From the NCBI GenBank assembly GCA_963696385.1, contig CAVOKF010000005.1, forward strand, positions 1,216,001 through 1,280,000: a stretch of 64,000 nt of DNA, written 5' to 3'. Below, piece after piece: positions 1-64,000 of this stretch. Origin of the DNA: an uncultured delta proteobacterium (GTDB lineage: Bacteria; Myxococcota_A; Polyangia; Polyangiales; Polyangiaceae). The notes beneath the pieces are model-generated. The model ran no database searches. It saw only the letters and a list, made by a program, of their open reading frames with translations, and had not been told where the DNA came from. Position 1 is the first letter of the stretch. Each line of letters opens with the position of its first letter. A program made the translations under genes and the position numbers.

Positions 1-210
1 AGCCTCTCCGAGGTTTGCGAAGAGGACGGCCTGTTCCGGTGCGCGGCCAATGGCGCGCAGGAGGACCTCGATCGCGTCTTCGTTGCGCCCCGTCTCGAGA
101 AGAACCGAGCCGAGCAGATGCAGCGTCACGAGGTGATTCGGATCCTTCGTGAGGATCTGTCGATAAAGCTTCTCGGCGGTCGCGACATCTTTGTCACGAT
201 GGTGCTGCAT
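1..210 (-). CDS. TPR-repeat protein, N-terminal part (runs off window)
   Basis: Manual translation from ATG at 210 gives MQHHRDKDVATAEKLYRQILTKDPNHLVTLHLLGSVLLETGRNEDAIEVLLRAIGRAPEQAVLFANLGEA, a TPR helix pattern open to position 1. The true start may lie further upstream. Confidence 0.75.
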   Translation of the reverse strand, partial: MQHHRDKDVATAEKLYRQILTKDPNHLVTLHLLGSVLLETGRNEDAIEVLLRAIGRAPEQAVLFANLGEA

Positions 211-342
211 CGCGCGAGCCACCCTTTTTTGGAGGGCCGGACGGTGAAGCGCCATGGGCGTGCGGATACCACGCAGGGATGGTACGGGGAAGACGGCCCC
301 GGCGTGCGAGCTGCCGCGGTTACGCGCGACCGTTACCTCGGG

Positions 343-1452
343 TCACAGCCCGTATTTGCGCACCTTCTCGTAAAGCGTGGACACCGCGATCCCCAGCGTG
401 CGAGCGGCAGCCATCTTGTTGCCGTTGGCAACGAGCAGGGTCTGGCGAATCGCGGCGCGTTCGATGCGAGCCAGAGTCTGCCCGGCAAGCGGCAGATCCT
501 CGACCCATGAGGTGTCGTCGTTGGCCGGCGTCAGCAGACGCAGGTGGTGCGTATCGAGGAAGCTCGCGTCCGGATCGACGAATGCCACGGCGCATGCGAG
601 GACATTCTTGAGTTCACGCACGTTGCCGGGCCACGAATGCATTCGGAGTACCCCGAACGCGGCATCGGACAAGCGCAGCTCCGGGCGGCCCAGATCCTTC
701 AGGAGCGATTCGATGAGCTGTGGCAGGTCGTCGAGGCGCTGGCGAAGCGGAGGTACCTGGACGACCGCCACGGCGAGCCTGAAAAAGAGGTCTTCTCGAA
801 AACGGCCGGCTGCCACGTCGGCGCGGAGGTCTCGGTTGGTCGCCGCGACAATCCGAACGTCGAGCGGACGCTCGGCCCGGCCGCCGACGCGTCGCACTTT
901 TCGGCTCTCGAGGGCACGCAACAATCGCGACTGGAGATCGAGCGGCAACTCGCCGATCTCGTCGAGAAAGAGCGTGCCGCCATGCGCCCGCTCGAAAGCG
1001 CCGGGGTGGCCTGCAACGGCACCGGTGAACGCGCCCCGCTCGTGCCCGAGCAGTTCGCTCTCCGCCAGATTGGCGGCGACCGAGCCGCAGTCGAAAACGA
1101 CCAGGGGGCCGTGCGCCCGCGTGCTCTGTTGGTGGATGGCGTGGGCAAGAATGTCTTTGCCGGCTCCCGTTTCCCCGACGAGCGTGATGCTGACGTCGGT
1201 CGCCGCAAATCGGTCGAGTACTTCGAACACCTCGTGCATCGCGGCCGAACGAGCCACGACCTGCCCGAAGCGCCGAACGTTGCCAATGTGCACCGATTGG
1301 AGTCCCAGCTTGGCGACTCCCGAATTGGGCCTGGACCATTCGAAGGCCGAGATGGGCAGCTTGGCCGGCGAAGGTGGCACAATCGCGTCCACGCCTGGCC
1401 TGTCCTTCGGATCGATGCGTCGAGTCTCGGCCAGATTTGTCGGATGCATCAT
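343..1452 (-). CDS. Sigma-54-dependent enhancer-binding protein (AAA+ plus Fis-type HTH), no receiver domain
   Basis: GETGAGKD Walker A, ESELLGHERGAFTGA, LFLDEIGEL, WPGNVREL and C-terminal NKMAAARTLGIAVSTLYEK HTH. Start placed at MMHPT (ORF open to 1605). Confidence 0.92.
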   Translation of the reverse strand: MMHPTNLAETRRIDPKDRPGVDAIVPPSPAKLPISAFEWSRPNSGVAKLGLQSVHIGNVRRFGQVVARSAAMHEVFEVLDRFAATDVSITLVGETGAGKDILAHAIHQQSTRAHGPLVVFDCGSVAANLAESELLGHERGAFTGAVAGHPGAFERAHGGTLFLDEIGELPLDLQSRLLRALESRKVRRVGGRAERPLDVRIVAATNRDLRADVAAGRFREDLFFRLAVAVVQVPPLRQRLDDLPQLIESLLKDLGRPELRLSDAAFGVLRMHSWPGNVRELKNVLACAVAFVDPDASFLDTHHLRLLTPANDDTSWVEDLPLAGQTLARIERAAIRQTLLVANGNKMAAARTLGIAVSTLYEKVRKYGL

Positions 1453-1813
1453 GCGAAGTCTTCCTCGACCGTGCGCAGGAGCGCGCCGCGATCGAGGCCC
1501 CTTGTACCGAAGTATCGGCGGGCCGATTGCCACGACTGCGAAACATTCCGAAGGCTCGTTGGATCCTATGGAAATCGCCTGGAAAATCGAACCTTTCGCA
1601 TGCAATCTTCCGCAGATTGCTGCGCGGTGAGTCGACGGATCGCTCGGGTGCGAACGGGATTGCCGGTGCGACGGTCGTCGTGGAACCCCCCGAGCTTCGA
1701 GCGACGCGAAACGTCACAAACTGTTCACGCGCCCCCCGCGCCGGCACGCCTAGCCTCGCGCGCTCGTGCGCACTTCCGAGGGCCATGACACGGCGAGAGG
1801 GTCGGGCCTGTCG

Positions 1814-3110
1814 ATGAGCGCGAAGGCTCTCGCCTTTGCCGGATGCCTCGGAGCACTCTTGCTTGGCGCCGACAAGACCGCGTCTGCCCAAATGACGCCT
1901 TGCGGCAGCGCCGGGTCGAGCCTGCCCCTGCTTTACGTGGTCGGGCCCAGCACGACCGAGGGTTCCGGCGTCTTGCCGCTGGTACAGGTCGTGGCGAACG
2001 CCGTTTCCGCATGGGCGCTCGTCGTCTACGTGCCAACCCCTCCGTGCAGCGCGCTTCAAAATCTGGCGATGGCCACCCCCGGCAACACGGCGGCTCTCAC
2101 CTTGAATCCCACCGGTAGCACGACGGCCTGCATGGCCGATGCCGTGGCACCCGACCTGGCGGTCTCCGACGTGTATCCGGACACCTGTGTGCAGAACTTG
2201 GGCATCGCCCCGCTGACGAGCTCCGAACTCGACTTTTTGGGGCCGGTCCAAACCTCTACTATCGTGACGGCCTCATCGTCGTCGGAAAAAGTCATCAGCG
2301 CAGATGCGGCCTATGTCGTGTTCGGCTTCGGCGCGGCCAACTATGTCGTCAGTCCGTGGAGTGACCCGGCTTCGATCTTCGTTCCCGACCAGCAGTCCGG
2401 TCCCTTGAACTTGATCGGCGCAACCATTGGTCTGTCGCCCTCCAATTGGGCCGGCGCCGCGAATTCGACGATTACGAGTACGAGCAACCTGACGAAGGCG
2501 CTCAAAGCCGATGCCACGCCCAGTGCAACGATTGGCATCTTGCCGGGAACCGTCGCGTCGCAGACGTCCGGAATCCGCGTTCTCGCCTATCAGCACTCCA
2601 CCCAGCAGTGCGGGTTCTTGCCCGATTCGGACTCCCTACACTTCGACAAAATCTACGTGCGCCAAGGCCGCTACACGCTTTGGGGGCCGACGCATTTCCG
2701 TCGTCCACGTCGACGCCGCGGGCACGGTGCTCGATCACACCGGCCAGCCGAGCGCCGTGCTCCGCGCGGCCCTCGACGCACTGACCGCCAGCGCCCCGGG
2801 CGGAGCGCAAAGCGGTGCGGACGTGGACTCAAGCGTCTACGCAGAGGGCGACGCCGGAACACCTGCGATTGACCCTCAAAGTTTCACGCGGGCCGTTGCG
2901 AGTGCGTCGTTCGTCCCGTGGTGCGCGATGCAGGTCTTGCGCACTGCGGATGGCGCCGCCGAGGCCTCGTACCAGGCTCCGGCCCCGTGCGGATGCTTCT
3001 TCGAGAGTGCTCTCGGAGCGACGACGTCGCTCTGTCCGACGTGCGGATCGAACGCTGACTGCACCGGAACCGCCGGGACGTGCCGTTACGGCTACTGCGA
3101 GGACCAGTGA
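1814..3110 (+). CDS. Secreted Cys-containing protein, probably periplasmic-binding-protein-like; split by a one-base frameshift near 2698
   Basis: Signal peptide MSAKALAFAGCLGALLLG. The first frame reads sensibly to YTLWGPTHF and coding continues in ORF 2511-3110 (VVHVDAAG...CGCFFES...CRYGYCEDQ). One extra base at acgcatttccgtcgtc explains the shift. Confidence 0.65.
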
Positions 3111-3439
3111 TGAATTCACTCCGGCTCGGGATCCGTCTCGTTACCGCCGTCGTGAGCGTGGCGGCCGCGTTTGCGCCGGTCGTCGCGTGCATCGGCGGCG
3201 GCGACGACGACGTCGTGCCGGTTCCGACCGCGGACAGCGGGGCCGCCGCGGGGGGCGACGCGGGAGAGGGCGGCTCTCGCGATGCCACGGTAGCGACGGA
3301 TGGCAGCTGCGTATCGGACACCAGCACCTGCAACTCCTGCACGGCCCCAGACGCGGATCCATCCAACCAGTGCTCCGCGTTCACGAGCGGATGCACGGCG
3401 TTCGACGCGGCCCGAGTCCCCCAACACCCGACACTCTGA
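3110..3439 (+). CDS. Small Cys-rich lipoprotein
   Basis: Hydrophobic signal ending PVVA-C, a DAG-type linker and a C-terminal region with five Cys. Start overlaps the upstream stop. Confidence 0.7.
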   Translation: MNSLRLGIRLVTAVVSVAAAFAPVVACIGGGDDDVVPVPTADSGAAAGGDAGEGGSRDATVATDGSCVSDTSTCNSCTAPDADPSNQCSAFTSGCTAFDAARVPQHPTL

Positions 3440-3488
3440 AACGGGTCGCGGGTTGTACGTGCGGGGCTTCGTTCACGATTCGGGGCCT

Positions 3489-4091
3489 TTAGGGCGCCTT
3501 GAGCCGACAATCCCGCCCCATGGATGGGTGTGTAGCCTGGGTCATCGCGAGCCACGCCAGACCTGGAATCGCGTAAGCCATCCCCGGTGGTGCCACAAGC
3601 GCACGGCGCGCGAGCGACAGGGCGCCGCCGACCCAAGCACCCAACGGGATGACACCGGCGTCGGACAGAAAGTCGAAAACCGGTACCGCGATGACGGCGG
3701 CGACGATCCCGACGGCGAGCGATACGGACCCGAGCAGGCAGCGAACGGTGCGTGGCGGCCATGCGGCGGCCAGCGACAGAAAGGTGGCCAGTTGAAGATA
3801 GCCGACCCGCCGGAGATCGATGATCCCCGCATGCCGAACGGGGCCGTCCGGGAGATCCTGTTTGACATCGATGACCCCCCGCCACTCGGGCTGCCGTTCG
3901 CTCGGCCGCGCAGACCGGAGCGTGAAGGAGACATTCGACGTGACGGAGACCGCATCCGCCAATGCGGTTGCCGCCATGCCCACCGAGTCGACGAAGGCTC
4001 GGCCGAGACCCGGCCATGGCGCAATGAGGATCGCGAGCACCACCCCGAAGCGTCCAAGCGAAGCCGCGAGCGATCGCCTAGCCGGCAACAC
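3489..4091 (-). CDS. Membrane protein resembling exosortase H-associated proteins
   Basis: Multi-TM protein overlapping the end of the exosortase, with segment GYLQLATFLSLAAAWP. GTG start inferred. Confidence 0.55.
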   Translation of the reverse strand: MLPARRSLAASLGRFGVVLAILIAPWPGLGRAFVDSVGMAATALADAVSVTSNVSFTLRSARPSERQPEWRGVIDVKQDLPDGPVRHAGIIDLRRVGYLQLATFLSLAAAWPPRTVRCLLGSVSLAVGIVAAVIAVPVFDFLSDAGVIPLGAWVGGALSLARRALVAPPGMAYAIPGLAWLAMTQATHPSMGRDCRLKAP

Positions 4092-4664
4092 GTTCGCTGA
4101 CTCCGTCGCCCCCGGGCGTCTCAGTCTGGGTGCCCATCCAGCGGAGGCATACGACGAAATCGAACGCCGCGAACACAATCATGAGCAGCGGCCACAAGTC
4201 GTAATGCAAAAATGCGAATGCCGAATAGACGAAGACCCCTACCCAATACAGAGCGAACAGGCGAATGAGGTTAAAGGCGACCAGCGCGCAAAGTCCGACG
4301 ACCAGGGCAACCATTTTCGCCACCACGGTGCCGAGACGGCCAAGACGGCGGCGGAAAAAAGGATGTTGGTCTCCATGGCGTCGCAGCTTTTCACGATCTG
4401 CATCGAGAAGCGCCCGGAGACCGTGTTTCCGTGCGCCGACACGCTCGGATCGAACATCGCGATGGGGACACGCACCATGCGCGTGTACATCCGCAGATAT
4501 TCGGCGGTCCAGCGCTCGATGGTGGACTCACTGGCGCGGGGAAAGTAATAGACGCTCAATAGGCATGCAGCGATGACCGTGAACGCGAGCACGAACCTGG
4601 CTCGACCGTCCTCGGCGAAAGACCACGGACGCGGTCCGACCGCGTTCCGCGAGCGACGGCGCAT
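4078..4664 (-). CDS. Exosortase/archaeosortase family protein (XrtH-like); frameshifted near 4315
   Basis: Catalytic triad spread over two ORFs: Cys in IVKSCDAME (ORF 4239-4973), Arg in FNLIRL and His in FLHYDLW (ORF 4078-4326). Adding one A to the A4 run after PWWR joins them. Confidence 0.8.
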
Positions 4665-5053
4665 CCCTCGAAGCCCTTGCATTCGAACCACTAGACCGCA
4701 GGGCGACTTGAAACGTGTGTCATCCCGGTGAATTTTCGTTGCGGATGCCTTGGGCATGCCGGCGCCCAGCAACGCCAACGCCAGCGCGGAGAGCGTCCAT
4801 TCATCACGAGCTACCTCGCTGGGACGCCCACCGGCATCCAGGCCGGGCCTTCGCCGGGCCACTGCCGCGCCGGCGGAGAACGGCAGCCAGCCCGGGTTGC
4901 AGCGCCCGTTCGTTATCCTAGACGGGAATGGCGAGCCAGGTCCGGCTCCCATACGGTTGGGACCCCTTGACATCGTCCACTTAAGCGGACATGGTTTGCC
5001 TGTATGCGTCCTGGGATTCGCCGCGTCGGGCCGTTCGAAGGGCTGAAGGGCAC

Positions 5054-5800
5054 ATGAGTACCTTCTTTTTGAGCGAAGAAATCGACCATGGACCGACCCG
5101 CGACAGCCGCGGCCCGACCCCCGTACGCGGCGCGTTACCGCCTCCGGGCGCGTACGTGCTGTCCGGTGTACGAGCGAAACTCGTTTTCCACGGCCCGGAT
5201 GGTGCGTCGGATGCTTTGAATGAAGGGGTTCTGCGCGAGTGGGACGCCCGAGCCGTGCCCATCATCGTGATTGCTGCGAACGGCGACGAGCGCGATCGTG
5301 TGGTGCGGGCTCTCGCCGTTCAACTGGGGGCAGTGGCGCAACACGGAACGGCATCGAGCGACAACGTGATCGAAATCGGAGGACTGCGCATCGACAAAGA
5401 GGCCCACCGCGTCAGCGTGGGCGACGTGCCCATCGCTCTGACCGAACTCGAACTGAAGCTTCTGGTCACGCTGGCGGCCCGGCGGGATCGCGTGCAGGAC
5501 CGCAGCACCCTGTTGACCGACGTTTGGGGGATCAGCGGAGACACCGCAACGCGAACGGTAGACACGCACGTGAAGCGCTTGCGGGGCAAATTGCGGGGCG
5601 CTCGCATCTTCATCGAGAGCGTTCGCGGAGTGGGCTATCGGCTGAGCGAGACCCCGAGCCCGCAGGCCGCAGACATCCGGCAGCGTCCGGATTGTGCGAA
5701 CGACACGCAGTCGCCCTGCGGATCGCTCGCTTCTGCGCGACAGGCCACCCGCGCGGCGGCCGCACCGACGTGTTCGGGCATCGATCCTCGCTCGTCGTAA
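5054..5800 (+). CDS. OmpR/PhoB-type winged-helix transcriptional regulator with degenerate N-terminus
   Basis: LTELELKLL...VWG...TRTVDTHVKRLRGKL...IESVRGVGYRL wHTH; no canonical receiver domain. Confidence 0.85.
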   Translation: MSTFFLSEEIDHGPTRDSRGPTPVRGALPPPGAYVLSGVRAKLVFHGPDGASDALNEGVLREWDARAVPIIVIAANGDERDRVVRALAVQLGAVAQHGTASSDNVIEIGGLRIDKEAHRVSVGDVPIALTELELKLLVTLAARRDRVQDRSTLLTDVWGISGDTATRTVDTHVKRLRGKLRGARIFIESVRGVGYRLSETPSPQAADIRQRPDCANDTQSPCGSLASARQATRAAAAPTCSGIDPRSS

Positions 5801-5953
5801 TGCCGGTGCCACGACTGGCCCGCGACCGGACCCGACGCGAGCCAACGGGTCGGCCCACCACTGAACACTACTGCCGCAGGCAGCGGCAGTGCCAAAACGG
5901 GCGAGGTCTGCCGGGCCCGCGCGGACGACGCGACCCTCGGCAATGCGCGAGCG

Positions 5954-6511
5954 TCATGGGCACCCGTGGGCCCCGCGGGCGACGAAGCCAGCGCCGCGCG
6001 CCACCGAACGCCTCCGCCCATGGGCGATCAGCGCCCATCCCAAGACGGTAAAGACGACGGCGCCTCCCGGCGCCCTCGGAGATCCGGGCGCAATCGAGCC
6101 ACACCCGTGTTGATAGACCGCATCGTTAGTGGCATTGAAAGCGCCTTGATCGAGGTTGGGGTCCGTGCCGTTTTTCAGGTCCGTGATGAGCTGAGGCTCC
6201 GTCGCTTCGATCGCGGTCAGCGCGGGCGCCGCAGTCGCGCTCGCCGTATACGGCATGGCTCCGTTCGCCTGCATGAGGCTGCCGAAGTCGGTGAGCGGTG
6301 TGCCCCCCGGTACCTCGTTCGTGAGGGATTCGTTGACGTGGCAGAGATGGCACCCATCCGGCGGGTCGACCTTCGAAGCGATCCAGTCCGACGGAAGCAT
6401 GAGATAGGCAGCTACCGCGCCCGGAAAGTCGGGCGTCGCCCTCGCGCTTGCGCTCGGAACAAATGTGCCGAAAAACGCGATCGCGACCAGCATCGCTCTC
6501 GGTGTGTTCAT
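5954..6511 (-). CDS. Secreted CxxCH (putative monoheme c) protein with MYXO-CTERM-like tail
   Basis: Signal peptide ending ASARA, CHLCH motif, and C-terminal HGC...AVVFTVLGWALIAHGRRR (Cys, hydrophobic helix, basic cluster). Confidence 0.7.
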   Translation of the reverse strand: MNTPRAMLVAIAFFGTFVPSASARATPDFPGAVAAYLMLPSDWIASKVDPPDGCHLCHVNESLTNEVPGGTPLTDFGSLMQANGAMPYTASATAAPALTAIEATEPQLITDLKNGTDPNLDQGAFNATNDAVYQHGCGSIAPGSPRAPGGAVVFTVLGWALIAHGRRRSVARGAGFVARGAHGCP

Positions 6512-6551
6512 GCCAGCACCATTTCTACCCTGCCGCGGCACGGCGAGCCTC

Positions 6552-7775
6552 TCAGAGAAACACATGGAACTGAGCGAGCCAGGTGAGCGAACCGACGCGG
6601 CTGGATGGGACCGATACGGTGCCCGCAATGCCCTGGCTCGTGTAGATGCCGTCGAGTCGCAAGTCCACGTGGGGCAGGCAGAACCATACCGCCGACAGCC
6701 AACCGTCCAAGGACGAGGGCTCGTACTCGGCGCCGCTGTTCATGGCTTCGCCGGTGACCATCAGATGGAACCCCTGCACCGACTCGTAATCGGCCTGAAG
6801 GAACGCCGCATAGCCGCCACGGTGCCCGTTCCACGTGAGCGACTGGTACACCGAGTCGGCCTCGGCCAAGAGCACCAGGGGCTGGACGGGCGCGAAGCGC
6901 GCGAACAGTCCGTTGGCATAGCGGTAGTCGGTGACTCCGTAGACGATGTCGCGCGTGGCGCGCGTAAATGAGCTGCTTGCGCCCAGCGCGAACGTGGTGA
7001 TCGGGGCGTACTCGGCATAGGCGCTGTAGCCGCGTTCGCGAAATGCGTCCGGATGGATCTCGAAGTTGCCGGCGATCGCCATCACCTCTCCCCGGAGTTT
7101 GTCCCTGGCGAACGACTGCGACACGCCGTACTCCTGCGAATCATCGAAGTCCGTACGCGTGAGCGAGCGCACCCAAAGCGTGTGCTCGATCATGCGAATG
7201 CCGAAGGGCAGGGCCATTCGCCCCGCACGCAAAAGCCAAGCCCCCTCGTCGTCCAATTCGGCCCCCACCCAATGCTCGCGCGATATGAGGTTGTCGCTGG
7301 GGGTCGAGGTGAGCGACGCGAGCAAATCGCCCTCGGGAACGTAGCCGATGCTTCCGGTCGCGCGAAAGCGGCCGATCTTGATGTCTCCATACAGATCGGC
7401 GCGCATCGTGATGAATTCGTCTTGCAAAGGGACGCCATCGGCCTTGTTGCTGTAGAAGGCCTCGCGAAAGTCGCCCCCCAAGCGCACCTGCCCAGGCAGC
7501 GGCGCGATGAGCCCCCAGAGTAGCGCCGAAGTGCGATCGGCCTCTCCCGAGTCGGAGGCCTCGCCGTAACGCATCCGCAAGAGAAGGTCGCTCTGCGCGC
7601 GCCCGTAATCCGTCAGTGCACCGGCTCCACCGGAAGGATCGGTGTGGCAGGGCATGCAGCTCGTGTACCCGTGGCGGATCATCCACGGGTACGCGTGCGC
7701 GCTCGACGAGAGAAGCAGCAGCGCGAGACACATCCCCAGGGACGATGCCCAGTAAATCGGACGTGGCGCTTTCAT
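6552..7775 (-). CDS. Putative outer-membrane beta-barrel with N-terminal CxxCH
   Basis: Signal peptide ending SSAHA, YPWMIRHGYTSCMPCH, alternating amphipathic strands and terminal strand WLAQFHVFL. Confidence 0.7.
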   Translation of the reverse strand: MKAPRPIYWASSLGMCLALLLLSSSAHAYPWMIRHGYTSCMPCHTDPSGGAGALTDYGRAQSDLLLRMRYGEASDSGEADRTSALLWGLIAPLPGQVRLGGDFREAFYSNKADGVPLQDEFITMRADLYGDIKIGRFRATGSIGYVPEGDLLASLTSTPSDNLISREHWVGAELDDEGAWLLRAGRMALPFGIRMIEHTLWVRSLTRTDFDDSQEYGVSQSFARDKLRGEVMAIAGNFEIHPDAFRERGYSAYAEYAPITTFALGASSSFTRATRDIVYGVTDYRYANGLFARFAPVQPLVLLAEADSVYQSLTWNGHRGGYAAFLQADYESVQGFHLMVTGEAMNSGAEYEPSSLDGWLSAVWFCLPHVDLRLDGIYTSQGIAGTVSVPSSRVGSLTWLAQFHVFL

Positions 7776-7991
7776 TGAGATTTAGCCACCGGGCCGCGCA
7801 AGCACGCGCACCGAAGAAGCGATGGCCCCATTACGGTCGGACGCCGCCGGTCGGCAAGAGTCTTTTCTGTGACGCTTGCGACACGAACCAGAGGCGCTCG
7901 CGCGGGGCGCATCTCACGGGCTTTGCTGCCCCAAGATCGCCGCGTCCGGGCGGGACGCCCGCCCACCCAACCTCTACGAGGTCGACCGCAA

Positions 7992-8690
7992 CTACGAGGT
8001 CGACCTCAACCGCCTTCGCGCGCCGAACCCCAGCGCCGTCGCAAGAAATGCGATGAGCGCGGCGATCCCGCCGGCGGTTCCCGGTTGGGACACGGAACAG
8101 CCCGTTTGCACAGCGGGCGGCGTCCCTCCCTCGGGAGTGTCGCTCGCTACGCGTTCGGCTCCGGGAGGCTGCGGGGTGTAGAGAAGCTGCGACGTGTCGA
8201 ACAGATTGGTCTGCGCGCGCGACAGGATGCCCTGCATCGTCGCCGCGTCGAGCGTCGGCGCCCGGCTGAGAATCCACAGGTAAGCCCGCGAGGGGTGGCC
8301 GACCACGGCATACTCGTAATTCGACCCGACTTCGAGAATCCAGTAATCCCCCGAGAATCCGCCGACCGTGACCGTCAGCTTCGCCGGCACCGTCGGGTCG
8401 GGCACGCTCGCGACCATCGAAACGGTGTTGAGCACGCCGTTGTCGCTCCCGACGTTGCACTGGTTCACGAAGCTGAGCGTGCCGTCGGACGCCTGAGTGT
8501 AAAAGGCCGTCGTGCCGTAACAGTCGGTCTGGGTGGTCCTTGGCAAACGCGCGATCTCGTACCACTTGCCTTGAAAGCTGGAGAGGTCGACGTTGTCAGC
8601 GACGTCCAAAGGCGGGTTTGCGGCGCAGCCAAGCGCTCCGCACGCGATCGCGACAGTGAGAGCAACGAGCAGGAAGAAGAGACGGCTCAT
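7992..8690 (-). CDS. Bacterial lipocalin (Blc-like) lipoprotein with MYXO-CTERM-like tail
   Basis: FQGKWYEIARLP, DYWIL, YLWILSRAPT lipocalin motifs; N-terminal ALGC lipobox; C-terminal TGCSVSQPG...IAALIAFLATALGFGARRR. Confidence 0.88.
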   Translation of the reverse strand: MSRLFFLLVALTVAIACGALGCAANPPLDVADNVDLSSFQGKWYEIARLPRTTQTDCYGTTAFYTQASDGTLSFVNQCNVGSDNGVLNTVSMVASVPDPTVPAKLTVTVGGFSGDYWILEVGSNYEYAVVGHPSRAYLWILSRAPTLDAATMQGILSRAQTNLFDTSQLLYTPQPPGAERVASDTPEGGTPPAVQTGCSVSQPGTAGGIAALIAFLATALGFGARRRLRSTS

Positions 8691-8882
8691 CGGGCGGCCC
8701 GAGCGTAACAGCCGTTGGGATTAAAGTGTATCCAGAATGTGAACTCTCAATGACCCTCGCCCGAGAAGCCGCGAGCGGGCCGCGAGCTCGGGTAGGGCGC
8801 CCCACGGGCCGTCCCGATCGACACATGGGGCCCGACCCGGCGCGGCGGAGGCAAGCCTCGTCATCGAGCGGCGGGACCTTCG

Positions 8883-11045
8883 TTACCAGGCAGCCAGAAT
8901 TCCGTCGACGCTTTGCTTCGGTACTGCGAACGTGGCGTTGATTCCCGATACGCGGGCGAAGTACTCCTCGAACGGTCCGATGCGTGTGAGGGCGCCGACC
9001 GTGATGCGCCGGTCGGTCGGCGGTCCACCGCCGCCGTGATTGGAGGCTTCAATCTCGAGGGTCGGTTGGTCGAAACCTTCGCCGGGCAACGGCCCGCCGG
9101 GGTGAACGGCATCCTGGGCGTAGAAGGCGCCGATCGCCCTGGCGAGCTTTTCGTCCGACCCGGAATCGACGTCCTCGTGCGCGTGTGTCAGGTGGCCCCG
9201 CGCGCCGTCGAGCACGCATCGCGCGCCGCCACGCACGAGCGTGAGGCTTGTGAGATCCGCCGGGTCGAGGCGCAAACGCGCCCGGTCGATGGCTGGGTGG
9301 GAGGCCAGTAGACGCAGGGAAGCGGGAGCCACGAGCACCGCGTCCCCGTCGAGGGTCCGCGCGTAATCGCCGCCGTCGTGAGCTCCGCCGAAGATCAAAC
9401 CGACGTGCGCGGCCGTTCCTGCGTCGCCGGCCGACGAAACCGTCAGGACCACCGAACACGGCGCCGGATGTCGGAGGCCGAACGTACCGTCGTCGCTCTC
9501 GGTGATCCAAGCGTCCGCCTTCGCTCGGGCGAAGGCGTCGGCCAGATCGGCGGCGGTGGGCGCATCGGCGGAGAACCCTGCCGGAGCGCGCATCGTCCAC
9601 CGGCCGTCGCGCAGCTCCAACCGCTCGGGTTGCGGCCCGCACGAGTCGTCGATGGCGACGACGTCCGCGGGATCGATGGGTTTCGCCCAGAGGTCTCTCG
9701 TCCGGAGTGCGATCGGATGGGGCTCGAACCGTCGCGCCACCTCGCGCGAAAGCCGCACGACGGCACCGTCGTCGTTTCGGCGTCCGACCGTGATTCCGTC
9801 GGGACTGGCCGCTCCTAAGTCGATGACCTCCGCCGTGCCGCCGGCCGTGCGAACCAACGTGGCGCGCGCGCGGATCGGGAAGTGCTCGCCGGGCCGCGAC
9901 CTGCGCACGTCGATGGCACGGGCCCGCGCGAGATCGCCCAGCAGTGCCTCGGCGGACTCGCTCTCTCCAGGGGTCAGGTCGCGCTCTTCGGGCGCACGCT
10001 CGTGCCACCCGGAACCGCGGCGGGCGAGATCCACACGAGAACCCGCGTCCCCGAGGGATTCGAGGCGCAGCTCTTCGACTTCGTCGCCGTGTGCGGCGAG
10101 GAGGCGGTCGTCGACGAGCGTGTCCGTCACGCTCGTGAGACCGTCGAAGACGTTCTTTGCTACGCATGCCGACAGAGTCGTGGGCTCCGTGCGCGAAACG
10201 ATCACGTCGCTCGCGCGGTTCGGGCAAGGACCACCCACGAGGAGCCGCAGGAGCGGGCGATCGGCGTTCCGAGGCCAGAGCGCTACGGTGAGACGGGCGC
10301 CTGCGGCGGCAACCGTCCGCGCTGGGTCGTCCACGAACGTTTCGACGCGCGCGTCGGCCAGTGCCGCGAAGACGCGGTCGACCGCGGCGCGCGACGCACG
10401 AAGCCCGTCCGTGGCCCCGACGCGGAACCCGCTTTCGCTCCGCTCGAGCGTATAGCTGCCGGTTGCCCCCTCGACCCGAATGCGGGCCACTTCGCTTGAC
10501 CCGTAGGGCACGAGCGTTCGGTCGCGGTAGGTTTCGGCAGTCCGCAGCAATTGCACCTTGAGGGTGCGGCCGACCACGAACGTGCCTTCGCCTTCGATGC
10601 GCAGGTAAGCGGCCCCTTCGGGCCGCGGAGCATCGGCTCCGAGCGCGAACTCGTAGCGGAGCCTTCCGACCGAGACGCTGCCGCGCATACGGGGCGCATC
10701 GAGCCCAGCCGCGTCGGCGTCGGGCACATCGCGGATGCGCTTCGCGAGATCGAGTTCGCGAAGCAAGGCATCGACCATTCCGGAATCGGCGATCTCGCGG
10801 CGCGGCGACGTCAGAAACCACCTCGTCGTGTCGCTCGGATCGCGCTCGAGTACGAGGTTCTCCGTGCCGTGAGTCAGGTCGACCCTGCGCACGTCGTCGA
10901 CGCGAAGGCTCGGAAACAGATCGGTGCGTCGAGCACTTCGATCGGCGTCCGAAACCGTGCCGCGGTCCACCAAGTACGCGTAGGCCGAGGCGCCCGCCGC
11001 GAGCAGGGCCAGAACGACCGGCGTCAGCGCGCTCTGGACCTTCAT
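8883..11045 (-). CDS. DUF4340-like protein (Gld-like ABC system accessory)
   Basis: N-terminal TM anchor followed by repeated units with W-x-L/M-x-x-P and LRDR-like motifs; last gene of the ABC operon. Confidence 0.7.
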   Translation of the reverse strand: MKVQSALTPVVLALLAAGASAYAYLVDRGTVSDADRSARRTDLFPSLRVDDVRRVDLTHGTENLVLERDPSDTTRWFLTSPRREIADSGMVDALLRELDLAKRIRDVPDADAAGLDAPRMRGSVSVGRLRYEFALGADAPRPEGAAYLRIEGEGTFVVGRTLKVQLLRTAETYRDRTLVPYGSSEVARIRVEGATGSYTLERSESGFRVGATDGLRASRAAVDRVFAALADARVETFVDDPARTVAAAGARLTVALWPRNADRPLLRLLVGGPCPNRASDVIVSRTEPTTLSACVAKNVFDGLTSVTDTLVDDRLLAAHGDEVEELRLESLGDAGSRVDLARRGSGWHERAPEERDLTPGESESAEALLGDLARARAIDVRRSRPGEHFPIRARATLVRTAGGTAEVIDLGAASPDGITVGRRNDDGAVVRLSREVARRFEPHPIALRTRDLWAKPIDPADVVAIDDSCGPQPERLELRDGRWTMRAPAGFSADAPTAADLADAFARAKADAWITESDDGTFGLRHPAPCSVVLTVSSAGDAGTAAHVGLIFGGAHDGGDYARTLDGDAVLVAPASLRLLASHPAIDRARLRLDPADLTSLTLVRGGARCVLDGARGHLTHAHEDVDSGSDEKLARAIGAFYAQDAVHPGGPLPGEGFDQPTLEIEASNHGGGGPPTDRRITVGALTRIGPFEEYFARVSGINATFAVPKQSVDGILAAW

Positions 11046-12625
11046 CGAGGCCGCTCCTCGGGCTTGCTCGCCTCACGCACGACCTCGTACGGCTTGTCTT
11101 CCGACGACTTCCGCCATGCCCACACGACGGCGCCGAGCAAAGCGGCCGCGAGAGGCATCAGCACGAGAACGTAACGGCGGACTTCGTCCCTGCCCTGCTC
11201 GGAGACTCGGATGCCCGCCGAGACCTCGGCGCGATCGGGCACATCCACGAGGGTCGGTCGTGCGGCCAGCCAAGAGATGGCGCTGTCGACGAAGAACGCG
11301 GTGCCATGCAGGGCTCGGGGTTGCCGCCAATTGTCTTCAGCCATCACGTAGCGACTGCCCACGACCACGACCCGCGGACCGTGCGGATCGGTTGCGGCCA
11401 CGCGCGTGCGTTCGGCGGCCATGGCCAAAACGAAAGGTCCGCCCAGATCGTGCGCGTCGCGCGGCGGCGCTTCGTTCCAGGTCGACGCGCCGGCGAGACT
11501 CGTCTTGGCGAAGGCTCCGTCGCCCGTCACCAAGAGGTCGGCGGCCCAGGGCGCACCCGGCGTCCCCAGCCGCTTTAGCGATCGGGCGTAGAACATCGCG
11601 GTGCGTGGCGGGTGCGCGTCCGCGCCGCTGCCGACGAGGCTCGCCGTGACAGGGTGGGGGCGCGCAGAGACAAAGAACCCTTCGCCGTGGGTGTCCGGAA
11701 CGGCGACGGCAGGGTCGAGGTCGTGCACGAGATCGTCGTCGAGACCGATGCCGAAAGGCGCGAGGGCAGCATCGAGTCCCGCGGCGGCCATGCCCGAGTC
11801 GGTGCTCGCCTCGATCGGGCCTACGGCGGCAAACAAACTTCCGCCTCTCAGGAGCCAGGTCCGAAGCCGATTCGCTTCCTCAGGGCCGAAGGGGGCGCGC
11901 GGTCCGGCGACGACAACCACGCGGCAACCGGTGAAGGGCTCGCGCGCGTCGGGCGCGGCCGTCTCGACACTGGTCAATTCGTAGTTGTCCTTCTGCATCA
12001 GGTCGCGCACACCGCCGAGCCACTCGCTTTCGTCTTTGCCTGGCTCGAGGGACAACTCGCCGTGGCCGACCGTGAAGCACAGCTTCGCTTTCTCGCCGCC
12101 GAACAGACTGCGGATGCCTTGGGTCAGCGCGCGCTCCTCGCGCGGCTTGACGTGGACGTCGTCGGCCTGCTCGACCATGTCGGAGGGCGTCAGAAACCAG
12201 TGCTTGTCGCCGCTCGCGAGGATCACGACCGCGTCGGTGGCGACGCGCCCGTCCTCGGTTCGGCCGGCCTCGAGATTGAAGCGTCGTTCGACGTCCACGA
12301 GCTGCACGGCGTCCCGATCGGGATCGATCCAGTGGACGTCGACGCGCGACGATGCCCCTTGGTAGGCGGTCAGGAGCTGACGCAGACTCGGCTCGAGGGG
12401 GTCGCCCGGCCCGGAGATCGCCCACACGTCGACCGACCGGTCGAGCGCTTGCAGCGTCTCGAGCGTCGCTGGGCTCAGAGACCAGCGCTTGTCCTTGGTC
12501 CAATCCCAGCGAGCGAAGTGCCTCGCCCCCAAGACGTCGACGACGGCGCCGAGCACGACGGCGGCCACGATGCCCAGAAGTTGAAGGGCCTGAGAGCCGT
12601 CCACCGAAACACGGAACGCCTTCAT
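11042..12625 (-). CDS. GldG-family ABC transporter auxiliary component
   Basis: RWDWTKDKRWSLSPAT, IDPDRD, FTVGHGE, VVVAGPRAPF and a C-terminal TM helix. Confidence 0.85.
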   Translation of the reverse strand: MKAFRVSVDGSQALQLLGIVAAVVLGAVVDVLGARHFARWDWTKDKRWSLSPATLETLQALDRSVDVWAISGPGDPLEPSLRQLLTAYQGASSRVDVHWIDPDRDAVQLVDVERRFNLEAGRTEDGRVATDAVVILASGDKHWFLTPSDMVEQADDVHVKPREERALTQGIRSLFGGEKAKLCFTVGHGELSLEPGKDESEWLGGVRDLMQKDNYELTSVETAAPDAREPFTGCRVVVVAGPRAPFGPEEANRLRTWLLRGGSLFAAVGPIEASTDSGMAAAGLDAALAPFGIGLDDDLVHDLDPAVAVPDTHGEGFFVSARPHPVTASLVGSGADAHPPRTAMFYARSLKRLGTPGAPWAADLLVTGDGAFAKTSLAGASTWNEAPPRDAHDLGGPFVLAMAAERTRVAATDPHGPRVVVVGSRYVMAEDNWRQPRALHGTAFFVDSAISWLAARPTLVDVPDRAEVSAGIRVSEQGRDEVRRYVLVLMPLAAALLGAVVWAWRKSSEDKPYEVVREASKPEERPR

Positions 12626-13371
12626 CCCCACCTCCACGCATCGACCGCTCGTGTCGCGACGAACAGCGGCAGGACGATGAGCGTCACGTAAAATACGACG
12701 TGGCGTGAGTCGACCACGCCGCTCGCAAAGTCGTTCATGTGCGCCCACACCGAAACGTAGGCGCAGACGTCGTGCATCACCAATCCTTGCCGAGTCACGA
12801 ACTCGCCGATGCCGAGAATGAAGAGCACCAGAAGAACGAGCGCCGTCCAGATCATGGCCAGAAACTGGGACTGCGTGAGCGCGCTCGCGCAGCAGCCGAG
12901 GGCCAGATACGCGGCGCCCACGAGCCCTATGCCCGTGTAGGCGCTTGCCGCGGCGTGCCAGTCGAGCGTGCCGGTGCGGCCGAGGATCACCAGGTAGAGC
13001 ACCGTCGGCAGCCACATGGCGATGTAGGTCGTCAAGACGGCCGCGTACTTCGCGAGCACGACCGCAGCGCTCGAGACCGGCGCGGTCATCAACGTCTCGA
13101 TGGTGCCGCTCCGACGCTCCTCGGCGAACAGGCGCATGGTCATCGGGGGCACGAGCAAGAAAACAACTAAGTAGAGGAGGACGGTGTTCCCGAAGAATGC
13201 CGACAGAGGCGTCTCGTCGCCGGTCACGTCCGTCTGATGCGCGAAGTGATCGACGAGCAGAAAGAAATGCATTCCCTGCACGATCAAAAACACGACGATG
13301 AGCACCCACGCGAGCGGGGTCACGAAGAACGCAAAGAGCTCGCGTTTGTAGATCGGCCAGAAGGACTTCAT
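12622..13371 (-). CDS. ABC-2 type permease (GldF-like)
   Basis: KRELFAFFVTPLAW and TMRLFAEERRSGTIETLMTAPV...VLAKY; about six TM segments. Confidence 0.9.
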   Translation of the reverse strand: MKSFWPIYKRELFAFFVTPLAWVLIVVFLIVQGMHFFLLVDHFAHQTDVTGDETPLSAFFGNTVLLYLVVFLLVPPMTMRLFAEERRSGTIETLMTAPVSSAAVVLAKYAAVLTTYIAMWLPTVLYLVILGRTGTLDWHAAASAYTGIGLVGAAYLALGCCASALTQSQFLAMIWTALVLLVLFILGIGEFVTRQGLVMHDVCAYVSVWAHMNDFASGVVDSRHVVFYVTLIVLPLFVATRAVDAWRWG

Positions 13372-14390
13372 GGGCCGTCTTCCAGCGGCGCCTCTTTCGT
13401 CAGGGTCTCGAAGACGTCTTCGAGGGAACCGCCGGTCGGCAGCGCCTCTTTCGTCAGGGTCTCGAAGACGTCTTCGAGGGAACCGCCGGTCGGACGAACG
13501 CCGCGCACTCCGAGACGCGCCGTGACAAGCGCCGCCACCGCTTGCTCGATCGCGCGGGCCCGCTCTTCGCCCGCCAACGTCTGGACGAAGCTCACGCGCA
13601 ACCAGGCAACGTCGCCGGCCAATCCGGGGGCCCGGCCGACTCGATCGATGCCGCCGACTTGCCCCAGTGTGCGTTCGGCGACTTCGGAGTCCCCCCGCAC
13701 CTCGATGTCGACGGCGGTCGGATGGCGCATGCCCCGAATCGCGTCGGTCGCACCCTGCGCGACGAGTTTGCCGCGATGGACGACGAGCACCCGTGTTGCG
13801 CACGCTTCGACTTCACTCAGAATGTGGGTCGACAGTACGACCGTGTGCTCGCTTCCGAGTGCGCGGATGAGAGCCCTGGCTTCGCGGATCTGGTTCGGAT
13901 CGAGCCCCGCGGTCGGCTCGTCGAGGATGACGATGGGAGGCTTGCCGACGATGGCGTCGGCCAGGCCGACCCGCTGCCGATACCCCTTTGACAAGTGGCC
14001 GATGCGCTTGTTGGCGACTTCGACGACTCCCGACAGTCGCAACGCGTCGTCCACGTACGCGCTGCGTCGACCGCGCGGAACACGCTTGAGCTCCGAGCGA
14101 AAGCGGAGGTACTCAATCACCCGCATTTCAGGGTAGAGCGGCACCGATTCCGGCATGTACCCGATGCAGCGCCGGGCTTCGAACGAGTCTTCGACGATGT
14201 CGTGGTCGGCAATCGTGACTTTTCCGCTCGTTGGGCCGATGAAGCCGGACAGGATACGAAGGGTGGTGCTCTTGCCGGCGCCGTTCGGCCCGAGGAATGC
14301 CACGACCTCGCCTCGGCCGACGGCGAACGACACGTCATCCACGGCCACGCGGGCGCCGTAGCGCTTCGTGAGGTGGGACACGCGGATCAC
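13368..14390 (-). CDS. ABC transporter ATP-binding protein (GldA-like)
   Basis: GPNGAGKST, LSKGYRQRVG, ILDEPTAGLDP, STHILSEV. GTG start inferred. Confidence 0.93.
   Translation of the reverse strand: MIRVSHLTKRYGARVAVDDVSFAVGRGEVVAFLGPNGAGKSTTLRILSGFIGPTSGKVTIADHDIVEDSFEARRCIGYMPESVPLYPEMRVIEYLRFRSELKRVPRGRRSAYVDDALRLSGVVEVANKRIGHLSKGYRQRVGLADAIVGKPPIVILDEPTAGLDPNQIREARALIRALGSEHTVVLSTHILSEVEACATRVLVVHRGKLVAQGATDAIRGMRHPTAVDIEVRGDSEVAERTLGQVGGIDRVGRAPGLAGDVAWLRVSFVQTLAGEERARAIEQAVAALVTARLGVRGVRPTGGSLEDVFETLTKEALPTGGSLEDVFETLTKEAPLEDGP
13388..13493. repeat. Tandem duplication with 54-bp period (52 bp identical) in the ATPase 3' end
   Basis: 13388-13439 equals 13442-13493 and encodes PTGGSLEDVFETLTKEA twice in frame. 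Confidence 0.95.
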
Positions 14391-14504
14391 GGTGCGGGCG
14401 TTGTAGCGCGGACGGCACGCGAAGAGGGAGTGGAAGCGAAATGCAGGCGTGCCGCCTCGTCGATGCGACCAGGCCGGGTGTGCTAGCAGGCGCACGGCGA
14501 GTCC

Positions 14505-15581
<1,077 letters not shown>

Positions 15582-15799
15582 TGCGCGTGGGCGGTAGACT
15601 CACGGCGAGAGGCCGCGCCACCCTTCGTAGGGATGAACCGCGAGACCTGCGAACGCATCGAACGAACCGAGACGCTTTCGAATTTCGATCTGAGCCGAAT
15701 CGAGGGCCTTCGCAGAAATGCCGCACAACGTGGTCACGGGCTCTTCGCGACAGACCGTCTCCATGGCGACCACTACCGATCGCGTCTTCGCGTCGGAAC

Positions 15800-15955
15800 C
15801 CCTGGCACGGCGCTCCTCTACTCGACCTACCTTGGCGGTAGCGACAACGATCTGGGCAACCGGATTGTCGTCGATGCCTCGGGGAACGCGGTCGTCGTGG
15901 GCGAGCTCGGGGCCGGTTCGACCAACTTCCCGACGGTCTCGCCCATCCAAGGTGC
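15800..15955 (+). pseudogene. Isolated beta-propeller (SBBP-type) repeat remnant
   Basis: ALLYSTYLGGSDNDLGNRIVVDASGNAVVVG...STNFPTVSPIQG is a single SBBP-like blade inside an otherwise non-protein-like ORF (15633-15995). Confidence 0.65.
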
Positions 15956-16081
15956 GGAGGACTGGCTATTCGACTCGTGCACTATGCACGCATAGGGATC
16001 GACATCTCGAGATTTTGCGACGACCACCCGAGTCACTCTTGCCCTCACCCGCGTAAAACCAGGTGAACGGGTACAGCGGGC

Positions 16082-16636
16082 CTAATTGCCGGCGACGCGG
16101 AACGAGGCGCTCACATCGATGTCGGGCTTGACCGTTACGCCCAGATAACTCGGCACGTTGATGCCGAAGTCATTCATATTGAGCCGGAATTTCCCTTGGG
16201 CCGAGTTTACCGTGCCGTCGCTCTTGGCCGTATAATGGACGGATACGGGGTGCGTCTGACCGTGGAGGGCAAGGGATCCGGCCACGTCGGCGTCGACCTG
16301 ACTGCCGGCAGCGGGAACTTTCAATGCGCTCTTGGCAACTGTGAGAATCGCCGCAGGATACTTGGCAACCTCCAAATACTTTTCCCGCATGTGATGGTCG
16401 CGAAGCGAGATGCCCGTCCCCAGGTTTGCCAGGGCTACCGAGATGACGACGTTGCCGTTTGCCTCGGAGACGGAAAGATCGGGCGTTGTCCCTTCGATCT
16501 TGAAGCCTGCGGGGCCCGAGGCGTCGAATGTGACGTGTGTATCGCTCGCGGACGACAGAGCGGCATGACCCATGGCACTGACGCTCGCGAGACCAAAGGA
16601 GCCTGTAACGATCCAGAGACGCAAATGTCGCCGCAT
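16082..16636 (-). CDS. YceI-family lipid/polyisoprenoid-binding protein
   Basis: Signal peptide, TGISLRDHHMREKYLEVAKYP, GSLALHGQT, DFGI. Confidence 0.88.
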   Translation of the reverse strand: MRRHLRLWIVTGSFGLASVSAMGHAALSSASDTHVTFDASGPAGFKIEGTTPDLSVSEANGNVVISVALANLGTGISLRDHHMREKYLEVAKYPAAILTVAKSALKVPAAGSQVDADVAGSLALHGQTHPVSVHYTAKSDGTVNSAQGKFRLNMNDFGINVPSYLGVTVKPDIDVSASFRVAGN

Positions 16637-16806
16637 GGTGTTGCCTCCGCGCCGCGTGGGCTTGCGACGCACAGGCGAAATACTAGCAGCGTCGACGTCG
16701 CGGCAAGTCATTTGGGACGCGTCTCCCACATTACTGTGGGAAAAAGTACGAACGCGCGCATGTAACCAGGTCGCGACCGGAGCGTATGCTGGTCGAGGTG
16801 TCGCTC

Positions 16807-17484
16807 ATGAAGCCTGGCGTGATCTGGCTGGTTCCGCTCGCTCTCTCTTGCCACACGGCGACGGCCACGACGGGCGCGGCGGCTCAACCGCCGTCGGCGA
16901 AGCTCAGCCCTGCTTCTTCCGCAGTTCCGGCTGTCGACCACGTGGGCACAAACCCGGGCCACGCGGGCAACGGGACCCCGCTCGTGCCGACGGGTCATGA
17001 TGCGCTTGCGGCCTTCGCCGCAGGCTGCTTTTGGGGCATCGAGGACGCGTACCGTCACGTGCCCGGCGTGGTCGCCACGGCGGTCGGCTACGCGGGCGGG
17101 CACACGAGCGATCCGGATTACGAAAAGGTTTGCACGCATTCTACGGGCCATGCCGAAACCGTTCTCGTCGAATACGATCCGGCTCGGATTCCGTACGAGC
17201 AGTTGCTCCGCGTATTCTGGAAAATTCATGATCCAACGCAAGTCGGCGGTCAGGGCCCCGACTTGGGCGACAACTATCGGAGCATCGTCTTCACGTTCGA
17301 CGCGGCTCAGGCTGCCTCCGCGCGCGCGTCGATGCGGGCCGAGCAGAAGCTCAACGACAACCCCATCGTGACCGAAATTCGCCCGATGGGAACGTTCTAT
17401 AAGGCCGAGGCGTACCACCAGCAGTATGCCGAGCGAACGGGACACCACGGCTGCCCGATCCGAGTGCCGGTCGAGGCGCTTTGA
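16807..17484 (+). CDS. msrA: Peptide-methionine (S)-S-oxide reductase, exported lipoprotein form
   Basis: GCFWG, VGYAGG, TGHAETV, HDPTQ, FYKAEAYHQQY; N-terminal LALSC lipobox. Confidence 0.95.
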   Translation: MKPGVIWLVPLALSCHTATATTGAAAQPPSAKLSPASSAVPAVDHVGTNPGHAGNGTPLVPTGHDALAAFAAGCFWGIEDAYRHVPGVVATAVGYAGGHTSDPDYEKVCTHSTGHAETVLVEYDPARIPYEQLLRVFWKIHDPTQVGGQGPDLGDNYRSIVFTFDAAQAASARASMRAEQKLNDNPIVTEIRPMGTFYKAEAYHQQYAERTGHHGCPIRVPVEAL

Positions 17485-17485
17485 A

Positions 17486-19261
17486 TCACACGACGCGGGG
17501 CAGGGCGCGGGGGTGACCCACGGCTTTGCGTTGGAGCCACGCGAGATAGACCAGCATCCCGGCAATGCCGACTGCAAACAGCACGAGCCCCGCGTTCATC
17601 CACCGGGGCCAATAGCGAACGTGCACGTGATGACGGCCCGCTGGCAGTGCGACGACGAGTTGCTTGCGCAGCTCGGCCGTCGTGCCGATGTCGGTCTGCC
17701 AACCGCGGTCGTAACCGCTGTTCAAGAGGATGAGGGTTGGGCGACTCACTTCGGCGTCGAACGCGAACGTATTCTGAGTTCGACGGACATTGTGCACGAC
17801 GGCAGCGTCGTCTTTCGCGCGGGCTTGCGGGTAGTCGCCCTCCCACAACGGCGCGCCCGCGGAAAAGGCCCATTCTTCCCAACAGTCGAGTCGGCCTCGA
17901 TTCTGCTGTGGCTGATCGATGAACGACGCCAGCCCGGCGCCTCCGATGTACAGCCGCGATGACGGGGGCACGGCGCGGCTCGGCGGTTCGTGGAAAAAGC
18001 GCTCGCACCAGTCGGTCTGGACGCTGATCATGTCGCCGACGCCGATGAACGCAAGCCCGCAGAGCGCGGTCCAAACGGCCTTCGGCCAGGACGGGTCGCG
18101 CGCCCAGCGGCGCGCCAGGCGGTCCAACCGGTCGAGCGCGATTCCGGAGAAGGCAGCCAGGAACACGGTCGCCCAAGCCACGAAGCGCGATGGTACGCGC
18201 AGCTCTTTGAATGGGAAAACGTGCCCCTTCAGGAGCGACCAGGGAGCCACCTTGGCGAAGTGACCGAGCATGAGGCTGAATGCGAGGACGAACAGCGCCA
18301 CGAGCCACGCGCCTTGGCCGGCCGACAACAGCAATCCGACCGTGGCGAGCGCGAGCACAAAGGGACCGAGATAGTCGGCGTACTCGGTCCAGACATATTG
18401 CTGGCCTTCGACCGGACGGTCATGATCGCGCCTCAAAAAAATATCCTTGAGGGTGTCCCAGTGCATCCGATCGGTTTCGGTGCCCAAGCTGCGCGTGTGC
18501 CATCGGAGTTGATCGATGACCGGCAAGAAGCGAGTCGCTCCGACCGTCATTGCGACGGCGAGCACCATGAGTCCTGCCATCGCGATGCGCGGAAGGCGTC
18601 GCCAAGGCCAACACCGGGTCAGCGTTTCGGCTCCGAGCAGAAGGAGAGCGTGGGCGAGGGGGTATACGCCTCCTTCGTGAATCATCACGGCGACGACCAG
18701 GCCGAGGCCGACGGCCGCGCGATGGTCTTGCTCCGCGCGTCGCCACAAGAGGAGCATCAGGGGCGCGTAGAAAAACGGCACCCAGTTGACCCCACCCCCC
18801 GTCGTGTGGTGCCAATGAACGCCGGCAAAGGCCCAAACGGCTGCGGCTACGAATGTCGATGGCCCCGACAGTCGAAGCTCGTGCCGAGCGAATAGCCACA
18901 TGCACACGAAACCGATCGCCGTGTGTACGACGTACCAAATCTCGATCGCGCGCGTGCTACCGACCCACGGCATGATCCAGAGAAGCGGGGCTGCGATGGG
19001 CGACTGCGGATTGTCCCAGAGCGGAACGCCGCCGCATTCGTAGGGGTTCCAGAGCGGCAATTCGTGATAGCGCGTGACGCTGACGCGTCCCGCCTCGATC
19101 ATTTTCTGGAAGAACTGACCATCCCCCCACTGCGTGTTCGGGTAGAGCTCGAGCATCGGATGCCACGCTGCGAGACTCAGGATGAGGCCCAACGCGCCGA
19201 TGGCCGCAAGGCGAACCGACGGGCGGGAGCTCAGCGCGCGCACGGACGATCCAGGACTCAT
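17486..19261 (-). CDS. YfhO-like GT-C fold membrane protein
   Basis: LPLWNPYECGGVP, many TM helices, LRVPSRF and a C-terminal soluble domain (YDRGWQ...LPAGRHHVHVRY). Confidence 0.75.
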   Translation of the reverse strand: MSPGSSVRALSSRPSVRLAAIGALGLILSLAAWHPMLELYPNTQWGDGQFFQKMIEAGRVSVTRYHELPLWNPYECGGVPLWDNPQSPIAAPLLWIMPWVGSTRAIEIWYVVHTAIGFVCMWLFARHELRLSGPSTFVAAAVWAFAGVHWHHTTGGGVNWVPFFYAPLMLLLWRRAEQDHRAAVGLGLVVAVMIHEGGVYPLAHALLLLGAETLTRCWPWRRLPRIAMAGLMVLAVAMTVGATRFLPVIDQLRWHTRSLGTETDRMHWDTLKDIFLRRDHDRPVEGQQYVWTEYADYLGPFVLALATVGLLLSAGQGAWLVALFVLAFSLMLGHFAKVAPWSLLKGHVFPFKELRVPSRFVAWATVFLAAFSGIALDRLDRLARRWARDPSWPKAVWTALCGLAFIGVGDMISVQTDWCERFFHEPPSRAVPPSSRLYIGGAGLASFIDQPQQNRGRLDCWEEWAFSAGAPLWEGDYPQARAKDDAAVVHNVRRTQNTFAFDAEVSRPTLILLNSGYDRGWQTDIGTTAELRKQLVVALPAGRHHVHVRYWPRWMNAGLVLFAVGIAGMLVYLAWLQRKAVGHPRALPRVV

Positions 19262-19534
19262 CGATGGGGCGAGTGAGTCGCGCAGGCGCTCTTGCCGACG
19301 TGGTCGATGACCGGAAAGCCCACGAGTGCGCCGGTCCTCGCCATCCGAGCATGACCTTACCGAGCATCGCCGCGCTGTTCCACATCGCGTTTAGGCGGAT
19401 TCGTTCGGCAGTCCCATGCGGTCGACGGCCGCGGACGTTCGGGGCTGGAAGTGAGCGCGGCAACGGGGCGAGGTGGCGCGCCGTCGAACGCGGTACTATT
19501 CGCTTGGATTGCGAGACGATCGAGCAAGCCCGCT

Positions 19535-21013
19535 ATGAACGAGACGCTTCAGGATGGACGCTTCGTCCTGACCGGGCTGCTCGGCGAAGGCTCGCAAGGT
19601 CGTACGTTCGACGCCATCGATCGTCATGACGGACGTCGCGTGGCCGTCAAGCGATTCGACGTGCGTGGCGCGAGCCGCTGGAAGGACGCCGAGCTTGCGG
19701 AGCGCGAGGCGCGTGTCCTTCAGTCGCTGTCCCACCCCAAGCTCCCCCGCTACATCGACCACTTCGAGGAGCAGGGATCTCTCTATCTTGTGATGGAGAA
19801 GGTCGAGGGGGAAACGCTGGCGAGCCTGCGCGCTCGCGGTAGGACGCTCGCGCCGGCCGAGATTTTTCGCTTCCTCGATGACGCCGCCGACGTGCTCGAC
19901 TACTTGCACCGACGGCCCGTCCCGGTCATTCACCGCGATCTCAAGCCCGGCAACGTGCTGCGGCGCTCGGATGGGTCGTTCGCGTTCGTCGACTTCGGTG
20001 CCGTTCGCGACAAGCTGCGTCCTGAAGGCGGGTCGACCATCGTGGGTACGTTCGGGTACATGGCTCCCGAGCAGTTCCAGGGGCGCGCGCTGCCCGCATC
20101 GGACGTGTACGCCGTGGGGGCCACGGCGCTTTCGCTGCTCACCGGTCGTGAGCCCGAGACGCTGCCGCATCGAGGCCTGGCGATCGACGTTCGAGCGTCG
20201 GTCGAGCCGAGCGTCGACAGGGCCCTCGCCGGTCTGTTGGAGCGCATGCTCGAGCCCGACCCGGATCGGCGGCCGGCGCGCCTGCGCGCGCTGCTCGACG
20301 AGCTCCGCGCCGGTAGCGGCGATCGGCGCTACCCGTTCGACGGGCGAGCGCCCGGTTATCGGGGCGTCACCGAGCACATCGAGCGTCGCGTTCGGGAGTA
20401 CGAGCGTCGCGTGATCGAGTTCACGCGACAGGCGGCCGATGGGGGCGACGGTGCCGAGCGATGGCATCGCAAGGCAGAGAAATGGCGTAAAGGCGAGGAG
20501 AAGTGGCGAGCGGCCCTCGCGCGCCACCTCGGCGCCTTTGCGACGCAGGCGGACCGACGCACGCTGCGACGCGAGCGACGCGCCGTGCGCAGGGCGGCAC
20601 GCCGGCGCCATGGGCGCCTGCCTTGGCCCGTTGCGTTGCTCGTTGGGATCGGTCTCACAGTCGCCATCGTCACCGTGTTCGTGGCGACTCAGGTCCTCGT
20701 CCCCCTGGTTCTGCTCGTCCTGTCGCGGATCTCATCCAGTGCGGGGCTCTCGCGGGCGGCGGTCTCGGTTCGAAAGGGCGGCAGGACGGCGCGCGCGAAC
20801 ATGGCTGCCGCGCGTCGGTCGCTGATGCGCGGCGAGCACGGTGCCGACGACACTCTTGCCGGCAGTGGACAAGAGGATGATCCGGCTGCCGTCGGGCGCG
20901 TGCGGGTGAATCCAGTGCCGTCGCCGGAGTCGGAAGGCGACGCACGAGAGCCGGCCGACGACAGCGACGCCGTCGAAGCGGCGGCGAGCGACCTGGCGCG
21001 CACGAAAAGCTAG
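19535..21013 (+). CDS. Ser/Thr protein kinase with TM segment
   Basis: LGEGSQG, VAVK, IHRDLKPGN, DFG, GTFGYMAPEQ, SDVYAVG. Confidence 0.93.
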   Translation: MNETLQDGRFVLTGLLGEGSQGRTFDAIDRHDGRRVAVKRFDVRGASRWKDAELAEREARVLQSLSHPKLPRYIDHFEEQGSLYLVMEKVEGETLASLRARGRTLAPAEIFRFLDDAADVLDYLHRRPVPVIHRDLKPGNVLRRSDGSFAFVDFGAVRDKLRPEGGSTIVGTFGYMAPEQFQGRALPASDVYAVGATALSLLTGREPETLPHRGLAIDVRASVEPSVDRALAGLLERMLEPDPDRRPARLRALLDELRAGSGDRRYPFDGRAPGYRGVTEHIERRVREYERRVIEFTRQAADGGDGAERWHRKAEKWRKGEEKWRAALARHLGAFATQADRRTLRRERRAVRRAARRRHGRLPWPVALLVGIGLTVAIVTVFVATQVLVPLVLLVLSRISSSAGLSRAAVSVRKGGRTARANMAAARRSLMRGEHGADDTLAGSGQEDDPAAVGRVRVNPVPSPESEGDAREPADDSDAVEAAASDLARTKS

Positions 21014-21100
21014 AGCGCTCTCGCGCGCACGCACACGTGGCGCCGCCTCGAAGCACGCGCTCGCGTCAAAGTCCCGCGCTTTCCCAGACCGAGAACGCGG

Positions 21101-21580
21101 CTAGTGCCTGTGCGTAGCCGCGGCCTCGACCGCCTTTTTGACGTCTTCGTACTTCGGCTCGTTTCGCGGCTCGGTGCTCACCCACGCCCACGACACGTTG
21201 CCGTGCGGCTCGATCACGAACACCGAGCGCGCCGCAGCGGTGATACCGATGTTCGCCAGGTTCTGGAAGACGACGTCGTATGCCTGGATCGCCTGGTGCT
21301 TGTGATCGGACAAGAGCGGAAAAGGCAGCTGTTGCTGCTTCTTGAACTCGGCGAGTGAAAATGGCGAGTCGACGCTGATTCCCAACACCGTAGCGTTGAG
21401 CTTCTGGTAGTCGGCAATCGCGTCGCGGAAGGTGCAAAGCTCGGTCGTGCAGACGCTCGTGAACGCAGCCGGGAAGAAGGCGAGGACCGTGACGTGGCCG
21501 TGTTCTGGGAAGCTCACGGCCTTTCGCTCCGTATCGAACAGCGTGACGTGTGGCGCGTGGGTTCCGACCTTGATGGCCAT
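21101..21580 (-). CDS. Peroxiredoxin (AhpC/TSA family)
   Basis: FFPAAFTSVCTTELC, GISVDSPF, FPLLSD, ARSVFVI. Confidence 0.93.
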   Translation of the reverse strand: MAIKVGTHAPHVTLFDTERKAVSFPEHGHVTVLAFFPAAFTSVCTTELCTFRDAIADYQKLNATVLGISVDSPFSLAEFKKQQQLPFPLLSDHKHQAIQAYDVVFQNLANIGITAAARSVFVIEPHGNVSWAWVSTEPRNEPKYEDVKKAVEAAATHRH

Positions 21581-21598
21581 GAGCGGCCTCCTTCGTGG

Positions 21599-22030
21599 AT
21601 GACGGAAATGCATGGTGCCACGAACGAAGACGTGATCCCAGAGCTCTCGTCCGCCTGCGCGCATGAGCGAGGGACGCATCGTTCGGTTCGCGCTATGTTT
21701 TTGTCCGTGCGGCGGCCCGGGCGTTTCCAAGTCTTGCGCCCCGGGTTGGCCCCGATCGGCCTGAGCGCATCGCGCGCGCGGATCGGAGGCGAGGAGCTGG
21801 CGGTCTTCAGCTTTCCGGTTCCACCGCCCGCTTTGCCCGAGACATTGAGTGCGGCGGAACGCGAGGTCGCTGTGGCGTTGCTCGAAGGCTTGTCGAACTC
21901 GGAGATCGCGGTCGCCCGACGCACATCGGCGCGAACGGTCGCCAACCAGGTCGGGTCACTGTTTCGAAAGCTGGGCGTCCGTTCCCGTGCCGAAGCGGTG
22001 GCCGCACTCGGTCGCCTTCGGCGCGTTTGA
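21599..22030 (+). CDS. LuxR-type HTH transcriptional regulator (HTH only)
   Basis: LSAAEREVAVALLEGLSNSEIAVARRTSARTVANQVGSLFRKLGVRSR. Start uncertain. Confidence 0.85.
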   Translation: MTEMHGATNEDVIPELSSACAHERGTHRSVRAMFLSVRRPGRFQVLRPGLAPIGLSASRARIGGEELAVFSFPVPPPALPETLSAAEREVAVALLEGLSNSEIAVARRTSARTVANQVGSLFRKLGVRSRAEAVAALGRLRRV

Positions 22031-22212
22031 CGCCGCTCCCCTCGGCGCGGATCGTCGGCTAGATCCATGCAGAGTGCATCACGGCTCGTGATCTGCAGAG
22101 GCCTTCGCGCGCCGTCACGGGCTGCCGTTGCGATCTCCGCTTGCGATTGGGCGACAGCCGCTCAGCCCTCGAGCCCATCGATGGAACTGCTGGATTTCTC
22201 GATCCAAATCGA

Positions 22213-22241
22213 AGCTCCGGCTGCTGGACTCGAACCAGCGA
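22213..22241 (+). repeat. att core copy (displaced tRNA-Asn 3' end)
   Basis: agctccggctgctggactcgaaccagcga, identical to 29455-29483. Confidence 0.96.
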
Positions 22242-22506
22242 GCAAAGCACGCCGGAACATCTGGAAAACAAGCCGAATGGTGCGGACGTCGGCCGTGCTA
22301 ATTCGTCACCCCTCGCGACCGTTCGCGACCGTTCGATACCGCCCGATACGTCGCCAACGACGGATGCCGATATCGAACGCGCCATCGTAAAAGCCGTCTC
22401 CGCGGGCGCATTCGACGTCGCGCGGGTGCTTGCCGCGCAGCTTGAAAATAGGCTCCTGACGAGGATGCCGGCGAACGTGGTACCGATTCGACGCGAGCGT
22501 GTCTGA
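22242..22506 (+). CDS. Detached C-terminal segment (88 aa) of the integrase, rejoined on excision
   Basis: The att core reads SSGCWTRTS in the same frame as in the integrase and continues open to ...QLENRLLTRMPANVVPIRRERV*. Confidence 0.75.
22313..22352 (+). repeat. Four degenerate 10-bp tandem repeats (candidate Int arm or Xis sites)
   Basis: TCGCGACCGT TCGCGACCGT TCGATACCGC CCGATACGTC, about 70 bp from the att core. Confidence 0.5.
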
Positions 22507-22514
22507 CGTAATTC

Positions 22515-22565
22515 GTAGTGTTACTTTGTAACATTACTTGACGTCTCCACTTACGTGGATACAGT
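22515..22565 (+). promoter_or_regulatory. Operator-like inverted repeat plus sigma70-like promoter of the RHH gene
   Basis: GTAGTGTTAC-ttt-GTAACATTAC (22515-22537) directly before TTGACG-16nt-TACAGT; ATG 7 nt downstream. Confidence 0.55.
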
Positions 22566-22572
22566 GCTTCAA

Positions 22573-22752
22573 ATGAAGCGCGATCGATGGCTTCGAATCC
22601 GGGCGACTTCCGAAGACCTGGAGATCCTCAAACGCGGCGCGCAGCTACGCGGTCGCAGGGTCTCCGAGCATGTCCGCGAGCTGCTTCGCAAGGATGAGCG
22701 CGAGGCTCGCGCTGAATTGACACTGAGCCTGTCAGCATCCCAAACCCTATAA
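22573..22752 (+). CDS. Ribbon-helix-helix (MobC/DUF1778-like) DNA-binding protein
   Basis: KRDRWLRIRATSEDLEILKRGAQLRGRRVSEHVRELL beta-alpha-alpha pattern. Confidence 0.7.
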   Translation: MKRDRWLRIRATSEDLEILKRGAQLRGRRVSEHVRELLRKDEREARAELTLSLSASQTL

Positions 22753-22811
22753 AAGCAAACGCGCGCCAACCTTGCCGGGGGACGCGCGCGATTTGCCACG
22801 GAGAACGCAGA

Positions 22812-23147
22812 TTGAAAAATGCCACCGATTCGTCGTCGCGCAAGACGGCCGACGTTTACCTCACGAAGTCCGAACTCGAATACCTTGCATCGCTGCCAGA
22901 AGCGGAGGGCCTCCAGCTTGCGGAAGAGCGGATCGTCGCTCGGCAAGAGCTCGAACGTCTCGCACGAGATCGCGCGGAGCTTGCGAATGAGCGCGCAGGG
23001 CTGGCCGAACAGGCCACGCAAAAGGCCGCCAGGCTGCGGCACCGCGCAGATCATCCGGAGCGATACAACATGGCTTTCGTCGTTGATCGCCCGCCGAGCT
23101 TCGCGAGGAAGCCGCGTTGCACGATCGGCTCGCTCGCGAGCTCATGA
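22812..23147 (+). CDS. Hypothetical coiled-coil protein, possibly a frameshifted fusion with the next ORF
   Basis: Helical heptads ELERLARDRAELANERAGLAEQA. An alternative frame near 23092 reads AELREEAALHDRLAREL into the next ORF. Confidence 0.5.
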   Translation: MKNATDSSSRKTADVYLTKSELEYLASLPEAEGLQLAEERIVARQELERLARDRAELANERAGLAEQATQKAARLRHRADHPERYNMAFVVDRPPSFARKPRCTIGSLASS

Positions 23148-23581
23148 CGTTGACCACCGCATCGCCAGCGCATCGTGCGATGCCAGCTCCGCGCCCGCTC
23201 ATTCACGCCCGCCCGCGCGGTCATTCGCCTCGCCCGCAGAAGTCCGCGAGAGTTTCGAGCGGAGGTGGATGCGACGATCCATCGCCCGCGGAGCCTCCAA
23301 AACCTCGCCCCGGCCAGCCGGTAGGGGCACCGCTACTCGTTTCCGATCGAAGCGCATTCGCCCTCATCGGATTGAATCCGCGCCCGTTCCGGACCTTTGT
23401 CCGTGAGCGCGGACTCCAGACCTCGAAAGTCGGACGACGCACCGTCGTTCGCGCCGATGTCCTGCTCGAGGCCCTCGGGCTCGCCGACGTGCCTGCGACG
23501 GAGACGGCGAAGCCTGCCGTTGACTGGCGCGCTCGCGCGACACTTCGCCTTGTTGCTGGCGGGAATCGAGGCGGCCAATGA
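23144..23581 (+). CDS. Excisionase/AlpA-like winged-HTH protein
   Basis: C-terminal SAFALIGLNPRPFRTFVRERGLQTSKVGRRTVVRADVLLEAL matches the Xis-type HTH plus wing pattern. Confidence 0.6.
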   Translation: MTLTTASPAHRAMPAPRPLIHARPRGHSPRPQKSARVSSGGGCDDPSPAEPPKPRPGQPVGAPLLVSDRSAFALIGLNPRPFRTFVRERGLQTSKVGRRTVVRADVLLEALGLADVPATETAKPAVDWRARATLRLVAGGNRGGQ

Positions 23582-23847
23582 GCCCCGCCGACGTTTCCTC
23601 GTTCGACGCAATCCAACGGCTCTGCCAGGCGTTGGAGATCAAGCCGACAGTTTGGATCGGCTTCAATTCACAAACCGCTACGTGGTTCGCAGCGTGCCAT
23701 TCGCTGCCTATGGCCGAACAGCACAATGCACCGGAATTGAACGCGGCACTCGCGAATCTCGTCGCCGAGCTTCGGTGCCTGGCGATGGCCAAGCAGGAGA
23801 AGCTCGCTGCCGTCGCTGAACTGATTGCCGGCCCGGTGTCATCGTGA
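23578..23847 (+). CDS. Hypothetical protein
   Basis: 89-aa ORF with ATGA and GTGA overlaps to both neighbours. Confidence 0.55.
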   Translation: MSPADVSSFDAIQRLCQALEIKPTVWIGFNSQTATWFAACHSLPMAEQHNAPELNAALANLVAELRCLAMAKQEKLAAVAELIAGPVSS

Positions 23848-24734
23848 GCGCCGCCCCCGATTCGGCGCTTCAATACGTCACACGCGGGTGGTCGGTCTTC
23901 CCGCTCAGACCGAAGTCAAAAGTCCCGGCAACGGAACACGGTTTCAAGGATGCGACCCGAGACGCGTGTCAAGTCTACAAGTTGTTCGGCAGCGAACGCG
24001 ACTACAACCTCGGAATCGCGACCGGAGCTCGTTCGGGATTCTTCGCCGTGGACATCGACCCCCGTCACGGCGGAGACGAAACCCTCGGAGCTCTCGAGCG
24101 ACAATTCGGCCGACTGCCGGAGACGATCCGTGCTCTCACCGGAGGCTCGGACCAGGGCCAGCACATTCTATTTCGCCAGCCGGAGGGCGTGCGGCTCGCC
24201 GGTTCGCTCGGCGACGGAATCGAAGTAAAAGCCGACGGCGGCTATATCGTAGCGGCGCCGAGCATTCACCCTGAGTCTGGGCGCCCGTACCGCTGGGACC
24301 TTGGCGCATGCCCGGATGAAACGGCACTTGCGGACGCGCCTGCGTGGCTTCTTGAGGCACTTACCGCGGACACTCGGCCCCCGATCAAACCGCTCGACGG
24401 CGCCGATGCCGCCGACAGTGTGATCGGTCATGCGTTCGAGCTCGCTGAGATGCTCGGCGACATGTTGCCCGGGGGCAAGCGCATGGTGCGTTGTCCGTGG
24501 GCGAACGAGCACTCTGACGATCGCGGCTTCGGCAAGGATTCGAGCACCGTCATCTTGCCGCCGACACGGTGTCCACGCGATGGCCATGTCCCCGTCCGCA
24601 TTGCCACCACCGACCATTCCAGCCCAACGCCCCGGAATACGGAAGGCCAATCCGTCAAGAACCGTGCCAACGCGGCAATGAATCAGCAACCGGGCGCATC
24701 CACGTGCCAGCGCATACGCCCGCCGGGCTCCTAA
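23844..24734 (+). CDS. Bifunctional DNA primase/polymerase (prim-pol), no helicase domain, probably truncated
   Basis: GWSVFPL...KVP...HGFKDAT, NLGIATG, AVDIDPRHGG, GQHILF, GGYIVAAPSIHPESGRPYRW. Sequence after STVILPPT looks non-conserved. Confidence 0.9.
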   Translation: MSAAPDSALQYVTRGWSVFPLRPKSKVPATEHGFKDATRDACQVYKLFGSERDYNLGIATGARSGFFAVDIDPRHGGDETLGALERQFGRLPETIRALTGGSDQGQHILFRQPEGVRLAGSLGDGIEVKADGGYIVAAPSIHPESGRPYRWDLGACPDETALADAPAWLLEALTADTRPPIKPLDGADAADSVIGHAFELAEMLGDMLPGGKRMVRCPWANEHSDDRGFGKDSSTVILPPTRCPRDGHVPVRIATTDHSSPTPRNTEGQSVKNRANAAMNQQPGASTCQRIRPPGS

Positions 24735-25219
24735 TGGGCTCGCCACGGGCTTTTCGCTTGACCCCGTTCTTCGGTGCTCCGTACGCTCGGACAACGGGGG
24801 GTCAAGGGGGCGGTGCGCGTCAAGGGGCTAATCCGGAGCCGGGTGATGCCATCAGCGAGGTGGCGGGCAGTCTGCCTCGGTGCCACGGGGCTCGGCTGTA
24901 CCGGGCGCCCGGCTACGCGGCAGCGGCGACCGTCACGAGCATTCGGCTCACTTGCTGCGCCGCGAATACCGAGCCAGTGCGGCTGAAGCGTCCCTCGGCG
25001 GCTTGGCCACCTTCGACGGACGGCGGGCGTGGCGATCCACTCGACCGAGCTCCGCAGGGTGGCGGCCGCTCTCACTGCTGAGGCAGACCGGCTCGACGCC
25101 GTGCCCGACCAGGCAGCCATCGTGAGGCGCCCGCACGGACCGTGACCCTATTCCGTGCGCGCAGATGGCCCGCCACGGGTCGCCAGCGTCGCGACGGCGC
25201 CGCGCCCGGTTCGACGTCG

Positions 25220-25870
25220 TCAGTGCCTTGGGGAGGACATGTCATCGATGGCGGCAGCAAACTGCCGCATCAGCATGTCGCGCAAGAAGTTGATAATCGC
25301 CGCGAAGTCGGGCTCGGCGATGTCATCTTCGGTGCTCTTCGAATCGACCTCGCGCTGCGATGCGTCGACAACACGGAGAGCATCGATGTAGGCGTCACGG
25401 TTGTCGTAGATGAGCGATGGCATCGAGGGCACGCCCGGGAGCATTCGCCCCTCCCTCATACAGACGATCAAATACGCGATGGCACGCGAAGTCCGGCCGT
25501 TGCCACCAGCGAACGGATGGATCCAGTTGAAGCGCCACAGGGCGTATCCAGCGCGTTCAAGAGCCGAACGACTTTTCCCGCGGTTGATCCAGTCGATAGC
25601 GTCGCGAACGTGAGCTTGGACCAGCGAGCAATGCGGAACCTTATGCTTGCTGTTCTGAATGAACACGTCTTTGGTAGCGTCGCGGTAGCGACCACCGCAC
25701 GGATAGATCCCGTCAACGGCGATGCTTTGGAGCTGGAGCACGTGCGACTCTCGTAGTTCCGTTACACCGTCTTCGACGAGTTGCGTGAGATAGTCGAGCT
25801 GCTCGACGCCGTTCCGCGTTTCCAGCTCCGCCTTCCTGGCTGGATCACAAATGAGAGCCCCCTCGGGCAC
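25220..25870 (-). CDS. Fic-domain toxin
   Basis: IHPFAGGNGRTSR Fic motif and GRYR flap region. Confidence 0.92.
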   Translation of the reverse strand: MPEGALICDPARKAELETRNGVEQLDYLTQLVEDGVTELRESHVLQLQSIAVDGIYPCGGRYRDATKDVFIQNSKHKVPHCSLVQAHVRDAIDWINRGKSRSALERAGYALWRFNWIHPFAGGNGRTSRAIAYLIVCMREGRMLPGVPSMPSLIYDNRDAYIDALRVVDASQREVDSKSTEDDIAEPDFAAIINFLRDMLMRQFAAAIDDMSSPRH

Positions 25871-25876
25871 GGCCGA

Positions 25877-26059
25877 CTATTCCCCGGCTACCTTCTGATC
25901 CACAGCACGCTCGGCCATCTCACGTGTAACGTCGTTGTTTTCGATTTTCGTGTTGCCGTACGCCCAATCGACGCGTTGGTCGCGCGTCGGCCTCGACGGA
26001 AGCTGTCCGGAGTTCTGGAGCGCCCTGACTTTTTCGAGCAATTCCTCGTAAGTGCTCAT
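25877..26059 (-). CDS. Putative Fic antitoxin (VbhA/FicA-like)
   Basis: 60-aa ORF ending 6 nt upstream of fic, GGAG RBS, and WAYGNTKIEN resembling the inhibitory (S/T)xxxE(G/N) helix. Confidence 0.7.
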   Translation of the reverse strand: MSTYEELLEKVRALQNSGQLPSRPTRDQRVDWAYGNTKIENNDVTREMAERAVDQKVAGE

Positions 26060-26112
26060 GTTTTCGCTCCTCTTCAGGTGTATATCGTTGTGACCGTGAC
26101 TAATGTGCAGCT

Positions 26113-26144
26113 ATTGTATACGGGTTGGCAAGTACCAACCCGTA
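26113..26144 (-). promoter_or_regulatory. TA operon promoter region with perfect 10-bp inverted repeat
   Basis: TACGGGTTGG-caagta-CCAACCCGTA (26119-26144) abutting a minus-strand TACAAT -10 box (26118-26113). Confidence 0.55.
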
Positions 26145-26211
26145 AGACAAGGCTCTTTTAAGGAGGCAGGGAAAGGGCTCAGCGACACGGCCGGGCTTCG
26201 CCTGAGGCCGC

Positions 26212-26919
26212 CTACGCGGCCGCCGCTTCGCTCACGATCATCCTTGCGACCTGCTGCGCCGCAAACGGCCGGCCCGTGCGGCTCGTGTGTCCTTCGGCGG
26301 CAAGGGCGGAGGCCACTGCGCGGAGGCTTCGCCCCTCGGCTGAGAGCTCGCGGGCGCGAGCGATGACGGCTTGCTCGGATTCGAGCGCGACGAGACGCCC
26401 GTCGACGGCAGCGAAGCCGTAGGGCGCATCGCCTCCGGTCTTCTCGCCACGGGCTCGCTTGGCGCCGAGCGCTGCCTTCGTCCTGGCACGGATGAGAGCG
26501 CGCTCGTAGGCCGCTGCGCCGTCAATGACCGTACGCATGAAGGCGTCCGCGGGAGTCGACCCATTCCCTTCTCCCGCCGCGCTCACGACGACCGCGCCAG
26601 CGCTCGCCGCAGCTCGCTCGACGCCGGCCGTGAGCACGACGTCGCGGGCGATGCGATCTCGCTTCGCGACCACGAGCACGCCCGCACCGTGCTCGCGCAA
26701 GCTCGCCAGGGCGGCCAAGAGTGCGGGCCGTTCGTCGATGGCGTCGACGCTGCAGACACCCTGGTCCACGTGGAACGCGGCGACCGTGATGCCCTCGCGT
26801 GCGGCCCACGCTTCGATGCTGGCGCGCTGAGCTTCGGGGCTGAGCCGCTGGTCTTCCTTTGACACGCGAATGTAGGCGACAGCAACGAGGGGCGAACCGA
26901 CTTTGACGCGCTTGCTCAT
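26212..26919 (-). CDS. Serine recombinase (resolvase domain plus short recombinase/HTH tail)
   Basis: AYIRVSKEDQ catalytic Ser motif, RPALLAAL, VAKRDRIARD, YERALIRART, GGDAPYGF. Confidence 0.92.
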   Translation of the reverse strand: MSKRVKVGSPLVAVAYIRVSKEDQRLSPEAQRASIEAWAAREGITVAAFHVDQGVCSVDAIDERPALLAALASLREHGAGVLVVAKRDRIARDVVLTAGVERAAASAGAVVVSAAGEGNGSTPADAFMRTVIDGAAAYERALIRARTKAALGAKRARGEKTGGDAPYGFAAVDGRLVALESEQAVIARARELSAEGRSLRAVASALAAEGHTSRTGRPFAAQQVARMIVSEAAAA

Positions 26920-27033
26920 GCCTCTATCTGTAACACTTCGTTCGATGCGTGACAAGAGTGCACGCATCACAACGTAGATAGACACGGTGTGTTGATGCTT
27001 GCGCGGACGCTGTTTTACTGTACACTTGTGCAC

Positions 27034-27234
27034 ATGAGCAAGCCGAATACCGAATGGCCCGTCGTCGTGCGACTGTCGTCCGAAGATCAGCGGGCGCGCC
27101 TCGCGCGTCTCGAAACGGCCATGTCCGCGAAGCTCGGCGCGAACGTTCCGCGCACGACGATCCTCGAAGCGGTGCTCGCGCGCGGGCTCGACGCCTTGGA
27201 ACCGGAGTACGGGATCAAAGTTGCGAAGCGATGA
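27034..27234 (+). CDS. Small RHH-like DNA-binding protein
   Basis: PVVVRLSSEDQRARLARL...PRTTILEAVLARGLDALE; divergent from the serine recombinase. Confidence 0.6.
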   Translation: MSKPNTEWPVVVRLSSEDQRARLARLETAMSAKLGANVPRTTILEAVLARGLDALEPEYGIKVAKR

Positions 27235-27597
27235 ACGAGATCGTAGCCGTCGTCCGTGAACTCGGCCCCGACGAGCGTCGGGTGCTACTCGTGCTCGCGC
27301 GACGTCTGCTCGCGGGACAGTGCGCATACGGACGCCTCGACGTGGCCAGGGACGGAAGGGACTGGCGACGCGAAAGGGCCGACGAGCTCGCGGACGCGCT
27401 CGTCTACGGGGGCCATCGCCGAAGTGGCCGCGACGCTGCCGGCAGTCTCGACCCCGGCCGCCCCATCCGACGACGACGAGCCGTCGCGTGGTGACGTCGT
27501 CATCGTCGAAAACGCACACGATGACACCCCTTGCCTTGAATCCGAAAGGCTGGCCCACTTGGGTGCGGACAGAGTCGCGTCGGAAGGGGAGGGTTGA
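27231..27597 (+). CDS. Hypothetical protein with MazG-like acidic helix; probable frameshift at the G5 run near 27410
   Basis: AGQCAYGRLD...RDWRRERADELADALVY. Removing one G continues as GAIAEVAATL to the stop at 27597; uncorrected stop is at 27494. Confidence 0.5.
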
Positions 27598-27600
27598 CCG

Positions 27601-28230
27601 ATGGTGCGGTCTGGGGCGGCGACACTTTGGGGCGCCATGATGGTCTCGGGCTGCGGATCGTCGTCGCCGAGCATTTACAATTCATGGATCTACGTCAACG
27701 GTGGCGGGACCGCTGGGTTTGCTCTCGATTTCAAACAGAACGGCACATACGTTTCTCAGACGTTGGAACTCACGTCCTCGACGTCAGCAGACGTGCAACT
27801 AGAAACCGGCACGTTCGCGATTAGCGGTTCGACGATCACCTTTACGCCTCAGGACTGGTCATGCGCAGATTTGAACGATCCGCCATATTCGGCGACATAC
27901 ACGCTGACCGACAGCAGCTTGGAAGTTGCGGGGCCTACTGGGCTGACGGTGCTTCATGTCGACTCGAGCGCCGGCACAAACAACTTCACCGAGGTCATCG
28001 GCTGTTTCACTGCCGGAGTCTTCACGGAGTCGACGCTCGGCTGCGGCGGTGCAACTTGCTCCGCGGCTACAGGGTGCTGCGCAGGCTTCTCGTGCGTAGC
28101 GACCACTGCGGGTAGCCCCGCGGGGACATGCGCCGCAAACTGCACGACGAACTCTCAGTGCGCGTCGGGGTGCTGCGCGCCGCTATCTGACAATGCGGGC
28201 GCTTGCCAGGCGTTGACAGCCTGCAAATAG
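27601..28230 (+). CDS. Cargo lipoprotein, beta-rich domain plus Cys-rich C-terminus
   Basis: VSGC lipobox, ETGTFAISGSTITFTP beta pattern, C-terminal CC-containing disulfide-rich region; visibly less GC-rich than host genes. Confidence 0.75.
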   Translation: MVRSGAATLWGAMMVSGCGSSSPSIYNSWIYVNGGGTAGFALDFKQNGTYVSQTLELTSSTSADVQLETGTFAISGSTITFTPQDWSCADLNDPPYSATYTLTDSSLEVAGPTGLTVLHVDSSAGTNNFTEVIGCFTAGVFTESTLGCGGATCSAATGCCAGFSCVATTAGSPAGTCAANCTTNSQCASGCCAPLSDNAGACQALTACK

Positions 28231-28248
28231 AACGAAGGGTCGAAGACT

Positions 28249-29523
28249 ATGAGCCGACCGAGCACCGGGACCGTAGCGTGGCGCCGTGACGTCGATACGG
28301 GCGACTTTTGCTGGCATGCGCGCTACACGCGCGGCGACAAGACGCGAACGAACTGGATCGCTCTCGACCCGAGCATCGGCGAGGGCGACGTCGCGAGAGC
28401 GAAGGCGTCCGCGGCGAGCCTGGTCGGCACGGCCAAGTCGACCAGGAAGGACGGCAAGGGCGAGACGGTTGCCGACTACAGCGTGCGATGGCTCGCGGAT
28501 CGCGTCGGCCGGGTCGCGTCCGTGGCTGATGACCGCGCCCGCTTTCGGCTGCACATTCTGCCGATTCTTGGCGCGCTCGAAGCGCGATCGTTCACGCGCG
28601 ATGACGTCGAGCGTCTGCGCGACGACCTCGACCGGAAGATCGCCCGGGGGGACTTCTCGTGGAAGTCCGCCGCGTGCGTCTGGACGAACGTGTCCAGCAT
28701 GTGCGCCGACATGGTGAACGCCAAGAAGCGCGAGCTTCGGACTCGCGACGACAACCCGGCAAAGGACGTGAAACCGCCGGATCGCGGCGCTCGCAAGGCG
28801 AAGCAGTTCCTTTACCCCGACGAGTTCCTAAAGTTCGTGTCGTGCCCCGCAGTGCCGCTGCGTTGGCGCCGAGCGGTGTCCCTGGCGATCTACACCGCCG
28901 CACGCGACGGCGAGCTTCGGGACTTTCGCTGGGACGCGGGCGACATCGACCTCGGCCACGCCGTGCTGAACATCACGAAGGCCTACAACGAGCGCACCCG
29001 CAAGGTCGAGAGCACGAAGACGGCCGAGACCAGGCGATTCACGATCGAACCGAACCTGACGCCGCTGCTGCGGGTGATGCACCGGGATGCGCGCGGAAAG
29101 GGGCTCGTGCTGACCTGGCACGACCGGCACATGACGCGGTCGCTTCGCAGGTGGCTCCGCAAGGCGGGCGTCACCCGGCCCGAGCTCCACACGGACACGC
29201 CGACCCGCAAGGCGCTCACGTGGCACGACTTGAGAGCGACGGGCCTGACGTGGATGGCCGTCCGTGGAGATGACCCGCTCAAGATTCAGCAGCGGGCCGG
29301 GCATTCCACGTTCGCCACGACGCAGATCTACATCCGCACCGCGGAGAGTGTGCGCGCAGGCTTTGGTACCCCGTTCCCCCCGCTGCCGAGTTTCGTCATC
29401 GAAGCGTCAGTGACGGAACCAGAATCACCGTCGAGCCAAAAACAAGGCGATTCGAGCTCCGGCTGCTGGACTCGAACCAGCGACCCGGCGGTTAACAGCC
29501 GCCTGCTCTACCAACTGAGCTAA
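28249..29523 (+). CDS. int: Tyrosine integrase (integrated form, 424 aa)
   Basis: Catalytic residues R (TAARDGEL), K (STKT), HxxR (HDLR), H (AGHS), Y (TQIY). The ORF runs through the att core and ends antisense inside the tRNA. Confidence 0.95.
   Translation: MSRPSTGTVAWRRDVDTGDFCWHARYTRGDKTRTNWIALDPSIGEGDVARAKASAASLVGTAKSTRKDGKGETVADYSVRWLADRVGRVASVADDRARFRLHILPILGALEARSFTRDDVERLRDDLDRKIARGDFSWKSAACVWTNVSSMCADMVNAKKRELRTRDDNPAKDVKPPDRGARKAKQFLYPDEFLKFVSCPAVPLRWRRAVSLAIYTAARDGELRDFRWDAGDIDLGHAVLNITKAYNERTRKVESTKTAETRRFTIEPNLTPLLRVMHRDARGKGLVLTWHDRHMTRSLRRWLRKAGVTRPELHTDTPTRKALTWHDLRATGLTWMAVRGDDPLKIQQRAGHSTFATTQIYIRTAESVRAGFGTPFPPLPSFVIEASVTEPESPSSQKQGDSSSGCWTRTSDPAVNSRLLYQLS
29455..29483 (+). 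repeat. att core copy within tRNA-Asn 3' end
   Basis: Identical to 22213-22241. Confidence 0.96.
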
Positions 29524-29529
29524 GCCGGA
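29457..29529 (-). tRNA. tRNA-Asn (GTT)
   Basis: TCCGGCT-TAGCTCAGTTGGTAGAGC-A-GGCGG-CTGTTAA-CCGCC-GGGTC-GCTGGTTCGAGTCCAGC-AGCCGGA-G cloverleaf, 73 nt, CCA not encoded. Confidence 0.97.
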
Positions 29530-29544
29530 AAACTGTGGCAGGCG

Positions 29545-29574
29545 CTTCTACCGTTCGCGGCCCCAAGCCGTCAA
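29545..29574 (-). promoter_or_regulatory. Candidate sigma70 promoter of tRNA-Asn
   Basis: TTGACG-18nt-TAGAAG followed by a GC-rich discriminator, about 15 nt before the tRNA. Confidence 0.5.
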
Positions 29575-29583
29575 GAAGGGGCC

Positions 29584-31440
29584 TCATACGGTAGCGAATG
29601 CGGCGTCGGAGATGTCGATCGGCGTCCGGTCCTCCTCGGCCATGAGCGTGGCTTTGAGCGCGACCGCCGGAAGCACGTTTCGAGAGAAGTAGAGGGCGGC
29701 GGCGACTTTGCCTTCGTAGAACGCTGCGTCGGGGTGGCCCGCGGCGACCGTGCTCTTCTTTTCCAGCGCGATCGCCGCTCCGTCCAGCAGCATCCACGCC
29801 ACCGCGGTCTCGGCCATCATCTCGAGGAACCGATTCGCGTGAAGGGGTACCAGCGTCACGTTGCCCGTTTGGAACCACGTGAGCATTCGCATGGCGCTCG
29901 CGCCAAGAGCCTCCTGAGCGAACGACAAGGTTTTCGCCGCCGGGCCGAGCGTCGGATGCGTGGCTGTCTGGCGCACAAACTGCCCAATGTCGGCCAAGAA
30001 GGCGCGCAAATTGGCCCCGCCGGCCTGACCGAGCTTGCGGCCGACGAGGTCCATCGCCTGGATATGGTTGGTCCCTTCGTAGATGCTGAAAATCTTGGCA
30101 TCCCGGCAATATTGCTCCACCGGGAAATCCCGGGTGTAGCCGACGCCTCCGTACGTTTGGATGGCGGTCTCGCAGACGCGGAAGCCCTGGTCGCTGCCGT
30201 ATGCCTTGACGAGCGGAACGAGCAGATCGACCTGTCCTTGGTGATAGGCGGCCTTCGCCTCGTCGCGGTCGCTCAATGCTCGCGCGCAATCGGTATGGTG
30301 CGCGAGCTTCACGGCGAGTGCACGAACTCCTTCGACGCGCGACTTCATGTCGATCAGCATCCGGCGAACGTCGGCGTGCTCGATGATCGAGACACGAGGG
30401 GCGGTCGGATCCTTCCAGTGTTTCATGCTGGAGCCCTGCTTGCGCTCTTTGGCGTACTCGAGCGCATTGAGAAATGCGCTCGAAGCGACGCTGATCCCTT
30501 GAATGCCGACGGCGATTCGCGCGCTGTTCATCAGTCTGAACATCTGCGGCATGCCCTGGTTCAGCTTTGCGTCCCCGCCAACGGGCCATCCGAAACACTT
30601 TCCTGCGTCGCCGAAATTGAGCAGACACGTCGCCGAGCCGTTGATCCCCATTTTGTGCTCGATGCCGGCGACTTGGACATCGTTCGGCTCCAAGAGCGTG
30701 CCGTCGTCGTGGGCACGGATCTTGGGCACGATGAAGAGCGTCAAACCTTTGGTCCCCGAAGGCGCACCCTCTACCCGTGCCAGCACGAGGTGGACGATGT
30801 TGGTCGTCAGATCATGGTCTCCGGCCGAGATGAAGATCTTCGTGCCGCGAATCGAATAGCTGCCGTCGCCGTTGCGCGAGGCGCTCGTCTTCGCGCTGCC
30901 GACGTCGCTACCCGCCTGGGGCTCGGTGAGGCACATCGTTCCGCCCCAATGTCCGCCGAACATGCGCGGGCAGTAGATCCGCTTCTGATCGTCGGTGCCG
31001 AATGCATGAATCACCTCGGCAGCGCCAATGGTCAGGCCCGAGTACATCTGAAACGCGGTGTTGGCGCCGCTGAGCATTTCTTCGACGAGCACTTGCAACG
31101 CGCTCGGGGCGCCTGCTCCGCCCCACTCGGGATCGACGCCGATCTGCTTCCATCCCGCTTCGTACAAGCTCTGCCAAGCGCGTTTGAAGCCATCGGGGGT
31201 GACGACGCTGCCCCCCTCGAGCCGGCACCCTTGCGCGTCGCCGAGCGCGTTGAGCGGTCCGATGACCTCGCGTACCCACCGGTAGCATTCCGAGAGCGTC
31301 GACCTGCACTCATCGGGGCCCCAGGCCTCGAAAGGAGGCCGTCCGAGCAGTTGGTCCAGGCGAAACTGCTCGAGCAACAGGAAGTTCAACTCGCGGATGT
31401 CGGCCTTGTACCGGTTGATGGTCGGAATGGGCTTGGACAC
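29584..31440 (-). CDS. Acyl-CoA dehydrogenase
   Basis: GTMCLTEPQAGSDVG, GTKIFISAG, EHKMGINGSAT, IQTYGGVGY, SIYEGTNHIQ. Confidence 0.95.
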   Translation of the reverse strand: MSKPIPTINRYKADIRELNFLLLEQFRLDQLLGRPPFEAWGPDECRSTLSECYRWVREVIGPLNALGDAQGCRLEGGSVVTPDGFKRAWQSLYEAGWKQIGVDPEWGGAGAPSALQVLVEEMLSGANTAFQMYSGLTIGAAEVIHAFGTDDQKRIYCPRMFGGHWGGTMCLTEPQAGSDVGSAKTSASRNGDGSYSIRGTKIFISAGDHDLTTNIVHLVLARVEGAPSGTKGLTLFIVPKIRAHDDGTLLEPNDVQVAGIEHKMGINGSATCLLNFGDAGKCFGWPVGGDAKLNQGMPQMFRLMNSARIAVGIQGISVASSAFLNALEYAKERKQGSSMKHWKDPTAPRVSIIEHADVRRMLIDMKSRVEGVRALAVKLAHHTDCARALSDRDEAKAAYHQGQVDLLVPLVKAYGSDQGFRVCETAIQTYGGVGYTRDFPVEQYCRDAKIFSIYEGTNHIQAMDLVGRKLGQAGGANLRAFLADIGQFVRQTATHPTLGPAAKTLSFAQEALGASAMRMLTWFQTGNVTLVPLHANRFLEMMAETAVAWMLLDGAAIALEKKSTVAAGHPDAAFYEGKVAAALYFSRNVLPAVALKATLMAEEDRTPIDISDAAFATV

Positions 31441-31582
31441 GGCGGCGGCCTCCTCACGATCGTTCGACTCCCCAATGAATCGCCATTCAGTTTAATGCCA
31501 CCCGCGGTCTGGCGCTAGCTCGGTCACGCCGACGTGTCTCACGCCGAGCGGGCGGGATTTCAAAGCGCAGGTGCCGGCGGCA

Positions 31583-34500
31583 TTACAGCTGCGCACGAAC
31601 GAGGACGAACTTGTTGCAGAGGGTCTTGTCGGTGACTTCGCGGTACGATTTGGCCGCGACCTCGTTTTTCAGACCCCCGAGGCGACCGTGCTCCGTGATG
31701 AAGTAGAGGACCTTGACGCCGGCTTCGCGCTGCTTTTTCAGCCATGTGGTGAACGGCGCTCCCGTCGACACGAACGCGGGGATGCGATTGCCCGTGTAGA
31801 AGTTCTCGCCCTTCCAGTTCATCTGGTAGGCGACCAGCACCTCGTCGCGCGACGCCCGATCCGCGTAGTAGGCAGCGATGATCTCGTGCTGGCCCCAGTG
31901 CTGGGCGGTACGCTGCATGTATACGTCGAGCCCCCATAGGCCCCAAACGAAGCCGAGGACGCACACAGCGGCGACGGCGTGACGGCGAATGACCCGTACC
32001 GCGAGCGCCAAGCAAACCAGGGTCGCTACGGCGCTAAACCCGACCAAAGCGGCCGAGAAATCGAGCGCCTCCGGCCATGGGCGCCGGTAGTTGTACGTGA
32101 AGAGATGCAAAAGCCGAATAGCGCCCGGTTGATCGGCCGACTCGCCGCGGAAGATCAGGTCGCGCGCGACCACCAGAAGCAGCAAGGCGGCGGCGACTGC
32201 ACCTCCAGCCAGCATGCGCGAAGCGTGCGCACTCGGCTCGTCGTCTCGCTCGAGGTTGCGGTCGTCGGGGGGTCGCAGCAGGAATACGACGATGCCGATG
32301 AGTGCCGCGCCTGCGACGAACAATAATCCGCCCAGGAGCGGCGACCCCGGCGACAGCGGGCTCTCGGGCTGCTTGAAGCCCATAAAGGACCCAGGTTGAG
32401 TGCGCGCAATGCCGACGACCATCAGTGTCACCCCGGCGAACAGGCCGGATAGGTAAAGCGGCAGTGCCCCTCGTTGCGCGAGAGCGCGTTGCCCCAGCAT
32501 GTCGTCGAGCACGAGGCCGACGAGCATGGCCACCGGTGGGACTGCGGGAAAGATGTAGTGGTGAAACTTCGTGCCCATGTACGAAAAAAGCGCGAAGCCG
32601 AAAACGAACCAAAGACAGAGGAGCACCGCGGCGTCCGACCGGGCCTTGTCCTGCTCCGAGTCTCCGCACCGAAGCCACCAGAGCAAGCCGATCGGTGCGA
32701 GTCCCGTCCACGGGAACAAGGCGTAGCCGAGCTGCCAAACGTAGAAGCGGAAACTCGTGTCGTCGCCTTCGTTCGTGTCGTGAACGTGGTGGAACGCCCG
32801 ATTGAACATGTCGTGAAATATCAGTCGATCGGTGAACGGCGCACCATGACGCACGTACATCGCGACATACCAAGGCATTCCCACGGCCAGCAGCAAGAGC
32901 AGCCCGGTGACGATCTCGAATTGAGGAATCTCGCGCACGATGCGCACGACGCGTGTCACGAATTCTTCGCCGGGACGGGACGCCGCCAGATACGCGAGCG
33001 TGACCAGGACGGGAATCCCGAACCCCGCAGGGCCCTTGCCGAGCGTGGAGACGGCCGCGAAAAGCCAGCCGGCCAGATAGCAAAGACGTCGAACGCGGCG
33101 CTCTCCCCAGCTCATGTACAACGTGACGCCCAGAGCCAGGGCCCAGATGCCGCCTTGCACGATGGGCTCGAATGCGCCGAACAGCCGCCAGACGACCTGG
33201 TTGAATCCGGTTGGTTTGCCGGTCAGATGAGGGATGAAGGCAGGCAGCGTGGAGTGACATTCTTCGTTACCCGGCAAGCCGCAATTGCCCAGACCGGACC
33301 CACTTCGAAACTCGTCCCAATGCCAATGGAACCCGCGCGCGCCGGGCCGCCAGAGAAACTCGATGTTGCGAGAGCACAGATACAGAATCTGTGGCAAGGC
33401 GCAGAGGAGGATCGCGCCGAAGACGAGGTGCCACGCAGTGAGTCGAAACCGAGCGCGGCCGACGATGACTTCGTAGGCGCGAGCCTCGGTTTCCGGAGAC
33501 GCGTTGAGTCCGATCATGACGAATGCGATGCTTGCCGTCATCGTGGCGACGAACGGCATGTCGGTCATCGTTTGATGTGCGAGAAAATACCAGTCGGGCA
33601 TCGTGGCGAGGACGAGGCTCCCGAGGAACGCGGCGCGGCGCCCGAACGCCTTCGCGACCGCCTTGTACAAGACGTACATCGCCAGAATCGTCACGAGCAC
33701 GACGGGAGCGCGCACCGCCCACTCGGGGTGCATGATCGGCGCCGTCCCGTTGCCGATGAGCATCTTGTCCGGCTGATAGTGGACTCCGAGCGTCGCCATC
33801 GCGATCGCCTGCATCCACATGTCGAGCACGGGCTTGCTCCAGAACCAGCCGTCCTGCGCCCACCAAAGGCTAATCCAATCGTCGCGGGCCAGAATCTCTC
33901 GAGAGACCTCGCCGTAATGGGTCTCCCACGGATCCCAGAGCGCCGAGGTACCCATGAGTGGAAAATACAGTGCCGCGGCGATTGCGATCACCCAGAACCC
34001 GTGACGCCTCCAGAGCGGACGCTCCACGCCCGCGTCTTCGAGCTGCCACGCCCCAAGCTTTAGACCCAGGTCGAACAGGGTGGCTACGCCTCCGACGAAC
34101 GCGAGCGTCACCACGACTCCCCACGCTTTTTGCGGCAACACACTGCCCGACGAGGCGAATCCCAACGCGGCGACGAAGGCGAGCCAGGTGCTCGCGCACG
34201 CGGCAAGCGGACCGGCGAGCGTACGGAGCGTCGTCGACCTCGCAACGCGGTCGTTTGGATCGTCGAACGTTCCAAGCAAATCCATCACGCCCCAGGTCGC
34301 GACCCCGACGAAGATCGTCCCGACCGGGACGCCCCATCGCCATTGGCCTTCGCGGCCCATCAAGACCAAGGACGCGATGGACGCCAGGACCATCGGCACC
34401 CCGCCGCGCACGAGCCGTAGCGGGTTCCCAGGGCGCAGCAGTGGCGCGGACTCTCGTGGGGCGTCCGAAGCGGCGGTGCCGTCGTTCCCTGACTGGGGCT

Positions 34501-34798
34501 TGGGGACGGTGGAACCCGTCAGCACGCTGGCCCCCGAGCCGCCTTCGTCGCGCGGCGAAGCGCCCGGGTCGGCACCCTGCGGCGCCGTCATGTAAGCGAT
34601 GAATGCCGCCACGAACGATGCGGCGGCGCCCGCCCAGAGGGCAACGGGCAAAACGGCACCCCCGCGGTCCGTCGCGCGCAACGCGGCGCTTATCGCGATC
34701 ATGACGCACCCGCTGACGTTGAGCCATCGCCGCATCACGCCCGCCTTGGCGGACAATGCGACGTAGCGAACCGGCTCGCTGGTGTTCGTGTCGGTCAT
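31583..34798 (-). CDS. ArnT/PMT-like GT-C glycosyltransferase (family 39-like), large
   Basis: LWDPWETHYGEVSRE, FWSKPVL, LGKGPAG, PWYVAMY, TKFHHYIFPAVP; many TM helices. Start uncertain (ORF to 34831). Confidence 0.85.
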   Translation of the reverse strand: MTDTNTSEPVRYVALSAKAGVMRRWLNVSGCVMIAISAALRATDRGGAVLPVALWAGAAASFVAAFIAYMTAPQGADPGASPRDEGGSGASVLTGSTVPKPQSGNDGTAASDAPRESAPLLRPGNPLRLVRGGVPMVLASIASLVLMGREGQWRWGVPVGTIFVGVATWGVMDLLGTFDDPNDRVARSTTLRTLAGPLAACASTWLAFVAALGFASSGSVLPQKAWGVVVTLAFVGGVATLFDLGLKLGAWQLEDAGVERPLWRRHGFWVIAIAAALYFPLMGTSALWDPWETHYGEVSREILARDDWISLWWAQDGWFWSKPVLDMWMQAIAMATLGVHYQPDKMLIGNGTAPIMHPEWAVRAPVVLVTILAMYVLYKAVAKAFGRRAAFLGSLVLATMPDWYFLAHQTMTDMPFVATMTASIAFVMIGLNASPETEARAYEVIVGRARFRLTAWHLVFGAILLCALPQILYLCSRNIEFLWRPGARGFHWHWDEFRSGSGLGNCGLPGNEECHSTLPAFIPHLTGKPTGFNQVVWRLFGAFEPIVQGGIWALALGVTLYMSWGERRVRRLCYLAGWLFAAVSTLGKGPAGFGIPVLVTLAYLAASRPGEEFVTRVVRIVREIPQFEIVTGLLLLLAVGMPWYVAMYVRHGAPFTDRLIFHDMFNRAFHHVHDTNEGDDTSFRFYVWQLGYALFPWTGLAPIGLLWWLRCGDSEQDKARSDAAVLLCLWFVFGFALFSYMGTKFHHYIFPAVPPVAMLVGLVLDDMLGQRALAQRGALPLYLSGLFAGVTLMVVGIARTQPGSFMGFKQPESPLSPGSPLLGGLLFVAGAALIGIVVFLLRPPDDRNLERDDEPSAHASRMLAGGAVAAALLLLVVARDLIFRGESADQPGAIRLLHLFTYNYRRPWPEALDFSAALVGFSAVATLVCLALAVRVIRRHAVAAVCVLGFVWGLWGLDVYMQRTAQHWGQHEIIAAYYADRASRDEVLVAYQMNWKGENFYTGNRIPAFVSTGAPFTTWLKKQREAGVKVLYFITEHGRLGGLKNEVAAKSYREVTDKTLCNKFVLVRAQL

Positions 34799-34901
34799 GT
34801 CGGAAGCTGTCGGCGGATAAGGGCCGGCCAAGCCTGCCGACCGCGCCCGACGGCATTAGCAACTTTGAGCGTCGCGCACTAGGAGTTCGTCGGCCTGACC
34901 C

Positions 34902-37811
34902 TCAAAGCTCGTCCGCGACCCGCCGTGCCGCGACGAGGCCCAACTTGGCTTCCGCCAGGGCCTGCCGCTGCGCGAGGGCCTCGTCCACGACCTCCTTGGG
35001 CGCGCGATCCGCAAAGCCCGGTGACGCGAGCTTCTTGTCGATGGCGGCGAGCTCCTTGTCGATCTTTCGGACCTCGCGTTCGATGCGTGAGCGCTCGGAT
35101 TCGGCGTCGACCAGGCCTTTGAGGGTGACGACGACCTCGATAGGACCGTGTGCGCTCGGCACGAGGCTTACGGTTGTACCCGTCTCTCGCACTCCTGCCG
35201 TGCTCATGAACTGCGGCAGGTTCCGGGTCTTCACGAGAAAACGGATGGCCGTGCCGTGGTCGCGCAGGAATCCTAGGACCTCCGCGCTATCCGACCGGAC
35301 GCTCATCGGAACATCGGTCTTGTGCTCGACGCCGTGCTCGCTGCGAATCGTTCGGGCGGCGGACACGACCGACTTGAAGAGGTCCATCCATTCATCCACA
35401 CCGGCATCGCGGCTCTCGCCTTCCTCGTTCGTCATGGGGTAGGGTGCTAAGGCGAGCGTTGCTGGGCGCGAGTGGGGACGCGGTACGCGCTGCCACAGCT
35501 CCTCGGTGATGAAGGGCATGAAGGGGTGCATCAGGCGCAGGCTTCCTTCGATCACATACGCGAGGGTCCGCTGCGTTTCGGCGACGAGGTCCGGGGGGGC
35601 CCCCTCGCCGTCGATGGGGTGGCGCAGGATGGGCTTGACGAGTTCGAGGTACCAGGAACAGAGCTCGTCCCAAAAAAAGTGGTAGACGGCCTGAGCCGCC
35701 TCGTCGATCCGAAAGCCGTCAAGCCCGTCACGCGCCCGTTCGACCGCCGCTGCGAACCGAGAACGAACCCAGCGGTTGTAGAAGCCGCGGGCAGCGTCGC
35801 GATGCCCGTCTTCACGGACGGCGACGGGTGTGTTGTGCAGCCGGGCCCGCGCCGCTTGCGAGTCTTGCCCCCAAGCGTAGTCGCCGAGCAGCTCGAGGGC
35901 GAGGCGGGTCGCGTTCCAGATCTTGTTGAGGAAATGGCGATTGCCCTCGATGCGCTTCGGCGCGAGCGCAATGCGCTTGTTGCTCGGTGGGTAGGTCGCC
36001 AACGTAAACCGTACCGCGTCGGCACCAAATGCCGCGAAGCCCGCGCCCATGGCCGCCGTCGACGGATAGGCCTTGCGAAACTTGGCGAGCGCTTCGCCAT
36101 CCGGCACCCCAGGCTGGGTACTCTTGACCATGTCGGCGAACGCCTTACCGTTGACCAGGTCCAGCGGATCGATGACGTTGCCCTTCACTTTGCTCATTTT
36201 CTCGCCCGTCTCGTCGACGACGAGGCCGTGAAGCAAGATGCGTCGGAAGGGGACGTCTCCGGTGAAATGGATGCCGAACATCATCATTCGAGCGACCCAA
36301 AAAAAGAGAATGTCGTAGCCCGTCTCGAGGTCGCTCGCCGGGTAGAACTTGGCAAGGGCGGGGGTCGCCTCGGGCCAACCAAGCGTCGAGAACGGCCAGA
36401 GCGCACTCGAGAACCATGTGTCGAGTACGTCGGGGTCTTGTCTCCAGGGGTTTTGTGGCCCTTCGTCGCCGATCCCATCGGGCCGCTCGCGCGCGACTCG
36501 GATTTCGCCATTCGGGCCATACCACGCAGGAATCTGGTGACCCCACCATAGCTGTCGAGACACGCACCAGTCCTGAATGTTTTCGAGGAAATGGTCGTAC
36601 GTCTTGGTCCATTCCGCGGGGAGGATCGTGACCCGGCCCGAATGCACGGCGTCGAGAGCGCGGTCCGCCATGGTCCGCATTCTCACGAACCACTGCGTCG
36701 AAATCATCGGCTCGACGACACCGCCGGACCGCGAGCAGCGAGGCAAGGTCAGCATGTGGGGCTTGCTGCCTCGCGCGAGTCCTTTTTCCTCGAGCGCCTT
36801 CTTGACCGCGCGCCGAGCTTCCTTCCGATCCAAGCCCGCAAAGCGCCCGGCGTTGGCGTTGAGCGTGCCATCGAGGTTCAAGATGTTGATCTCTTCGAGG
36901 GCGTGCCGCTTGCCTGTGGCGAAGTCGTTGAAATCGTGCGCGGGCGTCACCTTGACGGCCCCGGTGCCAAATTTCGGATCGACAAGAACCGCGTCGGTGA
37001 TGATGGGAATGGTTCGGTCGACGAAGGGATGCCGCGCCCGCTTGCCGTGCAGCATGCGGTAACGCGGATCGTCCGGGTGGACGGCAATGGCCGTGTCACC
37101 CAGCATCGTTTCCGGGCGCGTGGTCGCGACCACAATCTCGCCCTGATCGTCGACCGGGTACGCGAACTCGAACAGTTCGCCGCTCACTCCTTCGTCGTTG
37201 TCGACTTCGAGATCGCTGAGCGAGGTCGCGCACTCGGGACACCAATTGATGAGCCGCGTTGCCCGGTACATCAAGCCTTGCTCGTAAAGGCGCACGAAGG
37301 CCTCGACGACGGCGACATTCATCGGAGGGTCCATCGTGAAGCGGGAGCGGGACCAGTCCGCGCTCGCGCCGAGCAGGCGCTCTTGCTCGAGGATCCGGTC
37401 GCCCGTTTCTCGGCGCCATTCCCAGACGCGCTGGACGAATTCGTTGCGTCCGATCGCGTGACGCGAGACGCCCTGCCTTGCGAGCTGCCGCTCGACCACC
37501 AGCTGTGCCGCGATCCCCGCGTGGTCCGTTCCGGGCTGCCAAAGCACGTTGTAGCCGCGCATGCGATGAAAGCGCACGAGTGCGTCCTGCAACGTGATGA
37601 AGAGCGCGTGGCCCATGTGCAAGGATCCCGTGACGTTGGGGGGCGGCATCGGAACGACGTAGGCCGGACGCTCGTCCGCAGCGGAATCGGTCGCGGCGAA
37701 AACGCCATGGTCTTCCCAAAAGCGATACCAGCGCGGCTCGACGACGGCCGGGTCGTACGGCTGGTCGAGTGCTGGGGAGGCGGGGGCCGGGGGAGAAACG
37801 CGATCCGTCAT
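34902..37811 (-). CDS. valS: Valine--tRNA ligase
   Basis: PPPNVTGSLHMGH (HIGH), DWCVSRQLWWGH, KMSKVKGN and C-terminal coiled coil. Confidence 0.98.
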   Translation of the reverse strand: MTDRVSPPAPASPALDQPYDPAVVEPRWYRFWEDHGVFAATDSAADERPAYVVPMPPPNVTGSLHMGHALFITLQDALVRFHRMRGYNVLWQPGTDHAGIAAQLVVERQLARQGVSRHAIGRNEFVQRVWEWRRETGDRILEQERLLGASADWSRSRFTMDPPMNVAVVEAFVRLYEQGLMYRATRLINWCPECATSLSDLEVDNDEGVSGELFEFAYPVDDQGEIVVATTRPETMLGDTAIAVHPDDPRYRMLHGKRARHPFVDRTIPIITDAVLVDPKFGTGAVKVTPAHDFNDFATGKRHALEEINILNLDGTLNANAGRFAGLDRKEARRAVKKALEEKGLARGSKPHMLTLPRCSRSGGVVEPMISTQWFVRMRTMADRALDAVHSGRVTILPAEWTKTYDHFLENIQDWCVSRQLWWGHQIPAWYGPNGEIRVARERPDGIGDEGPQNPWRQDPDVLDTWFSSALWPFSTLGWPEATPALAKFYPASDLETGYDILFFWVARMMMFGIHFTGDVPFRRILLHGLVVDETGEKMSKVKGNVIDPLDLVNGKAFADMVKSTQPGVPDGEALAKFRKAYPSTAAMGAGFAAFGADAVRFTLATYPPSNKRIALAPKRIEGNRHFLNKIWNATRLALELLGDYAWGQDSQAARARLHNTPVAVREDGHRDAARGFYNRWVRSRFAAAVERARDGLDGFRIDEAAQAVYHFFWDELCSWYLELVKPILRHPIDGEGAPPDLVAETQRTLAYVIEGSLRLMHPFMPFITEELWQRVPRPHSRPATLALAPYPMTNEEGESRDAGVDEWMDLFKSVVSAARTIRSEHGVEHKTDVPMSVRSDSAEVLGFLRDHGTAIRFLVKTRNLPQFMSTAGVRETGTTVSLVPSAHGPIEVVVTLKGLVDAESERSRIEREVRKIDKELAAIDKKLASPGFADRAPKEVVDEALAQRQALAEAKLGLVAARRVADEL

Positions 37812-37907
37812 CGGAGGCCTGGCGTAGCGCGGTTCGGCGGAGACCTCATCCCCGGCGCTCTCGTCCGTCAGGTACCCCCATGCGCCACGACGTTATGGCC
37901 TCGGCGC

Positions 37908-39197
37908 TCACGGGTCCGAGTCCTCGGGGCGGTCCCCCGGCGCTGTCCGAACCTTCTTGCGGCCCCGAAAGATGAGCTTTGCATCCTGGAGCGACGCGCC
38001 TTGGATGAAGTAGGCGCCCGCCGCGGCACCTATGGCCATCGTCGCGCTGAAGGCAACCCCGGCGGAAATGACCGGTCCGCCAGCGGGGGCGACGACCTTG
38101 ACGAGCGCTCGGACGGCTTCGCGGAGCAGGAACGCCACGCCGACGTTTGCCCCGAGACCCGCGAGAAACTCGGACGCTCCACGTCGGTCGACCGAGCGCC
38201 CCGCTATCCATGCGATGGAGGCCACAAGGCCTGCCTGGAGCGTTGTCAAAGGGAAAATGTCGGCAATCGGAATCGGTGCCGCCGCGATGCCGGCGCATAC
38301 CGCGGCAGTTGCCTTCGTGAGCGTGGCGGCAAGCTCCTCCTGCACGACGCGAGCGCGTGTGACGCGCGCGAGTTCGGCGCGACCCGCCTCCGGCAGGTGT
38401 CGGAAGAGGATGGAGGCGAGATCATCCATTCGCCATCGCTCGTCCGCACGGAGCGTTCCGTCGGGGCGCCATGACATGTATACGGACACTCCAAGCGTCG
38501 CGACGTGGCGCTCGTGCAGCCGGGCCCGCCGTTCGATCTGCAGGGCGACGGCGTGTTCGGCGGCCGCCACGTGGCGCCGCTTCTCGTCGACTTCCTCAGG
38601 TGGCTCCGTGTCGGCCGAGTGCAGTCGCACGCCCTTGGGCTCGAGCAAGTCGCAGTGGGTGACGACGGCAATGAGGGGCGGTTCGCTCCGGTGTGCTCGT
38701 CGAAGTTCGTCGTAAACGCGATCGAGTGCGTCGAGATCGCGATCGATCGCGGCGTCGACTTCGCTCGCCTTCGCCACGAACAGCACCAGATCGGCGAATT
38801 TGGCGCGAAGCTCGAGAGCGATCGAGTCGATAGCGGTCTTTGCATCGTCGGCCTCGGCAGGGGGCGACCCCTCCTGGATGCCGCGGGTGTCGAGGATGGA
38901 CAGAGCGCCCCCGTCGCGCTCGTAGTCGTACCAGCGGCCCCGCCCCGTCTGTGCCGTCACGTGCCCCAACTCCGCCACTTTCGCCCCGAAGAGCGCATTG
39001 ACGAGCGACGATTTGCCGGCCCCGCGCCGTCCGACGAGCACCAGAGCCGGGGGCCGCTTCTCGAGGACGACGGTTCGGAGCGTTGCGATCCGCATGCGCA
39101 GATCTTTGGCGATGTCGACGGGGAGTCGTTCGAGCAAATCCTCGAGCCGCGCGATGGCGCGCGCCAGCATCTTCAGGGCTTCGTTGTCGGCGGGCAT
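37908..39197 (-). CDS. TRAFAC-class GTPase with hydrophobic C-terminal (DUF697/YcjF-like) domain
   Basis: GRRGAGKSS (G1), DTRG (G3), THCD (G4 variant), PIPIADIFPLTTLQ. Confidence 0.8.
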   Translation of the reverse strand: MPADNEALKMLARAIARLEDLLERLPVDIAKDLRMRIATLRTVVLEKRPPALVLVGRRGAGKSSLVNALFGAKVAELGHVTAQTGRGRWYDYERDGGALSILDTRGIQEGSPPAEADDAKTAIDSIALELRAKFADLVLFVAKASEVDAAIDRDLDALDRVYDELRRAHRSEPPLIAVVTHCDLLEPKGVRLHSADTEPPEEVDEKRRHVAAAEHAVALQIERRARLHERHVATLGVSVYMSWRPDGTLRADERWRMDDLASILFRHLPEAGRAELARVTRARVVQEELAATLTKATAAVCAGIAAAPIPIADIFPLTTLQAGLVASIAWIAGRSVDRRGASEFLAGLGANVGVAFLLREAVRALVKVVAPAGGPVISAGVAFSATMAIGAAAGAYFIQGASLQDAKLIFRGRKKVRTAPGDRPEDSDP

Positions 39198-39242
39198 CGA
39201 CGAGATTGCCGATCGGTGTGGCTGCGCCCCCGCCGGCTTCGC

Positions 39243-40196
39243 TCAGCCTTCCTTCATGATGCGCGCAATTTCCTCTTTGATAAGCGTTTCGGCAAGCTGG
39301 GGGACCACCTCCCACACGGCACGCTCGACCAACTCGCGCGAGAGCGCGAGGACGGCTTCGGCCTGTTGCCGGGTCAGCCCGATTTCGTCGAGTTTTCCGG
39401 CAAGCCGACCGTTCACCGTCGTCACCGCATCGCCGACGTGCTGGGCCGTCCCGGTCGGTTGACTCGTCGCCCCGGAGTGGACCGGCACGATTGTCGGCCC
39501 GACCGTTGGCGCCACCGTTTGAGCCTGAACCGCAGGTTGGGGCGGAGCCGCTGGTTGTGCCCCAACGGCCTGTCGAGCGGTATACGGAACGCCCGAAGGC
39601 GCCGTGCGCGACAGAGACGGAGGGCCGGCCACGGGAGCCGCGGGGCCAGGCGACGAAGCGGTCTCGAACGACAGGGTGTGGGCCCGCTGCGTGGACCACG
39701 CTGGCTTCGGAGGCGCCGCCGCCCCCGGAACCGGAACCGGAGCAGGCTGTGGGCGGGGCGGAGTGCCCCCGAAAGCGATGGCCGCGGGTTGCACCGCTGC
39801 GGCCGCCCCCGCGGGCGGGGCCGCCCGGCTTGTCTCGCGGGCAACGAGAACCCTTTTCACCTTGTCGATGAGGGCCTGGGTGTCGAAGGGCTTGTCGATG
39901 AAATCATCGACCCCCGCGTCGCGTCCGCGGTTGGCGTCGTAGGGGGCATAACGGCTCGCCATCAGCACCACGGCCAAGCCGCCAGCACGGGCGCGCAACT
40001 CCTTGGCCAAGGCGTAGCCGTCGTGGCTCCCGAGCGAGGCGTCGATGACCGCTACGACCGGTTCCTCGGCGAGCCCGGCCAAGGCGCTCGACGGGCCTTC
40101 CGCGCCGATGACCCGAAAATCCTCGCCCGCGAACGTGATCTCGAGAACTTTGCGCATCGTGACGCTGTCGTCGACGGCCAGCAGGGTCTTGGGCAC
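39243..40196 (-). CDS. romR: RomR-like polarity response regulator
   Basis: N-terminal receiver (LLAVDDSVTMRK, FIDKPFD), Pro/Ala-rich linker and C-terminal SRELVERAVWEVVPQLAETLIKEEI helix characteristic of RomR. Confidence 0.85.
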   Translation of the reverse strand: MPKTLLAVDDSVTMRKVLEITFAGEDFRVIGAEGPSSALAGLAEEPVVAVIDASLGSHDGYALAKELRARAGGLAVVLMASRYAPYDANRGRDAGVDDFIDKPFDTQALIDKVKRVLVARETSRAAPPAGAAAAVQPAAIAFGGTPPRPQPAPVPVPGAAAPPKPAWSTQRAHTLSFETASSPGPAAPVAGPPSLSRTAPSGVPYTARQAVGAQPAAPPQPAVQAQTVAPTVGPTIVPVHSGATSQPTGTAQHVGDAVTTVNGRLAGKLDEIGLTRQQAEAVLALSRELVERAVWEVVPQLAETLIKEEIARIMKEG

Positions 40197-40237
40197 GTGG
40201 CTTTCTCCGCTTCCAAACACAGTAAGCGATGAGACCG

Positions 40238-40267
40238 ATAATGGGTGCGCGACGCCAGAGGTGTCAA
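40238..40267 (-). promoter_or_regulatory. Candidate sigma70 promoter for romR
   Basis: Perfect TTGACA, 18-nt spacer, CATTAT, about 40 nt upstream of the GTG start. Confidence 0.45.
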
Positions 40268-41237
40268 GCGACGCGGGCCACGCCATGGTACAACAACCCC
40301 AGCTCCATTGGCGTTGCGAACGGTCGTCGTGACCCGGGATCTCGAGGGGCCGCTCGATCGGGCGGTCCGGACGATCCTCGAAGCAAGCTGGGGGAAGGCA
40401 CGGTCTTGGATCGAGGCGGGAAAGGTGCGCGTGGCCGGCACGGTCGCCACCGAGCCGACCACGCGCGTCCGTGCGGGACACGAAATCTGCATCGACGAGG
40501 GCGCGACGCGCTCGAGGCCTACACGTCTGACGGAAGACCAGGTCGTTTACGTGGACGCACAGGTGATCGTGGTCGCGAAGCCAGCGGGCGTCAGTACCGT
40601 GCCCTTCGACGATCGCGAGACGGATACTCTCGAGGGCCGCGTCCGGGCGTGGATGGATCGAAAGCGAGTGGCGCCCGGCAAGCAACGGCCCAACCTCGGC
40701 GTCGTGCACCGCCTGGACAAGGAAACGAGTGGGCTGGTCGTGTTCACCCGCACTTGGCTCGCCAAGCAGAGCCTGGCTGGCCAGTTCCGGCGCCACAGCG
40801 TGCACCGGCGTTATCTGGCGATTGCGCACGGCCGCGTCGGGGCGCGGGCCTACCGGAGCTGGCTCGTCGACAACCGTGGCGATGGCTTGCGCGGATCCGT
40901 CCGTGGCACGCCGCCGACGCACGCTCGCGAAGCGATCACGCACGTCGAGCCGCTCGAGGCGCTCGCTCAAGCGACGCTGGTCGCGTGCCGCCTCGAGACC
41001 GGGCGCACCCATCAGATTCGCATCCACTTGAGCGAGTCGGGTCATCCGATCGTAGGCGACCGGGTCTACACGCGACGCTACAGCGGTTCGTTGATCGAGG
41101 CCCCGCGTCTGATGCTCCACGCGAGCGAGCTCGGTTTCGTGCATCCGGCCACCGAGCAGCCGGTTCGGTGGGAGCGCGCGATGCCGGATGACATGGCTGC
41201 AGTCCTTGACCGGCTCCGCCATACTCCACAGGGATGA
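40245..41237 (+). CDS. RluA/RluD-family pseudouridine synthase
   Basis: S4-like N-terminus, AKPAG, VHRLDKETSG, LETGRTHQIRIH, GHPIVGD, LMLHA. True start probably about 70 nt downstream. Confidence 0.93.
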   Translation: MRDARGVKRRGPRHGTTTPAPLALRTVVVTRDLEGPLDRAVRTILEASWGKARSWIEAGKVRVAGTVATEPTTRVRAGHEICIDEGATRSRPTRLTEDQVVYVDAQVIVVAKPAGVSTVPFDDRETDTLEGRVRAWMDRKRVAPGKQRPNLGVVHRLDKETSGLVVFTRTWLAKQSLAGQFRRHSVHRRYLAIAHGRVGARAYRSWLVDNRGDGLRGSVRGTPPTHAREAITHVEPLEALAQATLVACRLETGRTHQIRIHLSESGHPIVGDRVYTRRYSGSLIEAPRLMLHASELGFVHPATEQPVRWERAMPDDMAAVLDRLRHTPQG

Positions 41238-41361
41238 GCGGGACGCTCACGCAAGCCTTGGGGGGCAACGATTTTCCGCGATCGGCGAGGTCTCCCGTCT
41301 CGGCATTTTTCGAGGGACCGCGCAAGGGCCCGACAATAGTGCTAAAAATGGATCCGATCGA

Positions 41362-42420
41362 ATGTCCGAGCTCAGCGCCCGCGCCAGGCAGGTGCTTTAC
41401 CACTGCGTAACGGAATACGTGGCCACCGGCGAGCCGGTGGGGTCACGAACGCTCGCCAAGAAATCGGGTCTCGATCTCTCCCCAGCGAGTATCCGTAACG
41501 TTCTCGCCGACCTCGAAGACATGGGGTACTTGCGACAGCCGCACACGAGCGCGGGACGAATTCCGACCGACCGTGCGTTTCGCTTGTTCATCGATGCTCT
41601 GATGCACGTTCGCGCGGTGACGAACGAAGAGGTGGCCGCCATTCGCGATCGCTTCGCGTCGTTCGAGCCCGGACAAAACGTGATGCGCGAAACGGGCAAG
41701 CTGCTCTCCGAGTTGACGGGCACAGCGGCCGTCGTCTCGGCGCCGCGCGCCGAGACGCTTGTCCTCAAGCAGCTCCGGTTTCTGCGGACCGGTCCCGACG
41801 AAGTGCTGGCCGTACTCGTCATCAAGAACGGGGCGGTGCAAAATCGCTTCCTGCGCGTGGCGATGACCGAGGCAGAGCTTCAGCGCATCCACAATCTTCT
41901 GGATGACGTCGTCGAAGGTCGAACCCTCGGTGACTTACGGGAGCTGTTCGACCGACGCTTGCTGAGCCAGCGGATCCAGCAGGACGAGACACGGCGCCGT
42001 GCGTTCGAACTGGGGGCCGAAGCCGTCGGCGACGCGGCCGACGGCGAGACCGACCTCGTCATCGAGGGCCAAGACCGCTTGCTCGAGAAGCCGGACTTCG
42101 ACGACGTCGGGCACTTCCGGCGGCTCGTCACGGCCCTGGACGCCCGAGAAAAGCTCATCAAGCTGCTCGACTTGGCGATCCAATCAAAGCGAGGTCACGT
42201 CGTCGTCGGAGAAGAATTCGGCGACTTGGGCGACGGCCAACTCGCTATCGTCGGCGCGGCCTACACCTCCCACGGGCAGACGGTGGGAACGGTCGGCGTC
42301 ATCGGGCCGACACGCATGGATTATCCGCGCGTGTTGCCGCTCGTGGCCGCGACGGCCAGTGCGATGAGCGAATTCATGGAACGATCGGAAGGCGGCAAGA
42401 AAGAACCGGACGAGCAATGA
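41362..42420 (+). CDS. hrcA: Heat-inducible transcription repressor
   Basis: YVATGEPVGSRTL, SPASIRNVLADLE, QPHTSAGRIPTD, GVIGPTRMDY. Confidence 0.96.
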   Translation: MSELSARARQVLYHCVTEYVATGEPVGSRTLAKKSGLDLSPASIRNVLADLEDMGYLRQPHTSAGRIPTDRAFRLFIDALMHVRAVTNEEVAAIRDRFASFEPGQNVMRETGKLLSELTGTAAVVSAPRAETLVLKQLRFLRTGPDEVLAVLVIKNGAVQNRFLRVAMTEAELQRIHNLLDDVVEGRTLGDLRELFDRRLLSQRIQQDETRRRAFELGAEAVGDAADGETDLVIEGQDRLLEKPDFDDVGHFRRLVTALDAREKLIKLLDLAIQSKRGHVVVGEEFGDLGDGQLAIVGAAYTSHGQTVGTVGVIGPTRMDYPRVLPLVAATASAMSEFMERSEGGKKEPDEQ

Positions 42421-42438
42421 TAAGCTACCGGTCCTCCG

Positions 42439-43797
42439 ATGACGCACTCTCCGCCGGACCTGCCCGGCGCCCAGACGACCGATTCACCGATCGATCGCGC
42501 TCTGACGCTTCTCCTCGCTGAGGAACCGGAAGCCGCGCTGCGGTGGAGCGCGGCGGTCGTCGAACGAGATGCTTCCATCCCGAGCGCCCTGGTCATTACG
42601 TGCCGGCTGCTCGAACAGATGGGCCGCCCCGAAGCGGCGATTGAGGGCTTCGAGCTCGCCGTGCGCCGTGCGATCGATGCCGGCAATCTGCCCCTGGCCG
42701 TGGCGGCCGTCGCGGATCTGCGTGCTCTAGGGGTCAACGTCGAACCATCGCTGGCCGAGGTCGCGGAGGCCTTCTGTCTCGGTTCGATCCGCCTCCAAGA
42801 CAACGAGACGCCGCCGCCGCCTTTGCCCAACTTCGAGGGTTTCCAGCCGCTCAGCTCATTTCTCAGCGGCCCCGCGCTGACGTCGAAGGCTACGCAGATT
42901 CTGCACGCCGCAACGCGTGAATATCGGGAGGCCGAGGGGACCGAGCTGCCGCTGGTCGCGCCGCTCGCGTTCTTCAGCGCGTTGTCCAAGGACGCCCTGA
43001 GTGATCTCGTCGCCGCATTCGAGATGATCACGGTTCCGGCTGGCGAGCGGGTCATCACCGCGGGTGAGGAAGGCGCTGAGGCGTACATCGTCGCCCGCGG
43101 CGAGCTGGAGGTCACACGCGCCAACGAGGACGATCAGGACCCGCCCGTGGTGTTGGCGCGGCTCGTGAGCGGTGCGCTTTTCGGCGAGATGGCGCTTTTG
43201 TCGCGGGCGCCTCGAGCGGCGAATGTCGTCGCCACTCGGCCGTCCATCCTGCTCGTCGCGAAGCGGGACGCACTCGAGGCCGTTGCCGAGAAGCGACCCG
43301 AGGTGGCGGTGGAGCTGGCTGCTCATTGCCGCCGGCGCATGGTGGCCAATCTGGGTCGCACCTCCGGTGTCCTCATCGCGGTCCCCCCAGCCGAGCGAGC
43401 GATCCTCGTCGAACGATTCGAGACACGCATCTTCGAACGGGGAGACAAGCTGGTCGTAGAGGGAGAGGAGGCCCAAGGCCTGCACCTCGTGGCCTCGGGC
43501 GAGGTTGCGGTCGTGGCGCACGAGAACGGCGAGTCCATCGTCGTTGCGACGCTACCGGCTGGCGAGACGGTCGGCGAAGGCGCACTCCTGCTGCGACGGA
43601 AAGCCAATGCGGACGTCATCGCGGTGCATCCGACCGTCACGCTGTTCCTGCCGCGCGAGGAATTCCTCGAGCTGGTCGAGGCGCACCCGAGCATCTTGCA
43701 CGGACTGTACATGACGGCCGTCCGCCGTGACGACGAGACCACACGCGCGCTCGACTCCGCGCCCGCTTCGGCGGCCGTGGACTACGTGCTTCTCTGA
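42439..43797 (+). CDS. Tandem cyclic-nucleotide-binding domain protein with TPR-like N-terminus
   Basis: GEEG..AYIVARGELEV...FGEMALL...RAANV, plus a second degenerate copy (VGEGALL...ANADV). Confidence 0.88.
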   Translation: MTHSPPDLPGAQTTDSPIDRALTLLLAEEPEAALRWSAAVVERDASIPSALVITCRLLEQMGRPEAAIEGFELAVRRAIDAGNLPLAVAAVADLRALGVNVEPSLAEVAEAFCLGSIRLQDNETPPPPLPNFEGFQPLSSFLSGPALTSKATQILHAATREYREAEGTELPLVAPLAFFSALSKDALSDLVAAFEMITVPAGERVITAGEEGAEAYIVARGELEVTRANEDDQDPPVVLARLVSGALFGEMALLSRAPRAANVVATRPSILLVAKRDALEAVAEKRPEVAVELAAHCRRRMVANLGRTSGVLIAVPPAERAILVERFETRIFERGDKLVVEGEEAQGLHLVASGEVAVVAHENGESIVVATLPAGETVGEGALLLRRKANADVIAVHPTVTLFLPREEFLELVEAHPSILHGLYMTAVRRDDETTRALDSAPASAAVDYVLL

Positions 43798-44822
43798 TGG
43801 TCGAACGGCATCCGCCCGACGCCCCTCACCGCGCCGCCACGATCGTGCGCCTGCCGGCAGCGACGAACACCGTACCGCCGTTACGCGGCGGGTTCACGCC
43901 GGCCGAAGCGCGACAAGCCCGCCGTCTGGCAATCGTCACGGGGATCGTCGGCGGCTTCTTCGTGTTGGAGCTTGGGGGAGCTCTTTTCGCGGACAGCCTC
44001 GTCCTCCAAGCGGATGCCATGCATCTTCTGATGGATGTGTTGGCGCTGGGCGTCAGCTTGCTCGCGATGCGACTGGCGGTTCGGGCGCCGACCGCGCGCT
44101 TCACATTTGGACTGCGGCGAGCGGAGCCAGTGGCCGCCATTTTTAGCGCTGTTCTCGTGCTTTTAACCACGGCTTGGATCGTCGTCGAGGGGGTCGTCGC
44201 GCTTCGCGGGCACCCTTCACCGAAGGCGGGCGCCATGCTCGTTGTGGCGCTCGCGGCTCTCTTCGTGAGCGGCTTGAGCGCGTGGCTCTTGCACGACGTC
44301 ATCGGGCAAGCGCCCGCGGATCCGCATGCCGGCGATTCGACCGATCCGGCGCACCATCCTCTGCCCGGTCGGATCGAACACGGCCATGCGCTCAACCTGC
44401 GAGGTGCGGCGCTTCACCTGGTCGGCGATACCCTCGGGGCACTTGCAGCGGTCGTCGCCGCGATCGTGGTTCGCTTCGGGGGTCAGCCAGCGGCCGATCC
44501 CGTCGCCGGCTTCGTGGTCGCCGCGATCCTGTTCGTCGGCTCGATGCGCTTGCTGGGACAGGCGACGATGGTGCTGCTCGAAGCGGCACCGGCCCATCTC
44601 TCGTCGCTCGCCGTCCGTGGCGCGATCGATGCTTTTCCCGGCGTGGTGGCCGTCGATGCGCTGCACGTGTGGACTCTGGGTGCAGGACACGATGCGATCA
44701 TGGCGTGTGTGCGAACGACCTCGAACGACCCCACGTTCGCACCGAGGCTTTCGGCCCACCTGCGAAGCGCAACCGGTGCCGAGTACGTGACGGTGCAAGT
44801 CGAGCCGCCCCCCGACTCCTGA
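43797..44822 (+). CDS. Cation diffusion facilitator (CzcD/ZitB-like)
   Basis: ADAMHLLMD, FTFGLRRAE, NLRGAALHLVGD, LHVWTL. Confidence 0.92.
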   Translation: MVERHPPDAPHRAATIVRLPAATNTVPPLRGGFTPAEARQARRLAIVTGIVGGFFVLELGGALFADSLVLQADAMHLLMDVLALGVSLLAMRLAVRAPTARFTFGLRRAEPVAAIFSAVLVLLTTAWIVVEGVVALRGHPSPKAGAMLVVALAALFVSGLSAWLLHDVIGQAPADPHAGDSTDPAHHPLPGRIEHGHALNLRGAALHLVGDTLGALAAVVAAIVVRFGGQPAADPVAGFVVAAILFVGSMRLLGQATMVLLEAAPAHLSSLAVRGAIDAFPGVVAVDALHVWTLGAGHDAIMACVRTTSNDPTFAPRLSAHLRSATGAEYVTVQVEPPPDS

Positions 44823-44972
44823 CGGCTCGATCGAATCTTACGGACGGCGCCCTCCGGGAGATGCCCCGCCCAGAAAGGGCGGCAGGAATCCGGCTCAGCT
44901 CACCCACAACCATTCCTCGTTGGTTCGGACGGACTTGACCGAGCGTGCCGCATTGAGTACGCCCCATCGCCG

Positions 44973-45584
44973 ATGCGCACATTAGCCCGTCCCATTCTCG
45001 CCACCGCCCTGGTGGTCGCCTTTTCGATCTTTGGCAGAACCGCCGCCGCGGAAACCAAGGTGGCCGTCGTCGACGTGCAGCGTGCCGTCATGCAGACCGA
45101 GGAGGGGCTCCGCGCCCAGGCGACACTCAAGAAGATGTTCGATAGTCGCCAGCAGGAGCTCAACAAGCGCCAGACGGATCTTCAAAAGCAAAAAGAGGAC
45201 ATCGACAAGCAGGCGAAGGTTCTCTCGCAGCAAGCATTGCAAAAGAAGGTCGACGACTGGCAAAAGCAGATGGTCGAGCTCCAGCAGACGTTCGTCGAGT
45301 ACAACAAGGAGCTCGAGAAAAAGCAGAAGGAGATGACGGATCCGATCTTCGAGCGCGTTCTCGGGGCGATCAAGCGGGTGGCTGGTGCCGATGGCTACGA
45401 CCTCATCGTCGACCGTGCGACGGTGGCGTTCTCGCGGGGTGACTTGGATCTCACCGACCGAGTCATCCAAATGGCGAACGGGGCATTGGTGGGCGGCAAC
45501 GCTGGGTCGCCGCCGGCCATCAGCGGATCGGCCACGCCCGCGCCCGTGCGGGCCCCTGCCCAAGGCGGCTCCGCGAAGCCGTGA
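44973..45584 (+). CDS. skp: OmpH/Skp periplasmic chaperone
   Basis: Signal peptide, KVAVVDVQR, long coiled coil, GYDLIVD, DLTDRVI; precedes lpxD. Confidence 0.9.
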   Translation: MRTLARPILATALVVAFSIFGRTAAAETKVAVVDVQRAVMQTEEGLRAQATLKKMFDSRQQELNKRQTDLQKQKEDIDKQAKVLSQQALQKKVDDWQKQMVELQQTFVEYNKELEKKQKEMTDPIFERVLGAIKRVAGADGYDLIVDRATVAFSRGDLDLTDRVIQMANGALVGGNAGSPPAISGSATPAPVRAPAQGGSAKP

Positions 45585-46456
45585 CGTGGGACGGGGTCGT
45601 CAGACTCCGCCAACAGGCGCTCGACGTGTGGGCCACCGTCTACGGTGGCAGCGTCGTCGGCGATCGAAAGGTTGTCCCTGTCGCGGTCGCTCCGGTCGGC
45701 AGCGCCGGTCCAGGTGACATTGCTCCGCTGCTTGTCGGCCGCTTCGTCGAGGCCGCGTTACAGGCCACGCGGCGCGGTGCAGCGCTTTTGGTTCAGGCCT
45801 CGCTTGCACCGGCGGTCAAGCGCGCCGAAAGCGTCTGGGTTCACGAGCACGCAACGTGGGCCTTGGCCCACTTGCTGGATAGCGCAATCGTTCCGGACGA
45901 CGAGCCGGTCATCGGCCCCGGCTGTGCCGTCGCTCCCAGTGCGGTCATGGGTCCGCGGGTTGTCCTCGGATCGCGCGTTGTCATCGGGGCCTGTGTCGTG
46001 CTCGGGCACCCCGGATTCGGGTGGGCGCGCGGTCCGGAGGGGGCCGTCCGCAGTGTTCCGCAGCTCGGGGGCGTCGTGATCGACGACGACGTGGCGGTGG
46101 GGCCGCTTTCCACCATCGACGCCGGAACGATCGCGCCGACCCGCGTTCGACGCGGCGCAAAGCTCGATTCGCACGTGCACGTGGGGCACAACGCGGACAT
46201 CGGCGAGGGCACGCTGGTCGCGGCGCAATGCGGCTTCGCGGGGTCGGTGACCATCGGTCCAGGCGTCCTCGTCGGCGGACAAGTCGGCGTCGCCGATCAC
46301 GTCGTGGTGGGCAAGGGCGCGCGCATTGCGGCGAAGAGCGGCGTCATCGGTGATGTACCCGCCGGCGCCGTCGTGGCAGGATACCCGGCCGTAGCGCGCA
46401 TGCGCTGGCTGCGTGCGCTCGGCAGGTTGTACGGTGCCTCGAGAGAGGATCGTTGA
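45581..46456 (+). CDS. lpxD: UDP-3-O-acylglucosamine N-acyltransferase
   Basis: Hexapeptide repeats, PGFGW, PQLGGVVI, KLDSHVHVGHN, GGQVGVADH, GYPA. Confidence 0.9.
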   Translation: MTWDGVVRLRQQALDVWATVYGGSVVGDRKVVPVAVAPVGSAGPGDIAPLLVGRFVEAALQATRRGAALLVQASLAPAVKRAESVWVHEHATWALAHLLDSAIVPDDEPVIGPGCAVAPSAVMGPRVVLGSRVVIGACVVLGHPGFGWARGPEGAVRSVPQLGGVVIDDDVAVGPLSTIDAGTIAPTRVRRGAKLDSHVHVGHNADIGEGTLVAAQCGFAGSVTIGPGVLVGGQVGVADHVVVGKGARIAAKSGVIGDVPAGAVVAGYPAVARMRWLRALGRLYGASREDR

Positions 46457-46908
46457 AAGTCAGTACCGGCATTGAGATCGACCGAATCCTGCGGATCTTG
46501 CCGCACCGATGGCCGTTCGTCCTCGTCGACCGTGTAACAGAGGTCGTGTCCGGGGAGCGCATCGTCGGCCACAAATGCGTCACGGTGGCCGAGCCTTGGT
46601 TTCAGGGTCACTTTCCCGCGCGTCCGATCATGCCGGGTGTTCTCATCGTCGAGGCGCTCGCGCAGATCGGCGGCATTCTCGCGTACGCGACCGAGCCGTT
46701 TGACCCATCCAACTCGCTCATGTACTTCCTCGGCATCGACAAGGCGAAATTCCGCCGTACGGTCACTCCGGGCGACCGCCTCGATCTGCTGGTCACGATC
46801 GCGCACCACCGCACGAACGTGTGGAAGTTCCACGGCGAGGCGTCGGTCGACGGAACGCTTTGCGCCAGCGCGGACTTGCTGGCGAGCGTCGTGGACCGCC
46901 AGGGGTGA
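46453..46908 (+). CDS. fabZ: 3-hydroxyacyl-ACP dehydratase
   Basis: [33 protein letters not shown]. Confidence 0.97.
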
Positions 46909-46913
46909 CCGCC

Positions 46914-47670
46914 ATGGCTCGGGTGCACGCTGCAGCGATAGTGGATCGCCGCGCCGAGCTGGCCGGCAGCGTCGTCGTAGGGCCCTATGCGATCGTGGAG
47001 GCAGGGGCCGTCCTATCGCGGGGGTGTGTGATCCATCCGCATGCCGTCGTCCGTTCCCGAAGCGTCCTCGGCCCGAGGACGGTGGTGCATCCGTTCGCCG
47101 TCATCGGCGGTGAGCCGCAAGCCAAGAGCGGGGGCACGGGGCCGGCGCGCGTCGAGATCGGAGAGGGGAACGTCTTCCGCGAGCATTCGACGGTTCACGG
47201 AGGCACCGAGGGCCGTGTGACCCGGATTGGGGCCTTCAATTGGTTCATGGTTGGGTCGCATGTCGCCCACGATGTCGTCGTCGGATTCGAACTGTGTTCT
47301 GGCAAACGGGGTCCAGCTGGCCGGTCATGTCGTCGTCGAGGACTGGGTGAACTTCGGAGGACTGAGTGGCGTCGCGCAACGGGCTCGTATCGGCGAGAGT
47401 GCATTCGTCGCGGCGGCCGCGGCATGCGAGCGTGACGTTCCCCCGTACGTCATCGTGCAGGGCGATCGGGCTCGCGTCCGGGGAGTAAACGTCGTTGGCC
47501 TCCGGAGGAGGTCGGTACCGGAGTCGAGCATTCGTGCGCTCAAGCGGGCCGTCGCCAAACTATGGCACTCCGGGGTGATCCGAGCCCAAGCATTGCGCAG
47601 TCTCGACGCCGAAGCCGATCCATACGTCCGTGCGCTCGTTCGAGCGCTGCAAATCGCCGCCGACCCGTAG
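46914..47670 (+). CDS. lpxA: UDP-N-acetylglucosamine acyltransferase; frameshifted near 47288
   Basis: [23 protein letters not shown] in one frame and [11 protein letters not shown]...DVPPY...GVNVVGLRR in the next. One extra T at ggattcgaac explains the shift. Confidence 0.9.
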
Positions 47671-47679
47671 CGACAAGTC

Positions 47680-50301
47680 TCAGCGGCCGCGAGAGCCCTC
47701 GTCGAGGATGTCTTGGAACGCCCGGTCGAATTCGTCGTCGGCGCCCACCGCCGCCGCACGCGACGGCTGCTTGGGCTCGAACTTCTGAAGCCGCCGAATG
47801 CGCTCGTGAACGTCGCGGAACGAGGGCACGAGACGTGCGGTGCGTTGCAGGTATTCGAGCGCCTGCTTGGTCATTTTCTTCGCCTCGTATGCGGCTCCGA
47901 CCTCGTAGCTCAGGGCGGCTTCCTGCTCTCTCGTGCGCTCGGCCACTTGCAGACCGCGTAGGAACGCCTCGATCGCCTCGTTGAGATTGCCGCGCTCGAT
48001 CTGTATCGTCCCGATCATCGAGTGGCAGACGCATGCGCTCTTCGGATCGCGCGTCGCCATCCCGAACTCGCGGATCGCGTCGTCGAGCAAACCCATTTCA
48101 CGGTACGCGACACCGAGGTCGTAGTGGCTCTGCGTGTCCTCGACGGTGATTTGCTGGGCCACGCCCGCTTTGAATTTCGCGAAGACCTCCTCGACGTCAA
48201 CCTGTTCGGCAGGCCCCGCGATACCCCTCGATGCGCCCGGTGCGCTCAGCAGAGCGCCAGCGTCGTTGAATGCGCGCTCCCCGGCGGGCGACGGACGCGT
48301 GCCAGAGTCTCCGTGAGCACTGCGTTCTTGTGCCTCGAGCTCGGTCAACCGATCGCGCAGCAGAGGATGGTTCGGCACGCGCGATAGCTGCTCCTGCAGG
48401 ATCGTCCGGGCGTCGTCGAACAATCCTCTCGAAGCAAAGAAGTCGGCCTCTTCGAGGGCGGATTCGAGTTCCGGGATCCCGCGTTGGGGGGCTCCGCGCC
48501 GGCCACCCGGTGCCGAGGCGGCCTGACCGTTGTGCGCCGCGCCCGACTCGCTTGACTCGTGAGGCCGGTCGAGTGGATAGCTCGGCAACGGCCCGTCCCC
48601 GAATGGATCGTCAATGGCGTCGATATTCGACTGCAGCGCTGCTGGCTGGGCGGGCGCCGTTTCGCTCGAATTCGAGAGACCGTCGTCGTCGGGGCTGATT
48701 TCTTCCAGGTCGTACGACGGCAGCGGGGCTTCCGGGTCGTAGCTGCTCAATGGCGCGCGCATCGACGCCGTTTCGCGAGCCTCGTGAACGTCGGTATCGG
48801 TCCCTTCCTCGACGAGCTCGTAGCCGAGGTCGCGCAGCATGCGCGTCGCGACGGCATTGTCCGGATCGAGCGCCAGCGCATCCTGAAGGGCGCGTGCGGC
48901 CTCCTCGCCGTCGAGAGACTCGACGAGGATCTCGGCGATCGCGAGGTGCTGGCCGACCGCGCCGCCGACGTTGCCGGATTCGACAAGGAGGTCGCGCAGC
49001 ATCTCGCGAACCTCGAGCGAGCGGGGCGCAAGCCGCAAGCCCTCCTCGAGCGTCTGGATCGCGGCCCCGAGCCGGCGATGGCGTCGAAAGCCGGCGGCGT
49101 CGGCCAGAATGCGCGTGACGTCCTGATAGGCAGCTTCCCGGGTGCGGCCGTCGCCGGTCTCCTCGACCTGGTCGAAGCCCGTATCGGCACCTTCGTTCCC
49201 GTTCTTCGAGGAAGCGTGCGCCGCCCTCTTCGCGAGCTCGATGGGCTGTTCCTCGGATTCGATGTCGTCGTCGACGACGTCTTCGTACGTTTCCTCGACG
49301 GCGGCTCCACCATCGTCGAGGCCTTCCCCCTCTTGCCACGCCGTTCGAGCGAGGGATCCGTTCGCTGTGCGGGCGGGGGTCTCGAGTGCAAGCTGTTGGA
49401 CGACCTCGTCGTTCGGAGCGAGCTTCTGCAACTTCGAAATGAGGTCGCGAAAGAGGTCGGTTTTGCCCGATTCCCGCGCAATGCGCGCCATCTCCTTGTG
49501 GACTTCGATGGCCTTGGCGGCCTGACCGATGTTCGTGAAGGCCCGCGCGAGCAGTTCCAGCGTGTCAATGTCACGTGGATTGGCCTGGAAGCAAATCTGC
49601 AGCTTCGCGAGAGCGTGCAGCCCATCGTTCGGGTTGCCGCGCGCCAAGTACAGCTCGGCGGCCAGCCGGGCATGCGACGGATCGGCATTCAGCTGCAGCA
49701 TGCGCTCGGTCACGCGCAGAGCGTCGTCACGTCGCTCGAGGCGCATCAGCTGTCCGGTGGCGATCCCGAACTCGGCCACGGCTTCGTCGACGCTCTTTGC
49801 GTGCGACAACGCCTCGGCAAGACGCAAATGCGACAGGGGGTTGGTCGGATCGACTTCGACGATCCGACGGAACACTTCGATGGCGTCCTGCTCGCGGCTC
49901 TGGCGCTGCAGATACGTCGCCATTTCATCGAGTGCCGCAAGCGCATCGCTCGTCAGTCCGAGCTGCTGATACAAGTCTGCGAGTTGGGGGGTGACGTGCG
50001 CGTATTTGTCCTCGAGCTGGGGAACATATTTCGTTATGATTTCACGTATTTGCTTGAACACGGCAACCGCTTTGAGCGAGAAGCCCTGGCTCGCATAAAA
50101 CTTCCCCACACGCTCGTAGGTGGCGATGGCGTCGGCGTACGCCTCCATCTTGGACTGGAGGTCCCCGAGCTTCAGGAGCGTCCGCGCATCGCTCGGATCT
50201 TCCTGGAGGATTTTTTGGTACTCGATGGCCGCCCGGTCGTAGCGCCTCTTTTCGACGTACTTCTGGGCGGCGGCGAGTGTCTTCTCGCGGTCGATCGCCA
50301 C
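47680..50301 (-). CDS. Large TPR protein, SgmX-like (type IV pilus motility)
   Basis: N-terminal TPR array (AQKYVEKRRYDRAAIEYQKIL, GFSLKAVAVFKQI), acidic linker and C-terminal TPRs (SHYDLGVAYREMGLLDDAIREF), an architecture I recall for M. xanthus SgmX. Confidence 0.75.
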   Translation of the reverse strand: MAIDREKTLAAAQKYVEKRRYDRAAIEYQKILQEDPSDARTLLKLGDLQSKMEAYADAIATYERVGKFYASQGFSLKAVAVFKQIREIITKYVPQLEDKYAHVTPQLADLYQQLGLTSDALAALDEMATYLQRQSREQDAIEVFRRIVEVDPTNPLSHLRLAEALSHAKSVDEAVAEFGIATGQLMRLERRDDALRVTERMLQLNADPSHARLAAELYLARGNPNDGLHALAKLQICFQANPRDIDTLELLARAFTNIGQAAKAIEVHKEMARIARESGKTDLFRDLISKLQKLAPNDEVVQQLALETPARTANGSLARTAWQEGEGLDDGGAAVEETYEDVVDDDIESEEQPIELAKRAAHASSKNGNEGADTGFDQVEETGDGRTREAAYQDVTRILADAAGFRRHRRLGAAIQTLEEGLRLAPRSLEVREMLRDLLVESGNVGGAVGQHLAIAEILVESLDGEEAARALQDALALDPDNAVATRMLRDLGYELVEEGTDTDVHEARETASMRAPLSSYDPEAPLPSYDLEEISPDDDGLSNSSETAPAQPAALQSNIDAIDDPFGDGPLPSYPLDRPHESSESGAAHNGQAASAPGGRRGAPQRGIPELESALEEADFFASRGLFDDARTILQEQLSRVPNHPLLRDRLTELEAQERSAHGDSGTRPSPAGERAFNDAGALLSAPGASRGIAGPAEQVDVEEVFAKFKAGVAQQITVEDTQSHYDLGVAYREMGLLDDAIREFGMATRDPKSACVCHSMIGTIQIERGNLNEAIEAFLRGLQVAERTREQEAALSYEVGAAYEAKKMTKQALEYLQRTARLVPSFRDVHERIRRLQKFEPKQPSRAAAVGADDEFDRAFQDILDEGSRGR

Positions 50302-50504
50302 GTTTTACGACTGCTCCCTCCGGCGGCGGCCGCTCGCTGGGCGTCCCGCAATTTCAGAGTACCTCGATTCGAGACCTGTGGCGCGATGTTTGGCGCCGAT
50401 TGCGTGCTCCGGGTCAAAAATAGCACCCATGTAGGTGCTGTATTGCGCCGGCCGCGCTCGACGACGGGTCGCGCCGTATCTAGGTTCGGACGGCTAGGGG
50501 ATCC

Positions 50505-51959
50505 ATGCCTACTCAGTCGACGAAGTACAAGGCCCCGTTTGGCGCGGAAGGATCCGCCGCGGTGGATTCGGCCCTGGCCGCGAAGCTGCTCGCGGTTGCC
50601 CTGAGCCGTGGGGGAGACTATGCGGATCTGTTCTTCGAGTACCGCGCCGCGGGGGGGCTCGTTTTCGACGAGGGAATCCTGAAAACCGCATCGCGCGGCG
50701 TGTCGATGGGGCTTGGCGTTCGCGTCCAGCGAGGGGACGCGACCGGTTACGCGTACGTCGAGCAGCTCGACTGGGAGGCGATGAAACGGGCAGCCGAGAC
50801 GGCGGCGCAAATCGCCAGCGGCGCCGGTTCCACCGAAGCGACGCACGCGCAGTGGGTCGAAACGGCTCGGCGCTACGACCTCGACCAGGTAAGTCTGGAC
50901 GTTCCCGGGCCCGAGAAGCGGCAGCTGCTCGAGCGGGCGGCGGCGGTTGCGCACGGCTTCGATGCCCGCATCGTCAAGGTCGAGGCGAGCCTCTCCGAGG
51001 AGATCCGCGAGATTCTAGTCGTGACGAGCGATGGGTTGATGGTGCGCGACACTCAGCCACTCCTCCGCTTTGGGGTGCGCGCGATTGCGGAGAGAAACGG
51101 CAAGCGCCAGGAAGGCTCGAGCGGCGGCGGAGGGCGCACGACCATCGGGTACTTCGAGGACAAGAGCCCCGAGTGGCACGGGCGGGAAGCGGCACGACAA
51201 GCCGTGACGATGCTGGATGCGCAAGACGCTCCGGCGGGACAAATGGAGGTCGTCCTCGCACCGGGCGACAGCGGCATCTTGCTGCATGAGGCGGTTGGCC
51301 ACGGTCTCGAAGCGGACTTCAATCGCAAAGGAACGAGCAACTATGCCGGCAAGGTGGGCGCGGCGGTCGCAAGCGATCTCTGCACCGTGGTGGACGATGC
51401 GACCTTACTGAACAGCCGCGGTACGATCAACGTCGACGACGAGGGACACGAGCCGCGGCGTTCTGTGCTCATCGAGAATGGAACGCTGGTCGGGTATATG
51501 CACGACCGGCTGAGCGCGAAGCATTACGGGCTCGCGCCTAGCGGCAACGGGCGTCGCGAGAGCTTCGCGTGCGCCCCGATGCCCCGGATGACCAACACGG
51601 TCCTGCTCGCCGGACCGCACGACCCGGAGGAGATCCTCAAGAGCGTGAAGCGAGGCGTGTACGCAAAAAAGTTTGGCGGCGGCCAGGTCGACATCGCGAA
51701 CGGCGACTTCGTGTTTTCTCTCACCGAGAGTTATCTGGTCGAGGACGGTAAGATCACGGCCCCCCTCAAGGGTGTGAATCTCATCGGAAACGGCCCCGAC
51801 GTTCTGCGCCGGGTGACGATGCTCGGTCACGACGTCGAGTTGAGCGACGGGATCTGGACGTGCGGGAAGGACGGCCAGAGCGTGCCGGTCGGCGTGGGGT
51901 GCCCGACGATAAAAATCTCGTCGATCACGGTCGGCGGTACCCGGGTGGGGCGGGCCTGA
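50505..51959 (+). CDS. tldD: TldD metalloprotease
   Basis: LHEAVGHGLEADFNRK, GNGRRES...PMPRMTNT, CGKDGQSVPVGVG. Confidence 0.95.
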   Translation: MPTQSTKYKAPFGAEGSAAVDSALAAKLLAVALSRGGDYADLFFEYRAAGGLVFDEGILKTASRGVSMGLGVRVQRGDATGYAYVEQLDWEAMKRAAETAAQIASGAGSTEATHAQWVETARRYDLDQVSLDVPGPEKRQLLERAAAVAHGFDARIVKVEASLSEEIREILVVTSDGLMVRDTQPLLRFGVRAIAERNGKRQEGSSGGGGRTTIGYFEDKSPEWHGREAARQAVTMLDAQDAPAGQMEVVLAPGDSGILLHEAVGHGLEADFNRKGTSNYAGKVGAAVASDLCTVVDDATLLNSRGTINVDDEGHEPRRSVLIENGTLVGYMHDRLSAKHYGLAPSGNGRRESFACAPMPRMTNTVLLAGPHDPEEILKSVKRGVYAKKFGGGQVDIANGDFVFSLTESYLVEDGKITAPLKGVNLIGNGPDVLRRVTMLGHDVELSDGIWTCGKDGQSVPVGVGCPTIKISSITVGGTRVGRA

Positions 51960-52056
51960 AGGCTTTTGCCGCCACGCGCCGGCCAGCCCCTCGCTCCGGG
52001 GCCGAGGGTCTCGTCCTTTCCGGACATCCGCATATGAATACTCGACTGAGGAGGGC

Positions 52057-52800
52057 ATGTTACGATATGGACCGGGATCCGTGGGCAAGCCCGGGTCATT
52101 CGTGTTGGTCGTCGGTCACCGAACGTTGGTCGACGGCCCCGAAGGAGCAGCTGCGCTGCTTCGTCAGCTCGGGTCCGAGGTGCGGACGCTCGATCTGTGG
52201 GACGACTTCGTCTCCATCGTCGAGCAAGCGCGGTCGGGGGGTGACGTGCGCGCGATGGTGTTCGAAGCAGGCGAGCGCCCGGACTTGGCCGCCGCCGCGC
52301 TGCGAGCCGCGCGCAAGGTGCCCGAGCTCAGCGAAATACCGACCATCGTCACGCTGCCACCGCGTCAGATCACGGGGTACGATCCGGCGAGCGGATTCGA
52401 CGACTTCATCGTCGTGCCGTGTGTCCCCGGCGAGCTTTACGCGCGAATTCGAGCGCTCGAATGGACGCGCAGCGAATTTGCCACCGAGGAGCGCCTGAAG
52501 ATTGGCTCTCTCGTCGTCGATCGGGCTGCGCACGAAGTGAGCGTCGACGGGCGGCGGGTAACCCTGACGGCGAAGGAATTCTCGCTGCTCGCCTTCCTCG
52601 CCGCGAATCGCGGTCGCGTATTCTCCAGGGAGACACTGCTTGCGCGCGTTTGGGGAAGTCGCTACGAGGGCGGCGCGCGCACCGTCGACATTCACGTTCG
52701 CCGGCTGCGCGCCAAGCTCGGGGACGCATTGCCGCTCGAGACTCTCCGCGGCGCCGGGTACAAGCTGCGCGCGCCGAGCGACGCGGGAAAGTCCCGTTGA
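52057..52800 (+). CDS. OmpR-family regulator with atypical receiver
   Basis: C-terminal wHTH LTAKEFSLL...RVFSRETLL...RTVDIHVRRLRAKL; the N-terminus lacks the canonical phospho-acceptor pocket. Confidence 0.88.
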   Translation: MLRYGPGSVGKPGSFVLVVGHRTLVDGPEGAAALLRQLGSEVRTLDLWDDFVSIVEQARSGGDVRAMVFEAGERPDLAAAALRAARKVPELSEIPTIVTLPPRQITGYDPASGFDDFIVVPCVPGELYARIRALEWTRSEFATEERLKIGSLVVDRAAHEVSVDGRRVTLTAKEFSLLAFLAANRGRVFSRETLLARVWGSRYEGGARTVDIHVRRLRAKLGDALPLETLRGAGYKLRAPSDAGKSR

Positions 52801-53834
52801 GCGCGCCTCGCGCGCTCATCAGCATCGGCTGTCCTTGCGGAATCGGACCGGAGGTGAGCGTTGCGGCTGCGGCGGCCGAACGGCGCGTCCGCGTCGTCCT
52901 GGTCGGCGACGTCGATGCCGTGCGCGCCGCGGCGTCCGGCCGTGGAATCGCCCTGTCGCGCGTCGTTCGCGTGTCGGGGCCGGCGGAAGGCTTCGGTCTG
53001 GCCCGGGACCCTATCGCGGTCTGGCAGCCCACTCGTGCTCTGGCGTTGCGCGACCGGCGTCCCGGAGCGCCCACGCGAGTCTCCGGCCGCGCGCAACTCG
53101 GCTGGATCGACGCCGCCTGCGACGCCGTGGCGGCGCAAGCGGCGGACGTGCTCGTGACCGGTCCGGTCAGCAAGGAAGCCATCGCCCGATCGGGTGCGGT
53201 CGGGGCAGCGGACTTCATCGGACATACCGAGCACCTGCAAAAAAGACTGCGATCGCGCGAGGTCGTCATGGCCTTCTGGTCGCCCAGGATCGTGACCGCC
53301 CTTGCGACGACACACATTGCGCTGCGTCGCGTCCCTCGTGCCGTCACCCCGGCGCTGGTTGCGCGGGCGACGTATTGGCTCACCTGGTTCTTGGCTCAGC
53401 TTACGGGCCGCCGGCCCCGCGTGGCGGTGGCCGCGCTCAATCCTCACGGCGGGGAAGGGGGCCTGCTTGGTCGAGAGGAACGAGACAGCATCGTGCCAGG
53501 GATCGCTCGCGCGCGCGCGCGGCTCGAAGCATCGGGGATTTCGGCGAGCATCGACGGGCCGGTGCCTGCGGAGAGTGCATTTCGCTTGGCGGCGGGTCAG
53601 CGATGGGACGGGATCGTGGCGATGTACCATGATCAGGCGACCATTCCGATGAAGCTTCTGGGCTTCGGCGATGCCGTGAACGTGTCTTTGGGTCTGCCGA
53701 TCGTCCGAACCAGCGTCGATCACGGCACGGCTTACGATCGAGCGGGCCAGTGGACGGCGGATGCACGCGGTATGCGTGCAGCCATCGCCCTTGCCGGTCG
53801 GCTCGCGCGCATCGGCCGAGACGCCCTCGTCTAG
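52797..53834 (+). CDS. pdxA: 4-hydroxythreonine-4-phosphate dehydrogenase
   Basis: GCPCGIGPEV, TGPVSKE, GHTEHL, LNPHGGEGG, AMYHDQ, GLPIVRTSVDHGTAYD. Confidence 0.95.
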   Translation: MSAPRALISIGCPCGIGPEVSVAAAAAERRVRVVLVGDVDAVRAAASGRGIALSRVVRVSGPAEGFGLARDPIAVWQPTRALALRDRRPGAPTRVSGRAQLGWIDAACDAVAAQAADVLVTGPVSKEAIARSGAVGAADFIGHTEHLQKRLRSREVVMAFWSPRIVTALATTHIALRRVPRAVTPALVARATYWLTWFLAQLTGRRPRVAVAALNPHGGEGGLLGREERDSIVPGIARARARLEASGISASIDGPVPAESAFRLAAGQRWDGIVAMYHDQATIPMKLLGFGDAVNVSLGLPIVRTSVDHGTAYDRAGQWTADARGMRAAIALAGRLARIGRDALV

Positions 53835-54169
53835 CGAGCGCCCCACACCGCCCAGGCGAGCCACCCGAGCATCGCGATGCACAGGCCGAACGCGCTCAGC
53901 GTGATCGGGAGAGGAACCCTTCCCGGACGGGGCGTTTTCGTCGAAAGCAGCAAGTGGGTCGCGGCGACGACGATGGCATCGACCTTTTTTTTCGCGCGCC
54001 CACCCTTTTGAGGGTCGTCCACGAGCGCGCGATATCTGCGGGCGATCTCGGGCAACGCCTGCGTGTGGAGCGCGTGATCGAGCAACGCCCGGTGCGGATG
54101 GTCCTCTTCCCATGCAGCGAGGACGCGCTCCCACAGGGCATCGAGCACGGGGTCCGTGGAGTCAGCCAT
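53831..54169 (-). CDS. Hypothetical membrane-anchored protein
   Basis: DALWERVLAAWEEDHPH helical domain and a C-terminal TM helix. Confidence 0.65.
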   Translation of the reverse strand: MADSTDPVLDALWERVLAAWEEDHPHRALLDHALHTQALPEIARRYRALVDDPQKGGRAKKKVDAIVVAATHLLLSTKTPRPGRVPLPITLSAFGLCIAMLGWLAWAVWGAR

Positions 54170-54249
54170 CTCGACCGCGTGTGCGTTCGGCGGAGTCTGT
54201 CCGGCCGGTGCTTTGGACGCCCGCTCGATCAGCCGCCCCACGACGGCCC

Positions 54250-54687
54250 TCATGGAAGGGCGATTCGCAGCTCGCGAGCAAGATGCGAGACCGCCTCAAA
54301 ATACGAGGATCGATCGTACGGCTCATTCAGGATGCAGAAGTCGCGGCCGGACAAGCCCACGCAGCCGAAGCCGTAGGTGCATTCGATGCAGCCGATGGAT
54401 CGGACGAGGTAGGCGCTGCCGAGGCAACCATCGCTTTCTACGCAGTGGTGGCAGGCCCAGCACCGTTGACAGCGTACGCAATGGGAACACTCCGCGCAGT
54501 CGGTGCACGACGTGCAGTAGTGGCAACGTGCTAGTCCGGTCGAACCAACACAGAACGTGCACTGGCTGCATCGCTCGCAACGATCGCACGCATAACAGGT
54601 CGTATTGCGCCGAAGCGGGGCCCGCGCGACGAGCTCCGCCAGCGCACCCTCGAACTGAGCGCCAGTGAGTGAACGGACTTCGCTCAT
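54250..54687 (-). CDS. Cys-rich (Cxx)n repeat protein
   Basis: Runs of CxxCxxC followed by FGCVGL...FCILN..Y; no signal peptide. Confidence 0.8.
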   Translation of the reverse strand: MSEVRSLTGAQFEGALAELVARAPLRRNTTCYACDRCERCSQCTFCVGSTGLARCHYCTSCTDCAECSHCVRCQRCWACHHCVESDGCLGSAYLVRSIGCIECTYGFGCVGLSGRDFCILNEPYDRSSYFEAVSHLARELRIALP

Positions 54688-54808
54688 GCCAAGGGTCGAC
54701 TTTTCTGACGTTCGGGCCCGGGAGGTCAAGACGCTCGCCTGGGATGAGCGGCTTTTTTGGCCCGTCCGCACGGCTGTGTGTACCAATGTGCGATACGGAG
54801 GCCTATCG

Positions 54809-55681
54809 ATGCCCGGCTCGCAACTATCCTATGTCTCGCTTTCATTCGCAGCAGCTCTCGCCTGCGTTCTGACTCCCGCGCTTGCGATCGCGTCACCCGC
54901 TTCACCGACTCCGGCTCGGACGGATCGCGACGCCAGGGCCAAGCCCTGCGCGAAGGCTCCCGTCGAGGTCGTTGCGGGCGCCGACCGCGCCACGTTCCCG
55001 CTCGCAGCGTGCGACGGAGGGGCGCTGCAATCCGGGGTCGACGAGTTTTCGATTCTCGCGAGGCCGGCAACGGCGGCCAAGCCGACCGAGCCACTCCCCG
55101 CGCTCGCAAAGAGCAACGGGACGGAGCTCGCCCCGGGCGTACGCCGCGTCGATTCGCGTCTGGTCGAGCGCCTGCAGCTCGTCGTGGATCACTTCGCCAC
55201 GGAGAATCAGCCCGCCCGGGTGGTGCTTCTCTCCGGGTATCGTCCGCGCGGATCCGGCAGCTATCACTCGACGGGTAGGGCCATCGACTTCCGAATCGAG
55301 GGCGTGAAAAACGATACGCTGGCTGCCTTCTGCAAGACGCTTCCCGATACCGGCTGCGGCCTGTACCCCAACGACGTTTTCGTTCATATGGACGTCCGAA
55401 ATTCCGGCACCGGTCACGTGGCTTGGGTCGACACGAGCCGCCAGGCAGCCATCGTCCCGGGCCGCAGTGTCACGGCCGGCGCCCCTTTGACGCCACCCAA
55501 AAATCCGCCCTCGGCTTCGGCGAGTGCGCCCGGGCTGTCGATCGCGAAGCCCATCGAGCAGAGCGACCTGGGGCACGCCGACGCGGCCAAAGAGAAGCTG
55601 CCACCGCTACCCGCGAAAGAGCGACGGATCAGCCGACGCAAGCGCCACAAGAAATCCCATCCGGAAAGCCGATCGATCTAG
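54809..55681 (+). CDS. Peptidase M15/YcbK (DUF882-like) cell-wall peptidase
   Basis: Signal peptide, LSGYR, SYHSTGRAIDF (HxxxxxxD), GLYP..FVHMDVR. Confidence 0.88.
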   Translation: MPGSQLSYVSLSFAAALACVLTPALAIASPASPTPARTDRDARAKPCAKAPVEVVAGADRATFPLAACDGGALQSGVDEFSILARPATAAKPTEPLPALAKSNGTELAPGVRRVDSRLVERLQLVVDHFATENQPARVVLLSGYRPRGSGSYHSTGRAIDFRIEGVKNDTLAAFCKTLPDTGCGLYPNDVFVHMDVRNSGTGHVAWVDTSRQAAIVPGRSVTAGAPLTPPKNPPSASASAPGLSIAKPIEQSDLGHADAAKEKLPPLPAKERRISRRKRHKKSHPESRSI

Positions 55682-55773
55682 AGGGGGGGCAAGGGTGCAT
55701 CGACGGCGGTGCACCCGTCGGCTTCGCCGATCCGCCGACACCGGCGGGACGGTCCCCGCGTTTGCCCACGGCT

Positions 55774-56964
55774 CTAGCCCAGTGCGCAGAAGCCCTCGTA
55801 ATCCACGTAGCCAGTGATGGTCGGGTGGGGGCCACACACGGGGCAGGCGGGATCCCGTCGCAGCTTGAGTTCTCTGAACTTCATCTTGAGACTGTCGTAC
55901 GCGAGGAGGCGACCGGCGAGTGTGGTGCCACGCCCCAGCACGATCTTGATCGCTTCGGTGGCCTGAAGAGTCCCCACGATTCCACATAGGATGCCCAGTA
56001 CCCCGGCCTCCTGGCAGCTCGGTGCGAGGTGCGGAGGAGGCGGTTCCGGATACAGGCACCGGTAGCAAGGGCTCGGCGGCACTCCGAGCCGCTTCGCGGC
56101 CTTCTCCGGAATGAATGTCGTTACCTGGCCGTCGAAGCGAAAGATGCTTCCATGAACGACGGGTTTGCCGAGCCAGACGCTTGCGTCGTTGACGAGATAA
56201 CGCGTAGGAAAGTTGTCGGTCCCGTCGATCACGATCTCGTAGTCGCGAAATAGCCGGTCGACATTGGCGCCCGTCAGTCGCTCCTTGTGAGCGACGACTT
56301 TGACGTCGGGGTTCAGATCGGCGATCGCTTTGGCCGCGCTATCGACTTTTGGCGTTCCGACGCGACTCGTCGTGTGGACGATCTGTCGCTGCAGATTCGA
56401 CGCGTCGACCACGTCGGCGTCGACGATACCGATGGTTCCCACGCCCGCCGCCGCCAAATACAGCGCGGCCGGGGAACCGAGGCCGCCCGCGCCCAGCAAC
56501 AGCACCTTGCTATTCAGCAGTCGCGCCTGTCCAACCTCGCCGACCTCGGGCAAAAGAATGTGACGGGAGTACCGTTCTCGTTGCGCGTCGGTGAGCGCCG
56601 GCGGTACTTCGACCGGAAAACCGAGATCCTTCCACCGGACGAAACCGGGGTTTGCGGTCTCCACGTTCGTGTATCCAAGCTCCTGCAGGGTTGCCGCCGC
56701 CAGCGCCGAGCGCGTCCCGCCGGCGCAGTATGCGACGATGGGTGCCGTCTTGTCGGGGAGCTTCTGTTCGGCTTGGATCTCGAGAAAGCCGCGCGGCAGA
56801 AAGACCGCCCCCGGGATGTAGCCGCCGCGCCACTCGTCTTTTTCCCGCACGTCGACGACGGTCACCCTGTCACCGGCTTCGATTCGACGCTTGAGTTCTT
56901 CCAAGCTGACTTGTTTGACGCGCCTACGAACGTCTGAAATGAGGTCGGTATAGGTGGTGGGCAT
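55774..56964 (-). CDS. moeB: Rhodanese-MoeB/ThiF adenylyltransferase fusion
   Basis: N-terminal rhodanese (DVRE, YCAGGTRS), RYSRH, GAGGLGS, SNLQRQ, DGTDNFPTRY, CYRC and CPVC zinc sites. Confidence 0.93.
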   Translation of the reverse strand: MPTTYTDLISDVRRRVKQVSLEELKRRIEAGDRVTVVDVREKDEWRGGYIPGAVFLPRGFLEIQAEQKLPDKTAPIVAYCAGGTRSALAAATLQELGYTNVETANPGFVRWKDLGFPVEVPPALTDAQRERYSRHILLPEVGEVGQARLLNSKVLLLGAGGLGSPAALYLAAAGVGTIGIVDADVVDASNLQRQIVHTTSRVGTPKVDSAAKAIADLNPDVKVVAHKERLTGANVDRLFRDYEIVIDGTDNFPTRYLVNDASVWLGKPVVHGSIFRFDGQVTTFIPEKAAKRLGVPPSPCYRCLYPEPPPPHLAPSCQEAGVLGILCGIVGTLQATEAIKIVLGRGTTLAGRLLAYDSLKMKFRELKLRRDPACPVCGPHPTITGYVDYEGFCALG

Positions 56965-56984
56965 CGAGGCTAGGCCACAACTTA

Positions 56985-57053
56985 GTACAGCGCCCCGTTG
57001 AACGGTACCCGAGCTGCAGCTGGGTACGGCTTCGTTGCAGGCTGGCGCTGTAC
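56985..57053 (-). other. Long imperfect hairpin upstream of moeB
   Basis: Outer GTACAGCGCC/GGCGCTGTAC 10-bp stem enclosing AACG/CGTT and GTACCC/GGGTAC stems. Confidence 0.5.
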
Positions 57054-57168
57054 CAGGATGATTTTCCTTGGCGCTTCGCCCCTAACCCCACAATCGCCTC
57101 CCGGCGATTGAAGGACGCCGACCGGCTGAGCCCTGGCTCTGGGGCGGTGGCGACGATGGAAGACGCGT

Positions 57169-58350
57169 TTAGACGGGCACCACCTCCGTCATCCGAGCCA
57201 GGAGCTCGCCGCCGTCGCGGGGTCGCTCCTCGATCGGGCCCGTGCAAGCGGCTGCGAGGGCTTGGAGCGACGACGTCGCGTCGCTTTCGGCGCCGAAGCG
57301 AGCGAGGACCTCTTCGAGCAATCGGCCGAATCCGTAAATATCGTCACTCGGGTCGCTCACGCGGCCAGCGCGGCGCTCGGGGGACACGTACCCGGCACTT
57401 CCTGGGACGCTTGGGTCGCCCGCGCGCCTCGCGCTGCCGAAATCCGTCAGAACGGATCCATACGGCGGGAAAAGAAGCACATTGGCTGGCTTGACGTCGT
57501 GGTGGACCCAGCCACCTGCATGCACTCGCGCGAGCGCCCGTGCGAGCGAAAGGGCCCACCGTTGCGTCGGCGGGGCCAGGATCGCGTCACCTTCCGTTAG
57601 ATAGGCGTTCAGGGCGCCGAGGGCGCACCACGGCATGGCGAGCCAGCCCTCGTCGACATCCACGTCCAAGATGCGCACGACCCCTTCACCCGCCAACGCC
57701 GTTGCGACGGTTGCCTCGTGCGTGAGCTGGGCGGCGTGGCGAACCGGGTGGTGATAGAGTTTGACGGCAAGGCGTCGATCCAGGTGGCGATCGAGCGCCT
57801 CGTACACGGTGCCGGTTCCGCCTCGAGCCACTTCTCGGAGGAGACGAAAGGACGCGTGACCGCGCTTGCGTGGGCGTTCGCCCTGCACGGCGCCGTCGAT
57901 CGGAAGCATGGCCGACGTTGCCCCGGCCTCCATCCATTCGCGCGGCGCGGGTGCGATGACGGCCGTCGTGGCCCATCGGGCGCGGCGCTCGCGCGCGCCC
58001 GGCCAATCGATGTCGTGAAAAAGGATTCGTTCTACGAGCTGGGACGCTGCCGCGAAGTCACCGCTCAGTCCGAGGAGGTCCGCTCGCATCATGAGACCGG
58101 GGTTCGACGCCGTCTCTGCAAGCACCCGCGCCGCGGCATCCACTTCCCCGCGGTCGGCGAGCTCGGAGGCGACGGCCATGACCAGAGGATCGGCAAGTGG
58201 CGCTCTCGCGTGGATTCGCAGAAGAAGATCGATGGCGCGTCCTTGGTCTGGCGTCGTCCGTAGGTCGCTCAGGGCCCGCAGCGCTTCTTCCGTCGATGGC
58301 CCGCCGACCGCGCCGAGGAGTGACAAGCGCGCGAGGAGATCTGACGTCAT
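57169..58350 (-). CDS. Ser/Thr protein kinase with helical N-terminus
   Basis: ARGGTGTVY, LAVK, VHHDVKPAN, TDFG, GSAGYVSPE, DDIYGFG. Confidence 0.88.
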   Translation of the reverse strand: MTSDLLARLSLLGAVGGPSTEEALRALSDLRTTPDQGRAIDLLLRIHARAPLADPLVMAVASELADRGEVDAAARVLAETASNPGLMMRADLLGLSGDFAAASQLVERILFHDIDWPGARERRARWATTAVIAPAPREWMEAGATSAMLPIDGAVQGERPRKRGHASFRLLREVARGGTGTVYEALDRHLDRRLAVKLYHHPVRHAAQLTHEATVATALAGEGVVRILDVDVDEGWLAMPWCALGALNAYLTEGDAILAPPTQRWALSLARALARVHAGGWVHHDVKPANVLLFPPYGSVLTDFGSARRAGDPSVPGSAGYVSPERRAGRVSDPSDDIYGFGRLLEEVLARFGAESDATSSLQALAAACTGPIEERPRDGGELLARMTEVVPV

Positions 58351-59549
58351 CGCAGGACCGTGACCTGCGGCGGTCCTCCGCGCTCGCTCGCGATGGCGTC
58401 TCCAGCAACCAACGTTGCGCGTTTTGGCCACTGAATCCAGGCCGAGAAAGCCGCAGGGGCGTCGTCGGTGGTCAGCTCGACCCAGTCGTCCGTGCCTCGC
58501 TCCAGTCGCCAGCGCCCGATGCCGAGCGAGCACACGCCCAGTGAGGCGATGTAGCGCCGCCCGGCGATCTCGATGGCGAGGGCTTCGTCGCTCCAATCGC
58601 TCGCGGCATGGATGGCCAGGCGCACGTGTCCGCCGAGCCAAAGTTCCAGGCCGCGATCGACCGGTACGTCGTGTCTCAGCGGCGCGCCGCGCAGCGAAGT
58701 GCCGTGGCGGCTGCCGAGGTCGCGCACTACGACCTCGCCGTCTCGCCGAACAATCGCCAGGTGAGCGCGGCTGAGCGCAGCGGACGGGACGCGGATGAAT
58801 GCCTGATGGGACTCGGCGCCGCCACGGTTCGGGGATCGACCGACGACGACGGACTCTCCGAGCAGCAGCCTTGTCTCATACCCGCGGACAACCGCGTGGA
58901 CCGTGCATCCAGCCGCACGCTTTGCGCGAAGGTCCAGTCCGCGTCGAATCAACGATTCGTCGTTCGACGCAATCGCCAGAGCCGCCGCTTCGCGGCGCGC
59001 TCCGCTCGCGACGAGAAAGTCGAATTCGTCGGTCGCGTGGCGGCGTACCGACATCTGGGTGCGGTGGGCTTGCTGAGCCCTGAGTAGATCATCGAGCGTG
59101 TCGATCGCACCCGCGTGCTCCAGAGCACGCGCCTGCCCTTCGACGTCTCCGGCACGGGCATAAGCCTCGGCCGCCCGTTCGTGTTCCCCGAGCCCTTCCA
59201 GTTCGTGGGCGGCACCGAGCAAGTCGCGCCGTAGGCCGTCGGTCAGAGGCCCGCTGGCCGTCGCGGCGATGACGGTCAGTGCGTATTTCCTCCGAGCCCG
59301 CTCGGCGACTTCACTGGCCGCGGGGGCCGTCGCTGCGGCATCGGCGTAATATCGCAAACGAACGACAAGCTGGGCTTCTTGATCGCCGCGGAGGATCGTG
59401 ACGCGGGCCGCCTCGTCGGGGCGCCCAGCCACGGCAAATAGAGCGGCAGACTCCGTGAGGTCGCCGCGAAGCTCCGCGGCGCGCGCGTGCACAAGCGCTC
59501 GAGCGCTCCCGGGCCGGTGGCCGAACCAGCTTTCGAAGATGCGGGCCAT
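58347..59549 (-). CDS. FHA-domain protein with TPR-like N-terminus
   Basis: VVGRS, LSRAHL, VRDLGSRHGT FHA motifs; translationally coupled to the kinase. Confidence 0.82.
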   Translation of the reverse strand: MARIFESWFGHRPGSARALVHARAAELRGDLTESAALFAVAGRPDEAARVTILRGDQEAQLVVRLRYYADAAATAPAASEVAERARRKYALTVIAATASGPLTDGLRRDLLGAAHELEGLGEHERAAEAYARAGDVEGQARALEHAGAIDTLDDLLRAQQAHRTQMSVRRHATDEFDFLVASGARREAAALAIASNDESLIRRGLDLRAKRAAGCTVHAVVRGYETRLLLGESVVVGRSPNRGGAESHQAFIRVPSAALSRAHLAIVRRDGEVVVRDLGSRHGTSLRGAPLRHDVPVDRGLELWLGGHVRLAIHAASDWSDEALAIEIAGRRYIASLGVCSLGIGRWRLERGTDDWVELTTDDAPAAFSAWIQWPKRATLVAGDAIASERGGPPQVTVLR

Positions 59550-59649
59550 CGACCTACCCTGTCGCCCTTCCTAGGCGTAGCAGCGCGCGACGAATCGCGC
59601 CCGGGGGTTTCGTTCTGAGGCGTCGGGCGGCGCCCCTGTGTAAGCTGGG

Positions 59650-61356
59650 ATGCGTATGGCCAACAACAACCGCTTGGGCGAGCTGCTCGTCCGCGAGAAA
59701 CTCATCTCTTTATCGCAGCTTCGCCGCGCACAGGAAGAGCAGCAGAAGTCCGGACACAACTTGGGCTATACGCTCGCCAAGCTCGGGTACGTGAGCGACG
59801 AGGAGATCACCGGATTTCTCAGCCAACAGTACAAGGTCCCGACCATCAATCTCGAGGAATACGAGATCGATCTCGACATCCTGAAGCTCGTGCCGAAGGA
59901 GCCGTGCGAGCGCCACAAGGTCGTTCCCGTGTCGCGCACCGGCAACTCGCTCATCGTCGCCATGGCGGATCCGACCAACCTAAATGCCATCGACGACCTC
60001 AAGTTCCTGACCGGCTACAACATCGAGCCGGTCATCGCGAGCGAAACCGCGATTCAGAACGCGATCGAGAAGTACTACAACGCCGGGCCTTCGTACGACG
60101 AGGTCATGGCGGGCTTCGACGAAGCCGAGATCGAATTCAGCGGCGAGGAAGAGGACATCAGTCTCCTCGAACTCGAGAAGGCCAGCGAAGACGCACCGGT
60201 CGTCAAGCTCGTCAACATGATGCTTCTCAACGCGATCAAGAAGGGAGCGAGCGACATTCACATCGAGCCGTACGAGAAGAAGCTGCGGGTCCGCTATCGG
60301 GTCGACGGCGTTTTGGCCGAGGAGATGACGCCGCCGCTCAAGCTGAAGAACGCGATCACGAGCCGCATCAAGATCATGGCATCTCTCGACATCGCCGAAC
60401 GGCGCTTGCCGCAAGACGGGCGAATCAAGCTCAAGCTCGGAAAGAGCCGCGAAATGGACTTCCGCGTTTCGGTCATGCCCACGCTGTGGGGCGAAAAGGT
60501 GGTCATGCGGTTGCTCGACAAGGGCAACTTGCAGCTCGATATGGCAAAGCTCGGCTTCGACCCGAAGCCGCTCGACGACTTCAAGTGGGCCATCAATCAG
60601 CCATGGGGCATGGTGCTCGTCACGGGCCCGACCGGCTCGGGCAAGACGACGACGCTCTATTCGGCGCTGTCGGATCTGAACAAAGTCGCTCATAACATCA
60701 GCACCGCGGAAGATCCGGTCGAGTACAACCTGCACGGGATCAACCAGGTGCAGATGCACGACGAAATCGGTCTCAACTTCGCGATGGCGCTCCGTGCGTT
60801 CCTGAGGCAGGACCCGGACATCATCATGGTGGGCGAGATTCGAGACTTCGAGACCGCCGAGATCGCCGTGAAGGCTGCATTGACCGGGCACATGGTCTTG
60901 TCGACGTTGCATACAAATGACGCGCCGGCGACGATTTCGCGTTTGCTCAACATGGGAGTCGAGCCATTTCTCATCACGGCGAGCGTGAACCTCGTGCTCG
61001 CGCAGCGGCTGGCTCGCAAGATCTGCAGCGATTGCAAGCAGCCGATGAAGTACGAGCGCAAAATCCTCGAGGACTGCGGATTCTCCCCCGAACAGCTCGC
61101 CAACGCGAAGCTGTCGAAGGGGGCTGGCTGTCGAACGTGCAGCGGCAGCGGGTACAAGGGGCGGGTGGCGCTCTACGAAGTCATGCGGTTCTCCGACCAC
61201 CTCAAGGAGATGGTGTTGCAGGGCGCGTCGACAGCGGAATTAAAGATCGGCGCGACGAAGAACGGAATGAGCACGCTTCGAGCGAGCGGCATCAAGAAAG
61301 TGCTCGATGGAGTCACGACGCCCGAAGAAATCATGCGCGTGACCATGTCCGATTGA
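59650..61356 (+). CDS. pilB: Type IV pilus assembly ATPase
   Basis: MshEN-like RLGELL N-terminus, ASDIHIEP, ERRLPQDGR, GPTGSGKTTT, LRQDPD, tetra-Cys zinc motif. Confidence 0.97.
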   Translation: MRMANNNRLGELLVREKLISLSQLRRAQEEQQKSGHNLGYTLAKLGYVSDEEITGFLSQQYKVPTINLEEYEIDLDILKLVPKEPCERHKVVPVSRTGNSLIVAMADPTNLNAIDDLKFLTGYNIEPVIASETAIQNAIEKYYNAGPSYDEVMAGFDEAEIEFSGEEEDISLLELEKASEDAPVVKLVNMMLLNAIKKGASDIHIEPYEKKLRVRYRVDGVLAEEMTPPLKLKNAITSRIKIMASLDIAERRLPQDGRIKLKLGKSREMDFRVSVMPTLWGEKVVMRLLDKGNLQLDMAKLGFDPKPLDDFKWAINQPWGMVLVTGPTGSGKTTTLYSALSDLNKVAHNISTAEDPVEYNLHGINQVQMHDEIGLNFAMALRAFLRQDPDIIMVGEIRDFETAEIAVKAALTGHMVLSTLHTNDAPATISRLLNMGVEPFLITASVNLVLAQRLARKICSDCKQPMKYERKILEDCGFSPEQLANAKLSKGAGCRTCSGSGYKGRVALYEVMRFSDHLKEMVLQGASTAELKIGATKNGMSTLRASGIKKVLDGVTTPEEIMRVTMSD

Positions 61357-61363
61357 AGGACGC

Positions 61364-62488
61364 ATGAGCCAGCCTGCCGAACCAAAAGTCAACCTCCACC
61401 AGCTGCTCCGGACGATGGTGGAGAAGGGCGCGAGCGACATGCACATCACGACTGGCGCGCCGCCCTTGCTGCGCGTGGATGGGAGCATCGTGCCGCTCAA
61501 GCTGCCCCCCCTCGGTCCGGTTGACACGAAGCAGCTGTGCTTCTCGGCGTTGAGTGAGGAGCAGCGAGCTCACTTCGAGAAGCACAACGAGCTCGACCTG
61601 TCGTTCGGTATCAAGTCGCTGTCGCGGTTTCGCGCAAACATCTTCACGCAGCGGGGCGCGGTCGCGGGCGCCTTCCGCACCATTCCCTTCAAAATTTTGA
61701 GTTTCGACGAGCTCGGGCTGCCCCCCGTGGTCGCCGAGTTCGCGAACAAGCCGAACGGCCTCGTGCTGGTGACCGGTCCGACCGGGTCGGGTAAATCGAC
61801 GACCCTCGCGGCGATGATTGACAAAATCAACTGCGAGCAGAGGCTGCACATCATTACCGTCGAAGACCCAATCGAATATCTTCACCCGCACAAGCTTTCG
61901 GTCGTCAACCAGCGCGAAGTCGGCGCCGATACGGAGGGGTTCAAGCAGGCTCTCAAGTACGTTCTGCGGCAGGATCCCGACGTCGTGCTGGTCGGCGAGA
62001 TGCGTGACCTCGAGACGATCGAAGCGGCGCTGGCGATCGCCGAGACCGGTCATCTCGTCTTCGCGACGCTGCATACCAACGGGGCCATTTCCACGATTAA
62101 CCGGATCATCGATGTATTTCCGTCGCATCAGCAGCCTCAGATCCGAGCGAAGCTGTCTTTTGTACTTCAGGGCGTCATATCGCAGCAGCTGTTGCCGCGG
62201 CACAACGCGCCCGGGCGCGTCCTCGCGCTCGAGGTGCTCGTGCCGAACCAGGCGGTGCGCAATTTGATCCGCGACGACAAGGTGCATCAGGTCTATTCGC
62301 AAATGCAGGTCGGCCAGGACAAATACTCGATGCAAACACTGAATCAGAGCCTGTTTTCACTCTTTCAGAGGCGGCTCATCTCGCAGGAAGAAGCGACGTC
62401 ACGCTCGGTCGAGCCCGAGGAGCTCCGCATGATGATGGAGGGACGCACGACGATGCTGAGTTCGGGGGCGCCTCCGGCACGAAGGTAG
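61364..62488 (+). CDS. pilT: Type IV pilus retraction ATPase
   Basis: GASDMHI, GPTGSGKSTT, EDPIEY, LRQDPD, AETGHL, AVRNLIRD (AIRNLIRE motif). Confidence 0.96.
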   Translation: MSQPAEPKVNLHQLLRTMVEKGASDMHITTGAPPLLRVDGSIVPLKLPPLGPVDTKQLCFSALSEEQRAHFEKHNELDLSFGIKSLSRFRANIFTQRGAVAGAFRTIPFKILSFDELGLPPVVAEFANKPNGLVLVTGPTGSGKSTTLAAMIDKINCEQRLHIITVEDPIEYLHPHKLSVVNQREVGADTEGFKQALKYVLRQDPDVVLVGEMRDLETIEAALAIAETGHLVFATLHTNGAISTINRIIDVFPSHQQPQIRAKLSFVLQGVISQQLLPRHNAPGRVLALEVLVPNQAVRNLIRDDKVHQVYSQMQVGQDKYSMQTLNQSLFSLFQRRLISQEEATSRSVEPEELRMMMEGRTTMLSSGAPPARR

Positions 62489-62577
62489 TCCTACGGCCGT
62501 GGTCGCGGACCGCTCGTCGACCGGGGCGAACTGCGCCCATCGCGCCGACGAGGCAGAACCGAGCGGCCGGATTTCTT

Positions 62578-64000
62578 TCACTCGAACGTCGGTCGTCGTC
62601 TGCTGCCGTGATCCACCCGGCGCAGGCCCAGCGACAGGGCGGCGGCCACCAGGTCGGGGTGAAGATTTCCCGTGGCCAGCACTTTCTTGACGTAGTCGAT
62701 GCCGCGCCGCTTGTCCTTCATCGCGCCGAACGCGGCGGCAGCGATGACGCGAGTCTCGAGCGGCGACGATTCGGGCGGCGCGTCGAGCGACGCCGTCTTG
62801 CCCTTGGCAGTTTCGATGGCCCCGCTCGCCGCGCTCGCGTAGGCGCTGAGCCACGTCGCGAGCGGGCCGAGCGCCAGGGGATATCGTGCGAGCAACGCGG
62901 TGACCTCGACCGCGCGCCCGCGAGCGACCAGAACGAAGACACGCTCCCAAAGAACTCGGGCCGTCACCGTGCCGTGATCCAGCGCGGTCTGCGAATAGCC
63001 GTCGGCTGCGTCGAGTCGCCCTTCGTAGCGGGCCAACCTCGCGAGGCGCAACGCCCGAACGGGTTTGGATTCGGATTCTTTGCCCCACGTCGCGGAGATC
63101 TTGTTTGCCGAGACCAGGTCGCCGACGTTGAGCGCCGCGTCCATCGCGACGATGTCGCTCCAGGGGGCGCCGTCATCGGCCATGGCCTTCAACTTGGCTG
63201 GCTCGAGCGTCAGTCGACCCGACAACGTTCCGCCGGCCATCGCCAGAGCGGAGAGCGACGGCAGCTTGCGCGCGTCGGCTGGCAGCGAGTCAAGCGCCCG
63301 CGCGACCCCGTCCGGATCGACGCGCTCGTACGCTGCTGCGGCGCGTACGACCGTGACGTCCGGCGAGGGGTCGAGTTCCTCGGTTGCCTTGAGCGCCTCG
63401 TCGAGTCGCCCTGCGTTGAGCGCGACGCGAGCGGCAAGGGCACGTGCAGGCTCGTACACGGCGGAGAACTGAAGGGCAGCAACGGCGGCTTTGCGTGCGA
63501 ACACCTCGTCGCCGAGCGGAAGTGCGATGCTCCCCAGCCAAACGGCGCAACCAGGGGATTCACACGCGGCCAATCCTTTTTGAACGGCCGCTCGCGCCTC
63601 ATCGATCGCACGACGATCGATCGCTCGAATGGCCGTCACGGCGTAGGGCACGAACTTGAGCCCCGAGGGCAGCGCGTCCACGTACGTCGCCACGGTGTCG
63701 ACCTCGGGCGGCACCGGTGACGGTTCCCGCATCGGGTCACGGCCCCACGCGAGCGCAACGAGGGCAACAGGTTCGGCACGGTCGGGCACCCGGGCTCGAA
63801 GCGCTTTGGCCAGTCGCATCGCCTCATCGGCGTCGCCGTCGAAGGCCGTAGCGCGCGCGAGGCCTACGCGTGCGACGAGCAGGTCGGCGTCGAGCTGCGA
63901 AGCCGTGAGGTAGCGTCCCCGCGCGCGCCCGTCCCCAGCGCGCTCGAGTGTGGCGCCTGCCACCAACTGGTACCAAGCGTCGCCGCTTGCTGGGCCGTCC
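62578..64000 (-). CDS. TPR-like helical repeat protein, C-terminal part (starts outside window)
   Basis: Long Ala/Leu-rich helical ORF with host-like codon usage extending to the window edge. Confidence 0.65.
   Translation of the reverse strand, partial: DGPASGDAWYQLVAGATLERAGDGRARGRYLTASQLDADLLVARVGLARATAFDGDADEAMRLAKALRARVPDRAEPVALVALAWGRDPMREPSPVPPEVDTVATYVDALPSGLKFVPYAVTAIRAIDRRAIDEARAAVQKGLAACESPGCAVWLGSIALPLGDEVFARKAAVAALQFSAVYEPARALAARVALNAGRLDEALKATEELDPSPDVTVVRAAAAYERVDPDGVARALDSLPADARKLPSLSALAMAGGTLSGRLTLEPAKLKAMADDGAPWSDIVAMDAALNVGDLVSANKISATWGKESESKPVRALRLARLARYEGRLDAADGYSQTALDHGTVTARVLWERVFVLVARGRAVEVTALLARYPLALGPLATWLSAYASAASGAIETAKGKTASLDAPPESSPLETRVIAAAAFGAMKDKRRGIDYVKKVLATGNLHPDLVAAALSLGLRRVDHGSRRRPTFE

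Follow-up and report, generated by a model that had tools for sequence, protein, structure and literature searches.

The 7.2-kb integrative element that occupies positions 22213-29483 of the window (the whole 64-kb stretch of DNA analysed here, of 66% G+C) sits in the 3' end of a tRNA-Asn gene of its host, a soil Polyangiaceae myxobacterium. A repeat search identified its two att cores (Table 1) as an exact direct repeat of 29 nt, which comprises the 3' 28 nt of tRNA-Asn plus one base and is far beyond chance expectation within 64 kb. A terminator scan around the tRNA end found none.

Table 1. Features of the element and of its integration target, numbered from the first letter of the window.
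Feature	Position	Strand	Basis or remark
attL core	22213-22241	.	Displaced copy of the tRNA-Asn 3' end; reads SSGCWTRTS in the tail frame; exact repeat and translation
Integrase C-terminal tail, detached, 88 codons plus TGA	22240-22506	+	Translation; homologs; predicted structure
Conserved hairpin of two predicted helices (tail residues 42-75)	22363-22464	+	AF2 with alignment A1; conserved columns
Promoter-like site	22538-22565	+	Promoter scan: 1 found versus 0.2 expected
Small ribbon-helix-helix-like ORF, after the promoter-like site	to 22752	+	Weak Pfam NikA-like match, E 4.2e-4, below curated cut-off
Prim-Pol gene (primase/polymerase N-terminal domain)	23844-24734	+	PF09250, E 3.3e-42; PHROG DNA primase, 2e-37
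Fic/DOC-family gene	25220-25870	-	Pfam Fic, E 3.3e-16
Serine recombinase fragment	26212-27558	-	PF00239, 2.9e-27; PF07508; PHROG 95
Tyrosine integrase gene, integrated form, 424 aa	28249-29523	+	Last 13 codons are antisense tRNA-Asn
attR core	29455-29483	.	Shared by the integrase ORF (residues 403-411) and the intact tRNA-Asn gene
tRNA-Asn(GTT), intact, integration target	29456-29529	-	ARAGORN; sole tRNA in the 64-kb window

The ribbon-helix-helix-like ORF is the first gene past the tail stop codon. The Prim-Pol gene is the predicted replication function of the element, and Pfam and PHROG searches found no helicase part for it. The serine recombinase carries a Resolvase domain at ORF residues 226-372, while its Recombinase domain stops short at the ORF end (PF07508 is matched over profile positions 2-53 of 102). 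With a Prim-Pol gene devoid of a helicase part and a truncated serine recombinase, the element may be partly decayed. The Fic cassette (25179-26211) is absent from some copies of the element, being skipped in contigs of metagenome runs X1 and X7. The same searches gave no capsid or terminase match, in line with the capsid-less character that had been assigned to the element.

The integrase matches PF00589 (Phage_integrase) over residues 187-365 (E 6.9e-13, 49.2 bits versus a cut-off of 27.1) and the PHROG 1 integrase at 7.7e-37. Residues R219, K257, H326, R329, H352 and Y361 fall in invariant or nearly invariant alignment columns and, following the tyrosine-recombinase consensus R-K-H-R-H-Y, are taken by us to have the catalytic roles; all six are N-terminal to the core, which starts at residue 403. 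The end of the ORF reads ...SSGCWTRTS DPAVNSRLLYQLS, followed by the stop codon. At the other end of the element, the frame 22141-22506 likewise reads ...SSGCWTRTS and then continues for 88 codons (22240-22503) to a TGA. The earlier note had read from the letters alone that the integrase ORF crosses the att core to end in 13 antisense tRNA-Asn codons, that the same core opens into an 88-codon frame at the far end, and that an integrated form of 424 aa and a joined form of 499 aa would both contain the catalytic residues. Repeat, ARAGORN call and translation bear out the layout, the length sums agree (411 + 13 = 424; 411 + 88 = 499), and the conserved positions, with roles assigned by consensus, precede the core in both forms.

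An open frame by itself was rejected as evidence for the tail, since 38% of all window positions have at least 88 open codons ahead of them, base composition alone giving P = 0.11. Because long open frames are common in the window, the tail frame gains meaning only through homology. A 14-sequence alignment (A1) yields the tail consensus TDAELERAIVDAVxxGLGDVARTLAxQLExRRRARxPxNVV, and the C-termini of the tails are basic (e.g. RRERV, RRGR). Homologs of the tail were found in same-genus genomes (best 9e-20), and the window's own genome holds five further copies (E up to 0.11). The tail matched no family in Pfam or the PHROGs and gave only chance-level matches in the phage collection (E >= 9), while in the protein atlas it matched only unnamed Myxococcota clusters of hypothetical proteins of 62-98 aa. 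The tail model found no match in three complete Sorangium genomes, and tails lie within the 10-kb flanks of only 2 of the 79 related genome loci, among which a broader tail HMM found no additional partners; hence, either the tail-bearing branch covers only part of the integrase family or the elements reach beyond these flanks.

A profile built from 14 tails was searched for longer proteins and retrieved 16, of which nine carry PF00589; seven of these nine are metagenomic proteins of 489-571 aa with the tail contiguous at the C-terminus. One of these metagenomic integrases, P0005 (508 aa), matches residues 1-410 of the window integrase at 62% identity, and its residues 408-500 match the left-end frame from the core onward (45% identity, E 2e-17), the two matches being collinear and joining exactly at the core. 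A search based on P0005 was evaluated for its best 150 cluster representatives: in 17 the alignment extends to residue 500 or beyond, and in 18 the tail lies within 1-19 residues of the C-terminus, the linker containing tRNA-like peptides. Integrase body and tail also share one ORF at metagenome locus L143, and a degraded relative at C3:84679-85956 of the window's own genome combines integrase body, tRNA-Glu-like core and tail in one 425-codon frame.

Related elements that are split, as the window element is, keep the tail in frame with the integrase. This holds at both ends in all three clean split pairs, namely the window itself, L085 (= L186 = L188; core read SGADGNR, ends 9.5 kb apart) and G006:C8 (core read GGAGNRTR, ~10.9 kb). 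Contigs C75 and C76 of G025 were left out of this count as ambiguous: both junction types carry the SSQKQAQNGVTDGFRTR peptide, but the C75 tail has no upstream integrase. The C6 and C2 tails of the window's own genome, where a stop codon precedes the core and the frame differs, were considered as a counter-example and rejected; the short integrase encoded upstream is unrelated, and the genome holds no second copy of the core, which makes these tails orphan left ends. Full-length homologs covering the tail, the test that the earlier note had itself named, thus exist in the seven PF00589 proteins, the collinear P0005 among them, and in-frame conservation extends to two further split elements with different cores. 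Judged from these comparisons, the tail is a conserved domain belonging to the integrase rather than a separate gene.

Structure prediction is consistent with such a domain. An AF2 model of the window tail calculated with alignment A1 has helices at residues 42-54 and 58-75 (pLDDT 95-97), with residues 1-40 forming a disordered linker and the remainder a helical module with a basic end. The same helices recur in the model of full-length P0005 at 459-471 and 475-492 (pLDDT 91-95), behind a linker (388-454) predicted at pLDDT <50. A Foldseek search with the body of P0005 retrieved the integrases of Tn1549 (6en2_A, E 9.4e-10) and lambda (1z1b_A, 2.6e-9), so that the fold is shared with these, and the best matches cover 310-391 alignment columns of the 508-residue model. 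A fold search with the tail alone gave no solved chain at E <= 0.001, the best matches being designed helical hairpins (E 2.2).

The closest parallel in design is the myxophage Mx8, whose host belongs to the same phylum. In both cases the int ORF contains the att core, which follows Y361 in the window integrase, and integration into a tRNA gene swaps a C-terminal segment for a short tRNA-derived peptide, 13 aa here taking the place of 88 aa; in Mx8, 13 residues reportedly replace 112. The Mx8 Int sequence also has the same layout of body, tRNA-like peptide (STGLEPV) and a tail of ~110 aa. According to passages of a review, attP of Mx8 lies inside int, integration gives int a new 3' end and alters the specificity or efficiency of the enzyme instead of activating it, and Mx9 integrates by a similar principle (PMC6070905); a passage of a further paper places attB1 in a tRNA-Asp gene (PMC13454183). 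As far as these passages go, the Mx8 parallel drawn in the earlier note is right in design. However, Mx8 is a 49.5-kb tailed phage that targets tRNA-Asp, whereas the element described here measures 7.2 kb, has no capsid genes and targets tRNA-Asn. Mx8 Int is distantly related to the window integrase family, with only its N-terminal region aligning (34% over 169 aa, E 5e-14), and a full-length homolog, P0039, matched phages only up to residue 373 of 528. Homology between the window tail and the Mx8 tail was sought and found undetectable (hhalign probability 0.05%), so that tail function is not transferable by homology; as far as alignment can tell, the likeness to Mx8 is one of design and not of an orthologous tail. 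The attP-inside-int design is already known, with Mx8 and Mx9 as published precedent, and the window element represents a well-supported further case.

Other systems share parts of this arrangement. A passage of the Islander paper states that some integrases extend across attP. SSV1-type archaeal integrases likewise have attP inside int, and, as a passage on them describes, integration splits and disrupts the gene (PMC7253208). In contrast, the 424-aa ORF of the window retains all conserved active-site positions and only a C-terminal appendage is exchanged; an SSV1-type split integrase was therefore rejected as a description, the catalytic part being left undivided by integration. In the mycobacteriophages BPs and Brujita, attP lies inside the repressor gene, and integration removes a C-terminal degradation tag and thereby changes the behaviour of the protein (integration-dependent immunity). 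A coding gene contains attP and integration alters the C-terminus of its product in these phages as well, but a repressor and a degradation tag are concerned there, an integrase and a folded hairpin with basic end here. Removal of a BPs-type tag was rejected, since the window tail has no ssrA-like tag and its C-terminus is basic and follows the predicted hairpin.

Taken together, int spans its own att site and very likely exchanges its tail upon integration. In the excised circle, int would encode 499 aa, arranged as arm-binding and catalytic body, GFGxPFPPLP motif, disordered linker (~80 residues, att core included), two-helix hairpin and basic end; this form is contiguous in homologs and is a predicted one for the window element. 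Recombination at the core would leave the last 88 codons at the opposite end of the element, and the integrated gene would encode the 424-aa enzyme, complete in its conserved active-site positions, with 13 tRNA-derived residues replacing the tail. By analogy with Mx8, the tailed enzyme would be made by the free element only. Hairpin and basic end might then aid the contacts, with protein or with DNA, on which attP x attB synapsis depends, while the tail-less resident enzyme might be attenuated or altered in its site preference, which would render integration self-limiting and excision reliant on other factors. The tail may conceivably also govern directionality or stability, as the earlier note had suggested.

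That the left end of the element instead carries the tail as a small gene in its own right, coding perhaps for a regulator or an accessory DNA-binding protein, and that the frame shared with int across the core is incidental, appears very unlikely. This reading could appeal to locus L146, where an in-frame TAA and then ATG ATG stand between int and the tail, immediately ahead of the core, as well as to four places at which the tail follows the integrase directly but out of frame (L136, L164, L182 and the second tail of L188). The latter presumably represent tandem arrays in which lineages that use different frames for one and the same tRNA end follow each other; in L188, the cognate tail is also present, in frame, 9.5 kb upstream. 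The atlas clusters of short tail-like proteins could likewise be cited in its favour, yet such proteins are what a gene caller is expected to produce from the detached tails of integrated elements. Similarly, an ORF listing gives a 121-aa ORF from TTG 22141, but this codon and TTG 22147 are the sole in-frame starts before the helices, and both fall in chromosomal DNA outside the element; no in-frame ATG, GTG or TTG lies between the core and the helical part of the tail in the window sequence. The fusion of the tail at the extreme C-terminus of 18 of the best 150 integrase representatives, and the frame kept in every clean split pair, also argue against a separate gene.

Two further readings, both unlikely though less so than an independent gene, accept the split architecture. 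The tail could act with the opposite sign, inhibiting or destabilising the free-form integrase and leaving the tail-less resident form more active. A long disordered linker, as modelled, would let the hairpin fold back onto the body; against this stand the basic end, the missing ssrA-like tag and the case of Mx8, where integration, in the passages of the review that treat it, modifies specificity or efficiency and does not activate (PMC6070905), the Mx8 tail being without detectable homology. Alternatively, the window copy could be a fixed, decaying remnant and the split a historical trace devoid of a present role, as the incomplete Prim-Pol and serine recombinase genes, the inserted Fic cassette and the degraded relative in the window's own genome might suggest. 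No attP junction (29483 joined to 22242) was found in the contigs of four metagenome runs (X1, X2, X6 and X7), contigs being prone to drop rare forms. However, neither the int nor the tail ORF is interrupted or out of frame, no mismatch separates the two 29-nt cores, runs of 13 studies contain the same element, metagenome contig L135 carries a 100%-identical int, and a relative at ~90% identity is accompanied by an empty-site-like contig at the same tRNA-Asn. Separately, one X7 contig diverges from the window after position 29485.

Returning to the exchange of a tail that belongs to the integrase, it is tempting to speculate further, with less than even confidence, that the tail represents a portable module, hitherto unnamed, at the C-terminus of integrases of one Polyangiaceae lineage, a state sensor made only upon excision that would drive integrative synapsis, with a core in the disordered linker that would permit retargeting to many tRNAs and frames while leaving the enzyme unharmed. 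Self-truncation would then be a general and evolvable control principle and not a peculiarity of Mx8. The design of Mx8 is in any case extended beyond one or two myxophages, to a small element that is not a phage and to Polyangiaceae integrases that share a conserved, foldable tail without a Pfam name, and start-less 'hypothetical' ORFs beside displaced tRNA fragments in these genomes acquire a reason that annotators can use. Mx8-based integration vectors are a mainstay of myxobacterial genetics; integrases with other tRNA targets and a detachable module could hence become useful tools. A core placed in a disordered linker also provides a simple explanation for changes of tRNA target among such integrases: almost any tRNA sequence, in any frame, would be tolerated, which would explain the variety of targets among the relatives. 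The integrase ORF runs into an antisense tRNA gene in 32 of the 79 related genome loci, with at least 7 tRNA isotypes represented, and in only one of the 79 does a tRNA lie just downstream of the integrase without overlap. The window's own genome encodes three more integrases whose ORFs extend into a tRNA gene (tRNA-Asp, tRNA-Glu and tRNA-Met).

The direct repeat that bounds the element consists of the 3' end of the tRNA-Asn gene and one additional base, and its 29 identical nucleotides exceed what is expected by chance. At the right end the core is translated as SSGCWTRTS (residues 403-411 of the integrase ORF), and a stop codon follows 13 codons further, inside the tRNA gene; at the left end the reading is identical, and the frame then stays open for 88 codons up to a TGA at 22504-22506. 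The integrase ORF also matches the PHROG 1 integrase (7.7e-37), and its conserved active-site positions R219, K257, H326, R329, H352 and Y361, which are catalytic according to the tyrosine-recombinase consensus, are all located upstream of the core. Re-derivation of the repeat and of both frames confirmed the description in the earlier note of an integrase gene split by its own att site, including the arithmetic of 424 versus 499 residues.

Features of the element and integrase paralogs in the same genome (window positions, except where a contig is named)
Feature	Position	Strand	Evidence or remark
tRNA-Asn(GTT)	29456-29529	-	ARAGORN; sole tRNA of the window
att core, exact direct repeat, 29 nt	22213-22241 = 29455-29483		repeat search
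Integrase ORF, 424 aa	28249-29523	+	Pfam Phage_integrase, residues 187-365, E 6.9e-13
A+T-rich stretch	22507-22554		directly past the tail stop
Promoter-like site	22538-22565		
ORF with SKVGRRTVVRADVLLEALG	23117-23581		
94-nt direct repeat	24909-25002, 26208-26301		71% identical
Segment with Fic gene	25179-26211		1033 bp
Paralogous integrase L002	C8:20496-21791		60% identical; reads into tRNA-Asp
Paralogous integrase L008	C3:43074-44324		40% identical; reads into tRNA-Glu
Paralogous integrase L003	C6:136069-137787		55% identical; reads into tRNA-Met

The open frame of 88 codons is not beyond chance: with a G+C content of 65.7%, at least 88 open codons lie ahead at 38% of all positions in the window, base composition alone yields P = 0.11 for such a frame, and GC3 of the tail frame is unremarkable. 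Since the open frame by itself is thus within chance, the case rests on homology. Residues 1-410 of the window integrase match residues 1-413 of P0005, a 508-residue homologue carrying the tail contiguously, with 62% identity, and the left-end frame from GCWTRTS onwards matches its residues 408-500 with 45% identity (E 2e-17), so that the two pieces adjoin on P0005 exactly at the core. A search of 5.8 billion proteins with the profile of the tail, in which only longer sequences were considered, yielded 16 matches; PF00589 is present in 9 of these, 7 of which comprise 489-571 residues. With P0005 as the HMMER query, 1.84 billion representatives were screened, of which 6651 matched at E <= 0.001; among the best 150 of them, 17 aligned in one stretch through residue 500 or later, and 18 carried the tail 1-19 residues from the C-terminus (local HMM, E <= 1e-3), with tRNA-like peptides in their linkers. 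Body, core and tail are likewise found within one ORF at a metagenome locus (L143), and in the window's own genome a single frame of 425 codons (C3:84679-85956) joins integrase body, tRNA-Glu-like core (NVVTPTGIE) and tail, the N-terminal part of this frame being without a match to integrase. Full-length homologues that cover the tail, which the earlier note had proposed to look for, hence exist as fusions of 489-571 residues, among them P0005, which is collinear with the two halves; the structural part of the note's interpretation is thereby supported.

Sequence comparison shows that the tail is a conserved protein domain, as yet without a name. Searching all six frames with the 88-residue sequence revealed five more copies in the genome that contains the window (E up to 0.11) and matches down to 9e-20 (G025) and 1.4e-17 (G004) in genomes of the same genus. 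Alignment of 14 tails yielded the consensus TDAELERAIVDAVxxGLGDVARTLAxQLExRRRARxPxNVV, preceded by a variable part rich in S, T and P. In all copies inspected, the stop-to-stop frame extends upstream into a peptide of the type encoded antisense to a tRNA 3' end (for example, GVTDGFRTR, VEAPGIE and GGRDSNS). From the core up to its helical part, the window's tail frame contains neither ATG nor GTG nor TTG, and the only earlier in-frame starts, TTG at 22141 and 22147, are located in chromosomal DNA to the left of the element. Comparison with Pfam and PHROG assigned the tail to no family, its matches in the protein atlas are confined to unnamed clusters, and a narrow search of open-access full texts returned no description of this domain, nor of elements of this kind from Polyangiaceae.

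The AlphaFold2 model of P0005, based on 21 full-length sequences, exhibits a mean pLDDT of 83.4, with most of the body above 90, residues 388-454 below 50, and the tail helices 459-471 and 475-492 at 91-95. When folded with the 14-tail alignment, the window's tail is predicted to be disordered in residues 1-40 and to form helices 42-54 and 58-75 at pLDDT 95-97. These two models place the att core within a disordered linker and depict the tail as an autonomous α-hairpin followed by the PxNVV motif and a basic end. In predicted structure the integrase body resembles both Tn1549 Int and lambda Int; the hairpin alone did not match any solved structure (best E 2.2).

With respect to its gene architecture, the conservation and predicted fold of its tail, and the existence of fused homologues, the window element represents the 'attP inside int' design of Mx8, equipped with a conserved, unnamed tail module. 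The unpublished genome G027 contributes to none of these conclusions. According to the passages of PMC6070905 that concern these phages, attP of Mx8 is located within int and integration creates a new 3' end, Magrini et al. found the enzyme to be modified rather than inactivated by integration, and Mx9 integrates by a similar principle; the corresponding passage of the Islander paper states that integrases extending across attP exist, naming Mx8 and SSV as examples. The Mx8 Int sequence indeed exhibits the same layout as the window integrase, but only its N-terminal region aligns with the family (34% over 169 residues), and it is not matched by the tail profile (probability 0.05%). We propose that the tailed enzyme is encoded only by the excised circle, that hairpin and basic end may assist integration through synapsis or contacts with DNA, and that the activity of the resident 424-residue form would be changed, which has been reported for Mx8.

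Other elements were found to be split in the same manner. L085, L186 and L188 harbor one and the same element; at L085 the integrase terminates with ...SSGADGNR at the contig end, and the ORF located 9.5 kb upstream contains ...SGADGNR followed by the tail, the common repeat being at least 22 nt long. On contig C8 of genome G006, the integrase ends with ...SGGAGNRTR, and ...GGAGNRTR plus tail is located ∼10.9 kb upstream. Together with the window, all three clean split pairs are thus in frame (3/3). Contigs C75 and C76 of G025 have SSQKQAQNGVTDGFRTR in common at both junctions, but C75 carries no integrase upstream of its tail and the two were therefore left out of this count.

At four places (L136, L164, L182 and the second tail of L188) a tail follows directly after an integrase but in another frame. 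In these loci, different integrase lineages use two frames of the same tRNA- or tmRNA-like 3' end (GGAGNR versus VEAPGIE, SGADGNR versus VELTGIE), and L188 also possesses a cognate in-frame tail upstream; hence, we infer that in these four cases different elements are arrayed in tandem at a single tRNA. At L146 (5105-6901), integrase and tail share one frame, but a TAA occurs five codons before the tRNA-Asp-like core, with ATG ATG right after it and just before the core, so that the tail may be made separately or the gene may be broken. In two near-identical segments on contigs C2 and C6 of the window's own genome (L011:1411-1749 and L012:1405-1743), a short integrase of another kind, which is unrelated and terminates at a stop codon of its own, precedes a tRNA-like core and a tail that is well conserved; since this core is absent from the rest of the genome, we take these tails for orphan left ends.

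The 79 related genome loci are from Polyangiaceae and Polyangiales MAGs, Sorangium cellulosum and Polyangium species. In 32 of them the 3' part of the integrase ORF overlaps a tRNA gene in antisense orientation (Asp 9, Ala 7, Ser 5, Glu 5, Leu 4, Pro 1, Val 1); at one locus a tRNA is located immediately past the ORF but does not overlap it, and for 46 no tRNA gene was called at the 3' end. For the tRNA ends reached by the three paralogs of the window's own genome, exact repeats of 16 nt or longer were not found elsewhere in that genome. The tail is narrower in range than the integrase relatives: among 301 genomes chosen to sample the phylum, its model matches 7, and all of these belong to the window's family (6/23 other family members versus 0/277 elsewhere in the phylum), and none of three complete Sorangium genomes. 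Within 10-kb flanks a tail was located at only 2 of the 79 genome loci and at 7-8 of 80 metagenome loci, leaving the partner tail of most relatives not located there. The peptide SSQKQ, encoded at 29431-29454 just upstream of the core, recurs in P0005, L104, L111, L118 and L067, and is common to integrases with different tRNA targets; its A-run corresponds to a T-run on the tRNA strand immediately past the tRNA 3' end, at which a simple terminator scan found none.

Between the cores, the element also contains a promoter-like site and a small ribbon-helix-helix-like ORF (22555-22752), and it encodes Prim-Pol (PF09250, 3.3e-42), a Fic protein and a truncated serine recombinase; neither capsid nor terminase was matched in Pfam or PHROG. 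The A+T-rich stretch preceding the ribbon-helix-helix-like ORF contains the inverted repeat GTTAC-TTT-GTAAC and, together with the promoter-like site, looks like an operator. The ORF holding …SKVGRRTVVRADVLLEALG… matches neither Pfam nor PHROGs, and by eye this stretch looks like an excisionase or an AlpA-type helix-turn-helix.

The element is present, in whole or in part, in 20 listed soil and peat metagenome runs from 13 studies, and an integrase 100% identical to the window's is encoded on metagenome contig L135. No attP joint was seen in the contigs of four runs. In run X2, a contig from a ∼90%-identical relative connects 21692 via 78 other letters to 29455 and looks like an empty site; this relative hence lacks the element as well as the 520 bp to the left of attL (21693-22212), a stretch that may have been left behind by an earlier insertion or may reflect a strain indel. 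In copies of the element on contigs of runs X1 and X7, 30 other letters replace the segment with the Fic gene and a 60-residue ORF; the 94-nt direct repeat is located near the borders of this segment, which has the appearance of a cassette that entered the element beside the truncated serine recombinase.
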